A stretch of DNA of 64,000 nucleotides from Moorena sp. SIOASIH. Its GTDB lineage: Bacteria > Cyanobacteriota > Cyanobacteriia > Cyanobacteriales > Coleofasciculaceae. Position 1 is the first letter of the stretch, and each line of letters starts with the position of its first letter. A model generated the notes under the pieces. It was not told where the DNA came from. It was given only the letters and a program-made list of their open reading frames with translations, and did no database searches. Where the stretch lies: assembly GCF_010671925.1 (NCBI RefSeq), contig NZ_JAAHIH010000001.1, forward strand, positions 549,053-613,052, given 5' to 3'. Shown piece by piece: positions 1 to 64,000 of the stretch. The translations under genes were made by a program, and so were the position numbers.

Positions 1-64
1 AGCTATCCCCATGATAGCATTTTGGTAGACATCGAAAACAGCTTTTGCATCTGATACTTGGTAG

Positions 65-433
65 TTACGGATTAACATTTTTTTCTCGGATATCCCGATT
101 CCCGATTCCCGATTCCCGATTCCCGATTCCCGATTCCCATTTAGCCAAGGGTATCCAAGCAGCATCAGGGGAAAAACTTGCACCATTAGGCAGTGTAAAT
201 CCGCCCGATGAATCAAAGGTTATTCCTAATTGAGTTTGCCTATTCCATAAGTTTAACTCAAAATTAATATCTGAATTCCGCTTACTCGTTTCCCCTCCTG
301 TGGGTGGCATAATAATTAAGCCTCCTTTAGCAGTACGTTCTAATTTTAAATCACGGTTAGCGGCACAAAGTTGATAAAATTGCTCATTGGTGATTGGGGT
401 ATTTGGTGGATTGTTTAAAATTAATGGATTCAT
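65..433 (-). pseudogene. Uma2-family (DUF820) restriction-endonuclease-like protein, N-terminal half only. The ORF runs into a TCCCGAT heptamer tract and loses the C-terminal half.
   Basis: Translation matches the N-terminal core of Uma2-family proteins (…GGLIIMPPTGGETS…LGITFDSSGGFTLPNGASFSPDAAWI…). The C-terminal residues (ESGIGNRESGIGNR) are the heptamer repeat translated. A full Uma2 protein is ~190 aa. Confidence 0.5.
93..139. repeat. STRR-like heptamer tandem repeat (TCCCGAT)n
   Basis: Six to seven perfect TCCCGAT units, directly visible. Confidence 0.9.
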
Positions 434-558
434 GTTTAATTTCCTTGATTATTCTGACGATTGTTGCCACAATTTTCAATGTTTACAGCGTTTTTCATAA
501 CTATCAGGTACACAATATTTTTCCCGTTGCTTAATCATGGAATAATTTTAAGAGTGAG

Positions 559-700
559 GTGGAATGGGCATCTTGGTGGAACTGGCATCTTGGTGGAATG
601 GGCATCTTGCGTGGAACTGGCATCTTGCCAGTTTCAATATATTTTCGGGCGGGCAGGATGCCCACTCTACTCCTATTCATTCCAAGACTGACGCAACCCC
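559..700. repeat. Dispersed repeat module: 17-18-bp tandem array (GTAGAACTGGCATCTTG-like, 4 units) plus a ~60-bp conserved spacer. A second, inverted copy lies at 57925..58090.
   Basis: Tandem units are visible by eye. The spacer 632..690 is the reverse complement of 57928..57975 with one mismatch. Confidence 0.8.
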
Positions 701-705
701 GGATT

Positions 706-790
706 TTTCCCTGTTCCCTGTTCCCTATTCCCTATTCCCTATTCCCTGTTCCCTACTCCCTACTCCCTACTCCCTACTCCCTACTCCCTT
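706..790. repeat. STRR-like heptamer tandem repeats (TTCCCTG / TTCCCTA / CTCCCTA variants, ~12 units)
   Basis: Directly visible. Confidence 0.9.
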
Positions 791-1660
791 TCAATTTAAC
801 TTATACCGAGCAGTCCACAGTATTTTCCTGAAAAATGGAATATCTTTCAAAACTCTCAGCAAACCGAGTTTCTTTTCTGGTTCATCAAGATAAAACCAAT
901 CATCAAGGAATTCAATACCTGGATTCCAACTATCCAAGTCTTTACTATCTTTAATTCCAAACTTGAACGTAGCATCTTTTCCAAACTTAAAATCCCGTTG
1001 TAATTTTCTGTTGATGATTGCTCGCAGGGGCTGCTTTAACCAAGCCGCATTGAAAAATTCAGCAATAAGTTCACAGCCAGGAAACGTTGATTGCAGTTTC
1101 AAGACTAATGATTTTACCTCCTCTTCTTTAAGGTACATAAACACGCCTTCTGCCATCAAGAGTACTGAATCAGGGTTCAACTGTGTTATTGCTTCCATCC
1201 ATTCATAATTCAAGACCGAAGACGGAATAAAACGATAGCGGTCAGTTTCTGGCAACAGTTTCCGTTTAACCGCTATCACCTCTGGTAAATCAAGGTCATA
1301 GAAGATAACTTTACCGTTATCGATCCGGTGGAAACGAGTATCCAAGCCACAACCAATATTAACCACAATTCCGTTATGCGATCGCTCCAGGAAATTTCTG
1401 GTATAATCATCATAGCGTTTGGCGCGCATAGCCACATGAACCACCAATTTTTTTTCTAACTTGCCCTTAGCTAAGCTTTGATAAAGCTTGTTATCTGACT
1501 GGGACAATTCAGGATTTAATTTATCAGTGATTTCAACAGCTAATGGATCATCTAAAATTGGGTCTTTTGACTGGCTTTCTAGGGCATGGCAATACAAGGT
1601 CATTAGGGATGTTGCTGCTACATCACTGATTTGAGTATTGAGTAATTTTTGAATTTCCAT
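791..1660 (-). CDS. Class I SAM-dependent methyltransferase (leucine-carboxyl / TcmP-like O-methyltransferase family)
   Basis: 289-aa ORF with a Rossmann-like methyltransferase fold (VVNIGCGLDTRFHRI, DLDLPEVI) and family-typical length. Confidence 0.6.
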   Translation of the reverse strand: MEIQKLLNTQISDVAATSLMTLYCHALESQSKDPILDDPLAVEITDKLNPELSQSDNKLYQSLAKGKLEKKLVVHVAMRAKRYDDYTRNFLERSHNGIVVNIGCGLDTRFHRIDNGKVIFYDLDLPEVIAVKRKLLPETDRYRFIPSSVLNYEWMEAITQLNPDSVLLMAEGVFMYLKEEEVKSLVLKLQSTFPGCELIAEFFNAAWLKQPLRAIINRKLQRDFKFGKDATFKFGIKDSKDLDSWNPGIEFLDDWFYLDEPEKKLGLLRVLKDIPFFRKILWTARYKLN

Positions 1661-1838
1661 ATAATTTATCAGCTAATGTTAATTTTTAACAACCAGCAGT
1701 GGTTATAAGACTGCAAGCTTCGGATTGATCCGGTGGGTGTAACGAGCATCTTGCCCGTTACAATCGGACGGACTTTCCCAAAACTGGCTACCAAGAAAAT
1801 CAGGGCGAGCCCGTCCCTAAAGCACCACTAGCAACACT

Positions 1839-1907
1839 GTTCCCTGTTCCCTGTTCCCTGTTCCCTATTCCCTATTCCCTACTCCCTACTCCCTACTCCC
1901 TATTCCC
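1839..1907. repeat. STRR-like heptamer repeats (GTTCCCT/ATTCCCT/ACTCCCT)
   Basis: Directly visible. Confidence 0.9.
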
Positions 1908-1958
1908 GACTTCTGAAAGAAGTGTAAGCTGTTTTGAGGGCGTATATACCAATCTACT

Positions 1959-3194
1959 ATGGCAACCATTAACCATAACTACCTCAAACTCAAAGCTGGC
2001 TACCTATTTCCCGAAATTGCGCGACGGGTCAATACTTTCGCAGAAGCCAATCCCGATGCTAAGCTAATCAAGCTGGGGATTGGTGATGTTACCGAACCAC
2101 TACCAGCCGCCTGCCGCACCGCCATAATCAAAGCCGTTGAAGAAATGGGCGATCGCGCCACCTTCAAAGGTTATGGTCCAGAGCAAGGCTACCCTTGGTT
2201 AAGGGAAAAAATTGCTAGCCACGATTTCCAAAGCCGGGGGTGTGACATTGAGGCTGGGGAAATTTTCATCTCCGATGGCTCCAAGTGCGACACTGGCAAC
2301 ATTCTCGACATCTTCGGCAACGATAACAAGATTGCCGTTACTGACCCAGTTTATCCCGTCTATGTAGACACCAACGTCATGGCTGGTCATACCGGGGATG
2401 CTAATGATGCTGGTAAGTATGAGGGTTTGGTTTATCTACCGATTACCGCCGAAAACAACTTCACCGCTGAGATTCCCTCCGAGAAGGTTGATTTAATTTA
2501 CCTGTGCTTCCCCAATAACCCTACCGGAGCAACCGCTACCAAAGACTACCTCAAAACCTGGGTAGACTATGCCAAAGCTAATGGCTCGGTCATTTTCTTT
2601 GATGCAGCCTACGAAGCCTTTATCACTGACCCAGACCTACCCCACTCCATCTACGAGATTGACGGAGCAAGGGATTGTGCCATTGAATTCCGCTCTTTTT
2701 CCAAAAATGCGGGCTTTACCGGCACCCGCTGTGCATTAACAGTAGTACCCAAAACCCTAACAGCCAAAGCATCGGATGGTTCAGATGTAGAACTGTGGCC
2801 ACTTTGGAACCGCCGCCATTGTACTAAGTTTAATGGGGTTTCCTATATTGTACAACGAGGCGCTGAAGCCGTTTATTCTGAAGAAGGCCAAGAGCAAGTT
2901 AAAGCACTAGTTGACTTCTATCTGGAAAATGCCAAGATTATTTGCGATCAACTAACAGCCGCTGGATTAACAGTATATGGTGGCGTAAATGCCCCTTACG
3001 TTTGGGTCAAAACACCTAATGGTCTATCCAGTTGGGATTTCTTTGATAAATTACTCAACACTGCCAATGTAGTCGGAACCCCTGGTTCTGGATTTGGTGC
3101 TGCAGGAGAAGGCTATTTCCGCATTTCCGCATTTAATAGTCGGGAAAATGTAGACGAAGCGATGCAGCGGATTACCGATAAATTCAAAGTGTAG
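1959..3194 (+). CDS. dapL: LL-diaminopimelate aminotransferase
   Basis: 411 aa. The N-terminus ([24 protein letters not shown]…[12 protein letters not shown]) and overall PLP class-I aminotransferase features are typical of cyanobacterial DapL. Confidence 0.85.
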
Positions 3195-3207
3195 TTTTAG
3201 GGTAAAG

Positions 3208-3419
3208 GTAAGCATTCAGCTATCAGCTATCAGCTTTCAGCTATCAGCTTTCAGCTATCAGCTTTCAGCTTTCAGCTATCAGCTTTCAGCTTTCAGTCAT
3301 CAGTTTATGCGCTACGCGCACGCTACCCGAACAGCTTTTGAATAAAATAAGCTGACCGCTGACTACTGACTACTGACTACTTACGGCTGACCGCTGACCG
3401 CTGACCGCTGACTGCTTAA
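3208..3419. mobile_element. MITE-like palindromic element. It starts with GTAAGCATTCAGC, has (CAGCTAT/CAGCTTT)n at the 5' end and (GACTACT)/(GCTGACC)n at the 3' end, and its internal core is shared with the other copies.
   Basis: The 13-bp terminus is identical to the TIR of copies at 12578, 29837 and 61578. It contains the internal motifs TGCGCTACGCGCACGCTAC and TTTTGAATAAAATAAGCTGAC. The 3' terminus is degenerate (GCTGACTGCTTAA). Confidence 0.6.
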
Positions 3420-3436
3420 AAATAAGGATAGAAATT

Positions 3437-3793
3437 ATGTCAATCAAAGTCTACGGTATCCCCAACTGCGGAACCTGCAAAAAAGCATTTAAATGGCTGG
3501 AAGATAACAGTATTGAGTATGATTTTATTAACACTAAAGAGCATCCACCAACTGCAGAGATGATTAGCAGCTGGGTGGATGCGTTGAGCTCTAAACCCAT
3601 GCGTAATACTTCTGGGAAATCCTATCGTGAAATAGGTGAAGAAAAAAAGACTTGGACCGATGAGCAGTGGGTTGAAGCCTTTGCCAAAGATGCGATGCTG
3701 CTGAAACGACCCCTATTTGTGAAGGATGGCACAGCGGTATTGGTAGGGTTTAGGGCAAATGAAGAGACGATACGAGAAAAATTGGGACTATAG
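3437..3793 (+). CDS. ArsC/Spx/YffB-family protein (arsenate-reductase-like thioredoxin fold)
   Basis: 118 aa with the N-terminal motif VYGIPNCGTCKKA and family-typical size. Confidence 0.75.
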   Translation: MSIKVYGIPNCGTCKKAFKWLEDNSIEYDFINTKEHPPTAEMISSWVDALSSKPMRNTSGKSYREIGEEKKTWTDEQWVEAFAKDAMLLKRPLFVKDGTAVLVGFRANEETIREKLGL

Positions 3794-3827
3794 CATTTTT
3801 ATATAAGTTGTGAACACAGGATTGATG

Positions 3828-3887
3828 GGAACAGGGAACAGGGAACAGGGAACAGGGAGCAGGGAGCAGGGAGCAGGGAGCAGGGAA
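3828..3887. repeat. STRR-like heptamer repeats (GGGAACA/GGGAGCA)
   Basis: Directly visible. Confidence 0.9.
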
Positions 3888-4072
3888 CTTCGGATCAGTA
3901 ACAGAGATTAAACTAATGCTTACCTATTTTCTTAAAAAGCTGACAGCTGACCGCTGATAGCTGTTCGCTTAGCGTGCGCGTAGCGGATATGCTTACAAAT
4001 TATCAAACTATCAAAGCGATAAAAATTTTATTTTAGGATAACAGGTACTCAAAAGCAGTCAATTTTCTTACC

Positions 4073-4163
4073 CCTACTCCCTACTCCCTACTCCCTACTC
4101 CCTACTCCCTACTCCCTACTCCCTACTCCCTACTCCCTACTCCCTACTCCCTACTCCCTACTA
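4073..4163. repeat. STRR-like heptamer repeat (CTCCCTA) x13
   Basis: Thirteen perfect units immediately upstream of the 4200 ORF. Confidence 0.95.
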
Positions 4164-4199
4164 TAGAATAAACAACATTGCAAACTATCGAGCCCAAGG

Positions 4200-5741
4200 A
4201 TGAGTAAAGAAACAGATATAGTTGTAATTGGCAGTGGGATTGGTGGTTTATGCTGCGCCTCTCTTCTAGCTCGCTACGGTTTTAACGTCACAGTCTGCGA
4301 GAGCCACTCAATCCCTGGTGGTGCTGCTCACGCTTTTGAGCGCAATGGATTCAAGTTTGACTCCGGTCCGTCTCTTTACTCAGGTTTGTCTTATAGCCCT
4401 TCTTCCAATCCTCTGCGACAACTGCTAGATGCCATCGGTGAGGATTTATCTTGGGAAACCTACAATACATGGGGTTGCCGTTTGCCTGAAGGTGACTTTG
4501 ACACATCGGTTGGTGCGGATCAGTTTTGTGAGGTTCTAGCCAGGCTTCGTGGTAACGATGCTGTAACCGAATGGCGTGAGCTTCAGCGCGTCATGGAACC
4601 CCTAGCTAAGGCTGCGATCGCAATTCCCCTCACTGCCATCCGTTTTGATCTTGGCGCAGTAGTCACCCTCAGCCGATTTGCCCCCTCTTTCTTACGCTAT
4701 GCTGGGGATTCTATCAAGCTCAGAGGACCCTTTAGCCAGATTATGGACGGTGTTCTCAAAGACAACTTTAGCCGTAATTGGCTGGAGTTGCTTTGTTTTC
4801 TATTATCCGGACTACCAGCGGATGGAACCATTGCGGCAGAGATGGCCTTTATGTTTGCCGAATGGTATCGACCAGGAGTAGTGCTAGACTATCCCATTGG
4901 TGGTAGTGGTGCCTTAGTTGATGCCCTAGTGCGGGGATTAGAAAAACATGGCGGTCAGTTGATAGTTAATGCTCATGTTGAAGAAGTGATAGTTGAGCAC
5001 AACCGTGCCGTAGGAGTGCGTCTGCGGGGCAGCAAAGAAATCCGAGCCCGTAAAGCAGTAGTGTCTAATATCTCAGTATGGGATACCCTCAAACTTCTTC
5101 CAGATTCAGCAATACCAAAATCCTATCGAGCCAAGAGAAACGCCACCCCTGAGTGTGATAGCTTCATGCATCTCCACTTAGGCATTGATGCTGAAGGACT
5201 AGAAAAAGACCTAGCCTGCCACTACATTATCGTTAATGACTGGGAAAAGGGTGTTACCGCTCCTCAAAATATAGTAGTGCTATCGATTCCATCCCTTCTA
5301 GACCCATCCCTAGCACCACCAGGAAAACACGTGATTCACGTTTATACTCCAGGTAACGAACCCTATCAACTCTGGCAAGGCATGAGTCGTAGCAGTGAAG
5401 CCTATGCACAACAAAAGCAGGTGCGTGCAGAAATCATGTGGAAAGGATTGGAGCGCATCATTCCAGACATTCGTTCCCGTTGTGAAGTCACTCTAGTCGG
5501 TACACCACTGACCCACGAACGCTTTCTGCGCCGCCACCGAGGTTCCTACGGTCCAGCAATTCGAGCAGGAGTTGGCATCTTTCCTGGTCCTGGCACACCC
5601 CTACCTGGACTAATGTGCTGTGGAGACTCAACCTTTCCCGGTATTGGTTTACCAGCAGTTGCAGCCAGCGGGATGATTACCGCCAATACCCTTGTACCGG
5701 TTTCAAAGCATTTGGAAATGCTGAAAACGATTGGGTTATAG
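4200..5741 (+). CDS. NAD(P)/FAD-dependent oxidoreductase, phytoene-desaturase (CrtI/CrtD)-like family
   Basis: 513 aa. The N-terminal dinucleotide-binding motif is DIVVIGSGIGGLCCASLLA…E-x-GG; size and architecture match amine-oxidase/desaturase-family flavoproteins. Confidence 0.65.
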   Translation: MSKETDIVVIGSGIGGLCCASLLARYGFNVTVCESHSIPGGAAHAFERNGFKFDSGPSLYSGLSYSPSSNPLRQLLDAIGEDLSWETYNTWGCRLPEGDFDTSVGADQFCEVLARLRGNDAVTEWRELQRVMEPLAKAAIAIPLTAIRFDLGAVVTLSRFAPSFLRYAGDSIKLRGPFSQIMDGVLKDNFSRNWLELLCFLLSGLPADGTIAAEMAFMFAEWYRPGVVLDYPIGGSGALVDALVRGLEKHGGQLIVNAHVEEVIVEHNRAVGVRLRGSKEIRARKAVVSNISVWDTLKLLPDSAIPKSYRAKRNATPECDSFMHLHLGIDAEGLEKDLACHYIIVNDWEKGVTAPQNIVVLSIPSLLDPSLAPPGKHVIHVYTPGNEPYQLWQGMSRSSEAYAQQKQVRAEIMWKGLERIIPDIRSRCEVTLVGTPLTHERFLRRHRGSYGPAIRAGVGIFPGPGTPLPGLMCCGDSTFPGIGLPAVAASGMITANTLVPVSKHLEMLKTIGL

Positions 5742-5903
5742 CATTTGAGTTTAAAGGGAGCAGGGAGCAGGGAGTAGGGAGCAGGGGGAAGAGTGTCAGG
5801 ATAGGGAGAAGAAGTAGTTGGGGAGAATTTGGTATCTTTAAATGCATTGTCTTGATGCAGCCGCTCATAGTGGAAACCACACCACTTGCTCCCCACCCTC
5901 CTC

Positions 5904-5975
5904 ACTCCCGACTCCCGATTCCCGATTCCCGACTCCCGACTCCCGACTCCCGACTCCCTACTCCCTACTCCCTGT
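5904..5975. repeat. STRR-like heptamer repeats (ACTCCCG/ATTCCCG/ACTCCCT)
   Basis: Directly visible. A related GGGAGCA tract lies at 5755..5795. Confidence 0.9.
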
Positions 5976-8900
5976 TCACGGATCACCAACTAGCAGGAAA
6001 GCAGCCCAATAATAGGGATGCGTAAAGCTTTGTTTTCCAAATCCTGACAATTCTGAGGATAAAGCAATTTTCTTGCCAGAGCTATATAAGTGATCATTCT
6101 CGATCCGGACATTGCCTCGAATCATTGCCAACTGTGCCTGTCGCAAGGCTTCAGTTTTACTCGGTGTCTTGTTCAACTGACGGTAAAACTCTGTAGTCAG
6201 CCCCATAGCCCCTTGGTCACTGACAGACCAAAGGGTTGCTAGAGTGGAGTCAACCCCTGCCTGAAACGCTGATCCAGCAAAACCTAACTCTGCTTCCCGA
6301 TTTCCCAAAGCCGTTTGGCAAGCGCTGAGTACCAACAACTCTACTGATGGCTCATAAAACAGATTTTCCAGTTCATCGAGCCCCAGTTTTTTGTCCCACA
6401 TTTGAATATAAGAATTTTCAGGAGCTCCTCGATTAAACTGAGCATGGGTAGCTAAGTGAATGATGCCAAATTTCCGCTTTTTTCGTTGAGCCTTTAAATT
6501 TTCCAGAGTGAAGCTTTCGTTGAGAAAATAGTTACCTTCCCACAGTTTTTTGTCGATAATTGTTTCTAACTCGACTTTTACCCAAGGCAAATCCTCTTTA
6601 TCAGAAAATTGGGAGGCTCCCATCGCCAGCAGTCGCAAGGATTGAACATTGCTAAACCGAGAATAGGTCAAACTAAGGCTAGGCACCAGGCTGACACTAT
6701 AATTTTCTACTAGATAGTTCTTTTGATCGTGCAGAGCAGCCAGGGGTAGAGAGCGCAAACCCTGATCCATGGCAAATATCAGGCTCTCGATCTTATTAGC
6801 TTTTAACTCAGACTCCAACGGTCCGATCAGCCATTGGTAAAGTTGCTGAGCTGCTTTGAGATGATCCTTATCATCCAAGTTTCGGGGATTTATCAGTGTT
6901 CGATGAAAAGTCCTGGTCACAGCTAGGACTTCAGCACGATTGGCGTTATAGACTCGCCGCAGAATTGGATTACCGTCTGCTTTGATCAGCAACAGTTCTA
7001 GCTGGTCATCGCTTTGTTGTAAGCATTTTTCCGGTTCTGAAGGTAGATCAGAGGTTCGGTAACCAAATCGTCGGTCAATTTCGGCTGCTGGGATTGCCGG
7101 AGTTTGGCATCGCGTTCCTGGCAATGTCAGGGAGTTTTGGACAAAACTGACATAAATAACCCCAGTCTTGAGACCCTTCTCCCGCTCAAGCTCACGAATG
7201 CGATCGCGCACATCATTCTGAGTATAAATTTTGGTCTTGAGCTGTCGCAGAAAGTATGCCTGATATTCTTCTGTGAAGGCTTTTTCTATGCCATACACTA
7301 GGTCACTTTTAACGGTCGCCTCTAGTGTGATTGGTTGCTCTACCGGTGGTGGAACCTCTGGTGGTGTTATTGATGAGTTATCCGGTGTGGGGATTGTTGA
7401 GTCTACCTGTGGTGAAACTGCTACATCCTTCTGTACTACAACCGTTACATAATCTGGCGCTAGGACTGTAACATCATCCGGTGGTGTAACCGTTGAGTCA
7501 TCGGGTGGTAGGACTGTAACATCATCTGGTGGTGTAGCTGTGCCATCATCCGGTGGTGTAACTGTGCCATCATCCGGTGGTGTAACTGTGCCATCATCCG
7601 GTGGTGTAACTGTGCCATCATCCGGTGGTAGGACTGTAACATCATCCGGTGGTGTGACTGTGCCATCATCCGGTGGTGTGACTGTGCCATCATCCGGTGG
7701 TGTAACTGTGCCATCATCCGGTGGTGTAACTGTGCCATCATCTGGTGGTGTGACTGTGCCATCATCCGGTGGTGTAACCGTTGAGTCATCCGGTGGTAGG
7801 ACTGTTACATCATCTGGTGGTGTAACTGTGCCATCATCCGGTGGTGTAACCGTTGAGTCATCCGGTGGTGTAACCGTTGAGTCATCCGGTGGTGTAACCG
7901 TTGAGTCATCCGGTGGTGTAACCGTTGAGTCATCCGGTGGTGTAACCGTTGAGTCATCCGGTGGTGTAACCGTTGAGTCATCCGGTGGTGTGACTGTGCC
8001 ATCATCCGGTGGTGTGACTGTGCCATCATCCGGTGGTGTGACTGTGCCATCATCCGGTGGTGTACCTGTGCCATCATCCGTTGGATCTCCCGGATTAATA
8101 CTAATCTCTCCTCCTGTACCTTGGATAGCATCTAACCGTGAGTTAGATGCTATTTGTGCTCGTATTGCTTCTACATCAGTTTCGCTAGTAATGTCAGGAG
8201 CGAAGACTATGATATCACCACCATTCCCACTCCTCTGAGCTTGTGTGTTGATATCAATATCATCAAAGTTAACATTGTTTGAATCTGGAACATTAAAGGT
8301 TATGTTACCAGAATCACCACCGTTTGATGCCTCGGTAATAATTCTGAGAGTCTCACCATTTACCTGAATGCTTCCCTCTGCAGTTTCCAAGGTTACATCA
8401 CCAGAATTACTACCCCCTGTTTCTGTCGTCCTGATCGTGGTAATAATCAAACCATCATTATTACGGAATATAATGTCATCTTGAGCTGATAAGATTACAG
8501 GTCCAGCATCACCCTGATCAGAACTCGTGTCGATATTACCAATAGTGATACTCCCTTCAGATGAATTCTCTTCGAGATTAGAGAATTCTGTTCCCTCTAC
8601 GGTGACTGATTGATTAGGATCAAGATTAACTGGATTACTCAATTGATCCTCACTCAAACCTGCTCGCAAAATCAGAGAGCGGCGTTGGGTCAAATTCTCA
8701 AAATCTGGATCTGAAGTGGGAATCGAGCCAGTGGTATCTGGCTGTGTGATCTCGATATTTCCCCCCTCAATACTTCCGGTAGACTCTACTTTCAGAGAAG
8801 CTCCTGTATAATCCCCAAAGATGACATCGCCTCTAGAGATAATAATCGGGTCATAGAAGCTCAGAAAATTACCTGGTTTACCAGATAAATTCAGAATCGA

Positions 8901-10082
8901 GAAACTACCACCACTGGCAAAGTGAGCATCTCCGGAAATAATCCCATCACTAACTAAACTGAGATTACCGCCACTCTGAAAGGGTGTCTTGGGATGATTC
9001 AGTGCCAGAATATCAATGCCTAAATCCCCCTGAATGTAGAGGTCTCCTCCCGCTATAGCATTGAAGGGATTATCGAGTGTATCCCTTACCACCACTTTAT
9101 TCTGAGCCAGTAGGTTTAAGTCTTTTGTGGTAGACAGCTGGCTTTCTACTAGAGTCAGGTTATTCTTCGCGGATAGGGTTGCAGTCTCTGCGGTTACTTT
9201 TTTAGCAGCTACATCTCCAGACTCCAAAGTGATGCCTGAATCTTTCAAGGTCACAGTACCATCACCATTATCCTGGAATTCTGTGGCATGACCTACATCA
9301 GCGCCAGTTAAAAGTTCAGGCAATTGCACAGGTGTCAAAGATTGTTGGTCAGTGAGTAGGGGGTGAATTTCCAAATTGAGCAAGTGCCCCTCTTGGCTAA
9401 TTTTAACTAAACTTTCCCCTGGTACAGCAGCTACCGTAATTTTTCCCTCTTGTGCTGCCAGTTCTCCAGTACTGATCACAGTGCCACCCAGTAAGGTTAG
9501 GTTATTTCCTGGTGTCACCTCTAGCTGGCCCTGATTGATAATGGCTCCTGGTGTACCTAATGTCTCGAACCTAAACACACTAGGTGTTCCAATTAAAGAA
9601 AAGTAGTCGTTGCTACCAAAGGCACTAAACCAATTATTATCACCAAAGCCAATACCTGTAGCGGTGGTAGCGGTGAATGATCCTGGAATGTTCAGCTGGG
9701 AATCAGCACCAAAAATTATCCCCGCTGGATTCATTAAAAACAGGTTGGCGTTGCCCCCTGTGACTTGGATGAGACCGTTAATCAATGAAGCGTTGCCACC
9801 TGTAACCCGATTGAGAATGTTTTTTATACCGGGTTGAGACAAAAAATTAACAATTTGGTCTTGGTCTAAACCAAACTCCTGAAAGCTGTGAAATAGATTA
9901 GAGCCATCACCTGATCGAGTACCTCCGTCAATATCAAAGCGATTACCATCTTGGATAACTTCCGTGTCAGTAGTGCCATCGCTTTGAATCGGCTGTGCTA
10001 TTGTCGGTATAACCCAAAGAATTCCTGTCAACACATAGAGAACGCTCAGGGATTGACTAATTGGGCTCACAGCTAATTTCAT
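5976..10082 (-). CDS. Large secreted protein with four parts: signal peptide; TPS (filamentous haemagglutinin N-terminal, haemagg_act) domain; beta-helix-like G/N-rich region with a PPDDGTVT octapeptide array; C-terminal CHAT (caspase-like) protease domain
   Basis: The N-terminus [31 protein letters not shown] is a signal peptide. The TPS hallmark is …[31 protein letters not shown]… . About 36 octapeptide repeats follow. The C-terminus carries the CHAT His/Cys dyad context ([11 protein letters not shown]…[12 protein letters not shown]). Confidence 0.8.
7330..8090. repeat. 24-bp tandem repeat array (~36 copies; consensus CATCATCCGGTGGTGTAACTGTGC / …CGTTGAGT) inside the TPS-CHAT gene. It encodes (T-P-P-D-D-[GSV]-T-V)n.
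   Basis: Directly visible. Copies differ at one or two positions (G/S/V). Neighbouring copies are identical in blocks, which suggests ongoing expansion and homogenisation. Confidence 0.95.
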
Positions 10083-10417
10083 TTGGCTTATTGGTAAAAT
10101 CTCGGTGATCTTAATCGGTTTTAATTTTAAATTTAAATTGCTAGATACTTAACCAACTTCATCGAATCTTTTATTATATAGTTAAATTTATTACTATCTT
10201 TAGAAATTAGGTTTTAGGTTAGTTAATATTTTCACATAATCCTGATTATCTTCATCAAATAAATACAAATAACACCTATAGTTAGTGGTAAAATCATCCT
10301 TCTAGTTTAACCGTGAAATAAATAATGTCAAATCTGGATTGATTTTTATAAATTTACCAAATCTTATCGATATCAAAACTCATCTATTATTGCTATAATT
10401 AATGCCAATATCAAAAA

Positions 10418-19496: not shown

Positions 19497-20800
19497 AGCC
19501 CCGTCCTTCTAGGACGGCTTTCTTTTTTTTGTGCTATACTTTTACGTAAAGTTGTCCCACGTCAAAAAATGAGAGTCTTAGAATTCAAGGTCGAAGGGAA
19601 GAAAACTCAATATGCTGCGATTGATGAGGCGATCCGTACAGGTCAGTTTGTCCGCAACAAGTGCATTCGGTATTGGATGGACAATAAAGGTATAGGGCAG
19701 AAAGACTTGTATCGCCACAACACGTGGCTAAGAGCTGAATACTCTTTTGTCAAAGATCTAAACTCTCATGCTTGCCAAGCTTCCGTAGAAAGAGCTTACT
19801 ATTCAATCTCTAGGTTTTACGATAAATGTAAAAAGAAAGTTCCCGGGAAGAAGGGATACCCTAAATTTAAAAACTTTTCTCGATCAGTTGAATACAAAAC
19901 ATCGGGATGGAAACTGTCCCCTGATGCTAAGTCAATAAATTTATTGGACAAGAAAGGGATTGGAAAACTGAAACTAAAAGGAACCTGGGAATTATGGCGT
20001 TATGATCAAAAGCTGATAAAGCGAGTTAGATTGGTGCGTCGAGCAGATGGGTACTATGTCCAATTTTGCGTCAAGGTTGATGTCAAGGAATCCTTGGAAC
20101 CTTCTCACACCAATATTGGATTGGACGTAGGAATCAAAGACTTTTATACAGACTCGAAGGGAGGCGTAGAGCCAAATCCTAGGTTTTATCGTAATGGAGA
20201 AAAGAGGCTAAAGTTTTATCAACGTAGGGTTTCTCGTAAAAAGAAAGGCTCAGCTAACCGCAAGAAAGCCATTAATAGACTAGGCAGGACACACCTCAAA
20301 ATAAGTAGGCAGCGTGAAGAGCACGCCAAGAGACTGGCGCGCTGCGTAATCCACTCTAACGATGTGGTCGCTTACGAAGACTTGAGAATTAAGAACTTAG
20401 TAAAGAACCATTGTCTTGCCAAGTCTATCAATGATGCAGGTTGGTACCAATTCAGAAAATGGCTGGAATATTTTGGTCAAAAGTTTGGGAAACAGACAAT
20501 AGCAGTAAATCCTGCCTACACTAGTCAAAATTGTTCCAGCTGCGGCAAAGTTGTCAAGAAATCACTATCAACTAGAACTCATACTTGTTCTTGCGGGTGT
20601 GTATTGGATCGCGACCACAATGCAGCAATAAACATTCTAAGAAGAGCCTTGGGTACGGTGGGGCACACCGGAACCTGGATCATAGATCCAAAAGCTCATG
20701 GAGAATCGACCTCTACTCTTCCTGGTTCCGGCCTGGCTGAGCAAGTTGGCTCGTTGAAGTGAGAATCCCCGTTCTTATAGGACGGGGAGTGTCAATATAC
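19497..20800 (+). mobile_element. IS200/IS605-family solo-TnpB element (IS1341-like, no tnpA) with subterminal hairpins at both ends
   Basis: Hairpin CCGTCCTTCTAGGACGG at ~19507-19523 and CCCCGTTCTTATAGGACGGGG at ~20768-20788 flank the tnpB ORF. The boundaries are approximate. Confidence 0.6.
19569..20762 (+). CDS. tnpB: RNA-guided endonuclease TnpB (IS605 OrfB family), apparently intact
   Basis: 397 aa. It has RuvC-I (IGLDVGIKD), RuvC-II (VAYEDLRIKNL), a zinc ribbon (CSSCG…CSCGC) and RuvC-III (DRDHNAAINI). Confidence 0.85.
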   Translation: MRVLEFKVEGKKTQYAAIDEAIRTGQFVRNKCIRYWMDNKGIGQKDLYRHNTWLRAEYSFVKDLNSHACQASVERAYYSISRFYDKCKKKVPGKKGYPKFKNFSRSVEYKTSGWKLSPDAKSINLLDKKGIGKLKLKGTWELWRYDQKLIKRVRLVRRADGYYVQFCVKVDVKESLEPSHTNIGLDVGIKDFYTDSKGGVEPNPRFYRNGEKRLKFYQRRVSRKKKGSANRKKAINRLGRTHLKISRQREEHAKRLARCVIHSNDVVAYEDLRIKNLVKNHCLAKSINDAGWYQFRKWLEYFGQKFGKQTIAVNPAYTSQNCSSCGKVVKKSLSTRTHTCSCGCVLDRDHNAAINILRRALGTVGHTGTWIIDPKAHGESTSTLPGSGLAEQVGSLK

Positions 20801-20897
20801 ACCCAATCACTCCTCACCGTTTACCCCTAACCACCGCAACCGGCTACAATAACAAGTGTTGAGATTTGTGTATCCCTGACCGGCATAGGGAAAGTTT

Positions 20898-21917
20898 ATG
20901 GCTGCTGCTGTATTAATCCAGAACCTCCAAAAACGCTATGGAGATGTCCACGCTGTCAAAGACATCTCCTTCCAAGTCGAACCGGGTCAAATTTTTGGCT
21001 TACTCGGTCCTAATGGTGCCGGGAAAACCACCACCATTCGTTGCCTATGCACTCTCACGGCACCGGACGCTGGAAAAATTGAGGTATCTGGCATTTCAGT
21101 ACTGAACAATCCTAGGGCAGCACGCCGCCGCATAGGCTATGTGGCACAAGAAGTTGCCCTAGATAAGGTACTCACTGGTCAAGAACTACTTCAATTGCAA
21201 GCCGACCTCTATCATATTCCCAAACCAGTTGCCAAAAAACGCATCAATAAACTCCTTGACATTTTGCAGCTCAAGGAGTATGCCCATAAAAAAACTGGCA
21301 TTTACTCCGGTGGTCTGCGTCGGCGGCTGGACTTAGCTGCTGGCTTACTCCACCAACCTGATGTTTTAGTGCTAGACGAACCCACCGTAGGTCTTGACAT
21401 AGAGAGCAGATTCGTGGTATGGAAACTGTTGCAAAAGCTGCGGGACTCAGGAACCACATTACTAATTACCAGCCACTACCTCGAAGAAATAGACGCATTA
21501 GCTGACCAAGTGGCAATTATTGACAAAGGGATGATCATAGCTGAGGGGACACCATCTCAGTTAAAAGATAGTGTTGGAGGCGATCGCATTACCCTGCGCA
21601 TCCGGGAATTCTCCCCCATTGAAGAAGCCCAGCAAGCCAAAGATATGCTTAAGTCTCTGCCCTTTGTGAAAGAGGTCATTATTAACAGCAATCAGGGGAA
21701 TTCCCTCAACCTTGTGGTTAAACCCCAAAGCAATGCCTTAATCATGGTTCAGCACGCCTTAAAAGACGTTAGTTTACCCACCTTTGGGATTGCTCAGTCG
21801 CGACCTAGCCTAGATGATGTCTATCTGGCCGCCACAGGTAAAACCCTGATGGATGCTGAACTGGCTGAGGCTGGGAAACGGGATTCGAAGGCAGAGCGGA
21901 AACAAAATATGGCCTAA
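20898..21917 (+). CDS. ABC transporter ATP-binding protein (ABC-2/DrrA-like)
   Basis: Walker A GPNGAGKTT, signature YSGGLRRRL and Walker B VLVLDEP, with a C-terminal extension. Confidence 0.85.
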   Translation: MAAAVLIQNLQKRYGDVHAVKDISFQVEPGQIFGLLGPNGAGKTTTIRCLCTLTAPDAGKIEVSGISVLNNPRAARRRIGYVAQEVALDKVLTGQELLQLQADLYHIPKPVAKKRINKLLDILQLKEYAHKKTGIYSGGLRRRLDLAAGLLHQPDVLVLDEPTVGLDIESRFVVWKLLQKLRDSGTTLLITSHYLEEIDALADQVAIIDKGMIIAEGTPSQLKDSVGGDRITLRIREFSPIEEAQQAKDMLKSLPFVKEVIINSNQGNSLNLVVKPQSNALIMVQHALKDVSLPTFGIAQSRPSLDDVYLAATGKTLMDAELAEAGKRDSKAERKQNMA

Positions 21918-22358
21918 AAGACAGATAGGGCAGTGGTTAGTGGAGAGTAAATACAGATTGCTCAAATTATTGTTAGGAATCAATTGTAGGAATCTTTGAC
22001 ACTCCCATCGCTAAATCCTTCGCGCAGCGTCGGCTTTGCCGAATATTATAGCCAAGGATTCTTAAGAGAATAAAACTCTTAATGGCTGAGCCAAACAGCC
22101 TCGCTTACCCTCCAATAAAATTATTGGGCTTACTTTTGAGATTTTTGATTTATGCTTTTAGCAGAGGCTTTTCAGCTTGCGCACAAACCTGCACCTTTTA
22201 AGTGCATTAATATGTGTTTATCTTAGCAAAGATTCTCAAAAAGCGCAACAGATTCAGTCTCCAAGTCCGCACTTTATACGCCCCGTCTCCCGCTAACCCT
22301 TACTGGCAGTGCCAGACGCTGCTTAATACGGGTATAACGGGAGGGGAATTGGAGTTGA

Positions 22359-23267
22359 ATGATGCCACGAATCAATATGAGTAAAATCCTTACCCCTCCT
22401 AAATCAGACTTTAACTGGCAACCAGACCTTACTGCACCAATCCCAGTCAGTGATACTCCTGGTGTAAGTGAATTTATCCAAGAAACCCTTGCCCTAACCA
22501 AACGCCTGTTTATTCAGCTGCAACGGCGACCTTCTACCTTAATGGCTGGTATTATCCAGCCCCTAATGTGGCTAATCCTATTTGGGGCATTATTCCAAAA
22601 CGCTCCTCAAGGGATTTTTGGCGAGAGTTTGAGCTATGGCAAATTCCTCGGTGCAGGTGTGATTGTGTTTACCGCCTTTGCTGGAGCACTCAATGCTGGC
22701 TTACCTGTCATGTTTGACCGGGAATTTGGTTTCCTCAACCGCTTACTAGTAGCTCCGTTAGTATCTCGCTTCTCTATTGTTGCAGCCTCAGCCATATATA
22801 TAATCGCTCTGAGTTTGCTGCAAACTGTGGTAATTGTCACCGCCAGTGCCTTTTTAGGAGCTGGTTTACCCAACCTAGGCGGTCTGGTTATGATTGCCTT
22901 GATTGTATTCTTGCTAGTGGTGGGAGTCACAGCCCTCAGTCTAGGACTAGCATTTGCCCTACCCGGTCACATTGAACTAATTGCAGTCATTTTTGTTACC
23001 AACTTACCCCTACTGTTTGCCAGCACAGCCCTTGCTCCTCTCTCCTTCATGCCCAAATGGTTACAGGTGGTAGCCAGTCTTAACCCCCTCAGCTATGCCA
23101 TTGAACCAATTCGCTATCTCTATCTCCACAATGACTGGTCTTTTGGTAGCCTTGTGATGCAGGCTCCCTGGGCATCTATTACCTTTGGCCAATCCCTGTT
23201 GATATTGCTTGGTTTTAGCACAGTCGTATTACTCGCAATTTCTCCACTACTGAGCCGCCGGTTGTAA
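22359..23267 (+). CDS. ABC-2 type transporter permease
   Basis: 302 aa with about six predicted TM helices, located downstream of the ATPase. Confidence 0.75.
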   Translation: MMPRINMSKILTPPKSDFNWQPDLTAPIPVSDTPGVSEFIQETLALTKRLFIQLQRRPSTLMAGIIQPLMWLILFGALFQNAPQGIFGESLSYGKFLGAGVIVFTAFAGALNAGLPVMFDREFGFLNRLLVAPLVSRFSIVAASAIYIIALSLLQTVVIVTASAFLGAGLPNLGGLVMIALIVFLLVVGVTALSLGLAFALPGHIELIAVIFVTNLPLLFASTALAPLSFMPKWLQVVASLNPLSYAIEPIRYLYLHNDWSFGSLVMQAPWASITFGQSLLILLGFSTVVLLAISPLLSRRL

Positions 23268-23384
23268 TTCTTCTCCCTAGAGCCTTAGCCCTAGGCCCGT
23301 GTTACCCTTGCCAACGGAACGCGGGAAGATGGGGAGATGGGGAGATGGGGAGATGGGGAGAACCCCCAAGACAGCGCTGCATCG

Positions 23385-23436
23385 CTACTCCCTACTCCCT
23401 ACTCCCTACTCCCTACTCCCTACTCCCTACTCCCTC
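23385..23436. repeat. STRR-like heptamer repeat (TACTCCC)n. An (AGATGGGG)4 array lies just upstream at 23326..23358.
   Basis: Directly visible. Confidence 0.9.
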
Positions 23437-23448
23437 AATTGAGAACTA

Positions 23449-26400
23449 CTAAAAGCCATTGCCAATCATAATAAACGGTGCCCAGTAATAAGGACTATTA
23501 TAATGACTGTTGATCAAGCCTATTTGCGCTTGACGCAATGCTTCCGCTATGGTAATATTACCCTTAAGCATGGTTTGGTAAAAAGCATCCATTAGTACCT
23601 GTGTCCCTTGGTCATCAACAGACCAGAGGGAAGCGATGGTTGCTAGTGCTCCTAAGCGTTGCATCTGATAACCAAAGCCTAAAATTTCTTCACCATTACC
23701 CAAAACTCCACCAACACCAGTTTCACAAGCACTAAGCACCACTAAATTCACACCATTGAGGTTCCAGGTTTCTAAATCTCGGAGCGTAGCCAGCTCGCAA
23801 TTACCAAATAAGATAAATGAATCCTCTGGTTGACCTGGTAAAAAAGCAGCATGGGTGGCTAGATGAACAATATTGTAGTTGTTATTGTTGTTGTTGATCT
23901 GCTCAACTATAGTGCTAGGTTTAAAGTCTTGTTGAAACAGTTTTGTAGTCTCCGGAATCAGAGCTGCAATAGTTTCTACTTCAACACCAGCAAACCTTAA
24001 GCCAGAAAAGTTAAACGGACGTTTCCCTAACTGGAATTCACATTCCCCTGAGGTAAAGGCAGCAGATAGTACCCGGGGTTGCCTAGGAAGGTGATTATTG
24101 AGGTTAATGAAACTAGCAGCAGTAATAGTATTAATACTATAGCGCTCAACTAACCATTGCTCCCCATCATGGAGCGCAGCCAGAGGAACATAACGCAATA
24201 TACCATCTGGAGCATAGAGGATAGTTTGAGCTTGGGCTTTAGTAAGGTTGTCTTCAATGGGCTTAATTAGCAAGTTATAGAGTTTTTGTGCCTCTGCTCT
24301 GGCCTGATTGACTCTAATCCTATCAGTGATGGCGCGACGGAATTTTGCGATCACATCCTTGAGTTGTTCGTGATTGATCGTTACCGAATGATGGATAGGG
24401 AATGAGTCAGCAGTAACCAGTACCAGTTCCAGACGGTCTTCTAGAATTAGCGGATACAACAACACAGCGTTTTGCTCAAGCTGGCGCAAGCTATTTTGCA
24501 AAATGTCTAGATAACTGACATCCAGACGCTGTTCTCTGGCTTGTCGTCTTAGCTGTTGCACCAGTTTCACCACATCAGGACTGGAGATAAATTGCTCAAA
24601 TGATGGGCTACTATCTTGGGACTCCGTCCTCTTGAGTAGAGAATTAATCCTGTTGCTAATCCCCTGTTCCAGAGACAGCAATCCAATCCCTTCGAGTGTC
24701 TGTTCATTGCCTTGGACATTACCCAAGTAATCCTCTAATTCTTGAATTTTCAGCAAATCCAGCACTCGTTGAGCTTCAATCACTCGGTCAAATTGCAGCA
24801 ATAGGTCAGCGAGATGACGATAGGTATTAGCAACAGTTTGTGTAAAGGATTGCTGTTGTTCTTGAGGAAGTGGTTTTAACTCGTCCCGAATCTGTTCAGT
24901 CAGATTAACCGATAACTTGTAGAAAATGATGGCTAACTCAGGTTGCTTCTGTTTTTCCAGCACTTGACCGATATTGCTGAGAGTAATTCCTTCCGCTGAA
25001 CGGTCACCGATATCTCGAAAAATTACCAAAGCTTCTTGCAGCAATGCCATGGCTTGGGAATCTTGATCTGTATTAACATAAGTACCTGCAAGAGAGTTGA
25101 GAATCCGACCCTCCCCTGCTATATCACCAATCTCTTGTGCGATCGCTAGGGCTTGCTGATAAGAATTTATCGCCTTAGGATACAGACCAATACTGGAGTA
25201 AACACCACCAATCTGATTGAGAGTATTACTTTCACTGATAAGATTATTAATATCTTGAGCAATGGCTAAAGCTTGCTGATAGGATGCTAAAGCTTGGGGA
25301 TACTGATTGAGGCGTTCGTAAATGACACCAATACTGCTAATAGTCAGTCCAACCCCTGATTTATTGTCTATCTCCCGATAAATTGCTAAAGCCTGTTCCA
25401 AAAAATCTAAGGCTTTGGAGTACTGTCCTAAACCTTCATAAACACCGCCAATATTAATGAGCGTCTTCGCTTCACTAGCTGGATTACCGATTTTTTTATG
25501 AATCGCTAAAGCTTGTTGATAATAGTCTAAAGCTTGGTAATATCGACTACGATTATAGTAAACTCCACCAATAGTATCAAGAGCATTAGCTTCCCTGGCG
25601 GGATTGTTAATTTCAGTAGCAATAGTTAAAGATTGCTGGTAGGATGTCAAGGCTTGATCATACTCTCCGAGATTTTCATAAACGGTGCCAAGGTTGTTAA
25701 GGGTATAACTAACACTATCCTTATCTCCTAACTCATTAAGAATAGCCAAGGCTTGTTGATGATACTCTAGCGCCTGTGTATAGTCACCAGTCTGACCAGC
25801 AATCAATCCTAAATTATTATAAATTCGTCCAACACTTGCTCGATTCCCAATTTCTCTAGCAATCACCAGTGCTTTTTGATAGAAATCCCTGGCTAGGGAA
25901 TACTCACCACTATTGTAGTAAACTCCACCAATATTATTAAGGGTGCGTCCTTCATCAAAGGGATTATTAGTTTCCCGACGAATCCCTAAAGCTTGCTGGT
26001 ATAACTCCAAAGCTTGGTCATAGTCACCCTGATTAGCATAAATTGCAGCAATATTATGCCAGGATTCCCCGATGATATCACGATTACCAATAGTGGTAGC
26101 CATCTCCAAGGCTTGCTGGTGTAACCCTAGTGCTTGAGAATAGTTTCCTAGACGGCGATAAACAAAGCCTATATTATTAAGGGTTTCTGCTTGTCCTCTA
26201 CTATCTTCTAGTTTTTGACGAATTATCAAAGCTTGCTGCAATGTGTCTAACGCTTTTGGATAGTCACTCAATCCGATGTACACTTGACCGATGTTGTTGA
26301 GAGTTGCAGCAACACCCGCTTTGTCGTTTAGTTGTCTACGAATTGCTAAGACTCGTTGATAGGTGGCTACGGCTTCACGAAACTGTCCCTGACGAAATTG

Positions 26401-26631
26401 TTGGATACCTTGTTCAAAGAGTTGGTTAGCAATAGAAGTTTTGCGGACGCGAAACCTGACACCACTGCGCCAATCCTGTTTCGGAATGCTGGGGAAATCC
26501 TGTGCAACAGCTTTGTCAAGTTGTAGGAATACTGGTGGGGTATGTACATCCAACGTTACTCCCAGAATTATTAATAATTCTAGGAGAGTTTTAACTGGAG
26601 TGATATCATAAAAACCTGGAGGCATAGGCAC
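23449..26631 (-). CDS. TPR-repeat protein with C-terminal CHAT (caspase-like) domain
   Basis: 1060 aa. About 12 tetratricopeptide repeats (…A[LI]..YQQAL.I…). The C-terminus carries the CHAT dyad context (YNIVHLATHAAF… VVLSACETGVG). Confidence 0.8.
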   Translation of the reverse strand: MPMPPGFYDITPVKTLLELLIILGVTLDVHTPPVFLQLDKAVAQDFPSIPKQDWRSGVRFRVRKTSIANQLFEQGIQQFRQGQFREAVATYQRVLAIRRQLNDKAGVAATLNNIGQVYIGLSDYPKALDTLQQALIIRQKLEDSRGQAETLNNIGFVYRRLGNYSQALGLHQQALEMATTIGNRDIIGESWHNIAAIYANQGDYDQALELYQQALGIRRETNNPFDEGRTLNNIGGVYYNSGEYSLARDFYQKALVIAREIGNRASVGRIYNNLGLIAGQTGDYTQALEYHQQALAILNELGDKDSVSYTLNNLGTVYENLGEYDQALTSYQQSLTIATEINNPAREANALDTIGGVYYNRSRYYQALDYYQQALAIHKKIGNPASEAKTLINIGGVYEGLGQYSKALDFLEQALAIYREIDNKSGVGLTISSIGVIYERLNQYPQALASYQQALAIAQDINNLISESNTLNQIGGVYSSIGLYPKAINSYQQALAIAQEIGDIAGEGRILNSLAGTYVNTDQDSQAMALLQEALVIFRDIGDRSAEGITLSNIGQVLEKQKQPELAIIFYKLSVNLTEQIRDELKPLPQEQQQSFTQTVANTYRHLADLLLQFDRVIEAQRVLDLLKIQELEDYLGNVQGNEQTLEGIGLLSLEQGISNRINSLLKRTESQDSSPSFEQFISSPDVVKLVQQLRRQAREQRLDVSYLDILQNSLRQLEQNAVLLYPLILEDRLELVLVTADSFPIHHSVTINHEQLKDVIAKFRRAITDRIRVNQARAEAQKLYNLLIKPIEDNLTKAQAQTILYAPDGILRYVPLAALHDGEQWLVERYSINTITAASFINLNNHLPRQPRVLSAAFTSGECEFQLGKRPFNFSGLRFAGVEVETIAALIPETTKLFQQDFKPSTIVEQINNNNNNYNIVHLATHAAFLPGQPEDSFILFGNCELATLRDLETWNLNGVNLVVLSACETGVGGVLGNGEEILGFGYQMQRLGALATIASLWSVDDQGTQVLMDAFYQTMLKGNITIAEALRQAQIGLINSHYNSPYYWAPFIMIGNGF

Positions 26632-26887
26632 CGCCTTACCTCAACTATTTATAGCTAGTAAAGTATAACAAATTACTATACTAAGTCTAGCAATAATCTA
26701 GTAGTTTAGTTGATAACTTTTTGTTGAGGGTTGAGGGTTGAGGGTTGACTATTGACAGGGTCGCGTCAACGATCCAAAATGAACCTGTAACAATTGTGCA
26801 GGTTAACTGTGCAGGTTAACTCAGGTTAACTATATATAACTCTATAGCAGTAGACCAGCGAGATTTATCCATTAAGGGGGGATTTAT

Positions 26888-27283
26888 ATGACGATCAGCA
26901 ACCAATCTGTTTTTACTGTAGCTGTATTGAGTGTAGCCCTTGGCATTACTACAGCGTTACTACACGGATCCGCTACTGCCCAAACTACAGGTACTATTCG
27001 AGCGGATGAAAATTTTAATAATCCTAACGAGCAAGACACGTTTGGGGGGTTTGGAGACAGTGGTTTCAACGCTTTTGATTTAATCCATAATGCCCAATTG
27101 GGTACAGTTGATATCGATCAGTTCATTGAGGGACAGTCTCAGAGACTAAACGATGCTGCTTCTGAGTTTCGGCGTTTACAGTTGGAACGGTTGCGCAATC
27201 CCCAAGTAGTATCTCCAGAAAACCAATATCCAGAAAACCAATATCCAGAAAACCAGCCTGCTACATCTGGGGTTAGCTTCTGA
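26888..27283 (+). CDS. Small secreted hypothetical protein with a C-terminal ENQYP repeat
   Basis: 131 aa with a signal-peptide-like N-terminus (VFTVAVLSVALGITTALLHGSATAQ). No recognised domain. Confidence 0.4.
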   Translation: MTISNQSVFTVAVLSVALGITTALLHGSATAQTTGTIRADENFNNPNEQDTFGGFGDSGFNAFDLIHNAQLGTVDIDQFIEGQSQRLNDAASEFRRLQLERLRNPQVVSPENQYPENQYPENQPATSGVSF

Positions 27284-27289
27284 CAAAAT

Positions 27290-27766
27290 TCATCCCACGC
27301 TCACGCTACGCTTTGAGACGTGGGATGAATTTTGTGCAGGGTCTTTGTTGCTCATCTCAGGAGTGTCTTGGTTTTCAATGTACTTTTTAAGAGTAGAAAT
27401 AGTAACGCCACCACAACTAGCAATAAAGTAAGAACTATTCCACAATACAGGTTTTTTGTAGTAGATTCTGGCTAGTTGTTCACCAAATTCTACTCTTATT
27501 TTTCGGCTTGAGACACTCTTCAATGAGTTAACCAGTTTACTCAGGTGAATGTCAGGGTGATACTGGAACAGCAGGTGAACATGGTCTTTTTCCCCATCAA
27601 GGCTAACAAGCGATCATTCTTGTTGTTCAAGTAAGTTTTCAAAAATTTCATGTAAACGGCTAATCATCTCACCAGTAAAGACTTTGCGACGATACTTGGT
27701 CGTCAAGACGAGATGAGCTTTAAGGTCAGAGACAGACCGACCCTTGGATAAAAAGTCATTCTTCAT
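27290..27766 (-). pseudogene. tnpA: IS200-family Y1 transposase TnpA with an in-frame TGA stop
   Basis: Minus-strand translation reads MKNDFLSKGRSVSDLKAHLVLTTKYRRKVF…EQQE-[TGA]-SLVSLDGEKDHVHLLFQYHPDIHLSKLVNSLKSVSSRKIR…SYFIASCGGVTISTLKKYIENQ. The HVHLL and Y motifs are present and the stop is in-frame. Confidence 0.75.
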
Positions 27767-27818
27767 AAAAATCCTGCTGTTGTCTGCTATAATCAGTGTA
27801 GCTTAAAAGTTAACACCA

Positions 27819-29211
27819 ATGAAATACACGTATCAATATCGACTATATCCAGAGACTCAACAAACACTCACACTGAACGAGTGGCTGCGAGTTGGTCGAT
27901 ATTGGTATAACCGGATGTTGGGTGAGCGTTTTGATTGGTGGGAGAAAAATAGATGTCCGGTCAATGCCTGTCCATTAATCTGTTACCTTCCGGAGCTTAA
28001 AGATCAGCCCAATTTATACAGCCAGAAAAAGCAACTTCCAGTTATCAAGAAAGACTTGGTTAAGATTGGATGGTCTGGAGAGTTGATAGACTTTACTGAG
28101 GTTTATTCAACTGTTTTGCAAGATGTCTGTACAAGAGTAAAAAACGCTTTTAACAGGTTTATAGCAGGTGACAAAAATGGTAAACGCAGTGGCAAGCCTC
28201 GATTTAAGAATGTTGCCAGATATCGGACGTTAAACTTTCCAAATGCTTATAATTCTTGGTTAAAGTTCTGTACTGTTAACGGAAAATGGTTGTTTGTTCA
28301 AGTTCCTAAAATTGGTTTGATTAAGCTGAGAATACACAGACCGTTACCTGATAGTGCAAACTTAAAACAGCTATCAATTACAAGGAAAGCTGACGGATGG
28401 TACTGCAACCTGAGCCTAGAGGATAAGTCCGTGCCGGAGTTCAACCCTGATGACATTATTCCTACTTGGGAAAACTCAATTGGAATGGATGCTGTTCTAG
28501 ATAGAGGCTTTTATCTAGCAATATCCGATGGCAAGAAACTCCCCTCGCTTAAACCACTTCGTCGGAATCAAGACAAGTTAACCAAAGTTTCTCAACGGAA
28601 AAATAAGCGTAAAAAAGGAAGTAAAGCCAGACGTAAACTAGCAAAACGGGAAGCCCGTATTCATCAACAGATAGCTAGGAGTCGTGAAGATTTCCAGTAC
28701 AAAACTGCTCATCAACTGGTGAATACAGGTAAGAAAGTCTTCTTTCACGAGAAGCTGAACCTCAAGGGTTTAACTCGTCGCAATACTCCTAAACGAGGGC
28801 GAGATGGTACGTTCTTATCCAATGGTCAATCATCAAAATCAGGACTTAACAAGTCTTGGCTAGATGCAGCCTTTGGTCAGTTCTTTGAAGTGCTGGGTCA
28901 GGTAGCCGCAAAAGAAGGGCGCCAGTGTAGTCGAAGTCAAGCCAAATTACACATCTCAACTCCTCTCTTATCGAGATGAATTTGTGTTCACCGACCGAGA
29001 TATGCGAGAGTATTTCGATGAGGAACTAAAGCTGATTGTCGATAGAGATGTCAACGCATCAATCAACATAAAGCGAGTCGGGCTGGATGTGTTCCCGACT
29101 ATAAAACGCCGTAGAGGGAAGCCTGTAGTTGTTGAATCTACTACTAATAGTACCTCGCAGGAAGCTCTGACCGCTCTTTATGAGCATCAGAAGCCCACAC
29201 TGAAAGCGTAG
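27819..29211 (+). pseudogene. tnpB: TnpB (IS605 OrfB) disrupted by a frameshift near 28925. The RuvC-III segment continues in another frame and no zinc-finger cysteines are seen.
   Basis: ORF1 ends …VAAKEGRQCSRSQ… . The alternative frame reads …VVEVKPNYTSQ…FTDRDMREYF… and joins the 28984 ORF, which carries DRDVNASINIKRVG. Confidence 0.7.
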
Positions 29212-29392
29212 CGTCAGTGTGTGGTACATCACCGAAAGTTACCGATAATCTTAGAGACTTTGGCTCAGGTGTGGATCAGGTTTGATATCAAGTTCGTTTA
29301 ATCATTTGATTTACAGGTCATACCATAGATGGCAAACGCAGTTCTCAATACCCAATTGAGAACTGCTATTTATAGATATAAACTTTGGGAAA

Positions 29393-29737
29393 TCAAGCTA
29401 AGGAATCAGAGGAGATAGACCTTGAGGTAAACGTTTGGGGCATCGGGAAATTATCCCAGTGCAAGATATTATAGATTCCTGTATGAATCCAGTTTTCTAA
29501 ATACAGCTTCTGCTCTGAGGATAACTGCTGTAATTCTTGGCTTTTTGATGATGGTTCAATCTTGTCTATGGCTTCGTAATGATTCGGAATTCGGTTCAGG
29601 ACATAAGCAATTAAATCCTGGCGTATGTTAGACTGGGAAAACACTTCTTGATAAGGAAACTCCGGATAAGTTGCTAAGACGTTTTCAATTTCTTGAATCA
29701 CTATCGGTGTAGTTACGTGAACAAGGGTTTTAACCAT
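29393..29737 (-). CDS. ComFB-family protein (late-competence ComFB-like; cyclic-dinucleotide receptor family in cyanobacteria)
   Basis: 114 aa. The N-terminal pattern MVKTLVHVTTPIVIQEIENVL…DLIAYVLNRIPNHY matches the ComFB signature (…DI.A.ALN.LP..Y). Confidence 0.55.
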   Translation of the reverse strand: MVKTLVHVTTPIVIQEIENVLATYPEFPYQEVFSQSNIRQDLIAYVLNRIPNHYEAIDKIEPSSKSQELQQLSSEQKLYLENWIHTGIYNILHWDNFPMPQTFTSRSISSDSLA

Positions 29738-29836
29738 CGTTTACACTCCTTTTGCCAACCGGTTTATTATTGTAAACCGGTTTATTAATTAATATTATAT
29801 AGCGTGTTTTAAGCCCTGTTTTAAGTCAAGGGAAGT

Positions 29837-30177
29837 GTAAGCATTCAGCTATCAGCGTGTCCCGTATCAGCTATCAGCTAATGCGCTACGCGCACGCTAC
29901 TTGAGGTGCTATCAACCATTAGCCATTGGCCTGTGGCTACCGTACTTGAGGTGCTTATGGGCTATGGGCACGCTGTCTTGATGCAGTCGCTCATGGGGGA
30001 AACCACGGCAGTTGCTCATGGGGGGAACCCCCAAGACCGCACTGCCTCCCCAAGACCGTAATGGTGCGTTTTCCGTAGGCGAATTAAATTCGCCACGGGT
30101 CGCACCTCTGCATCGCTACTTGAGGTGCTTTTGAATAAAATAAGCTGACGGCTGACCGCTGATGGCTGAATGCTTAC
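29837..30177. mobile_element. MITE-like element, 341 bp, with perfect 13-bp TIRs and an 8-bp target-site duplication AGGGAAGT. It is inserted into the 3' end of a response-regulator gene.
   Basis: GTAAGCATTCAGC at 29837-29849 and GCTGAATGCTTAC at 30165-30177. AGGGAAGT occurs at 29829-29836 and 30178-30185. The interior carries the dispersed CATGAGCGACTGC / GCGGTCTTGGGG motifs. Confidence 0.8.
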
Positions 30178-30550
30178 AGGGAAGTATTCTTAACTGCTGA
30201 TTAATTGCTGCTAATAGTTCCCGACTCTCTACAGGTTTGGTTAGATAATCGTTGGCTCCCAGTTGCTTAGCTCGAGCATAGCCATCCTCCTTTGACTGAC
30301 TGCTTAGAAATATAAACGGTGTTTTCGCTGTAGTTATCCTATCCCGTAATATCTGGAGAAGCTCATACCCATCAATTGATGGTATATTAATTTCACAAAT
30401 AATTAAATCAGGTCGGACAACTTTAGCTAAAGTTAAACCGAGCCAACCGTCTTCTGCAGTAAGGACATTAAAGCCTTCTAATTCCAGTAAATCTGAGAAA
30501 TTTGAGCGCAACAGTTTATCATTTTCAATTAATAAAATTGTTTTGTTCAT
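30116..30550 (-). CDS. CheY-like single-domain response regulator. Its last 20 codons are read from the inserted MITE.
   Basis: MNKTILLIENDKLLR… with phospho-acceptor Asp context (DLIICEINIPSIDG) and the conserved KPV. The ORF track's upstream extension (MGINLDHEF…) is unlikely to be translated. Confidence 0.75.
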   Translation of the reverse strand: MNKTILLIENDKLLRSNFSDLLELEGFNVLTAEDGWLGLTLAKVVRPDLIICEINIPSIDGYELLQILRDRITTAKTPFIFLSSQSKEDGYARAKQLGANDYLTKPVESRELLAAINQQLRILPCKHSAISGQPSAYFIQKHLK

Positions 30551-30581
30551 CGCTCCAGCCTTTATAAATTCATGATCAAGA

Positions 30582-31205
30582 TTAATCCCCAACTTGCAGA
30601 ATCTGTTCTAGCAAGAGGCGATCGCTAGTTGAGCTACCGAACCATAATTTATCTTTTGCCAGAGTACTGACAGATAACCTACCATTTGGTTCAACGCTAA
30701 AATCTTGATCCAACACTAACCCTTGCTCCTGAAGCTTATTGATTGCGACAGTCATCGCTACTGCCACTAAGTCAAGTTCGGGCATCAAATAATCGGGATG
30801 ACCCAATAGCCAGTGACAAGCATCAAGGTTAGTCTCTGGTAGTCGATAAACTGCTGCGAGTAAGACTTGCTCAATATAAGTGGGACTGGGTAAAACAGTC
30901 AGAAAGTCTTTAAGAGATTTGATAAATGTTGAGTCTTGACTCTGAAAGACATCCACAGCTAATGCGATGTATGACTCATAGTCCTGGGCGTCGGTGGTAC
31001 CCATATCTCGTTCCTTGGTCAAGGGCAAACTCTTGATACCCAGGACAACTGGTGTGAACGTTTGTCTCCTCTGGTGCTCTGGGTGGTGAGGATAAGCTAA
31101 ATCGATCGTGGGACTGATCGTGGGACTCAGGGATAATTGATCCAAAGGAGTGGCGCTGGAACAATTACTGGAACTGCTACTCTTGTTTGAAAAAATGATA
31201 CCCAT
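30582..31205 (-). CDS. Hypothetical protein (Ser-rich N-terminus), co-oriented with the response regulators
   Basis: 207-aa ORF with no recognisable motif. It overlaps the downstream response-regulator ORF extension by 11 nt. Confidence 0.35.
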   Translation of the reverse strand: MGIIFSNKSSSSSNCSSATPLDQLSLSPTISPTIDLAYPHHPEHQRRQTFTPVVLGIKSLPLTKERDMGTTDAQDYESYIALAVDVFQSQDSTFIKSLKDFLTVLPSPTYIEQVLLAAVYRLPETNLDACHWLLGHPDYLMPELDLVAVAMTVAINKLQEQGLVLDQDFSVEPNGRLSVSTLAKDKLWFGSSTSDRLLLEQILQVGD

Positions 31206-31302
31206 ACCCCGAAGTTGAACCCAAGATCTATTTAACTTACCTACAAATAGAAATTAGGGCGCAAATGTGAAGATATTGTGATTAGACTTCGCGGCAGAAG
31301 TC

Positions 31303-31333
31303 AGGGAATAGGGAATAGGGAATAGGGAATAGG
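31303..31333. repeat. Heptamer repeat (GGGAATA)4
   Basis: Directly visible. Confidence 0.9.
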
Positions 31334-31566
31334 TGTCAAAATTGACTTAGAAGCTATCCAAAATGATTGCTTAGTTATTTTTGCAAGAGGTCTATTGGGT
31401 AGGGTGCTAACTTATGGCTAATCGGTAAGATATCAAAGGTGAGTGCTATGGAATCTTTTTACCTCACCCAATTGAGAACTGCGTTTGCCAGCAATTAATC
31501 CTAATCCAGTTCCTTATGATTTGCTGCCGGTTTCGGAGTTTCAATAAAATCTAGCACTCCGATAGC

Positions 31567-31947
31567 TCAATCGAGCCAATTAAGAATCCCTTGGATTTCC
31601 TCGACCAATTCCATAGGTTTAAACGGCTTGGTAATAACTCCAGTTACCCCCAAATCTAGAAACTGCTTTTGCTCGCTGCTCCTAGCTTTAGCTGTTAGCA
31701 AAATTGTTGGGATGTCCGCCGTTACTGCATTAGCTTGTAACTGTCGAAAGGTAGCCGGTCCATCCAGCTCGGGCATCATTACATCTAGCAGAATAGCATC
31801 AGGCTGATCTGCCTCAGCCTTAGCTAATCCCTCCTTACCAGAAGCAGCTGTCAACACTTCCCACCCTGCTGCTGCTTCTAGAGAAAATTGGATGATTTCT
31901 CGAACCCCATCATCATCATCAATCACTAAAATGCGCTTAGTTGTCAT
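31567..31947 (-). CDS. CheY-like single-domain response regulator. Its start overlaps the stop of the upstream histidine kinase by 11 nt.
   Basis: MTTKRILVIDDDDGVREII… with DAILLDVMMPELDG and TAKA…KP. Confidence 0.8.
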   Translation of the reverse strand: MTTKRILVIDDDDGVREIIQFSLEAAAGWEVLTAASGKEGLAKAEADQPDAILLDVMMPELDGPATFRQLQANAVTADIPTILLTAKARSSEQKQFLDLGVTGVITKPFKPMELVEEIQGILNWLD

Positions 31948-34816
31948 GGTTCTCACCTTCTGCTGCTGCTGTTTCTTTCGGTAAGGTAAAATAAAAACTG
32001 CTGCCTTCACCAACAGTACTCTCAACCCAGATTTTGCCTCCGTGCTGCTCCACTATATTACGGCAAATCGCTAACCCTAAACCCGTCCCTCCCTTTTTAC
32101 GGGCATCGGAAGCATCAACCTGTTGAAAACGCCCGAATATACTTTCAAGTTTGTCAGCCGGAATTCCCCTACCTTGGTCTTTAACGGTAAATAAGATCAT
32201 GGCACTGTTTGGGTCAGGGGGTGAGGTGGTTTCTGGTTCCTCTGGCTGTTGCAGTTCCACTGTTAACCATAGGCTAGAACCTCTGTCTGAAAATTTAATC
32301 CCATTGCTGAGTAAATTGGTTATGACTTGAATAATGCGATCGCTATCAGCCTCGAATTCAATCTCAGATTCAATAGCTTGGGGCGAGACTTCCAATTTAA
32401 TCCCAGCTCGATTAGCCATCACCTGCACCTGATCAACAGCTTTAACCATCAACTCAGCTGCATTCACTGGCTGCTTAGACAAACGGATCTTACCAGATTC
32501 CAGACGTTCCAGCTCCAAAATATCGTTAACCAGTCGCACTAAACGCTCAGCACTGTCAGCGGCAATGCCAATTACACGCTGTCCTCGTTCAGACTGAGGT
32601 TGAATTAGACCAGTTGATAACAGGTTCAAGGCACCATGAATTGAGGTTAGGGGGGTACGGAGTTCGTGGCTGACCACGGAGGTGAATTCATCTTTCATCC
32701 GTTCAATAGCGTAGCGCTCGGTAATATCTTCCCCAATACTCATGGTGCCAATTGCCTCTCCCTGGACATTTTGGAGTAGAGTATTATTCCAAGCAATGAT
32801 TTTTTCTTGCTTTGACTTGGTGAGAATCGAGTGCTGATAGTGGGGTTGAAAGTCTGGATCTAGGATGTCCTGGAAGTATTGCTGTACTGACTTTTGCTGG
32901 GAATTGGGCAGGAAGTTTTCAAACCAGTCCTTGCCTAAAACTTCTGCTTCTGTGTACTTAGTCAATTCTAGGAAGAAGGGATTGACATACTCCACTTTAC
33001 CCTGTCGGTCTAGTCCCACCACCACCAGTCGCACATGTTCGAGAAGGCTGCGCCACCGTCGCTCTGATTCCTGTAAGCTAGCAATTAACTGGGTACGTTC
33101 TTGTTCAAATCGTTTACGTGAAGTAATATCTCGCTGCAACACTAAGATATAGCTAATGTTTCCTTGAGTATCATGAACCACTGAACAAGAGTAGTCTGTG
33201 GTAAGAATTGTCCCATTTTTGCAGACAAACTCAATTTCTTGACGATAGGTTCCCTGCTCCAGTAAAACTGGAAACTGTTGCTGGCAAATGTTTTGGTATG
33301 TGGGGGTAAAGAACTCTTCTAAGCGATTACCGATCAATTCTGATTCAGCATAACCTGACTGGTGGATGACAGCCGGGTTCACTTGCTCAATCATGCCCTG
33401 AGTATCTAATATATGGATAAAATCTGGGGCAGATTCAAACAACGAACGGAATCGTTGTTCGCTTTCGAGTAAAGCAGCTGTGCGCTGTTGAACCCTAATT
33501 TCTAATTCTCGATTGAGTTGTTGTAATTCTCGATTGAGTTGTTGCAGTTGAGCTTCTTGCTGTTTACGCTCCGTGATATCCGTAGTGATGCCGTGAAGAT
33601 GTACAGAGGTGCCATTATCACGCCTAACCACACGAGCGCGATCGTTCAGCCAGCGAATTTCTCCATTACTGAGCTGAATTCTATATTCTAAATCCCACGA
33701 TTCACGACGATTTTCTTGAACAGCTCGCCATGCTTTCTCAACATGCTCAAAATCTTCTGGGACAATAAACTGTCGCCATAGGTTGTCTTGATCGCTGAAT
33801 AGCTCGAAAGTTGGGCGACCGTAAACTTGCTCGAAGGCTAAATTAACATAGCGCAGTATCCCAGAAGGCAGTGATACTGACCACACCACGTCTTGAAGAG
33901 AACTCATAATTGCTCGGAGCCGCTCTTCGTTGGACTTAAGTGCCTTTTCATTTTCTTGAAATGCTTCTTCTGTCTGCTTGCGTACGCTAATATCCGTAAT
34001 TGAGCCAACCACCCGCACTGCATCACCTGCTTCATTCCAAAGTGCTTGTCCCTGGTCAAGAATCCATTTGTAGCTGCCGTCGTTGCACTGTAAGCGATAC
34101 TCTTGAACGTAATAGGGGGTTTTCTGAGCCAAGTGATCCTTCATGGCTTTTATCACCTGGTCTACATCATCGCGATGAATGTGTGTCCGCCATTGATGGT
34201 TATAGTTTCCGATGTCGTAGTTTTCATCATACCCCAGCATTTCCTTACATCGGCTGGAGAAAAAGGTTTCATTGGTTTTGGGGTTCCAGTCCCAAATTCC
34301 CTGATTAGCTCCCTGTAGTGCCAATTGCCAGCGTTGCTCACGTTTTCGTAAGGATTGCTCTGCCAAAATACGCTCTTCAATTTGAGATTTTAGCTCCTGG
34401 TTGAGCTGCTCAAGCCTAGCCAGACTGGGAAAAGCGAGGACTCGAGGTAGAACAGAGAATAAATTTATGGCAGTGTAGACAGAAACTATAGCTGTAATTG
34501 CTTTAATAGAGCCTGATAGCCAGTAAGCTGGATACCAAAGCGTCCATAGTTCCATCAGGTGAGTGGTGCCAGAGGCAATAATCAACGCCCCAAACAAAAT
34601 CAAGAGTCCCTTGAAAGGCAGATCCTGCCGCTGCCTAATCAAGTACACTAGCAGTATGGGAATCACATAGTAGGCTAGGGTAATTAGGGAATCACTGATC
34701 AGGTGCAGCCAGATCAAGTTAGGCTGCTGGAGGTAGCAGTTGCCTTGGAGAATAAACGTTTCGGCAAATAGGAGATAGTCAAAGAAATTGATCATAATTA
34801 GGTTGACAATTGACAT
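31937..34816 (-). CDS. Hybrid-type sensor histidine kinase: N-terminal ethylene-receptor (ETR1)-like three-helix membrane domain, multiple PAS/PAC domains, HisKA and HATPase_c
   Basis: The N-terminus …ISDSLITLAYYVIPILLVYLIRQ…FGALIIASGTTHLMELWTL…AITAIVSVYTAINLFSVLP aligns with the ETR1 ethylene-binding domain. The H-box is EFTSVVSHELRTPLTSI, followed by a G-box region. Confidence 0.75.
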   Translation of the reverse strand: MSIVNLIMINFFDYLLFAETFILQGNCYLQQPNLIWLHLISDSLITLAYYVIPILLVYLIRQRQDLPFKGLLILFGALIIASGTTHLMELWTLWYPAYWLSGSIKAITAIVSVYTAINLFSVLPRVLAFPSLARLEQLNQELKSQIEERILAEQSLRKREQRWQLALQGANQGIWDWNPKTNETFFSSRCKEMLGYDENYDIGNYNHQWRTHIHRDDVDQVIKAMKDHLAQKTPYYVQEYRLQCNDGSYKWILDQGQALWNEAGDAVRVVGSITDISVRKQTEEAFQENEKALKSNEERLRAIMSSLQDVVWSVSLPSGILRYVNLAFEQVYGRPTFELFSDQDNLWRQFIVPEDFEHVEKAWRAVQENRRESWDLEYRIQLSNGEIRWLNDRARVVRRDNGTSVHLHGITTDITERKQQEAQLQQLNRELQQLNRELEIRVQQRTAALLESEQRFRSLFESAPDFIHILDTQGMIEQVNPAVIHQSGYAESELIGNRLEEFFTPTYQNICQQQFPVLLEQGTYRQEIEFVCKNGTILTTDYSCSVVHDTQGNISYILVLQRDITSRKRFEQERTQLIASLQESERRWRSLLEHVRLVVVGLDRQGKVEYVNPFFLELTKYTEAEVLGKDWFENFLPNSQQKSVQQYFQDILDPDFQPHYQHSILTKSKQEKIIAWNNTLLQNVQGEAIGTMSIGEDITERYAIERMKDEFTSVVSHELRTPLTSIHGALNLLSTGLIQPQSERGQRVIGIAADSAERLVRLVNDILELERLESGKIRLSKQPVNAAELMVKAVDQVQVMANRAGIKLEVSPQAIESEIEFEADSDRIIQVITNLLSNGIKFSDRGSSLWLTVELQQPEEPETTSPPDPNSAMILFTVKDQGRGIPADKLESIFGRFQQVDASDARKKGGTGLGLAICRNIVEQHGGKIWVESTVGEGSSFYFTLPKETAAAEGENHDN

Positions 34817-35423
34817 GATTGCTGACAGTCAACCGTTAACCATCAACTGTGAATAAAATGTGATCAACTCTACTATGTCCGATCTCTAAATTCTATGTCC
34901 AGTGGCATACTCCTACACTGACTCTGCTCTTACAGAGCCGCTCCGGGAACGAGTGAGCGTGTAGGCTTGAAGCCAACTCCACCCAACGGTATCGGCTTTC
35001 GCCGACGCTGCGCGAACGGATACGTAGGCTTGCTTTATTAACGACACGGTCAGAAGTTACCCCAGCGAGCAATCCCTCGCTGGGGCAGCCTTTATGGTTA
35101 GTCGGTTATGCGTAAAGAGTTAAAACTTTATGATTAAGGCCAGAGACGAATTCTTAGGATAGGGTCGCCTTTATAGTTTGTAGGTCATGCAAAATAGGGT
35201 TAAGTCTCTTGTAATAAGGCGACCCTATCCTTACGGAGACTTCAAACCCTATTCTAAGGTTTCGTCTCCGGGATGCCCCGACCCGCCGGAACAATACAAA
35301 AATTCGATTTTTTCCCTAGTAAATAGCTGACAAACCAGCATTTAAGGCCGTAGGCCACGCGGGGCGCGTTCGGCTTTGTTTATCAGTAGATATATTATAG
35401 CAATTCCATACATACTCTGTGCA

Positions 35424-35472
35424 AAATCCATCCCACACCTAATGCGCAGCATAGGTGTGGGATGAATTTTGC
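35424..35472. mobile_element. Orphan IS200/IS605-end-like palindrome (CAAAATCCATCCCACACCT…AGGTGTGGGATGAATTTTG)
   Basis: Its arms share CAAAAT[TC]CATCCCAC…GTGGGATGAATTTTG with the IS end at 27286-27335. No transposase is adjacent. Confidence 0.5.
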
Positions 35473-35497
35473 CGGACAGCTAACTGACCAGAGTTAT

Positions 35498-37480
35498 TTA
35501 TTTATCTGACAACATTTGATTCTTCTGTGCTATCGTTCTTATCCTTAGTTTACTGCGCTCAATGCGATTCAACACCCGAGCTAATAGCTCCGGTGCCCTG
35601 ATTGGTTTTTGTACGTAATCATCTGCCCCTGCCATAAACACTTGCTGCACAGTTTCAGCATCTTGAACAGCTGATAGAAACAGCACGGGTAACTCACCCC
35701 AGCGAGGGTCATTGCGTACCACCTGGCACAGGTCAATACCGCTAAACTCCGGCATTTCCACATCCAAAATCAGTAAATCTGGACTACACTGCTCTATGGT
35801 TTCCCAGAACTGTTGTGGATCGTTTAGCAAAGTCAATTCAAATCCCCAAGGTTCTAGCACAGTGCGTAGCTGATCCAGGATTTGAGGGTCATCGTCAACA
35901 ATCAATAGCTTTGCCTGTGGTGGACCGGATTGTTGCAACGCTTTAGCGATCGCAGCCATGACCTTTTGAGGTGCTACAGGCTTCTGAAGAAAACCCCTTC
36001 CTCCCAAACGAGCCACTCTGACTCGTTCAGCAAAACTCTCTTGAGCCGTAAATACTACCACAGGTACAGGGGGCTCAGTTGTTTTCAGTTCTTCTAACAG
36101 CTCGAAACCATTTCCCGCTGATTCAGGAAAACACAAGTCTAGTAGTACCACATCGGGGCGGTTACCAGCAATTGCTTTTCTCCCTTGAGATATATCACCC
36201 GCCACCTCAACCTGAATTTTCCAGGCTGCTAGCTCTGATGCCAACCCTTGCGCTAGTGTTAAATCATCATCCACAATCAGTAGTCGTGGGGAGTGGGGAA
36301 TCGGGAATCGGGAGTAGGAAGTGGGTAGTGGTTGACTTTGAGTAGGTTTTGGAAGGTTATCCTCGGTCTCTAGTTCTTGTCGTAGTTCTACCACTAGTTG
36401 AGACAGATGTGCTATAGTCTCTTTGCTAGCTTTTTTCCCAGATTGCAATATCTCCTCAATTTCACGGGATTTGAGAGAGGCTTGATCAAATCCAAAGCTA
36501 CCGAGGGAACCGGCTAGGGTGTGTGCCTCCCGTAAAGCCTCCTGTCGCAACTTTCCGGTAAGATTACCATCTCGCCAATCCGTCACCGCCTGCTCCAATA
36601 CATTGACCCGCTTGATATACTTTGACTTCTGCTGCTGCCAAATGGCACTTAATCCTGATTGCTTTGGTTCTTCGGATTGAGCATTAGGGACTGGGGAAAG
36701 GGAACTATCACTCTTGACCTTTGAGTGTTTCAGGTTAGATGGGGTCTTTTTCCCGGCTTTTTTGCCTTTGTTTTTCTCAGTCTTTGTTTGACCTGAACCT
36801 TTCTCAGGCGGTTGTCTGAGCCGATAACCCAAGCCATAGACGGTTTCAATTAAATCATTTTTGGCTCCAGCTTCCTTGAGTTTCCGCCGTAAACTTTTGA
36901 TATGAGCTCTAACGGCATTTTCTGTAGGGGGTTCTTCAAAAGACCAGAGATTATCTAGCAGGAAACTTTGGCTAAAGATGCGGTGGGGATTCCGTAAAAA
37001 CAGCTCTACTAGACCATACTCCTTAGGTGTCAGATGTAATAGTTCCTGATCGTAGCTGACCTGGCAGTTACTGGGGTCAAGGTGCAGTAATCCCCACTCA
37101 AGCACCGGGAGTAGGGGGGTGCTGCTGCGGCGCAGCACTGCTCGAATTCTGGCTAATAATTCAGGTATGTCTAAGGGCTTGACTAAATAATCATCCGCTC
37201 CTGCGTCTAAAGCTTCGACTTTGTTAGTGCTGGTGTCTTGGGCAGTGAGCAGTATAATCGGAGTGCGATCGCGTGCGTTTCGCAGCTGCTTGCACAAATC
37301 AATCCCCGTGAGCCTGGGGAGCATCCAATCTAGCAAAATCAAGTCATACTTAAATATCTCTGCTAGTGCTATCCCCTCATCCCCATCTGTAGCTAGATCA
37401 ACCTGATAATGTTGACTAGCTAGCGCTGCCGTTACCACTTTGGCAATACCTTCATCGTCTTCTACTAGCAGGATTCTCAC
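35498..37480 (-). CDS. Multi-domain response regulator: REC, OmpR-type winged helix, HPt-like domain, REC, REC
   Basis: REC1 is MRILLVEDDEGI…DLILLDWMLP. The wHTH is …LTPKEYGLVELFLRNP…VYGLGYRL. HPt-like is EALREAHTLAGSLGSFGF. REC2 is LLIVDDDLTLAQ. REC3 is KLLIVDDDPQIL…LILDVEMP. Confidence 0.75.
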   Translation of the reverse strand: MRILLVEDDEGIAKVVTAALASQHYQVDLATDGDEGIALAEIFKYDLILLDWMLPRLTGIDLCKQLRNARDRTPIILLTAQDTSTNKVEALDAGADDYLVKPLDIPELLARIRAVLRRSSTPLLPVLEWGLLHLDPSNCQVSYDQELLHLTPKEYGLVELFLRNPHRIFSQSFLLDNLWSFEEPPTENAVRAHIKSLRRKLKEAGAKNDLIETVYGLGYRLRQPPEKGSGQTKTEKNKGKKAGKKTPSNLKHSKVKSDSSLSPVPNAQSEEPKQSGLSAIWQQQKSKYIKRVNVLEQAVTDWRDGNLTGKLRQEALREAHTLAGSLGSFGFDQASLKSREIEEILQSGKKASKETIAHLSQLVVELRQELETEDNLPKPTQSQPLPTSYSRFPIPHSPRLLIVDDDLTLAQGLASELAAWKIQVEVAGDISQGRKAIAGNRPDVVLLDLCFPESAGNGFELLEELKTTEPPVPVVVFTAQESFAERVRVARLGGRGFLQKPVAPQKVMAAIAKALQQSGPPQAKLLIVDDDPQILDQLRTVLEPWGFELTLLNDPQQFWETIEQCSPDLLILDVEMPEFSGIDLCQVVRNDPRWGELPVLFLSAVQDAETVQQVFMAGADDYVQKPIRAPELLARVLNRIERSKLRIRTIAQKNQMLSDK

Positions 37481-37611
37481 GAGGACCTAACAGCTCCAGC
37501 ACCAAGGGGATAGGTTAGTTTCTAGATTATCTATATAGAGATTAGATAAATAGTCATGACTTCGCCCAAATTCACAAAAATTTAGACGAAGTTTCAGGCT
37601 TTTGACTTAGT

Positions 37612-38046
37612 TTAGCCCATGGCTGCCAAGATATCTTGAGCGTGGGTAGCCGTTTTTACGGTCTCATCAACGTGAGTAATTTTGCCTTCGCCGTTGATAA
37701 TGTAGGTTACCCGCTTGGAGTAACCCCCACCATCAACATCATAAGCCTTGCTAATTGCGCCATCCGTATCCGCTAGCAGGGTGAAAGGCAGACCATACTT
37801 TTCCTTAAATTGTTTGTGGGATGCCTCATCATCCATACTGACCCCAAGTACCACCATGTCTTTACCTTGATACTCAGTGTAGTTATCCCGAAAGCTTTGG
37901 GCTTCCTTGGTGCATCCTGGAGTATCGTCTTTGGGGTAAAAATAAAGCACTACAGTTTTACCCCCAAAGTCGGACAGTGAAACGGTATTGCCTTCGTCGT
38001 CTTTGACAGTAAATGCTGGTGCATCCATGCCAACTTGAAGAGCCAT
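37612..38046 (-). CDS. bcp: Thiol peroxidase / peroxiredoxin, Bcp (PrxQ) type
   Basis: 144 aa with the active-site motif FYPKDDTPGCTKEA. Confidence 0.85.
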   Translation of the reverse strand: MALQVGMDAPAFTVKDDEGNTVSLSDFGGKTVVLYFYPKDDTPGCTKEAQSFRDNYTEYQGKDMVVLGVSMDDEASHKQFKEKYGLPFTLLADTDGAISKAYDVDGGGYSKRVTYIINGEGKITHVDETVKTATHAQDILAAMG

Positions 38047-38209
38047 AACTTTTGTTTCCTATAGAAATATACTGAACTTATGTATAAAGTTTACACTAAT
38101 AGGACTTACGTATTAAAGAACCATTATACATAAGCACCTTTAAAGTCTGTCAAAAAACCCTTAATATAGAAAGAAAAGGCGGTCAGTATAGTTCTGAGAT
38201 TTAGTAACT

Positions 38210-38626
38210 GTGGCAAGAACTTCAATTCAGTCTCAAGGTAGCCAGCCTATTCAATATCCTGACCGAACTACTAAGCGTGCAGAGCAAGCAATGCGCTGTT
38301 TGCCATTCCAAATGCCTCTATTGGCAGCGATGCGTTCTAGCAGTGTTCCACTCTTATCTATAGTAGGTCTTGAAGGTGTGGAGAGAAACTACACAACGCG
38401 CCCTAGGTCGGAATTGGCAGTAGAAAACGATTTAATGTGGTTGATTCAAGTGGGTGTATTACGTAGAGAAGTAGACGGTCAGGGAATTACGGATAGTTTT
38501 CGATTGACACCTTTGGGTCGTCAGTTGTTAGAAAAGTGGGAACGGCTTGGAGAAACCTTACCTCCACCCTCATTATCAGACCGACTCCATCATACCTTGA
38601 ATCGCTGGCTAAGATTGTCGGTTTAA
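38210..38626 (+). CDS. Conserved cyanobacterial hypothetical protein
   Basis: 138-aa ORF with no recognisable catalytic motif. Confidence 0.4.
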   Translation: MARTSIQSQGSQPIQYPDRTTKRAEQAMRCLPFQMPLLAAMRSSSVPLLSIVGLEGVERNYTTRPRSELAVENDLMWLIQVGVLRREVDGQGITDSFRLTPLGRQLLEKWERLGETLPPPSLSDRLHHTLNRWLRLSV

Positions 38627-38697
38627 ATCAAGTTGGTGACAGGGTGATATCTCCATTTATTTCATCTAGGCTAGTTCTGACGCCCTAACCCTGAATT

Positions 38698-40188
38698 ATG
38701 AAAGCGATTATGGTGGTGGGTACTACATCCCACGCAGGAAAATCCTTGATAACCACAGCTCTATGTCGCCTTCTCTCGCGACAAGGCTGGCGTGTGTGTC
38801 CCTTTAAGGGTCAGAACATGGCTCTAAATGCCTATGTGACACCCAATGGCGGAGAAATTGGACATGCCCAAGCAGTACAAGCTTGGGCTGCAGGTGTCAT
38901 TCCCTGTGTGGAAATGAACCCAATTTTACTCAAACCCCAAGGTGACATGACCTCCCAGGTCATTCTTATGGGTAAAGCCGTAGGGAAGGTTAGTGCTGGG
39001 GAGTACTACGAAAAGTACTTTGATAAGGGTTGGCAGGTGATTGAAGAATCACTGCGACGTTTAACCAATGAGTTTGATTTAGTCGTGTGTGAGGGAGCTG
39101 GTAGCCCAGTAGAAATTAATATCAAGCACCGCGACTTGACCAATATGCGAGTGGCGCGGTACCTCAAAGCTCCCACCTTGCTGGTGGTAGATATTGACCG
39201 TGGAGGGTCTTTTGCTCAGGTAATCGGTACTCTCGAACTGCTCGAACCAGAGGAGAGAGCTTTGATTAAAGGTGTCGTGATTAATAAGTTTAGGGGTCAG
39301 CGATCGCTGCTCGAACCCGGGATAAAATGGTTAGAAGAACGCACTGGTATTCCTGTCGTTGGAGTTATTCCGTGGATTGATATACTGTTTCCCGCTGAAG
39401 ATTCCCTTGACTTACTAGATCGCAACACCAGGAAAAAGTCCAATCAGGAAGTCACTATCGTAGTAATTCGTTTACCTCGAATTTCTAACTTTACTGATTT
39501 TGACCCCCTCGAAGCCGAACCCAGCGTCTTTTTGAAATATCTGTCACCAAACGAAACCTTGGGATATCCAGATGCAGTGATTCTCCCAGGGACAAAAACT
39601 ACCATTGCGGACATGATGGTACTCCAAAAAAGTGGCATGGCTGAGCAAATTCAAAACTACGCTGCCTCAGGTGGGACAATTTTGGGAATTTGTGGGGGAT
39701 TCCAAATGCTAGGCAAAACCCTAGTTGATCCCGATGGATTAGAGGGTAAACAGGGACGTCATCCAGGATTAGGCTTGTTGCCCTTAAAAACCTTGATTAC
39801 CAGTGGCAAAGTTGCCCGTCAACGGATGGTGACATCAAATTATCCCCAAGTTGGCTTACCCATTACCGGTTACGAAATTCATCAGGGGCGTTCGCGACTG
39901 CTTGAGGCGGAGATGGGAGATAATAAATCTGCTTATCGAGCGTTATTCGATGACCATGGTTTGGGCATTGTTGACGTGAATCAATCAATTTGGGGCAGCT
40001 ATCTCCATGGCATGTTTGACAATAGTCCTTGGCGACGTGCCTGGTTGAATCAACTGCGCTCCAGACGAGGGCTACCTTCTCTCCCTACTGGGGTTGTCAA
40101 CTATCGGGAACAACGAGAAACACTTTTGAATTCACTGGCTGATACTATCGAATCTCATCTTGATTTAACCCCGATTTTAAGGTCTTAG
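38698..40188 (+). CDS. cobQ: Cobyric acid synthase
   Basis: 496 aa. The N-terminal P-loop-like segment is MVVGTTSHAGKSLITTALCR. The C-terminal glutamine amidotransferase region is GICGGFQMLG. Confidence 0.85.
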   Translation: MKAIMVVGTTSHAGKSLITTALCRLLSRQGWRVCPFKGQNMALNAYVTPNGGEIGHAQAVQAWAAGVIPCVEMNPILLKPQGDMTSQVILMGKAVGKVSAGEYYEKYFDKGWQVIEESLRRLTNEFDLVVCEGAGSPVEINIKHRDLTNMRVARYLKAPTLLVVDIDRGGSFAQVIGTLELLEPEERALIKGVVINKFRGQRSLLEPGIKWLEERTGIPVVGVIPWIDILFPAEDSLDLLDRNTRKKSNQEVTIVVIRLPRISNFTDFDPLEAEPSVFLKYLSPNETLGYPDAVILPGTKTTIADMMVLQKSGMAEQIQNYAASGGTILGICGGFQMLGKTLVDPDGLEGKQGRHPGLGLLPLKTLITSGKVARQRMVTSNYPQVGLPITGYEIHQGRSRLLEAEMGDNKSAYRALFDDHGLGIVDVNQSIWGSYLHGMFDNSPWRRAWLNQLRSRRGLPSLPTGVVNYREQRETLLNSLADTIESHLDLTPILRS

Positions 40189-40339
40189 ACTGTTAACTAT
40201 CAGATTAGTTTTGTCAAAAGTAAAAAGTAAACTTGAGAATGGAAAATGGAAACTGGAAAATCGTTAAGGGAAATTATAAATTAAAATTTAAACGAATAAT
40301 TAACAATAAACAATTAATAAATTAAATGACTAATCAAAC

Positions 40340-40579
40340 ATGAGTGTAAGCGTTCGCTTTCTACCAGATGATGTGACAGTTGAGGCCGAAGTCGGAGAAC
40401 CCATCCTTCTAGTGGCTGAACGTGCTGGTGTGTTCATTGCCACAGGTTGCCTGATGGGTTCTTGTCATGCCTGTGAGGTAGATATAGAAAATGGACCGAC
40501 TGTTTGTTCTTGTATCACTGCTGTACCTGCAGGTTATGAACAGCTGACGATTAATCTATACTCTGACACCAATTGGTAG
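40340..40579 (+). CDS. Small 2Fe-2S ferredoxin-like protein
   Basis: 79 aa with the Cys pattern C-x4-C-x2-C…C-x-C, typical of plant-type [2Fe-2S] domains. Confidence 0.5.
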   Translation: MSVSVRFLPDDVTVEAEVGEPILLVAERAGVFIATGCLMGSCHACEVDIENGPTVCSCITAVPAGYEQLTINLYSDTNW

Positions 40580-40620
40580 TCTATTATTACCATGGCAATC
40601 GGCTTTCGTCAAGGTCACTA

Positions 40621-40716
40621 TTAGAATTTAGAATTTAGAATGTAGAATGTAGAATGGTGAATTGGGAATTCTGCATTCTACATTCTACATTCTGCATTCT
40701 GCATTCTGACAGACAA
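40621..40716. terminator. Long perfect hairpin built from heptamer repeats, (TAGAATT/TAGAATG)5 – loop – (CATTCTA/CATTCTG)5, between convergent genes. Probable bidirectional terminator.
   Basis: Arms at ~40621-40655 and ~40676-40712 are reverse complements. It sits between the 3' ends of the ferredoxin-like gene (+) and mnmA (-). Confidence 0.55.
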
Positions 40717-40775
40717 CCTTGGCCTAAAGGCCACGCGATCGCTGAAAGCGGGACTTCGTCCATCGCGTTCAACCT

Positions 40776-41864
40776 TCAACCTTCAACCAATTTGTCATTG
40801 GCTATTTTCTCTGGTAGCTGCTCAATAATGCCACCTCCGAGCACCAGCTCCCCGTCATACAGAACAGCAGCCTGTCCTGGCGTGATGCTGAATTGTGGTT
40901 CATCGAACACTAATCTGATCCGATTTCCTTCTAGAGGAATCACATTTACAGGTACAGCAGGTGAGCGATAGCGAACTTGCACAGAAGCTCGAATGGGAAC
41001 CGTAGGTTCCTGAATCGATACCCAATTGACCCGATGAACCGTACATTCAGGTTGGGTGGCTTGGTGGCGTTCCCCCACAATTACCCGATTCCTGGCTGCA
41101 TCGAGGGCAATCACATACAAGGGATTGGGAGCAGCTATACCTAGCCCTTTCCGTTGTCCAATGGTGTAGTGGTGAATTCCTTGATGTTGCCCTACCACAT
41201 TTCCATCCAAGTCCACGATGTCACCTGTGGTTTGGGAAATATACTTGTCCAGGAACTTCTGCATCGAACCGTGGGATTCGATTAAACACAAGTCCTGACT
41301 TTCTGGTTTATCAGCAGTCTTGAGATTATACTCAGCAGCAAGGCGTCGCGTTTCCGTTTTCTTCAGTTCTCCCAAAGGAAATAGGGAAGCCGCCAGCAGG
41401 TCTTGAGTCAAGTCATACAGGAAGTATGACTGGTCTTTTGTCAAGTCTAGTGCTCGCCGCAATTGATAGCGATCGCATTCAGCATCATAAGTAATCCGGG
41501 CATAGTGACCTGTGGCTATTTTGTCAATCCCCAATGTCTCACGGGCATAGGTCAGCATCGGACCAAACTTTACTGCCTTGTTGCACTGAGAACAGGGGAG
41601 TGGAGTAATCCCAGATTGGTAACCCGACACTAAGTAATCCACAATGTTTTCCTGAAAAACATCGCGACTGTCCACAATATGGTGGGGAATCCCTAATTGT
41701 TCACAGATAAACGCTGCATCGACCATTCCCTCAGAGCAGCATTGACCCTTCCCTTTCATTAACCAAAGGGTCAATCCTACAACTTCATATCCTTTGTGAT
41801 GGAGGGTGGCGGCAGCTACGGAACTGTCTACTCCGCCAGACAAGCCAACGACAACTTTATTCAT
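40776..41864 (-). CDS. mnmA: tRNA-specific 2-thiouridylase MnmA
   Basis: 362 aa with the PP-loop [10 protein letters not shown] and catalytic Cys context; overall typical of MnmA. Confidence 0.9.
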
Positions 41865-41867
41865 GAA

Positions 41868-42048
41868 ATAATTCCGGGAGTTTGGAAACCACCGACTAGA
41901 AGTCGGTGGAGGAAAAACGACTCGTGCGGTTTTAACCGCCGTGATCCCTACAGGGGGGAGTCTACTCGTTCGACGTATTGCAATCGCCTCTGGTCTAGGC
42001 AGTTATAGACTCAGGCAAACTCCCTGCACCGATAGGTTTTTTTTTAGG
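41868..42048 (+). ncRNA. Candidate structured small RNA of unknown class, ~180 nt, ending in a U-run
   Basis: A 9-bp closing helix GGGAGTTTG (41875-41883) pairs with CAAACTCCC (42017-42025). It encloses three internal hairpins: CCACCGACT-aga-AGTCGGTGG, GCGGTT-tta-AACCGC and GAGTCTA…TAGACTC. T9 follows at 42038-42047. There is no ORF. Confidence 0.3.
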
Positions 42049-42461
42049 CATTAATGCCTTACTCGGATTTCTCCGGTTAAGTTCGCTTCGCCAAAGTTAA
42101 AGGTCGGTACTTTCCACAGCACACTGTCTTACCCCTCGTAAAACTGTTTAATGCTGCGGTTCTAGAGCTGGGAACTAGCGACGTATTCCCAGGTAGGAAC
42201 TTCAACACTTACCGATAACGTAGTCCTCAAGGGACTTAGGCTGGTCAGCTATCTAAAGTTCGTTGGGCATCATGCCCAACGAACTTTAGAGCGGGGTGCT
42301 GACCAACTCAACAGATTTCTCCCTGAGGGAGGTATTGCATTGTATAGTATTATTGTAGTGCTCCTGACCCTTAAGTCCTTCTACCTTAAGTCGAGTGGGC
42401 AAAGTGGGATTTCACTCCTATCCTGGAATCATAGAGTATTACGATAACTCTGGGAGTATCA

Positions 42462-42836
42462 GTGTTCATGGCTGGTTTTGGAAATTTGGTTCAAAAAGCG
42501 TTTTATCTAGGCGTCGGTATAGCTGCTGCTGCAGGGGAAAGAGCTGGGGGAACCTTGTCAGAAGTGCGAGGTCAAGCTCAGAAACTGGTAGATGAACTCG
42601 TAGAAAAAGGGGAAATGACTACCGAGGAAGCCCGTAAACTGGTTGAAGATTTAGTGCAACAGGGGCAACAGCAATCCTCTCCAGCTAACCCTAATGATCC
42701 TAAACCTGAGCCGCGCCGGATTGAGATTATTACTGATGAGGAAGAAGAATCAGCACCACCCGAAGAGCAGGATGTTGACAAACTACGCCAGCAGGTGCAA
42801 GCTATGCAAGAAGAATTGCGTCGGCTAAAGCGCTAA
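42462..42836 (+). CDS. Phasin-family / PHA-granule-associated-like small protein
   Basis: 124 aa. The N-terminus is hydrophobic, a coiled-coil-like segment follows, and the C-terminus is acidic and Pro-rich. Confidence 0.4.
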   Translation: MFMAGFGNLVQKAFYLGVGIAAAAGERAGGTLSEVRGQAQKLVDELVEKGEMTTEEARKLVEDLVQQGQQQSSPANPNDPKPEPRRIEIITDEEEESAPPEEQDVDKLRQQVQAMQEELRRLKR

Positions 42837-42910
42837 CTTATAGCACTTATCTAGCACTTATAATTAATTTGTGAACAACAGGGGTTGAGCACATGATGGT
42901 TTTTGAGTGA

Positions 42911-43342
42911 ATGTTTGCCATGGAAGATGATTGGTCTAAAAGTATTTTTGAAACCCTGGAATCAGTGGCTAATATGGTCGATGAGTTCTTCGAGGGTGTC
43001 AGTGAGGTGGTTGAGGAGTTTGCCAATGAAGTTGAGGAGTTTGCCAATCAGGTAGACAATGCCATTGGTGCGGAAATTGACCAGTGTTTGCAAGAGATTG
43101 TTGAACCGTTCGTTGAGATTTATTTTGACTTTGAGGTTATGGTCAGTGAAACAGACGAGGATTTTCCTGATTCCGTGACACCATCCTCACAGAAACATCC
43201 CGCTTGCATAGGTTGCCGTCATTATCACGGTCAAGCCTACGGTGGAAATTTATTAGTCTGCGCTATGCATCCCTATGGTTGGGACACAGAAGATTGTCCT
43301 GACTGGGAATCCCATCCTAGAAATTCCTCAAATCGTTTCTAA
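42911..43342 (+). CDS. Hypothetical acidic protein with C-terminal motif C-x2-C-x-H-Y-H-G…L-V-C-A-x-H-P-x-G…D-C-P-D-W
   Basis: 143-aa ORF with internal EEFANEVEEFANQ repeats and a likely metal-binding Cys/His cluster. Confidence 0.4.
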   Translation: MFAMEDDWSKSIFETLESVANMVDEFFEGVSEVVEEFANEVEEFANQVDNAIGAEIDQCLQEIVEPFVEIYFDFEVMVSETDEDFPDSVTPSSQKHPACIGCRHYHGQAYGGNLLVCAMHPYGWDTEDCPDWESHPRNSSNRF

Positions 43343-43356
43343 TCCTAGCAAAACCA

Positions 43357-43776
43357 ATGAGTAATTCCTTTACCCAGGAACAAGCATCACCACAAGTAGA
43401 CACACCCCAGATTAAATACGGTGAACAGGAGATTGCCCAGGCAAAACTTATTACCTTTCCCAATCCCCGTATCGGTCGTCCCTATAACATTAACATCACC
43501 TTACCGGAGTTTACTTGCAAGTGCCCCTTTTCTGGTTATCCGGACTTTGCCACGATTTACATCACCTACGTTCCCAATGAACTGGTGGTAGAACTAAAGG
43601 CGCTTAAGTTGTATATCAATACCTACCGAGATCGCTACATCTCCCACGAAGAGAGTATCAACCAAATTTTAGATGACTTCGTAGCCGCCTGCAACCCAGA
43701 AGATGTCACCATCAAGGGGGATTTTAACCCACGGGGTAACGTTCACACCGTTGTAGAAGTGCGACACCAAAAGTAA
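43357..43776 (+). CDS. queF: NADPH-dependent 7-cyano-7-deazaguanine (preQ0) reductase QueF
   Basis: 139 aa with the QueF motif and catalytic Cys context …EFTCKCPFSGYPDFATIYITY…. Confidence 0.85.
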   Translation: MSNSFTQEQASPQVDTPQIKYGEQEIAQAKLITFPNPRIGRPYNINITLPEFTCKCPFSGYPDFATIYITYVPNELVVELKALKLYINTYRDRYISHEESINQILDDFVAACNPEDVTIKGDFNPRGNVHTVVEVRHQK

Positions 43777-43942
43777 TTGGTACAAACGTCATAGGTAATC
43801 TTGAGGATCCAGTTAGCTTGGTCAGTGACCTAAGAGAATGGCAGCATGATGAATTTTGTCTCTACCTGCCTTCCTGTCTTTTGGGTCTTCGCGCTTTTCC
43901 TCTAAACAATTCCGATATAAACGGAAAATATAGCACTTGCGC

Positions 43943-44710
43943 TCAATTCAGATTGACCCTAGCTGGTGGCAACATAGAACTCTTGAGTTTTTGTTTCAAC
44001 ACTAACCAAAGGAAGACCGGAGCATCAAACAGGTATCGCCGCCACAATCGTCGTGGTTCAGATATTAGCCTGTGTAACCATTCTAAGCCTACCTCGCTCA
44101 TCCATACAGGGGACCTTGGTTTGGTTCCTGCTTCAAAATCAAGGGTGGCACCTACTGCCATGAATATTTTAATGCTTGGTAATTGATCTTTGTACTTGTG
44201 TATCCACTTTTCTTGCTTAGGCGCACCAACTCCCACAGCTAGTACTGTAGCTCCAGAGTTCTTAACCATTTCTAGGATTTCTCGGCATTCAGCTTCATTC
44301 TTCTCAAATCCGAATGATGGGGAGTGCGCAGCGATAACAATTTCTCTGCCAACTCTAGCATTGACATTTTCTTGAGCTTGTTTAGCGACTCCTTCTCGTC
44401 CACCTAAGAGAAATATTTTAATAGTATCATTGTTTCTGTGATAATCATAAAAAGCTGGAAAAAGGTCAGATCCAGAAATTTTCTCCTGTATGGGTGACCC
44501 CAAAAACCTTGACGCATAATACACAACTTTACTATCACATAATCTATAATCGGCAATTCGATATGCCTTCATGAATTCAGAGTCTTTTTGTAGCTTGACT
44601 AAGTGATCGACATTGGGAGTGAAAATCACCCCGGTATCGAGCCGCTTTAAAAGCTCTGACTTTGAGATATTATCAATATCTAAGTTTAGGATTTTGACTA
44701 TTTCTCTCAT
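43943..44710 (-). CDS. WecB/TagA/CpsF-family glycosyltransferase (N-acetylmannosaminyltransferase-like)
   Basis: Family signature …TPNVDHLV…IADYRLCDSKVV…IFLLGGREGVAKQA…VGVGAPKQEKWI… . The start at MREIVKI (44710) is preferred over the upstream ATG at 44770. Confidence 0.75.
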   Translation of the reverse strand: MREIVKILNLDIDNISKSELLKRLDTGVIFTPNVDHLVKLQKDSEFMKAYRIADYRLCDSKVVYYASRFLGSPIQEKISGSDLFPAFYDYHRNNDTIKIFLLGGREGVAKQAQENVNARVGREIVIAAHSPSFGFEKNEAECREILEMVKNSGATVLAVGVGAPKQEKWIHKYKDQLPSIKIFMAVGATLDFEAGTKPRSPVWMSEVGLEWLHRLISEPRRLWRRYLFDAPVFLWLVLKQKLKSSMLPPARVNLN

Positions 44711-45973
44711 GTTTAACCTTTTTACGATGTCTCTCCTAGCTAAGGAATAAGCACTAAAAACAGCCGCCAAGCTTTTCCCAACAATCTTCAGACTTGGAGC
44801 CGAAAGTCAATTTGCCATTTCCGGATCGGCTACCCAAGTTAGCTTGATACTGTTTCGAGCAAGATTTTATTTGGGAAAGAATAAAATTACATTATCACAG
44901 TTTTAGTAATTTGACTATAGTAGCTCGGAAAAATTCTTGGTAAATACCCTTTTGTCTAGATAGCTGAACCTATAGATATTCTCTAATTAAACAACAGTAA
45001 TCCCTTGATGTAGATTACACCAGGGGTTGAGAACAACTATCTCAGTAATTTGACAGAAATATATTTTGGTCTTAGCATTAAACTCTAGTTCACTGTGTTA
45101 AGAAGCGATGAATTATCGCTCAGGACAGTGTTAGGTATTTCACGAAATATTCAATATCCTTTTCACAGCGTGAACTAGATCTTATCAAGGTGATAATTTT
45201 TTACTAATCATAACGTTATAGATTAGAGTCAACTGTGATTGAATCAATCAGGCTCTCTGGGAATGATTCACTTTTCCATCCTCCTAGTAAATCCCGATGT
45301 AAATCCCGATCTCCCGATCTGCTTAGATGCTTATAGCTTAAAAACCTCAAGTCAATTCCTGTCTATAATCCTTAATAAGGATAGCTTATTATATGCTTTA
45401 TTTAGGCTTTATTTAGGCTTTATTTATTTGTTTTTTTTAGGTATTTACTTTAATTAAAAGTACTTGTTTTTACGGTTACACGAGTCCTCCTTTATGGTTG
45501 ATTGATGGTGAATTTTACCATTAACATCATAGCCTATGGGCGAGTCCAGGCTAGTATTTTCTCTGAGCTTAATAAAATCTTTAAATATTCTTCATTGAGT
45601 CTACATAAATGAGCTAACAATGGTAATTTTTACTGATCACTAGTCCTTGTCTTGATCAGGTAGTATTGATCAGGTTTATGCCTTATTTTAAGAAGATTTT
45701 TCAGCAGGGATTAGCTCACCAGTCGAGTCGGAGAATTAGTCGAGCTAACAAATGCCTCAAATCTTGGCTACTTATACAATGAGACTACATAGTGTGATCG
45801 ATAGTAGTAGTCTTTACAGAAACTTCATAAAAGTCTACTCTAAGATTCATCGATCCTTCAACCTTCATCTGTGTGAAGCCGACTATTGTTATTTGTAGGG
45901 TTAGATGCTGAGCTAAACTAGGCACACTACTTAACCTACCAGAAAATTACCCACACATCTACCGACCACAACC

Positions 45974-47641
45974 ATGAGAAACCCAGTAATTGCCATTGGC
46001 TTGGATGCTGCCGACCCTGCCTTGATAGAGCAATGGATATCTCAAGGGCATCTGAAAAACTTGCGTCGCTTACGAGAACAGGGATCTTACGGACGTCTAA
46101 AGACATACGAATACTACCGGGCTGAGACTCCCTGGACAACATTCCTCACTGGTTGTTCTCCTGAGCAAACAGGGTACTGGGCACCTCTGAAAATTGAGGA
46201 AGGCACTTACGAAGTAGAAGACATTCAAGCCTACGACTTTGCTGAGTATCAACCCTTCTATGCCTTGGGAGATGACTATCGAGTGGCAGTCTTTGATATG
46301 CCTCAAGCTCCCCTGTCCAATCAGGTCAATGGGTTGCAAGTTCTCGCTTGGGGAGCTCACTCTCCTCAGACTCCCAGTCATTCCATACCCAAATCCTTGC
46401 TACAGGATGTGATTGATAAGCATGGTGAGCATCCTGTCTTACGCAAAGACCATGCCAGTATTATGGATGTGGCAGCACTCAAGGGTCTTCAGGAACAACT
46501 GGAGATTGGTATCGCCCGCCGGGGTGCCATTTGTGAAGACTTGTTGCAGCAGATGCCGTGGGATTTCTTCTTAACAATCTTTGGTGAAACCCATACTGCA
46601 GGGCATTACTTCTGGCACCTGAGTCAGCCGGATCATCCTCTCTACCCATCTGTAGGTGCTAAATGCCCTGGAGATCCACTGTTGGAAATTTTTGAAGCTA
46701 TTGACCAAGCCATTGGTGGAATTTTGAGCAAAGCCCCGGATAATGCCCAGGTCGTAGTATTTGCTGCCCATGGTATGGGGTCTAACGTCATGGATCTACC
46801 TAGTATGTTGTTCCTGCCAGAATTTCTCTATCGCTGGAGTTTCCCAGGTAAATATGGCATTGCTCGTGGCAAGTATGGTAAACCCCCAGAACCGCTAATC
46901 AATGATGCCAGGGCGAAAAAGGGTTGGATGGGGAAAGTGTGGAGCCTCAAGCATGAATCGAATCCACTCAAAGGTTTTTTGAGACGTCAACTCCCTACCA
47001 AACTTTTCAATCCCATCGCACCCTTGTTTGGTTCCACTCCTGCACCAGATCTCATTTCTCCGTTCAAGATGCAGGCAGAATCCGATCCATTCTTCTTCCA
47101 GAGTCCATCGTGGTACCAACCCTGCTGGCCTCAGATGAAAGCATTCGCGCTGCCTAGTTATTCGGAAGGATATATCAGGATTAATCTCCAGGGAAGGGAA
47201 CCTCAGGGTATTGTCGCTCCTGATCAGTACGATGCTGTATGTGAGGAATTGACTCAAAAACTCTACCAGCTTAAAGATGCTCGCACTGGGGAACCAATGG
47301 TGAAGAAAATTATCCGCACCCGCCAATCGGCAACTGAAACTGGTCCGAAATTACCTGATGGTGACTTAGTCGTTATCTGGCAAGAAAAATATGCCACTGA
47401 CGTAGTAGATAGTCCCGATATTGGACGGATTGGTCCAGTTCCCTTTAATCGTACTGGTTCTCACCGCTCTGATGGCTTTTTGGTGATTAAAGGACAAGAT
47501 ATTGAGCCAGGTTCTAGTTTACCAGCTGGTCATTCTCTAGATTTAGCCCCCACTATTCTGAATTTGATGGGAGCGCCGATTCCTGACTATTTTCAGGGTA
47601 AGCCCCTCTCGGCAATTAAAGAAACTGTTGTGGTTGGTTAA
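45974..47641 (+). CDS. Alkaline-phosphatase-superfamily protein (type I phosphodiesterase/nucleotide pyrophosphatase-like)
   Basis: 555 aa. N-terminal IAIGLDAADPALIE, plus the GETHTAGHYFWH and AAHGMG motifs typical of the AP-superfamily metal-binding core. Confidence 0.55.
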   Translation: MRNPVIAIGLDAADPALIEQWISQGHLKNLRRLREQGSYGRLKTYEYYRAETPWTTFLTGCSPEQTGYWAPLKIEEGTYEVEDIQAYDFAEYQPFYALGDDYRVAVFDMPQAPLSNQVNGLQVLAWGAHSPQTPSHSIPKSLLQDVIDKHGEHPVLRKDHASIMDVAALKGLQEQLEIGIARRGAICEDLLQQMPWDFFLTIFGETHTAGHYFWHLSQPDHPLYPSVGAKCPGDPLLEIFEAIDQAIGGILSKAPDNAQVVVFAAHGMGSNVMDLPSMLFLPEFLYRWSFPGKYGIARGKYGKPPEPLINDARAKKGWMGKVWSLKHESNPLKGFLRRQLPTKLFNPIAPLFGSTPAPDLISPFKMQAESDPFFFQSPSWYQPCWPQMKAFALPSYSEGYIRINLQGREPQGIVAPDQYDAVCEELTQKLYQLKDARTGEPMVKKIIRTRQSATETGPKLPDGDLVVIWQEKYATDVVDSPDIGRIGPVPFNRTGSHRSDGFLVIKGQDIEPGSSLPAGHSLDLAPTILNLMGAPIPDYFQGKPLSAIKETVVVG

Positions 47642-47989
47642 CTTAAACTTAACTATAGCGTTTTTATTTGAGATGTAAACCTAGAAGGTCTTTTGTTATT
47701 TTCCAATAAAACTCCGGAGATATTGCCCCTATTGCATGCATGCCTCTTGCCTCTTGCCTTTTTCGGCAATACGTGTGTTTACAACCTAGATCCAAACGCT
47801 ATAGTTACTTACATAGTTTAATTAGTGGCAAAGGGAATTGAGTGTTTTTTGTTGAATGTTTTTTGTTGAGTTTTGATCGTCAGTCAACACTCAAACACTG
47901 ACCGAAACCCCCCTATACTTAGTGTTATCACTAAGTGTTATCACTAAGTAATAGCACTAAGTAATAGTTGTGAACCCAGAGATTCTTCA

Positions 47990-49051
47990 ATGTCCATTCT
48001 CAAGTTTTGGATAGCAGGGTTAATTACTACCGTAGCAGCAATAGGTGTATCCGTTCCCAGTTGGGCTCTACCACTGTCTCCTGGCGATCGCCTTAGACTC
48101 TTTGTGGCTGGCGAAGAAGAAATCCCGGAAGCTGAACGCTTTAGTGCCACCTATGAAGTTAATCTGGATGGTTACATAAAATTCCCCTACCTAGACCCTA
48201 TACTGGCAGCGGGTCGAGAAGTATCAGAAATAGAGCAAGACCTCGTCAAGGCTTTGCTAGAAGGGGGCTTTTTTCAGGCTGATTTCCTAAAAGTCAGCAT
48301 TCAACTATTTGAGTGGGCTCCAATTCAGGTAACTGTGGGAGGAGCGGTTTTTGAACCTGGTCGGGTTTTGATTAATGATACGGATTCTAAAGGTCGAGAC
48401 TTACCAGCATCGATTGCTACTGTCTCAGGAGACTATCCTCCAGAACGCTACCTAACCTTTGCCATTTTAACGGCTGGCGGCATCAAACCAAATGCCAACA
48501 TTGAACAGGTGCGCTTGGTTCGGGGTGAGCAGGAACAGGTAATTGATTTATCTGGTGTGTTCACCGGATCACCAGTGGAGGATATTCCCTTGATTGCTGG
48601 AGACCAAATCATTGTTCCTACTCGGGAGTTGCCTCAATATTATCTAGCCAGACCTTCCCAGCTTACTCCCTCAACTATTCCTGTGTTTCTCTCCAATCTC
48701 ACTAATCCCAATAATGGACGTGACCTTAGAATCCAGGAAGTTGAATATGGCTCCCGTCTATCTCAAGCTGTAATTGCTGCTAGTTGTGTCGGAGGCACAG
48801 AAACCACAAATGCGGATCGCCGTGCTCTGTTACTGCAAACTGACCGTACTACTGGGGAAACTCTGGCAATAGAACGTTCTGTAGAGGACTTGGTCAAGAA
48901 GCCTAATGATGACCAAGTTAATCCAGTGCTGATGCCAAGAGATAGTGTCGCTTGCTATGATTCAACGGTCACTAATGTCAAAAGTGTTTTTGACTTTATT
49001 GGCGATATCTTCAATCCCATTCGGATTATTAAAGACATATTTATACCCTAA
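47990..49051 (+). CDS. Polysaccharide export protein (Wza/SLBB-domain family)
   Basis: 353 aa with a signal peptide. It has a Poly_export-like segment (…GDRLRLFVAGEEE…YEVNLDGYIKFPYLDPILAAGREVSEIEQDL…) followed by SLBB-like repeats. Confidence 0.7.
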   Translation: MSILKFWIAGLITTVAAIGVSVPSWALPLSPGDRLRLFVAGEEEIPEAERFSATYEVNLDGYIKFPYLDPILAAGREVSEIEQDLVKALLEGGFFQADFLKVSIQLFEWAPIQVTVGGAVFEPGRVLINDTDSKGRDLPASIATVSGDYPPERYLTFAILTAGGIKPNANIEQVRLVRGEQEQVIDLSGVFTGSPVEDIPLIAGDQIIVPTRELPQYYLARPSQLTPSTIPVFLSNLTNPNNGRDLRIQEVEYGSRLSQAVIAASCVGGTETTNADRRALLLQTDRTTGETLAIERSVEDLVKKPNDDQVNPVLMPRDSVACYDSTVTNVKSVFDFIGDIFNPIRIIKDIFIP

Positions 49052-49308
49052 TTCATTTTGAGGATAGCTCAAATGTTATAATTAATGTATCTATCACAAG
49101 TTATAAGCTCACGAGATCTGACTCTTCATCAGGGGTGTATTGGCTAAGGGTTTAAGCCATTGCTTGATAGTGGGGTAAAACTCTCTGCCAAGTCTTTCAT
49201 AATATAAAATATAAAAAATCATAACTTAAGACTACTTAAGACTACTTAAGACTACTTAAGACTACAACTTAAAACTAAAAATGTGGATTTGCCAGGTGAG
49301 ATGCTCCA

Positions 49309-50838
49309 ATGACTACTAATTATAAAACCATAGCCCCATATCCCTATGAAAAATCAAATCTCATGCCTCTACGTTGGCTATTTTACTTGTGTTTAGGGAT
49401 ATCTGTTAATGCCGGAATTTGGGGCTTAACATTTTTTTATTTGAAATCAGCTAAGCCAACTTATAACAGTACATGGGCAGTATCACTTCCTGTCTCAGGC
49501 TCATCCACCAGAATTAATATCCCAGAATTAGGGGGAGCGAGTTCAGATGTTAGGTCACCATTTGGCGATCGCTCCCATGACCCAAGGGAAAAGATGAAAT
49601 TCATTGCGGAAAGTAAGCCGGTACTAAAGGATGCTGCCAGTGTACTGAACATGTCCCGTGAAGAGTTGGGCAAGCCTAGGGTCAAAATAGTAGACAATTC
49701 AACTATGATGGCCTTTGAGATCAAAGGAGACTCTCCTGAGGAAGCGCAACAGAAAGCTTTGGCTATGTACCAGGCTTTCCAGGATAGACTTGAACAACTT
49801 AGACAAGAAGAATTAGTAGACAATCAGCTACCAATTCAAGCTGATTTGGAGGCAGCTAAGAAAAATTTAGCAGATATTCAAAGAAGCCTGTCTGAACACA
49901 AAGCTAGAACTGGATTGAACTCGAAAGAACAAGTTAACCAGCTATCATCCACTATAGAAAGTTTACGACAACAACAAATCGATTTGTTGGCCCAAGGGCG
50001 AGAAGCAAAAGCCAATCTCAGCAACCTCTCAGCTAATCTAAAGTTGTCATCTCAGCAAGCTGCTGATGCTTTTGTACTTAAGGCTGACCAGATATTTCAG
50101 CAAACCCTAAGGGAATACAGTCAGGCTACCGCAGCCCTGACGGTTTTGAGTTCCAAATACGGTTCCAAGCATCCATCTGTAGTGGATGAAAAAAGCAAGC
50201 AAGAGAGTGCTAAAGCAGCTTTGCTAGAGCGTAGTCAATCTCTGTTAGGTCGCCCCATGTCTTTGGCAATTATCGACCAGCTCAGTGTTAACTCTGGGCC
50301 TGAAACTGGTTCTTCCCGGGAAAATTTGCTCAGGCAAATTGTTGAGGTGGAAGCACGGCAAGAGGGTGTGGAAGCTAGGGCGTGGGTATTAACCAACCAG
50401 ATTGCTGAGCTGGAAGCCAAACTCAAACAAATGAGCCAGGATGCCTTGAGGATGGAGATCCTAGAACGCAATATGCGCATTGCGGAAACTATCTATGCTT
50501 CAACCTTAACTCAATCAGCGATTGGTCGATTCAACCAATCCCTTTCCTATCCTCAAGTTCAGCTGCTAGCTGAACCCAGCTTACCCCCAGACGCGATAGC
50601 ACCGAAAAAGTCATCGGCTTTACTTGGTGCAGCAGCTGGTTCCTTCTTAATTAGTGCAGGACTATTTTTACTCTGGTTACGTCCCCATTTACAAGGTAAA
50701 TCACAACCCTCAATGTACGGCAAAGTAGAATCGTTTAACTCTGATGTTCCACCCTTACGTTCTCAACCATCAAATAATAGCTTCACAACATCTAATAGCT
50801 TCACATCGCCAATCGGGAACCAAAGAAAAGATTTCTGA
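49309..50838 (+). CDS. Polysaccharide co-polymerase (Wzz/GumC-like chain-length determinant) without a kinase domain
   Basis: 509 aa. TM1 is LRWLFYLCLGISVNAGIWGLTFFYL. A long coiled-coil periplasmic region follows, and TM2 is LLGAAAGSFLISAGLFLLWL. Confidence 0.7.
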   Translation: MTTNYKTIAPYPYEKSNLMPLRWLFYLCLGISVNAGIWGLTFFYLKSAKPTYNSTWAVSLPVSGSSTRINIPELGGASSDVRSPFGDRSHDPREKMKFIAESKPVLKDAASVLNMSREELGKPRVKIVDNSTMMAFEIKGDSPEEAQQKALAMYQAFQDRLEQLRQEELVDNQLPIQADLEAAKKNLADIQRSLSEHKARTGLNSKEQVNQLSSTIESLRQQQIDLLAQGREAKANLSNLSANLKLSSQQAADAFVLKADQIFQQTLREYSQATAALTVLSSKYGSKHPSVVDEKSKQESAKAALLERSQSLLGRPMSLAIIDQLSVNSGPETGSSRENLLRQIVEVEARQEGVEARAWVLTNQIAELEAKLKQMSQDALRMEILERNMRIAETIYASTLTQSAIGRFNQSLSYPQVQLLAEPSLPPDAIAPKKSSALLGAAAGSFLISAGLFLLWLRPHLQGKSQPSMYGKVESFNSDVPPLRSQPSNNSFTTSNSFTSPIGNQRKDF

Positions 50839-50913
50839 TACAACTAATCCACTTGTTATCAAGCTAGACATCATAGCATGGCACCAGTAACCTAAGCCAT
50901 TAGGCAGGCTTTA

Positions 50914-52152
50914 ATGAAACCGCAAAACTTTGAAGAAAAAGTAGTTTTCTATTATATAATTTCAACCTACTTATTATTTTTTTTAGGTGCACAGTTTGTT
51001 TTTGCCCCAGCCCTAGCTTGGCTGCTAACCTTTTATCTGATTAAGAAGCTTTGGCAGCAAACATCAGATACTCCACCGGAAGAAAGGATTCGGATTCCCA
51101 TTGGAGTCTGGGTCTGGATTGTTTGCATATCAGTCATTGGCCTAGCCTTAGTTGTGGGTCATTTAGATTGGGGTTTCTCAACTGTTAAAACGATCAAATC
51201 ATTTATTAATTCCTTTTTGAGAACTTGGGCGCTTCTCGCCTTATTTCCTTTAATTGGTTGCCTCAACATCCGACCACAAATAATCTATAGAGCAATTTCT
51301 ATCCTTTCCCTACAAACTCTGATCTTGGTACCACTTACCTATGGGTTAAGTCTGACCGGGTTAGAGATGCCCTTGTATACTAGCACCCTAATGGCAAAAA
51401 TTGGCGGTAACAGTCAACGTTACTACGCCATAAGTCCTTACGTGATAAAAAGTGGTGAAACACGCCTTTTCTTATTTGCGCCTTGGGCTCCAGCATTGGC
51501 ATTTGCCTGTAACGTACACTTTTTCCTTAGTAGTAGAGACCCGGACATAAAGTGGCGTTTTATTGGTATGATTGGCTGTGCTGCTGCAATTGTGGGTTCA
51601 GTGTCCCGGATGGGGATAATCTGCTTAGTGGGTATACCAATACTGGTAACATTTTTGGGAAATCTCACCGAACCCGCTATCCAAATTACAGCAGGAATAG
51701 GGAGTTTTATTGGTGGTCTATTTGGTCCCCAACTGCTAATGATAGCTAGAAACTTGAAAGACTCTTTTTCCGGTCAAAGATCTGCTTCGTCGCGGGTTAG
51801 GTCGGCTTTAGCACGGCTTTCTCACCGTAAGTGGGAAGAAGATGCACCGATTTGGGGTCATGCTATTAAAGTGGGCAAAGGCCCTGATGTTGTCGCTAAA
51901 ATGCCTATTGGAAGCCACCACACTTGGTATGGTGCTTTATATACTCATGGAATCGTCGGGTTTATTGGAATATTAATTCCTATAGTCTATACTTTTATAG
52001 AGCTTTTAATTAAAGCTCAAAGGAGTAAGCTTGCCACAACAGCACTAACAATACTACTAGTTTGTATCCTGTTCTCGTTTGGAGAAAATCTAGAAACATT
52101 AGCTTACCTCTACTGGCCTGGTTTGGTTGTAGTAGGGATGGGACTAAAATAA
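50914..52152 (+). CDS. O-antigen ligase/Wzy-like polytopic membrane protein
   Basis: 412 aa with ≥10 predicted TM helices and a periplasmic loop between helices, as in the Wzy_C family. Confidence 0.5.
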   Translation: MKPQNFEEKVVFYYIISTYLLFFLGAQFVFAPALAWLLTFYLIKKLWQQTSDTPPEERIRIPIGVWVWIVCISVIGLALVVGHLDWGFSTVKTIKSFINSFLRTWALLALFPLIGCLNIRPQIIYRAISILSLQTLILVPLTYGLSLTGLEMPLYTSTLMAKIGGNSQRYYAISPYVIKSGETRLFLFAPWAPALAFACNVHFFLSSRDPDIKWRFIGMIGCAAAIVGSVSRMGIICLVGIPILVTFLGNLTEPAIQITAGIGSFIGGLFGPQLLMIARNLKDSFSGQRSASSRVRSALARLSHRKWEEDAPIWGHAIKVGKGPDVVAKMPIGSHHTWYGALYTHGIVGFIGILIPIVYTFIELLIKAQRSKLATTALTILLVCILFSFGENLETLAYLYWPGLVVVGMGLK

Positions 52153-52230
52153 AAATGCTCAAGGGGTTTTTAGAGACCTTTTGTGGAAAATTACCATGCA
52201 CTAATTATATACAAAAAAAGGATAATCGCC

Positions 52231-53214
52231 ATGCCCACCATATCTGTAATAGTTCCCGTTTATAACGGAGAAAAAACTATATTAGAAACGATCCAATCGA
52301 TTCAAGCACAAACGTTTTCAGATTTTGAGTTAATTGTTATTAATGACGGCTCCACTGATGGTACATTAGATGTAATCAGTACAGTCAACGATCATCGATT
52401 GAAAGTGTTTTCCTATGAAAATGGCGGATTGCCAGTGGCTCGTAATCGTGGCATTCGTCGCTCTACGGGCGATTTGATTACGTTTATAGATGCTGATGAT
52501 TTATGGAAACCCGATAAATTGGAGCTACAGTTAGCAGCACTGCAAAAAAATCCTGAAGCCGGAGTGGCTTACAGTTGGACAGCATTTATAGATGAGAATA
52601 GCAAATTTTTGTTTGCTTGGCAACCACTATATTGGGAGGGTAATGTTTATCCCCAATTACTAATTCGTAACTTTATATCCAGTGGTTCCAATATCATGGT
52701 AAAGCGGAAGTATATTGAAGCAGCTGGAGAATTTGACCCATCCCTGAAATCAGTTGAAGATTGGGATTATTACCTCAGGCTAGCAGCTTTATGTCATTTT
52801 GCACTGGTTCCTAAATACCAAATTTTATACCGTCGCTCTTCCCAGTCAATGACCTCTAAAGTGGATGTGATGGAGAAGGCGAACCTAATTGTAATTGAAA
52901 GAGCCTTCAAGGCAGCTCCACCAGAACTTAAGTCTCTTAAAAATAAGAGTTTAGCGAATGCCTATCGTTATCTTGCTAAGCAGTGTATAGCTAATGCTTT
53001 TGATGATCAAGGAGTAAAGCTAGCTAGTCAAAAACTAAGCTATTCCATAAAGCTTTATCCCAAATTTTTGCTAAGCAAGGAAACTATACGTCTAATTTTA
53101 AAACTATTAATAATCAAAATTATGCCTAAAAAACTAGCTGGACATTTAATCCAACTAATCGGTCAGAAAATGCCGATGGTATCTGTTGATAATCGGATGA
53201 TTTCAGAGCACTAA
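52231..53214 (+). CDS. Glycosyltransferase family 2 (GT-A)
   Basis: MPTISVIVPVYNGEKTI…VINDGSTDGT…, a DAD motif (FIDADD) and GT2 size. Confidence 0.85.
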   Translation: MPTISVIVPVYNGEKTILETIQSIQAQTFSDFELIVINDGSTDGTLDVISTVNDHRLKVFSYENGGLPVARNRGIRRSTGDLITFIDADDLWKPDKLELQLAALQKNPEAGVAYSWTAFIDENSKFLFAWQPLYWEGNVYPQLLIRNFISSGSNIMVKRKYIEAAGEFDPSLKSVEDWDYYLRLAALCHFALVPKYQILYRRSSQSMTSKVDVMEKANLIVIERAFKAAPPELKSLKNKSLANAYRYLAKQCIANAFDDQGVKLASQKLSYSIKLYPKFLLSKETIRLILKLLIIKIMPKKLAGHLIQLIGQKMPMVSVDNRMISEH

Positions 53215-53290
53215 CTACCACTATAATTTTACAGATATCAATTTCGACAGATATCAATCATCAAAAGGATGGCAGGATGGGAGATCCACT

Positions 53291-55630
53291 GTGAAAATTG
53301 TCAAAACAATAGGGAGTCGCATCAAGCACAAACTAGGTAATAGAAGCACTTTTACTCGCAATCTTGGTTGGATGGGAGTGGCCCAGGCATTTATTCGGGT
53401 TTCCCGTTTAGGTGCAACGTTTATTTTGCCACGCTTCTTAACTCCCCATGACTTTGGATTAGCTGCACTGGTTCTGACGACCTATGAATATTCACAAACA
53501 GTAACGCGGATCGGTGTTCATGCTAGAATTATACAGGCGGAAGCCGATGAGCTGGAAGACATTTGTAATAGTGCTTATTGGTTAAATTGGGTACTTTTTG
53601 CAAGTCTATTCGTTATGCAGTGCCTTGCTGCTTTTCCAGTTGCGTGGTTTTATAAGGATAACCAACTTATTTTACCCATTTGTCTATTAGCATTTAACTT
53701 TTTGATTGCTCCCTTAGGAGCAGTACAGTCAGCACTAATTCAAAGGGATAATCGAATTCAGGTAACCGCTACTGCTCGCGCTCTCAGATATGCCACCGCC
53801 AATATTTTAACCACTGTCTTTGCTGTTCTTCATCTGGGAATGTGGGCGATAATACTTCCCATACTATTAGCTAGCCCTATAGAATTCATTACCTATCTGT
53901 TCAAACATCCCTGGCGGAGAACTGGCTCTTTCACAACCAAATACTGGGGTAAAATTTTTCGCTTTGGAATCAATTTCCTGGGGATTGAACTTTTAAAGAC
54001 TCTCAGGGAAACTCTCGACTATCTTATCATTGGTCGCTTTATAGGAATTGACCTATTAGGTGTTTACTACTTTGCTTACAATGCTGGCTTGGGAATTAGC
54101 TTGACTATCGTCCAATCGATTACTACTGCTTTATACCCTGCCCTATGTGAAGTACGGACAAACTTATCGAAATTTAAGCAAACATACTTTAGCAGTCTGA
54201 AGACGATTGGGAAAGTGATTGTTGGTTTTGTTGCTTTACAAGCAAGTCTAGTTCCGTTTTATATTCCCATTATGGTTGGGGAAAAAATTCATACGGAAGG
54301 CTGGAGTATGGTGGTTCCCATCGTCATTTTAGTTTGCTTATCAGCAATTCCTAGACCCTTTGATATTGCTGGATTTCAGCTTTTAGCAGCCATTGATAAA
54401 CCGCAAATTGGCTTGCTCTGGAATATCTTATTTACCATCATCTTTTCCTGTAGTCTACTGATAGCAGTGAAATGGGGAATCATCACGGTCGCTGTATCGG
54501 TTTTACTGGTTCATGCCCTTTTAATTCCCTTATTTGTGGTTTGGTCTGCTAGGTATGTCTTTGCTAAACCTGAAACGTCTCCTGTAGCCTTAGAGCATAC
54601 TGTACTCCAATCTCATACTGTACTCCAATCTCACGATGAGACTGATACTGATCAGTTTTATGTCAGCCAATGGACTTTATCATTAGCCAGTAGTGGGACA
54701 TTCCCTAACACTCAGGTTTCTGAATTTGGTGATGCTGACAGTAATAACAGTAATAACAGTAATAGCAGTGCCGGGTTAAGCGATCGCATCGATGATCCCA
54801 GAAAACACCTGAAGTTGATAGCTGAAAGTGTGACGGTTTTAGAAGAAGCGGCAAAGCAGCTAAATATATCTGTAGATAGCTTAGATAAGCCTTCGATTCA
54901 ACTAATCGATAACTCTACAATGATGGTTTTTGAAATTTCAGCAGTCACCCCTGAGGAAGCGCAACGGAGAGCCTTCGCCATTAATCAGGCGTTTAACAAA
55001 AGACTGGAACAACTCAGAAAGCAAGAAATTGCTCAACAAGAAAAAACTATCCCAGTGTATATAAAGTCAGCGGAAAACGATCTAGAAAAAGCACAGCAAC
55101 GCCTAGCTGAAAAAACGGCGAACATAGGATTGCCCTTAAACCAGCTCTTAGAGACAATAGAAGCACTACGGCGCAAAAAGATTGAATTACGACGTAAAAA
55201 GATTGAATTGCTGGCTGAGCTAGTACCGACTCAGTCTGATCATAGTCATTCTACCAATCCTCAGGTGATGAATCCTGTTCACCATCAGCCTCAAGCTAGC
55301 TTATTCCAAGATGATCCACCCTTAGAAATGGATGATATTAAACCACAACTACAAGGTAGTGATGACAAGGCCAGGGATCTAGAGTTTCAGATTTCTCAGC
55401 TTGAAGTAAAACTTAGCAAAATGTCCCAAGATGCCTTGACTCTGGAAATTCTAGAGCGAGATTTACGCATTGCACAAACCGTCTATTCCTCTGTTTTAAG
55501 CCAATGGGAAATAGTTAAGTCAGACTCATCTATTATGTATTATCCCCAACTGCAATTGGTAGCGGGTCCTACCTTAGCTACCAGATCACAAATGCAAAAT
55601 AGTCTAGTACACTTGGGCAGAAATTTGTGA
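53291..55630 (+). CDS. Fusion protein: Wzx-like oligosaccharide flippase (N-terminal ~430 aa, polytopic) joined to a truncated Wzz/GumC-like periplasmic coiled-coil domain that is paralogous to the 49309 ORF
   Basis: The N-terminus has 12-14 TM helices (flippase/MATE-like). Residues ~470-779 align with 49309 residues ~55-430 (…LIAESVTVLEEAAKQLNISVDSLDKPSIQLIDNSTMMVFEI… vs …FIAESKPVLKDAASVLNMSREELGKPRVKIVDNSTMMAFEI…). The C-terminal TM2 is absent. Confidence 0.7.
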   Translation: MKIVKTIGSRIKHKLGNRSTFTRNLGWMGVAQAFIRVSRLGATFILPRFLTPHDFGLAALVLTTYEYSQTVTRIGVHARIIQAEADELEDICNSAYWLNWVLFASLFVMQCLAAFPVAWFYKDNQLILPICLLAFNFLIAPLGAVQSALIQRDNRIQVTATARALRYATANILTTVFAVLHLGMWAIILPILLASPIEFITYLFKHPWRRTGSFTTKYWGKIFRFGINFLGIELLKTLRETLDYLIIGRFIGIDLLGVYYFAYNAGLGISLTIVQSITTALYPALCEVRTNLSKFKQTYFSSLKTIGKVIVGFVALQASLVPFYIPIMVGEKIHTEGWSMVVPIVILVCLSAIPRPFDIAGFQLLAAIDKPQIGLLWNILFTIIFSCSLLIAVKWGIITVAVSVLLVHALLIPLFVVWSARYVFAKPETSPVALEHTVLQSHTVLQSHDETDTDQFYVSQWTLSLASSGTFPNTQVSEFGDADSNNSNNSNSSAGLSDRIDDPRKHLKLIAESVTVLEEAAKQLNISVDSLDKPSIQLIDNSTMMVFEISAVTPEEAQRRAFAINQAFNKRLEQLRKQEIAQQEKTIPVYIKSAENDLEKAQQRLAEKTANIGLPLNQLLETIEALRRKKIELRRKKIELLAELVPTQSDHSHSTNPQVMNPVHHQPQASLFQDDPPLEMDDIKPQLQGSDDKARDLEFQISQLEVKLSKMSQDALTLEILERDLRIAQTVYSSVLSQWEIVKSDSSIMYYPQLQLVAGPTLATRSQMQNSLVHLGRNL

Positions 55631-55773
55631 TCAGTTCCTGGGAAGATGATAGTGCTCAGGAGGTAATTTTTAGTCGTCAGTTGTCAGTTTCAAGTATTTA
55701 TATATTTTTTTGATAAATTTTCTTTAAAAAAATTAAATTAAAACTAGTTCTCTTTAAAACCACTGGTCAAACA

Positions 55774-56799
55774 ATGAAACATGTTTCTGTCATTATTCCC
55801 GTCTACGGAGTTGAAAACTATATTGCAGCAGCGGTGCAGTCTGTTCTCGACCAGACCTATACCAACTTTGAACTGCTCATTATTGATGATGAATCCCCAG
55901 ACAGTAGTATAAAAATTTGTCAAGAATTCTCGGATCATCGAATTAAGATTATTCATCAAACTAATCGGGGACTTGCTGGAGCGCGCAATACAGGAATTCG
56001 CCATGCCAAAGGAGATTATTTAGCGTTTTTAGATGGGGATGACTTGTGGTTGCTTCAGAAACTGGAAAGACATATTGAACACTTAGAAAAATTTCCAGAG
56101 GTAGGGGTTAGTTTTAGCCGTTCAGCATTGATTGATGAATCTGGAAATTTATTGAACACTTATCTAATGCCTAAGTTAAAGGACATTACCCGATCAGATT
56201 TATTCCGGTCTAGTCCTATTGGTAATGGTTCAGCTCCCGTAATTCGACGGGAAGTCTTTGAAGCCATTAAGTATCAAGATAACCTTTACGGCACTACAGA
56301 ATATTTTTACTTTGATGAAAACTTCCGCCGCGCTGAAGATATTGAATGTTGGCTACGTATTGCGATTCAGACAGACTGGAAAATTGAGGGAATCCCTGAA
56401 GCACTAACCCTATATCGAGTCAATTCAGCCAGTCTTTCAGCGAACTTAGTCAAACAGTTGGATTCGTGGAAACAAGTACTAGAAAAAACTCGCTCCTACG
56501 CTCCTGAATTGATTGAGAAGTGGGGAAATTTAGCCCTGGCCTATCGATTGCGAAACTTTGCTCGTAGTGCAGTACGTCTCAAAGATGGACCAATGTCTGT
56601 CAAACTAATTAATGGTGCTTTGGCAACTTACTGGCGTCTTCTCTTGGAAGAACCAAGCCGTACCCTTCGGACTTTGGTTGCTGCCTATTTACTTTTGCTG
56701 TTGCCTAAGCCCCTATATTCCCACCTCGAAGTTCTCGCTGTTAAAGTAGTGGGAATGATCCAAAGACGTCAGATTTGGCAAGACCAACTTGGACAATAA
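55774..56799 (+). CDS. Glycosyltransferase family 2, paralog A
   Basis: MKHVSVIIPVYGVENYI…LIIDDESPD…GLAGARNTGI…FLDGDDLW. Confidence 0.85.
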   Translation: MKHVSVIIPVYGVENYIAAAVQSVLDQTYTNFELLIIDDESPDSSIKICQEFSDHRIKIIHQTNRGLAGARNTGIRHAKGDYLAFLDGDDLWLLQKLERHIEHLEKFPEVGVSFSRSALIDESGNLLNTYLMPKLKDITRSDLFRSSPIGNGSAPVIRREVFEAIKYQDNLYGTTEYFYFDENFRRAEDIECWLRIAIQTDWKIEGIPEALTLYRVNSASLSANLVKQLDSWKQVLEKTRSYAPELIEKWGNLALAYRLRNFARSAVRLKDGPMSVKLINGALATYWRLLLEEPSRTLRTLVAAYLLLLLPKPLYSHLEVLAVKVVGMIQRRQIWQDQLGQ

Positions 56800-56834
56800 T
56801 TGTCTTAGTCATTCAGTATAGGATGGTTGATAAA

Positions 56835-57860
56835 ATGAAAAAAGTTTCCGTCATTACTCCAGTCTACAACGTTGAGAAGTATATTGCTGCTACAGTACAG
56901 TCAGTTTTGGATCAAACTTACCAAAATTTTGAATATTTGCTCATTGATGATGGTTCTCCTGACGACAGTGTAGAGATTTGCCAGCAGTTCATAGACCCCA
57001 GAATCAAAATTATTCGTCAGGAAAATCAGGGAGCTAATGCAGCAAGGAATGAAGGCATCCGCCAAGCCGAGGGAGAGTATTTAGCATTTTTAGATGGCGA
57101 TGACCTATGGTTGCCTCAAAAGCTAGAAAAACATATTGAACATTTGGAAAAAAATCCAAACTTGGGGATTAGCTTTAGCTGTTCTGGGTTTATCGATGAA
57201 GCAGGAAATCCCCTAGGAATCTATCAACTACCCAAGCTAAAGGACATCACCATCGGTGACATAATTTGCCGTAATCCTATTAGTAATGGCTCCTGTGCTG
57301 TGTTCCGCAAGCAGGTATTTGAAGCCATTAAGTACCAAGAGACTATCAACGGAAAGACCAAAGACTTTTATTGGGATGAGGGATTGCAAGGGTCACAGGA
57401 TTTGGATTGTTGGTTTCGCATTGCTATCCAAACCAATTGGGACCTGGAAGGCATTCCTCAGTCTTTGACTCTATACCGAGTCAATTCCAGTGGTATATCA
57501 GCTAACTTGTTCAAAAAACAAAAGTCTTGGGAACAGGTAATTGAGAAAACTCGCTCTTATGCTCCTGATGTGGTGGTTGAGTGGGAAAATCGTGCCCGTG
57601 CTTACCATTTGAGGTATCTAGCTCGTCGTGCAGTTACCTTGAGAGATGGTGCAATGGCTGTCCAATTCTTCAACCAAGCTCTGGGGAGCTACTGGCAGAT
57701 GCTCTGGGAAGAACCACGTCGTACCCTGTTAACTGGGGCTGCGGCCTATTTGCTCTGGCTTATACCTCAGAATCTTTACAAGCATATAGAAGCTTTAGCT
57801 TTAAAAACCACAGGGTCTTCACAACAGCGCCGGATTTCTCAAGCAATCCGAGGGACATGA
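56835..57860 (+). CDS. Glycosyltransferase family 2, paralog B
   Basis: MKKVSVITPVYNVEKYI…LLIDDGSPD…FLDGDDLW. It is collinear with paralog A throughout. Confidence 0.85.
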   Translation: MKKVSVITPVYNVEKYIAATVQSVLDQTYQNFEYLLIDDGSPDDSVEICQQFIDPRIKIIRQENQGANAARNEGIRQAEGEYLAFLDGDDLWLPQKLEKHIEHLEKNPNLGISFSCSGFIDEAGNPLGIYQLPKLKDITIGDIICRNPISNGSCAVFRKQVFEAIKYQETINGKTKDFYWDEGLQGSQDLDCWFRIAIQTNWDLEGIPQSLTLYRVNSSGISANLFKKQKSWEQVIEKTRSYAPDVVVEWENRARAYHLRYLARRAVTLRDGAMAVQFFNQALGSYWQMLWEEPRRTLLTGAAAYLLWLIPQNLYKHIEALALKTTGSSQQRRISQAIRGT

Positions 57861-57924
57861 AATGTCATCTATTAGCAAATAGCTAAAGCCTTGCTACCAT
57901 GCTGGTTTTTGGGCGTTGCTGAAT

Positions 57925-58090
57925 CTTTGAATGAATAGGAGTAGAGTGGGCATCCTGCCCGCTCGAAAATATATTGAAACTGGCAAGATGCCAGTTCTAC
58001 CAAGATGCCAGTTCTACCAAGATGCCAGTTCCACCAAGATGCCCGTTCCACCAAGATGCCCATTCTACGGCAAGATGCCCATTGCACAAA
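57925..58090. repeat. Second, inverted copy of the dispersed module: conserved spacer plus a (CAAGATGCCAGTTCTAC)n array of 6 units
   Basis: It is the reverse complement of 559..690. Confidence 0.8.
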
Positions 58091-58156
58091 ACTTTTAAAA
58101 TCATTCCATTATTAAGCAACGCCGGTTTTGGGGTAATGGGTCATAGGTCTGCCAAT

Positions 58157-58247
58157 TACCCATTACCCATTACCCATTACCCATTACCCATTCCCGACTC
58201 CCCACTCCCCACTCCCCACTCCCGATTCCCCACTCCCCACTCCCGAC
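58157..58247. repeat. STRR-like heptamer repeats (TTACCCA)5 then (CTCCCCA/CTCCCGA)n
   Basis: Directly visible. Confidence 0.9.
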
Positions 58248-58903
58248 CCAAATGTAAAAAACCTACCCCTGTGAGCACAGCCCCTCTCCATTCGCGACGG
58301 CATCAAGACAGTGAAATTAGATATTTTGTTAGTTGTAGCTAATTGTAAAATTTCTGTCTAGTAATTGTGAAATTTCTGTCTAGTTTTGATAAATCCTATA
58401 TCTGGCTAGACAGTTTTTTTGTTGCTATAATTTTTAATTATGATATACTTCTATAAAGTCTGGTTTGATCGCTTTTATATAAGCTGACAGGGATGGCATC
58501 TTGAAATCCTGATATTGCTTAATTGCCTACTTTTGACGTTCACTGTCTTATCTAGCTGTCGTATATACTAGCAATGCTACCGGAAAATATATTATACAAT
58601 TAAACAAAAATTGATAACTATAAAACTATAAAACAAAAACTAAGAAAATTTATCTGGGGGGCGACCAGCGCCCCAAAGTACTTGCCAGCTTGAGGTTTAA
58701 GCTTACAGTGACTTCTAAACTATACATAGACCCAACTATACATAGACAAAAGAAGCATAGTTTGAATTATTGAGAACTCAATCCCTGATTAGTTCGTCCA
58801 AGTTTAAGAAAAATCGGGTTGATAATTTTGGTAAATTAATTACCGAAATCTCTACCAGATAATACTTATAGCTAACCTATCACAACCTCATAAATTTTAG
58901 CCT

Positions 58904-59917
58904 ATGAAAACTGTTTCGATAATTATCCCAGTATACGGAGTTGAAAAGTATATTGCTAGCGCAGTACAGTCGGTTATCAACCAGACTTATCAAAACTTTG
59001 AACTGCTGATTATTGACGATGAATCTCCCGATCAAAGTGTAAACATTTGTCGGGAATTATCCGATACCAGAATTAAGATTATTCACCAAACTAATCGGGG
59101 ACTTGCTGGAGCGAGAAATACAGGAATTCGCCATGCCAAAGGAGATTATTTAGCCTTTTTAGATGGAGACGACTTGTGGTTGCCTCAGAAACTGGAAAGA
59201 CATATTGAACACTTAGAAAAATTTCCAGAGGTAGGGATTAGTTTTAGCCGTTCTGCATTGATTGATGAATCTGGAAATTTTATGGGTGCCTATCTAATGC
59301 CTAAGCTCAGTAATATTACTATATCTGATTTGTTTCGAGAGAGCCCGATCGGGAACGGTTCGGCTGCTGTAGTTCGTCGGGAAGTCTTTGACACAATTAA
59401 GTATCAGGATAATCTTTACGGCCCTACAGAAGATTATTACTTTGATGAAAACTTCCGTCGTGCTGAAGATCTTGAATGTTGGCTTCGCATCGGTATTCAA
59501 ACTGAGTGGAAAATTGAGGGAATACCTGAAGCACTAACCCTGTATCGCATTAATACACAAGGGTTGTCAGCCAATCTCTTCAAGCAGTTAGAGTCCTTGG
59601 AAAAAATGATTGAAAAGACCCGTTCCTATGCTCCCACAGTAACCAGCCAATGGGAAAAGATTTCTAGGGCTTACCACTTGCGGTACTTGGCTAGGAGTGC
59701 GGTTCGTCTTAAAGTAGGTTCAGATGCTGTGACCTTTATACATCGCTCATTATCCAATCACTGGCGTATCCTACTAGAACAGCCACGGCGAACAATCTTA
59801 ACCTTAATAGCCGCTTATATGCTTTGGTTATTACCAAAGTCTTTATATGCTCAAATTGAATTGCTTTTCTCTAAGCTGCTTAAAAAGGTTAAAAAACAGC
59901 CTCTTCTCCAAAACTAG
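58904..59917 (+). CDS. Glycosyltransferase family 2, paralog C (closest to paralog A)
   Basis: MKTVSIIIPVYGVEKYI…; long runs identical to paralog A (RIKIIHQTNRGLAGARNTGIRHAKGDYLAFLDGDDLWL). Confidence 0.85.
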   Translation: MKTVSIIIPVYGVEKYIASAVQSVINQTYQNFELLIIDDESPDQSVNICRELSDTRIKIIHQTNRGLAGARNTGIRHAKGDYLAFLDGDDLWLPQKLERHIEHLEKFPEVGISFSRSALIDESGNFMGAYLMPKLSNITISDLFRESPIGNGSAAVVRREVFDTIKYQDNLYGPTEDYYFDENFRRAEDLECWLRIGIQTEWKIEGIPEALTLYRINTQGLSANLFKQLESLEKMIEKTRSYAPTVTSQWEKISRAYHLRYLARSAVRLKVGSDAVTFIHRSLSNHWRILLEQPRRTILTLIAAYMLWLLPKSLYAQIELLFSKLLKKVKKQPLLQN

Positions 59918-59998
59918 TACCGCTGCGCGGAATTCAAAATTCAAAATTCAAAAACCAAAAAAATTACTTAGTTTAAGCTTTAAGGATATTGACTTATT

Positions 59999-61216
59999 TT
60001 GTTAGCTAATCAGCCATTAATCTCATTTATTGATATTGCATTTTTGCTAATAGCATTTGCCCTTATCGTTCCAATTACAGTTCTTTTGATTGAATGTAGT
60101 GCAGCAATTTTGCCTAATGCTTCTAAGCCATGGTCGGATGCTAGCAAACCCCGACCAACGATGGCTGTTTTAGTTCCCGCTCACAATGAAGCCTCTGATA
60201 TCAGTGCCACCCTCGAAACATTAATACCTCAGCTTACGGAGCAAGACCGACTAATAGTAATTGCTGATAATTGCACTGATGACACCGCAGCAGTGGCTCG
60301 GAAATCTGGCGTTATCGTAATTGAACGACAGGATCATGAGCGCAGAGGTAAGGGATATGCCTTAGATTTCGGTATGGGGTTTATTGAGCCTAATCCACCG
60401 GATGTCGTGGTGGTCGTTGATGCAGACTGTATCGTTGCTGAAGGAACGATTTCACGGATTTCCCGCCTTGCGTACGCTACACAACGACCGGTTCAGTCAA
60501 CTTACTTAATGACACAACCAGACAACCCGGTACTAAAGGATTTGATCTCTACCCTGGCGGTTAAATTCAAAAATACAGTCCGTCCGACTGGGTTACATCG
60601 ACTGGGCTTGCCTTGTTTGTTAACAGGTTCAGGAATGGCTTTCCCCTGGTCAGTGATTCGCAAAATCTCTTTGGCTGGCAGTAAAACAGTTGATGATATG
60701 CAGTTGGCTTTGGATTTAGCGATCACTGGGCATTCCCCAATATATTGCCAAGAAGCAGGAGTCACAGGTCGTCTGATGAAAGAGGCTTCAGCAAAGAGTC
60801 AAAGGTCACGCTGGGAGCATGGTCATATCGAGACTCTGCTAAACCAAGTTCCTGAGTTACTCAAAGAGTCTATTCGTCAAAGACGTTTCGACCTATTAGC
60901 GTACGCATTAGACTTATGTGTGCCACCATTGTCCCTATTGGTTCTAATGTGGGTAGCTGCTACAGGGGGAGCTTTACTCGGGGTAGCCTTGGGAGGATCA
61001 TGGATAAGTACCATTGTCTTACTCATAGAAGGGGTACTCCTGTTAATTGCGATTGTTGAAGGTTGGGCTAAGTTTTGCCGAACAGACTTTCCGATCCTGA
61101 TGCTCTTAGCTGTCCCGATTTACATTCTGTGGAAAATTCCCGTCTATCTGGCTTTTCTGGTGGAACCTCAGACCAAGTGGATTCGCACAGAAAGGGATGC
61201 AGTCGATACCCCATAA
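59999..61216 (+). CDS. Membrane-integrated processive GT2 (synthase-type; cellulose/chitin/hyaluronan-synthase-like) with a QxxRW motif
   Basis: N-terminal TM helices, then a GT-A domain (LVPAHNEA…DNCTDDT…VVVDADC) with a C-terminal polytopic region. QRSRW at ~res 267-271 matches the processive Q(Q/R)XRW signature. Confidence 0.7.
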   Translation: MLANQPLISFIDIAFLLIAFALIVPITVLLIECSAAILPNASKPWSDASKPRPTMAVLVPAHNEASDISATLETLIPQLTEQDRLIVIADNCTDDTAAVARKSGVIVIERQDHERRGKGYALDFGMGFIEPNPPDVVVVVDADCIVAEGTISRISRLAYATQRPVQSTYLMTQPDNPVLKDLISTLAVKFKNTVRPTGLHRLGLPCLLTGSGMAFPWSVIRKISLAGSKTVDDMQLALDLAITGHSPIYCQEAGVTGRLMKEASAKSQRSRWEHGHIETLLNQVPELLKESIRQRRFDLLAYALDLCVPPLSLLVLMWVAATGGALLGVALGGSWISTIVLLIEGVLLLIAIVEGWAKFCRTDFPILMLLAVPIYILWKIPVYLAFLVEPQTKWIRTERDAVDTP

Positions 61217-61239
61217 TCGTAATCAACTGATTCTACGCT

Positions 61240-61590
61240 GGGTTTGCATTCAGCTAATGCGCTACAGATGGTGCTACTTGAGGTGCTTTTGAATAAAAGA
61301 GGTAAGCATTCGTTATAAAAGAGATAAGCATTCAGCTCTCAGCTCTCAGCTCTCAGCTCTCAGCTCTCAGCTCTCAGCTTTTGAATAAGCGATGCAGCGC
61401 GGTCTTGGGGAGGCAGTGCGGTCTTGGGGGTTCCCCCCACTCGCTATTGCCGTGGTTTCCCCCATGAGCGACTGCATCAAGACAACAAGTAAGCATTGGT
61501 TTAATCTATGTTACGTCAGCACCTCTAGTAGCGTGAGCCTTGGCCATTCGCGAATGGCTGACGGCTGACGGCTGACGGCTGAATGCTTAC
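61240..61590. mobile_element. Composite MITE-like repeat region with nested partial copies. It ends with the canonical TIR GCTGAATGCTTAC at 61578-61590.
   Basis: Contains GTAAGCATTCG/ATAAGCATTCAGC internal termini, (CAGCTCT)8, GCGGTCTTGGGG x2, CCCCCATGAGCGACTGCATCAAGACAA and (GGCTGAC)3. Confidence 0.55.
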
Positions 61591-61850
61591 AGCATTCGTT
61601 TAATCTGAGTTATGTCACAGCACTTGTGGCCTATGCCACAAAGCTGATTGACTTTTACCCAGACTTTCAATTCTCTAAAATCTCTTAATATTAAATTCTC
61701 CCGTTTGCGCATCGGCGCAAACGGGAGAATGCTTACCAAAAACCTTATAGAGTAAGCTTATTATATAAGGGTTTCCCTAGTTTTGAAGACTATCTTTATT
61801 TACCTTTTGCTTTTCTAGCATGGTTAACTAATTTCAAGGTGCGAACTACA

Positions 61851-62864
61851 ATGAACAAAGTCTCGGTAATTATTCCAGTCTATAAGGTTGAAAAATACAT
61901 AGCAGCCACAGTATAATCTGTGCTCGCCCAAACCTATAAAAATTTTGAGTTGCTACTCATTGATGATGGCTCTCCTGACAAAAGTATCGAAATATGTCAA
62001 CAAATTAACGATCCGAGAATTAAAATTATTCATCAGGATAATCAAGGAGTCTCAGCGGCTATAAATACTGGTATTCGCCATGCTCAAGGAGAGTATATCG
62101 CTTTCTTAGATGGAGATGACCTCTGGGTTCCAGAAAAGCTAGAAAAGCATGTTTTGCATCTAGAAACATCACCCCATGTAGGAGTGAGTTTTAGCTATTC
62201 TGCGTTAATTGATGAAACAGGAACTCCGTTAGGAATCTATCAAATAGCCAAAACTAAAGATATAACTACAGATTATATCATGTGTCGTAATCCCATTGGG
62301 AATGGTTCAACACCAGTGATTCGGCGAGAAGTGTTTGAAGCAATTCGATACCGAAACGAGCAGGCTACGGAGGATGCTTATTTTGATACTGAATTACACA
62401 ATATCGAAGACGTGGAATGTTGGCTGCGCATGGCGATTAAAACTGATTGGCACATGGAAGGTTTGCCAGAGGCGCTAACTTTATATCGTATTCATTCACA
62501 AGGGCATTCAGCTAGTATACTCAAGCATATAAACTCTCTAGAAAAGGTGATTGAGAAAACACGTGCCTATGCTCCAGAGGTAATTGCTGAATGTGAAAAC
62601 CCAGCCCGCGCCTATTATTTACGGTTTGGTGCTCGACGTGCCCTCAGCATCAACGAAGACTTGATGGCAACAGAATTGTTTAATAAGGCTTTAGCAACTT
62701 ACTGGCGTATTTTGCTAGAGGAACCGCTTCGTACTCTGTTGACCGGGGCTGCTGCTTATTTGCTCCGACTTTTACCTAAAACTCTTTACCAGCAAATGGA
62801 AGCTGTGGCGTTAAAAACGACAGGAGCTTCGCAAAAGCGCCGAATTTCTCAGGAGCAAGCTTAG
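61851..62864 (+). pseudogene. Glycosyltransferase family 2, paralog D, with an in-frame TAA at codon 22. The position is Gln in paralogs A-C.
   Basis: ATG at 61851 reads MNKVSVIIPVYKVEKYIAATV-[TAA 61914-61916]-SVLAQTYKNFELLLIDDGSPD…. The ORF track only recovers a GTG restart at 61920. Confidence 0.7.
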
Positions 62865-63248
62865 TATTTGATATAGCAGTTCTTATTTGGGTGAGGTACG
62901 TCGTCGGCCCAGGGCTGTTTCAAAGTCTGACTAGAATTTCACGGGTAGGATGATAGGGAGATAGGATAATTATTATTACTATTTTTAAGGTTCAAAATAC
63001 CCTATATCCATCACCATATCTCCCTTTAAAAAGATTGATATTACAATTTATTATTAAAAATAAAATAGATCTGCTTAATAAGAGGGGGAGTTGTGAATAA
63101 AATTGACTGTACTTTATAAGTATGCTAAACGCCATATTGTGCTTTACAAATAGTTTTTATTTTTTTGTAAAATTTTGTAAATAAAGTTTATCAACCCCGA
63201 TTAGTTTCTGCTAGAACTTAAAAGCTAAGCTTTATACGCAGCTAAAAA

Positions 63249-64000
63249 ATGAATCTACCTTTAACAATCAAAACTCACCTGAAAGAGTTAGTGATTGGCA
63301 CACGGTTTGAGCCTGCGGCAAGAAGTATTGTTGATTTGATCAAGCCTCCCAGCAAAGATATCCTGAGGAGCAGGGAAGATGACACCTATGTCTATCAGAT
63401 TATGAAGCGGATTTTAGACAAATCCTCAAACTGTATCGATGTGGGTGCCAACATGGGGAGTGTGTTGACAAAAATATGCCAACTGGCTCCCCTCGGTCAG
63501 CACTATGCTTTCGAGCCGGTTCCCCGACTGGCTACTCGGCTGCAAAAACGGTTCCCAAAGGTTGATGTTAGGCAAATTGCTTTGAGTGATTTACAGGGAC
63601 AAACCACGTTCTTCCATGTTGTTGATGCCCCAGCACTCAGTAGTCTAAAACACAGAGACTACACCCATTGGGGCTATAACAATGCTCAAACAGAATCGAT
63701 TGCCATCAAAACTCAAAAACTTGATGACATCCTTCAACCTGACTTCAAAGTTAAGTTTATTAAGGTAGATACAGAAGGAGCAGAGTTTCAGGTTTTCAAA
63801 GGTGCTATCCGAACCTTAAAAACCCACAAGCCTTACCTAGTCTTTGAATTTGGTCGTACTGCCATGGTTTATTATAAAACAACGCCAGGTATGATGTATG
63901 ATTTCCTAGTCAACCAGTGTGGTTTTAAGTTTTTTAAACTGAACAGTTGGCTAGAGGGGTTAACTCCACTCAGTAAGACGGAATTTGCCATAATCTGTGA
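63249..64000 (+). CDS. FkbM-family SAM-dependent methyltransferase (3' end beyond window)
   Basis: MNLPLTIKTH… with …IDVGANMGSVLTK… and …FIKVDTEGAEFQVFKGA…, typical of the FkbM family. The ORF is open to the window end. Confidence 0.65.
   Translation, partial: MNLPLTIKTHLKELVIGTRFEPAARSIVDLIKPPSKDILRSREDDTYVYQIMKRILDKSSNCIDVGANMGSVLTKICQLAPLGQHYAFEPVPRLATRLQKRFPKVDVRQIALSDLQGQTTFFHVVDAPALSSLKHRDYTHWGYNNAQTESIAIKTQKLDDILQPDFKVKFIKVDTEGAEFQVFKGAIRTLKTHKPYLVFEFGRTAMVYYKTTPGMMYDFLVNQCGFKFFKLNSWLEGLTPLSKTEFAIIC

Follow-up and report, generated by a model that had tools for sequence, protein, structure and literature searches.

Old GT2 paralogues, a probable pseudogene and strain-specific insertions in a polysaccharide gene cluster of the cyanobacterium Moorena sp. 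SIOASIH

Other bacteria gain, lose and pseudogenise glycosyltransferase genes in their O-antigen and capsule loci of the Wzx/Wzy-dependent type, where inactivating point mutations, inserted cassettes and exchange between paralogues give close strains different transferase sets. The Moorena locus described here resembles such loci in all three, but it is a cyanobacterial sheath or extracellular-polysaccharide (EPS) cluster, and the gene inserted in it appears to come from a second cluster within the genus rather than from a foreign donor. The window (the whole stretch of DNA analysed, 64,000 nucleotides, to which all coordinates refer) contains an array of GT2 genes forming the glycosyltransferase end of a probable Wzx/Wzy-type EPS cluster. 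On its 5' side lie genes for Wza (PF02563, 45.6 bits), a Wzy-like protein, the GT2 'E' and Wzx (PF13440, 168 bits); the Wza and Wzx matches are above cut-off, and the Wzy_C match of the Wzy-like gene is below it (21.8 bits against 31.7). On the 3' side is an FkbM-type methyltransferase gene (Methyltransf_21 in the SIO3F7-like locus); in related loci a BNR-repeat protein comes next. An Rfam search of 55000-64000 returned no matches, exact-protein look-ups of A, the 405- and 314-residue products discussed below and the database protein P0249 gave no recorded entry, and the strain's genome paper apart we found no literature on this polysaccharide cluster.

The original prediction, made from the DNA letters alone, recognised four paralogous GT2 genes, and these are confirmed as four open reading frames on one strand, with a more distant fifth gene upstream:

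52231-53214, upstream of A: GT2 'E', the fifth, distant GT2 (~31% identical)
55774..56799, plus strand: GT2 paralogue A, 341 aa, intact open reading frame (PF00535, E=1.9e-39)
56835..57860, plus strand: GT2 paralogue B, 341 aa, intact (PF00535, E=3.5e-41)
58904..59917, plus strand: GT2 paralogue C, 337 aa, intact (PF00535, E=2.4e-41)
61851..62864, plus strand: GT2 paralogue D, probable pseudogene, 337 codons, otherwise open (by translation)

Solved GT-A enzymes of family GT2, namely Streptococcus GalT1/CgT (5hea), the E. coli K4 chondroitin polymerase (2z86) and B. subtilis SpsA (1qg8), share with these proteins the PF00535 domain, an invariant DGDD (DxD) motif, other invariant motif residues and the predicted fold; the Moorena family differs in an extra helical C-terminal domain of ~120 residues (223-336 in the model), and D is truncated. 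Against a gathering score of 23.3, PF00535 scores are 136-142 bits for A, B and C and 106 bits for the D remnant, and the motif residues D87, D89 and D90 do not vary across 40 sequences and are found in A-D. An AF2 model of an intact D orthologue, P0121, adopts the GT-A fold (pLDDT 91.4); its top PDB matches are 5hea, 2z86 (K4CP) and 1h7q (SpsA), all at probability 1.00, and Foldseek E values against GT-A structures are 1e-15 to 1e-18. Each of the four paralogues presumably adds one sugar to the lipid-linked repeat unit.

We consider it likely, with a probability of about 0.8, that A-D are old paralogues of one ~340-aa cyanobacterial GT-A/GT2 subfamily, that D was lost through a stop at Glu22 and that the spacers were invaded later. 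Orthologues are close: A is 96-98% identical in nucleotide sequence to its counterparts in other Moorena, D is 95.5-97.2% identical to intact orthologues, and the C protein is identical in an independent MAG contig (L007). The paralogues, by contrast, share 55-72% amino-acid and 62-75% nucleotide identity. The long identical stretches attributed to them exist in one tract of A and C but not elsewhere, the longest exact match in the other pairs being 12-17 nt.

Four features bear on the state of D:

61914..61916, plus strand: premature stop TAA at codon 22 (GAA, Glu, in orthologues; G to T at 61914)
61920..62864, plus strand: residual 314-codon open reading frame from a GTG, matching NCBI WP_366513670.1, Moorena sp. 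SIOASIH
62061..62063, plus strand: Arg71Ile (AGA to ATA), private to the window, at invariant Arg71
62874..63138, no strand assigned: insertion of ~265 bp just 3' of the D stop codon, shared only with the allele of M. bouillonii PNG5-198 (PNG, L003)

The in-frame TAA at codon 22 is present as predicted, and A, B and C carry CAG there. Its proposed origin, a two-base change from CAG, does not hold, because D orthologues carry GAA at this codon (L001, L002 and SIO3I8, L004) or, in one of the four species-representative loci, AAA (L005), and Glu22 is found in 11 of 11 full-length D orthologue proteins of the protein cluster; the stop thus arose by a single G-to-T transversion. For the ancestral codon the paralogues are the wrong reference, whereas the orthologues give Glu and a one-base change. 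Stop-codon recoding was considered and rejected, the codon being a plain TAA without a supporting feature.

Codon 22 is TAA in the window, in PNG and in a SIO3F7-like MAG (JAAHHP, L018), and all three alleles have Lys2Asn and Phe119Leu in common. The window and PNG alleles also share one synonymous site, and their downstream flanks are 96.5% identical, against ~90% for the other genomes; M. producens 3L has a different insert, of ~117 bp, at the site of the post-D insertion. Each allele has additional damage: Glu14stop in PNG, Tyr82stop in L018 and, in the window, the change at Arg71, a residue conserved without exception among the D orthologues and across a family alignment of 40 sequences. 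Because the stop allele is shared and has since acquired independent secondary damage, D is read as a decaying pseudogene. The mutation at codon 22 is real, and a single transversion common to at least three genomes would have inactivated the gene. The prediction of a fresh pseudogene is therefore borne out as to the pseudogene, which is fresh only in a relative sense since the allele predates the split of the three sampled lineages.

The substitution pattern is less simple. Stop-bearing branches carry 10 nonsynonymous or nonsense and 11 synonymous unambiguous derived changes, giving an omega of roughly 0.3 from few sites, which is no higher than that among intact D orthologues (0.13-0.41) and short of the ~1 expected for a long-dead gene. 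At a further 17 sites the pseudogene alleles differ from one another and the intact alleles vary too, which points to recombination among D alleles and could explain the low omega. The same signs weaken a simple single origin of the stop allele.

A low omega would also be seen if D were alive, with the 314-aa product from GTG 61920 made and kept by selection for an altered or non-catalytic function. We regard this as improbable, yet it is the best of the alternatives. Counting against a dead gene, the 314 codons downstream of the stop are fully open in the window and are annotated by NCBI as a protein, P0249 (WP_366513670.1), identical to the residual reading frame apart from the initiator residue; the codon-14 stop of PNG precedes the restart codon, so that a product of this kind would escape it. 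However, Tyr82stop of L018 lies inside the 314-codon frame, and Arg71Ile alters an invariant residue of the window's own copy. The product would also be structurally deficient. In the P0121 model beta1 spans residues 4-10 and alpha1 residues 17-25, the stop falls within alpha1, and the Pfam match of the residual frame begins at model position 21. The complete N-terminal beta1-alpha1 nucleotide-binding unit is thus absent from the product encoded in the window (stop at codon 22, then the restart frame). This agrees with the earlier suggestion of an N-truncated, probably inactive protein from GTG 61920, as the restart product lacks beta1 and most of alpha1 of the predicted GT-A core; without the first Rossmann strand it should be inactive. 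The G-to-T change does create a perfect TATAAT box (61912-61917), but a transcript from this -10 box would begin at or past the GTG, which has no preceding Shine-Dalgarno-like sequence, and promoter-like matches are as numerous as expected by chance. Promoter and terminator scans both gave match counts equal to the shuffled expectation, so no regulatory conclusion is drawn from them.

A more elaborate version, which we consider very unlikely, has the Glu22-stop allele maintained because truncated D or an internal transcript was co-opted, with the allele spreading among Moorena by homologous recombination. Its bases are the new perfect -10 box and the orthologue-like dN/dS of the 314-codon remainder, and a non-catalytic partner or a regulator of neighbouring transferases are examples of what such a product could be. 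We favour the decaying pseudogene, and the 314-aa 'glycosyltransferase' annotated in SIOASIH is best read as its remnant.

Concerted evolution between tandem paralogues typically leaves a sharply bounded tract of high identity that includes synonymous sites, and A and C show such a tract at 93-97% identity in genes that are otherwise 56-76% identical:

55940..56150, plus strand: A/C tract, copy in A (gene nt 167-377), 8 differences in 211 nt
59070-59280: A/C tract, copy in C, counterpart of 55940..56150

The reported near-identity of A and C over ~100 residues is borne out: 70 of the 73 residues from 53 to 125 are the same in both, as are 90 of the 101 from 25 to 125. Third-position identity is 0.90 over codons 55-125 and 0.49 elsewhere (Fisher p=5e-11). 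The edges of the tract vary by genome: in 3L it reaches nt 91, and over nt 91-180 A and C are 97-99% identical there and 78-86% identical in the other genomes. On this pattern the stretch is a gene-conversion tract with lineage-specific boundaries, its differing extent indicating repeated events, and recurrent conversion over codons ~55-125 keeps A and C partly alike. It departs from known concerted evolution of this kind in that only the A/C pair is affected, over only part of the gene. A simple recent copying of A was rejected as the origin of C: in their C-terminal halves the two have diverged like genes of different genera, and C is there no nearer to A than to homologues from other genera. 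SIO3I8 has a possible A::C chimera. Several MAG contigs are broken within A and immediately after B, so it could stem from short reads wrongly joined across the shared tract.

The spacers contain the following:

57912..58119, no strand assigned: MITE-like insertion, ~208 bp, carrying a 17-nt tandem array, with TIRs GGCGTTGCT/AGCAACGCC and GGTTTT flanks
58155..58244, no strand assigned: heptamer tracts ATTACCC then CCCACTC, in the B-C spacer (TRF)
59957..61744, plus strand: 1.79-kb insertion between C and D, with direct repeat CAAAAACC at 59949-59956 and 61737-61744
59999..61216, plus strand: 405-aa GT2 of another subfamily (cellulose/PNAG-synthase-like, membrane-anchored), TTG start (PF13641, PF00535, PF13632)
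61315..61600, no strand assigned: 286-bp MITE-like element with heptamer-rich inverted ends (TCAGCTC and GGCTGAC runs), inverted repeat I1
61695..61730, no strand assigned: perfect hairpin, 16-bp stem and 4-nt loop, inverted repeat I10, at the right end of the insertion

The closest known elements are cyanobacterial MITEs and heptamer (STRR-like) repeats. Like these, the elements at 57912-58119 and 61315-61600 are both non-coding and shorter than 300 bp, with terminal inverted repeats (TIRs) and short direct repeats at their flanks; they occur in several copies in the window and are present or absent by strain, and here they are unmatched to a named family or partner transposase. The first is absent at the same site in 3L, SIO3H5 and SS36440 and is repeated on the minus strand at 526-697. 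The second is flanked by GCATTCGTT; L007 lacks it and has a clean junction there, and fragments of it lie at ~3.2, 10.6, 12.6 and 30 kb of the window. Of the repeats described earlier, the array placed at 57925-58090 with a period of 18 has a period of 17 and lies at 57984-58079 (TRF, 5.5 copies); the MITE composite placed at 61240-61590 is confirmed as an inverted-repeat element at ~61315-61600. The heptamer tracts are found as described at 58155-58244, 61332-61379 and 61556-61582, and runs like the first recur elsewhere in the window and in related loci.

The C-D interval had been taken for a mere repeat spacer, a view contradicted by the intact 405-aa GT2 gene that it holds. The 1.79-kb insertion is missing from five of five species-representative Moorena loci, in which the gap is ~110 bp (four loci) or ~310 bp (PNG, with a small spacer insert of its own), and it is present at 99% identity in L007. 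The 405-aa gene is 94.3% identical in nucleotide sequence to one that Moorena sp. SIO3H5 has in another polysaccharide cluster (L008, 5962-7238), and its region has a GC content of 0.46 against ~0.40 in the flanks. A foreign, horizontal origin was rejected because the divergence from the Moorena gene equals that of orthologues. The cassette with this unrelated GT2 would instead have been copied or moved from the second polysaccharide cluster. The inferred direction of the event rests on parsimony and on that orthologue-like divergence; alternatively, the segment may have been deleted repeatedly between the 8-bp repeats. The terminal hairpin scores as terminator-like on the minus strand, in a scan whose counts equal the shuffled expectation.

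The original prediction explained the array by recent, repeat-mediated segmental duplication, which is contradicted by several lines of evidence. First, 3L, SIO3H5 and SS36440bin_2 keep the order A-B-C-D, and none of them has the 17-mer module, the element at 61315-61600 or the insert of 1.79 kb, so that the repeats arrived after the array had formed. Second, the paralogues are diverged, with a third-position identity of 0.35-0.55 outside the conversion tract, compared with a dS of 0.04-0.23 between orthologues. Third, for A-, B- and D-type genes alike, homologues from outside Moorena are closer than the paralogues in the same genome: B-type orthologues there are 72-78% identical, against 59-63% for B and A, C or D, and D-type homologues are 70-74% identical. 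In a syntenic locus from outside the genus (L016) an A-type gene (76%), itself next to Wzx, adjoins a B-type gene (78%); A and B are thus an ancient pair whose adjacency predates Moorena. C and D would have joined the array within the Moorena lineage, after which the spacers gained strain-specific insertions, namely the two MITEs and the 1.79-kb cassette.

The specific form of that model, in which a recent duplication turned an A-B unit into C-D and was followed by fresh loss of D, has some points in its favour: the closest paralogue of C is A (72% amino-acid identity) and that of D is B (63%), the likeness of B and D rises over their last ~40 codons (71-80% nucleotide identity), and repeats occur in both spacers. 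These identities are nevertheless far too low for a recent event, with synonymous sites near saturation outside the tract. The likeness of A and C is confined to that tract, residues 205-330 of each being closest to homologues of other genera; D-type and B-type orthologues occur in other genera, the A-B adjacency is older than Moorena, there are genomes with the full set of four genes but no spacer repeats, and the two spacers have no repeat in common beyond a 23-nt match at chance level. We therefore give this model very little credence.

Least credible of all, and without any supporting evidence found, is an error of assembly or sequencing as the source of the TAA, or a switch at this codon by reversible phase variation, since the same base is fixed, with linked markers, in three separately assembled genomes (the window's, PNG5-198 and L018), the source assembly is a hybrid of Illumina and PacBio data with >30x coverage stated for the Illumina metagenomes (PMC7825088), and the stop is a point substitution in non-repetitive sequence, with no simple-sequence tract, short tandem repeat, homopolymer or invertible segment at codon 22.

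With D as a decaying member of an old array, the cluster differs between strains: D is lost, the 405-aa GT2 is gained, A and C may be fused, and PNG carries an insertion of 13 kb. The proposal that glycan structure is diversifying here is thus upheld for transferase content; judging from the gene content, the cassette gain and the loss of D together probably change the glycan made. The array is a case of ordinary polysaccharide-locus turnover, and none of the processes is new. Because the transferase set differs among close strains of Moorena, a genus rich in natural products, the structure of the sheath or EPS may vary among its strains.

The original prediction of four same-strand GT2 open reading frames (A to D), the last of them (D) carrying a stop codon, is borne out, and the Pfam matches of all four are far over the cut-off. 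A distant fifth GT2 gene (E) lies upstream and had been overlooked.

52231-53214: GT2 gene E, distant from A to D (~31% identical)
55774-56799, same strand as B, C and D: GT2 gene A, ORF with PF00535 (Glycos_transf_2)
56835-57860, same strand as A, C and D: GT2 gene B, ORF with PF00535
58904-59917, same strand as A, B and D: GT2 gene C, ORF with PF00535
61851-62864, same strand as A, B and C: GT2 gene D, stop-bearing ORF with PF00535

Pairwise identities among A to D are 55-72% (amino acid) and 62-75% (nucleotide). The array is preceded by Wza-like, Wzy-like (a weak match), GT2 E and Wzx genes, and followed by an FkbM-type methyltransferase gene and then, in related loci, a BNR-repeat protein gene; in this setting the locus resembles the transferase-encoding end of an extracellular-polysaccharide cluster of the Wzx/Wzy type. 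Among the species-representative genomes scanned, orthologous loci occur in Moorena only (SIO3H5, M. producens 3L, M. bouillonii PNG5-198, SIO3I8 and SS36440bin_2), with 93-96% protein identity. The Wzx-type flippase ORF (53291-55630) is 779 aa long, versus 429 aa in a syntenic non-Moorena contig; its extra C-terminal ~350 residues contain short internal repeats and resemble (36%) that contig's homologue of the adjoining 509-aa ORF (49309-50838), and the ORF may combine a flippase with a domain of chain-length or co-polymerase-like type. A SIO3F7-like MAG contig (L018, 4959-6233) has a gene for a 424-aa HNH/RRXRR endonuclease between the methyltransferase and BNR-protein genes, an interval that in 3L contains no ORF of at least 100 aa.

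The observations in the original prediction were largely correct, but the recent repeat-mediated duplication it proposed is not supported. Outside one tract the paralogues share only 0.35-0.55 identity at third codon positions, and dS between orthologues is only 0.04-0.23. The GT2 family of A to D is widespread across cyanobacteria in database searches, and A-, B- and D-type homologues in other genera (~70% to A, 72-78% to B and 70-74% to D) are each closer than the in-genome paralogues. The repeat modules of the window are absent from 3L, SIO3H5 and SS36440bin_2, all three of which have A-B-C-D. Because the syntenic non-Moorena contig has the order Wza, X, Wzy, E, Wzx, A (76%), B (78%) and BNR protein, with C and D absent, and because the other-genus homologues are closer, A and B are an ancient pair that C and D joined in the Moorena lineage. 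One D-type orthologue is found outside the locus, solitary and in an unrelated context.

The repeats in question lie in two spacer elements:

57912-58119: MITE-like 17-mer module with terminal inverted repeats and a GGTTTT flanking repeat; a further copy is at 526-697 (minus strand)
61315-61600: MITE-like element with GCATTCGTT at its flanks, absent from an otherwise 99%-identical independent MAG contig

The array within the first has a period of 17 (57984-58079), not 18 as reported initially. Both elements behave as MITEs inserted once the gene array existed, and mark no duplication-unit boundaries. They are members of dispersed repeat families, and additional copies or fragments are present at ~3206-3265, 10602-10874, 12577-12766 and 29837-30179.

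The reported near-identity of A and C is real, with 70 of 73 residues matching over positions 53-125 and only 8 differences between nucleotides 167 and 377. Third-position identity is 0.90 within this stretch versus 0.49 outside it (p=5e-11), and the stretch is a gene-conversion tract. Over residues 205-330, the closest relatives of A and of C are other-genus homologues, not one another. The tract extends to nucleotide 91 in 3L and is shorter in the other genomes, pointing to repeated conversion events. SIO3I8 lacks B and has one chimeric A::C gene (L004, 8837-9850), A-like to about nucleotide 270 and C-like beyond, with the switch point inside the conversion tract. The chimera could result from unequal crossover within the tract, or could be a short-read mis-join or mis-assembly, since several MAG contigs end inside A and after B.

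Read from its ATG, D has 337 codons that are open except for a single in-frame TAA, at codon 22 (61914-61916), and the aligned codon in A, B and C is CAG, as originally noted. The two-base CAG to TAA change deduced from this does not hold, however, because the D orthologues have GAA (Glu; SIO3H5, 3L and SIO3I8) or AAA (SS36440bin_2) at this position, and Glu22 is present in all 11 full-length proteins of the 90% cluster. The lesion is a single G-to-T transversion at 61914, and the paralogues are the wrong reference for the ancestral codon. An intact D is carried by strains such as 3L, JHB and PAL. The same substitution converts TAGAAT to a perfect TATAAT 18 nt 3' of TTGAAA (61888-61917), the top sigma-70-like match in 55600-63300, although the overall total of matches there equals chance expectation.

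A sequencing error is excluded because the identical TAA and its linked markers recur in PNG5-198 and the SIO3F7-like MAG; the SIOASIH assembly is a hybrid of Illumina and PacBio data (PMC7825088). All three alleles share Lys2Asn and Phe119Leu, and the window and PNG5-198 alleles also share one synonymous change and a 265-bp insertion directly after the D stop codon (62874-63138 in the window), with 3' flanks 96.5% identical versus ~90% to other genomes. PNG5-198 has in addition Glu14 to TAA, the MAG has Tyr82 to stop, and the window copy has Arg71Ile and Gly270Asp, Arg71 being invariant across the other 40 aligned family members. The stop mutation thus arose once and is shared via descent or recombination, and every carrier has decayed further since. 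A caveat is that the branches carrying the stop have 10 nonsynonymous or nonsense derived changes versus 11 synonymous ones, which is not the neutral ratio, and that 17 sites differing among the pseudogene alleles vary among intact alleles too. Read most simply, the stop is of fairly recent origin and passes between lineages that recombine; residual selection on the truncated ORF is less likely.

The residual 314-aa ORF corresponds to WP_366513670.1 (Moorena sp. SIOASIH), identical except for the initiator residue. In an AF2 model of an intact D orthologue (pLDDT 91.4), which matches the GT-A structures 5hea, 2z86 and 1h7q, beta1 comprises residues 4-10 and alpha1 residues 17-25; on this model a restart at GTG 61920 would cost the protein beta1 and the greater part of alpha1, and the restarted ORF aligns to the Pfam profile only from model position 21 onward.

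Between C and D are:

59957-61744: 1.79 kb insertion with the direct repeat CAAAAACC at both bounds
59999-61216: intact gene for a 405-aa GT2 of a different subfamily (PF13641, PF13632), previously overlooked

None of the five species-representative loci has the insertion between C and D, but the independent MAG contig does. The 405-aa gene that it carries is 94.3% identical in nucleotide sequence to one in a different SIO3H5 polysaccharide cluster, and because this is the same divergence as between orthologues, the most economical reading is that the cassette was copied or moved within the genus. At the right end of the insertion, 61695-61730 is a perfect hairpin with a 16-bp stem and a 4-nt loop; it resembles a terminator on the minus strand and may shield D from transcription that starts upstream. 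In PNG5-198, ~13.4 kb of unrelated genes (L009, 9027-17026; L003, 1-8676) separates B and C, including two VTT/DedA genes, an intein-containing RtcB, PetN, rhodanese, an NYN-domain gene, LeuA and an AIG2-like gene, which makes the repeat-rich spacer between B and C a site of rearrangement. The site directly after the D stop codon, between TTTGATA and GGGTGCTTTACAAA, which holds the 265-bp insert in the window and PNG5-198, has a different ~117 bp insert in 3L (L002, 11024-11141) and looks like an insertion hot spot.

The mechanism first proposed, recent repeat-mediated duplication with a two-base change, is unsupported. The locus illustrates ordinary polysaccharide-cluster turnover of a known kind, in which old paralogues and gene conversion occur together with a pseudogene made by a shared point mutation, inserted MITEs and an inserted transferase cassette.
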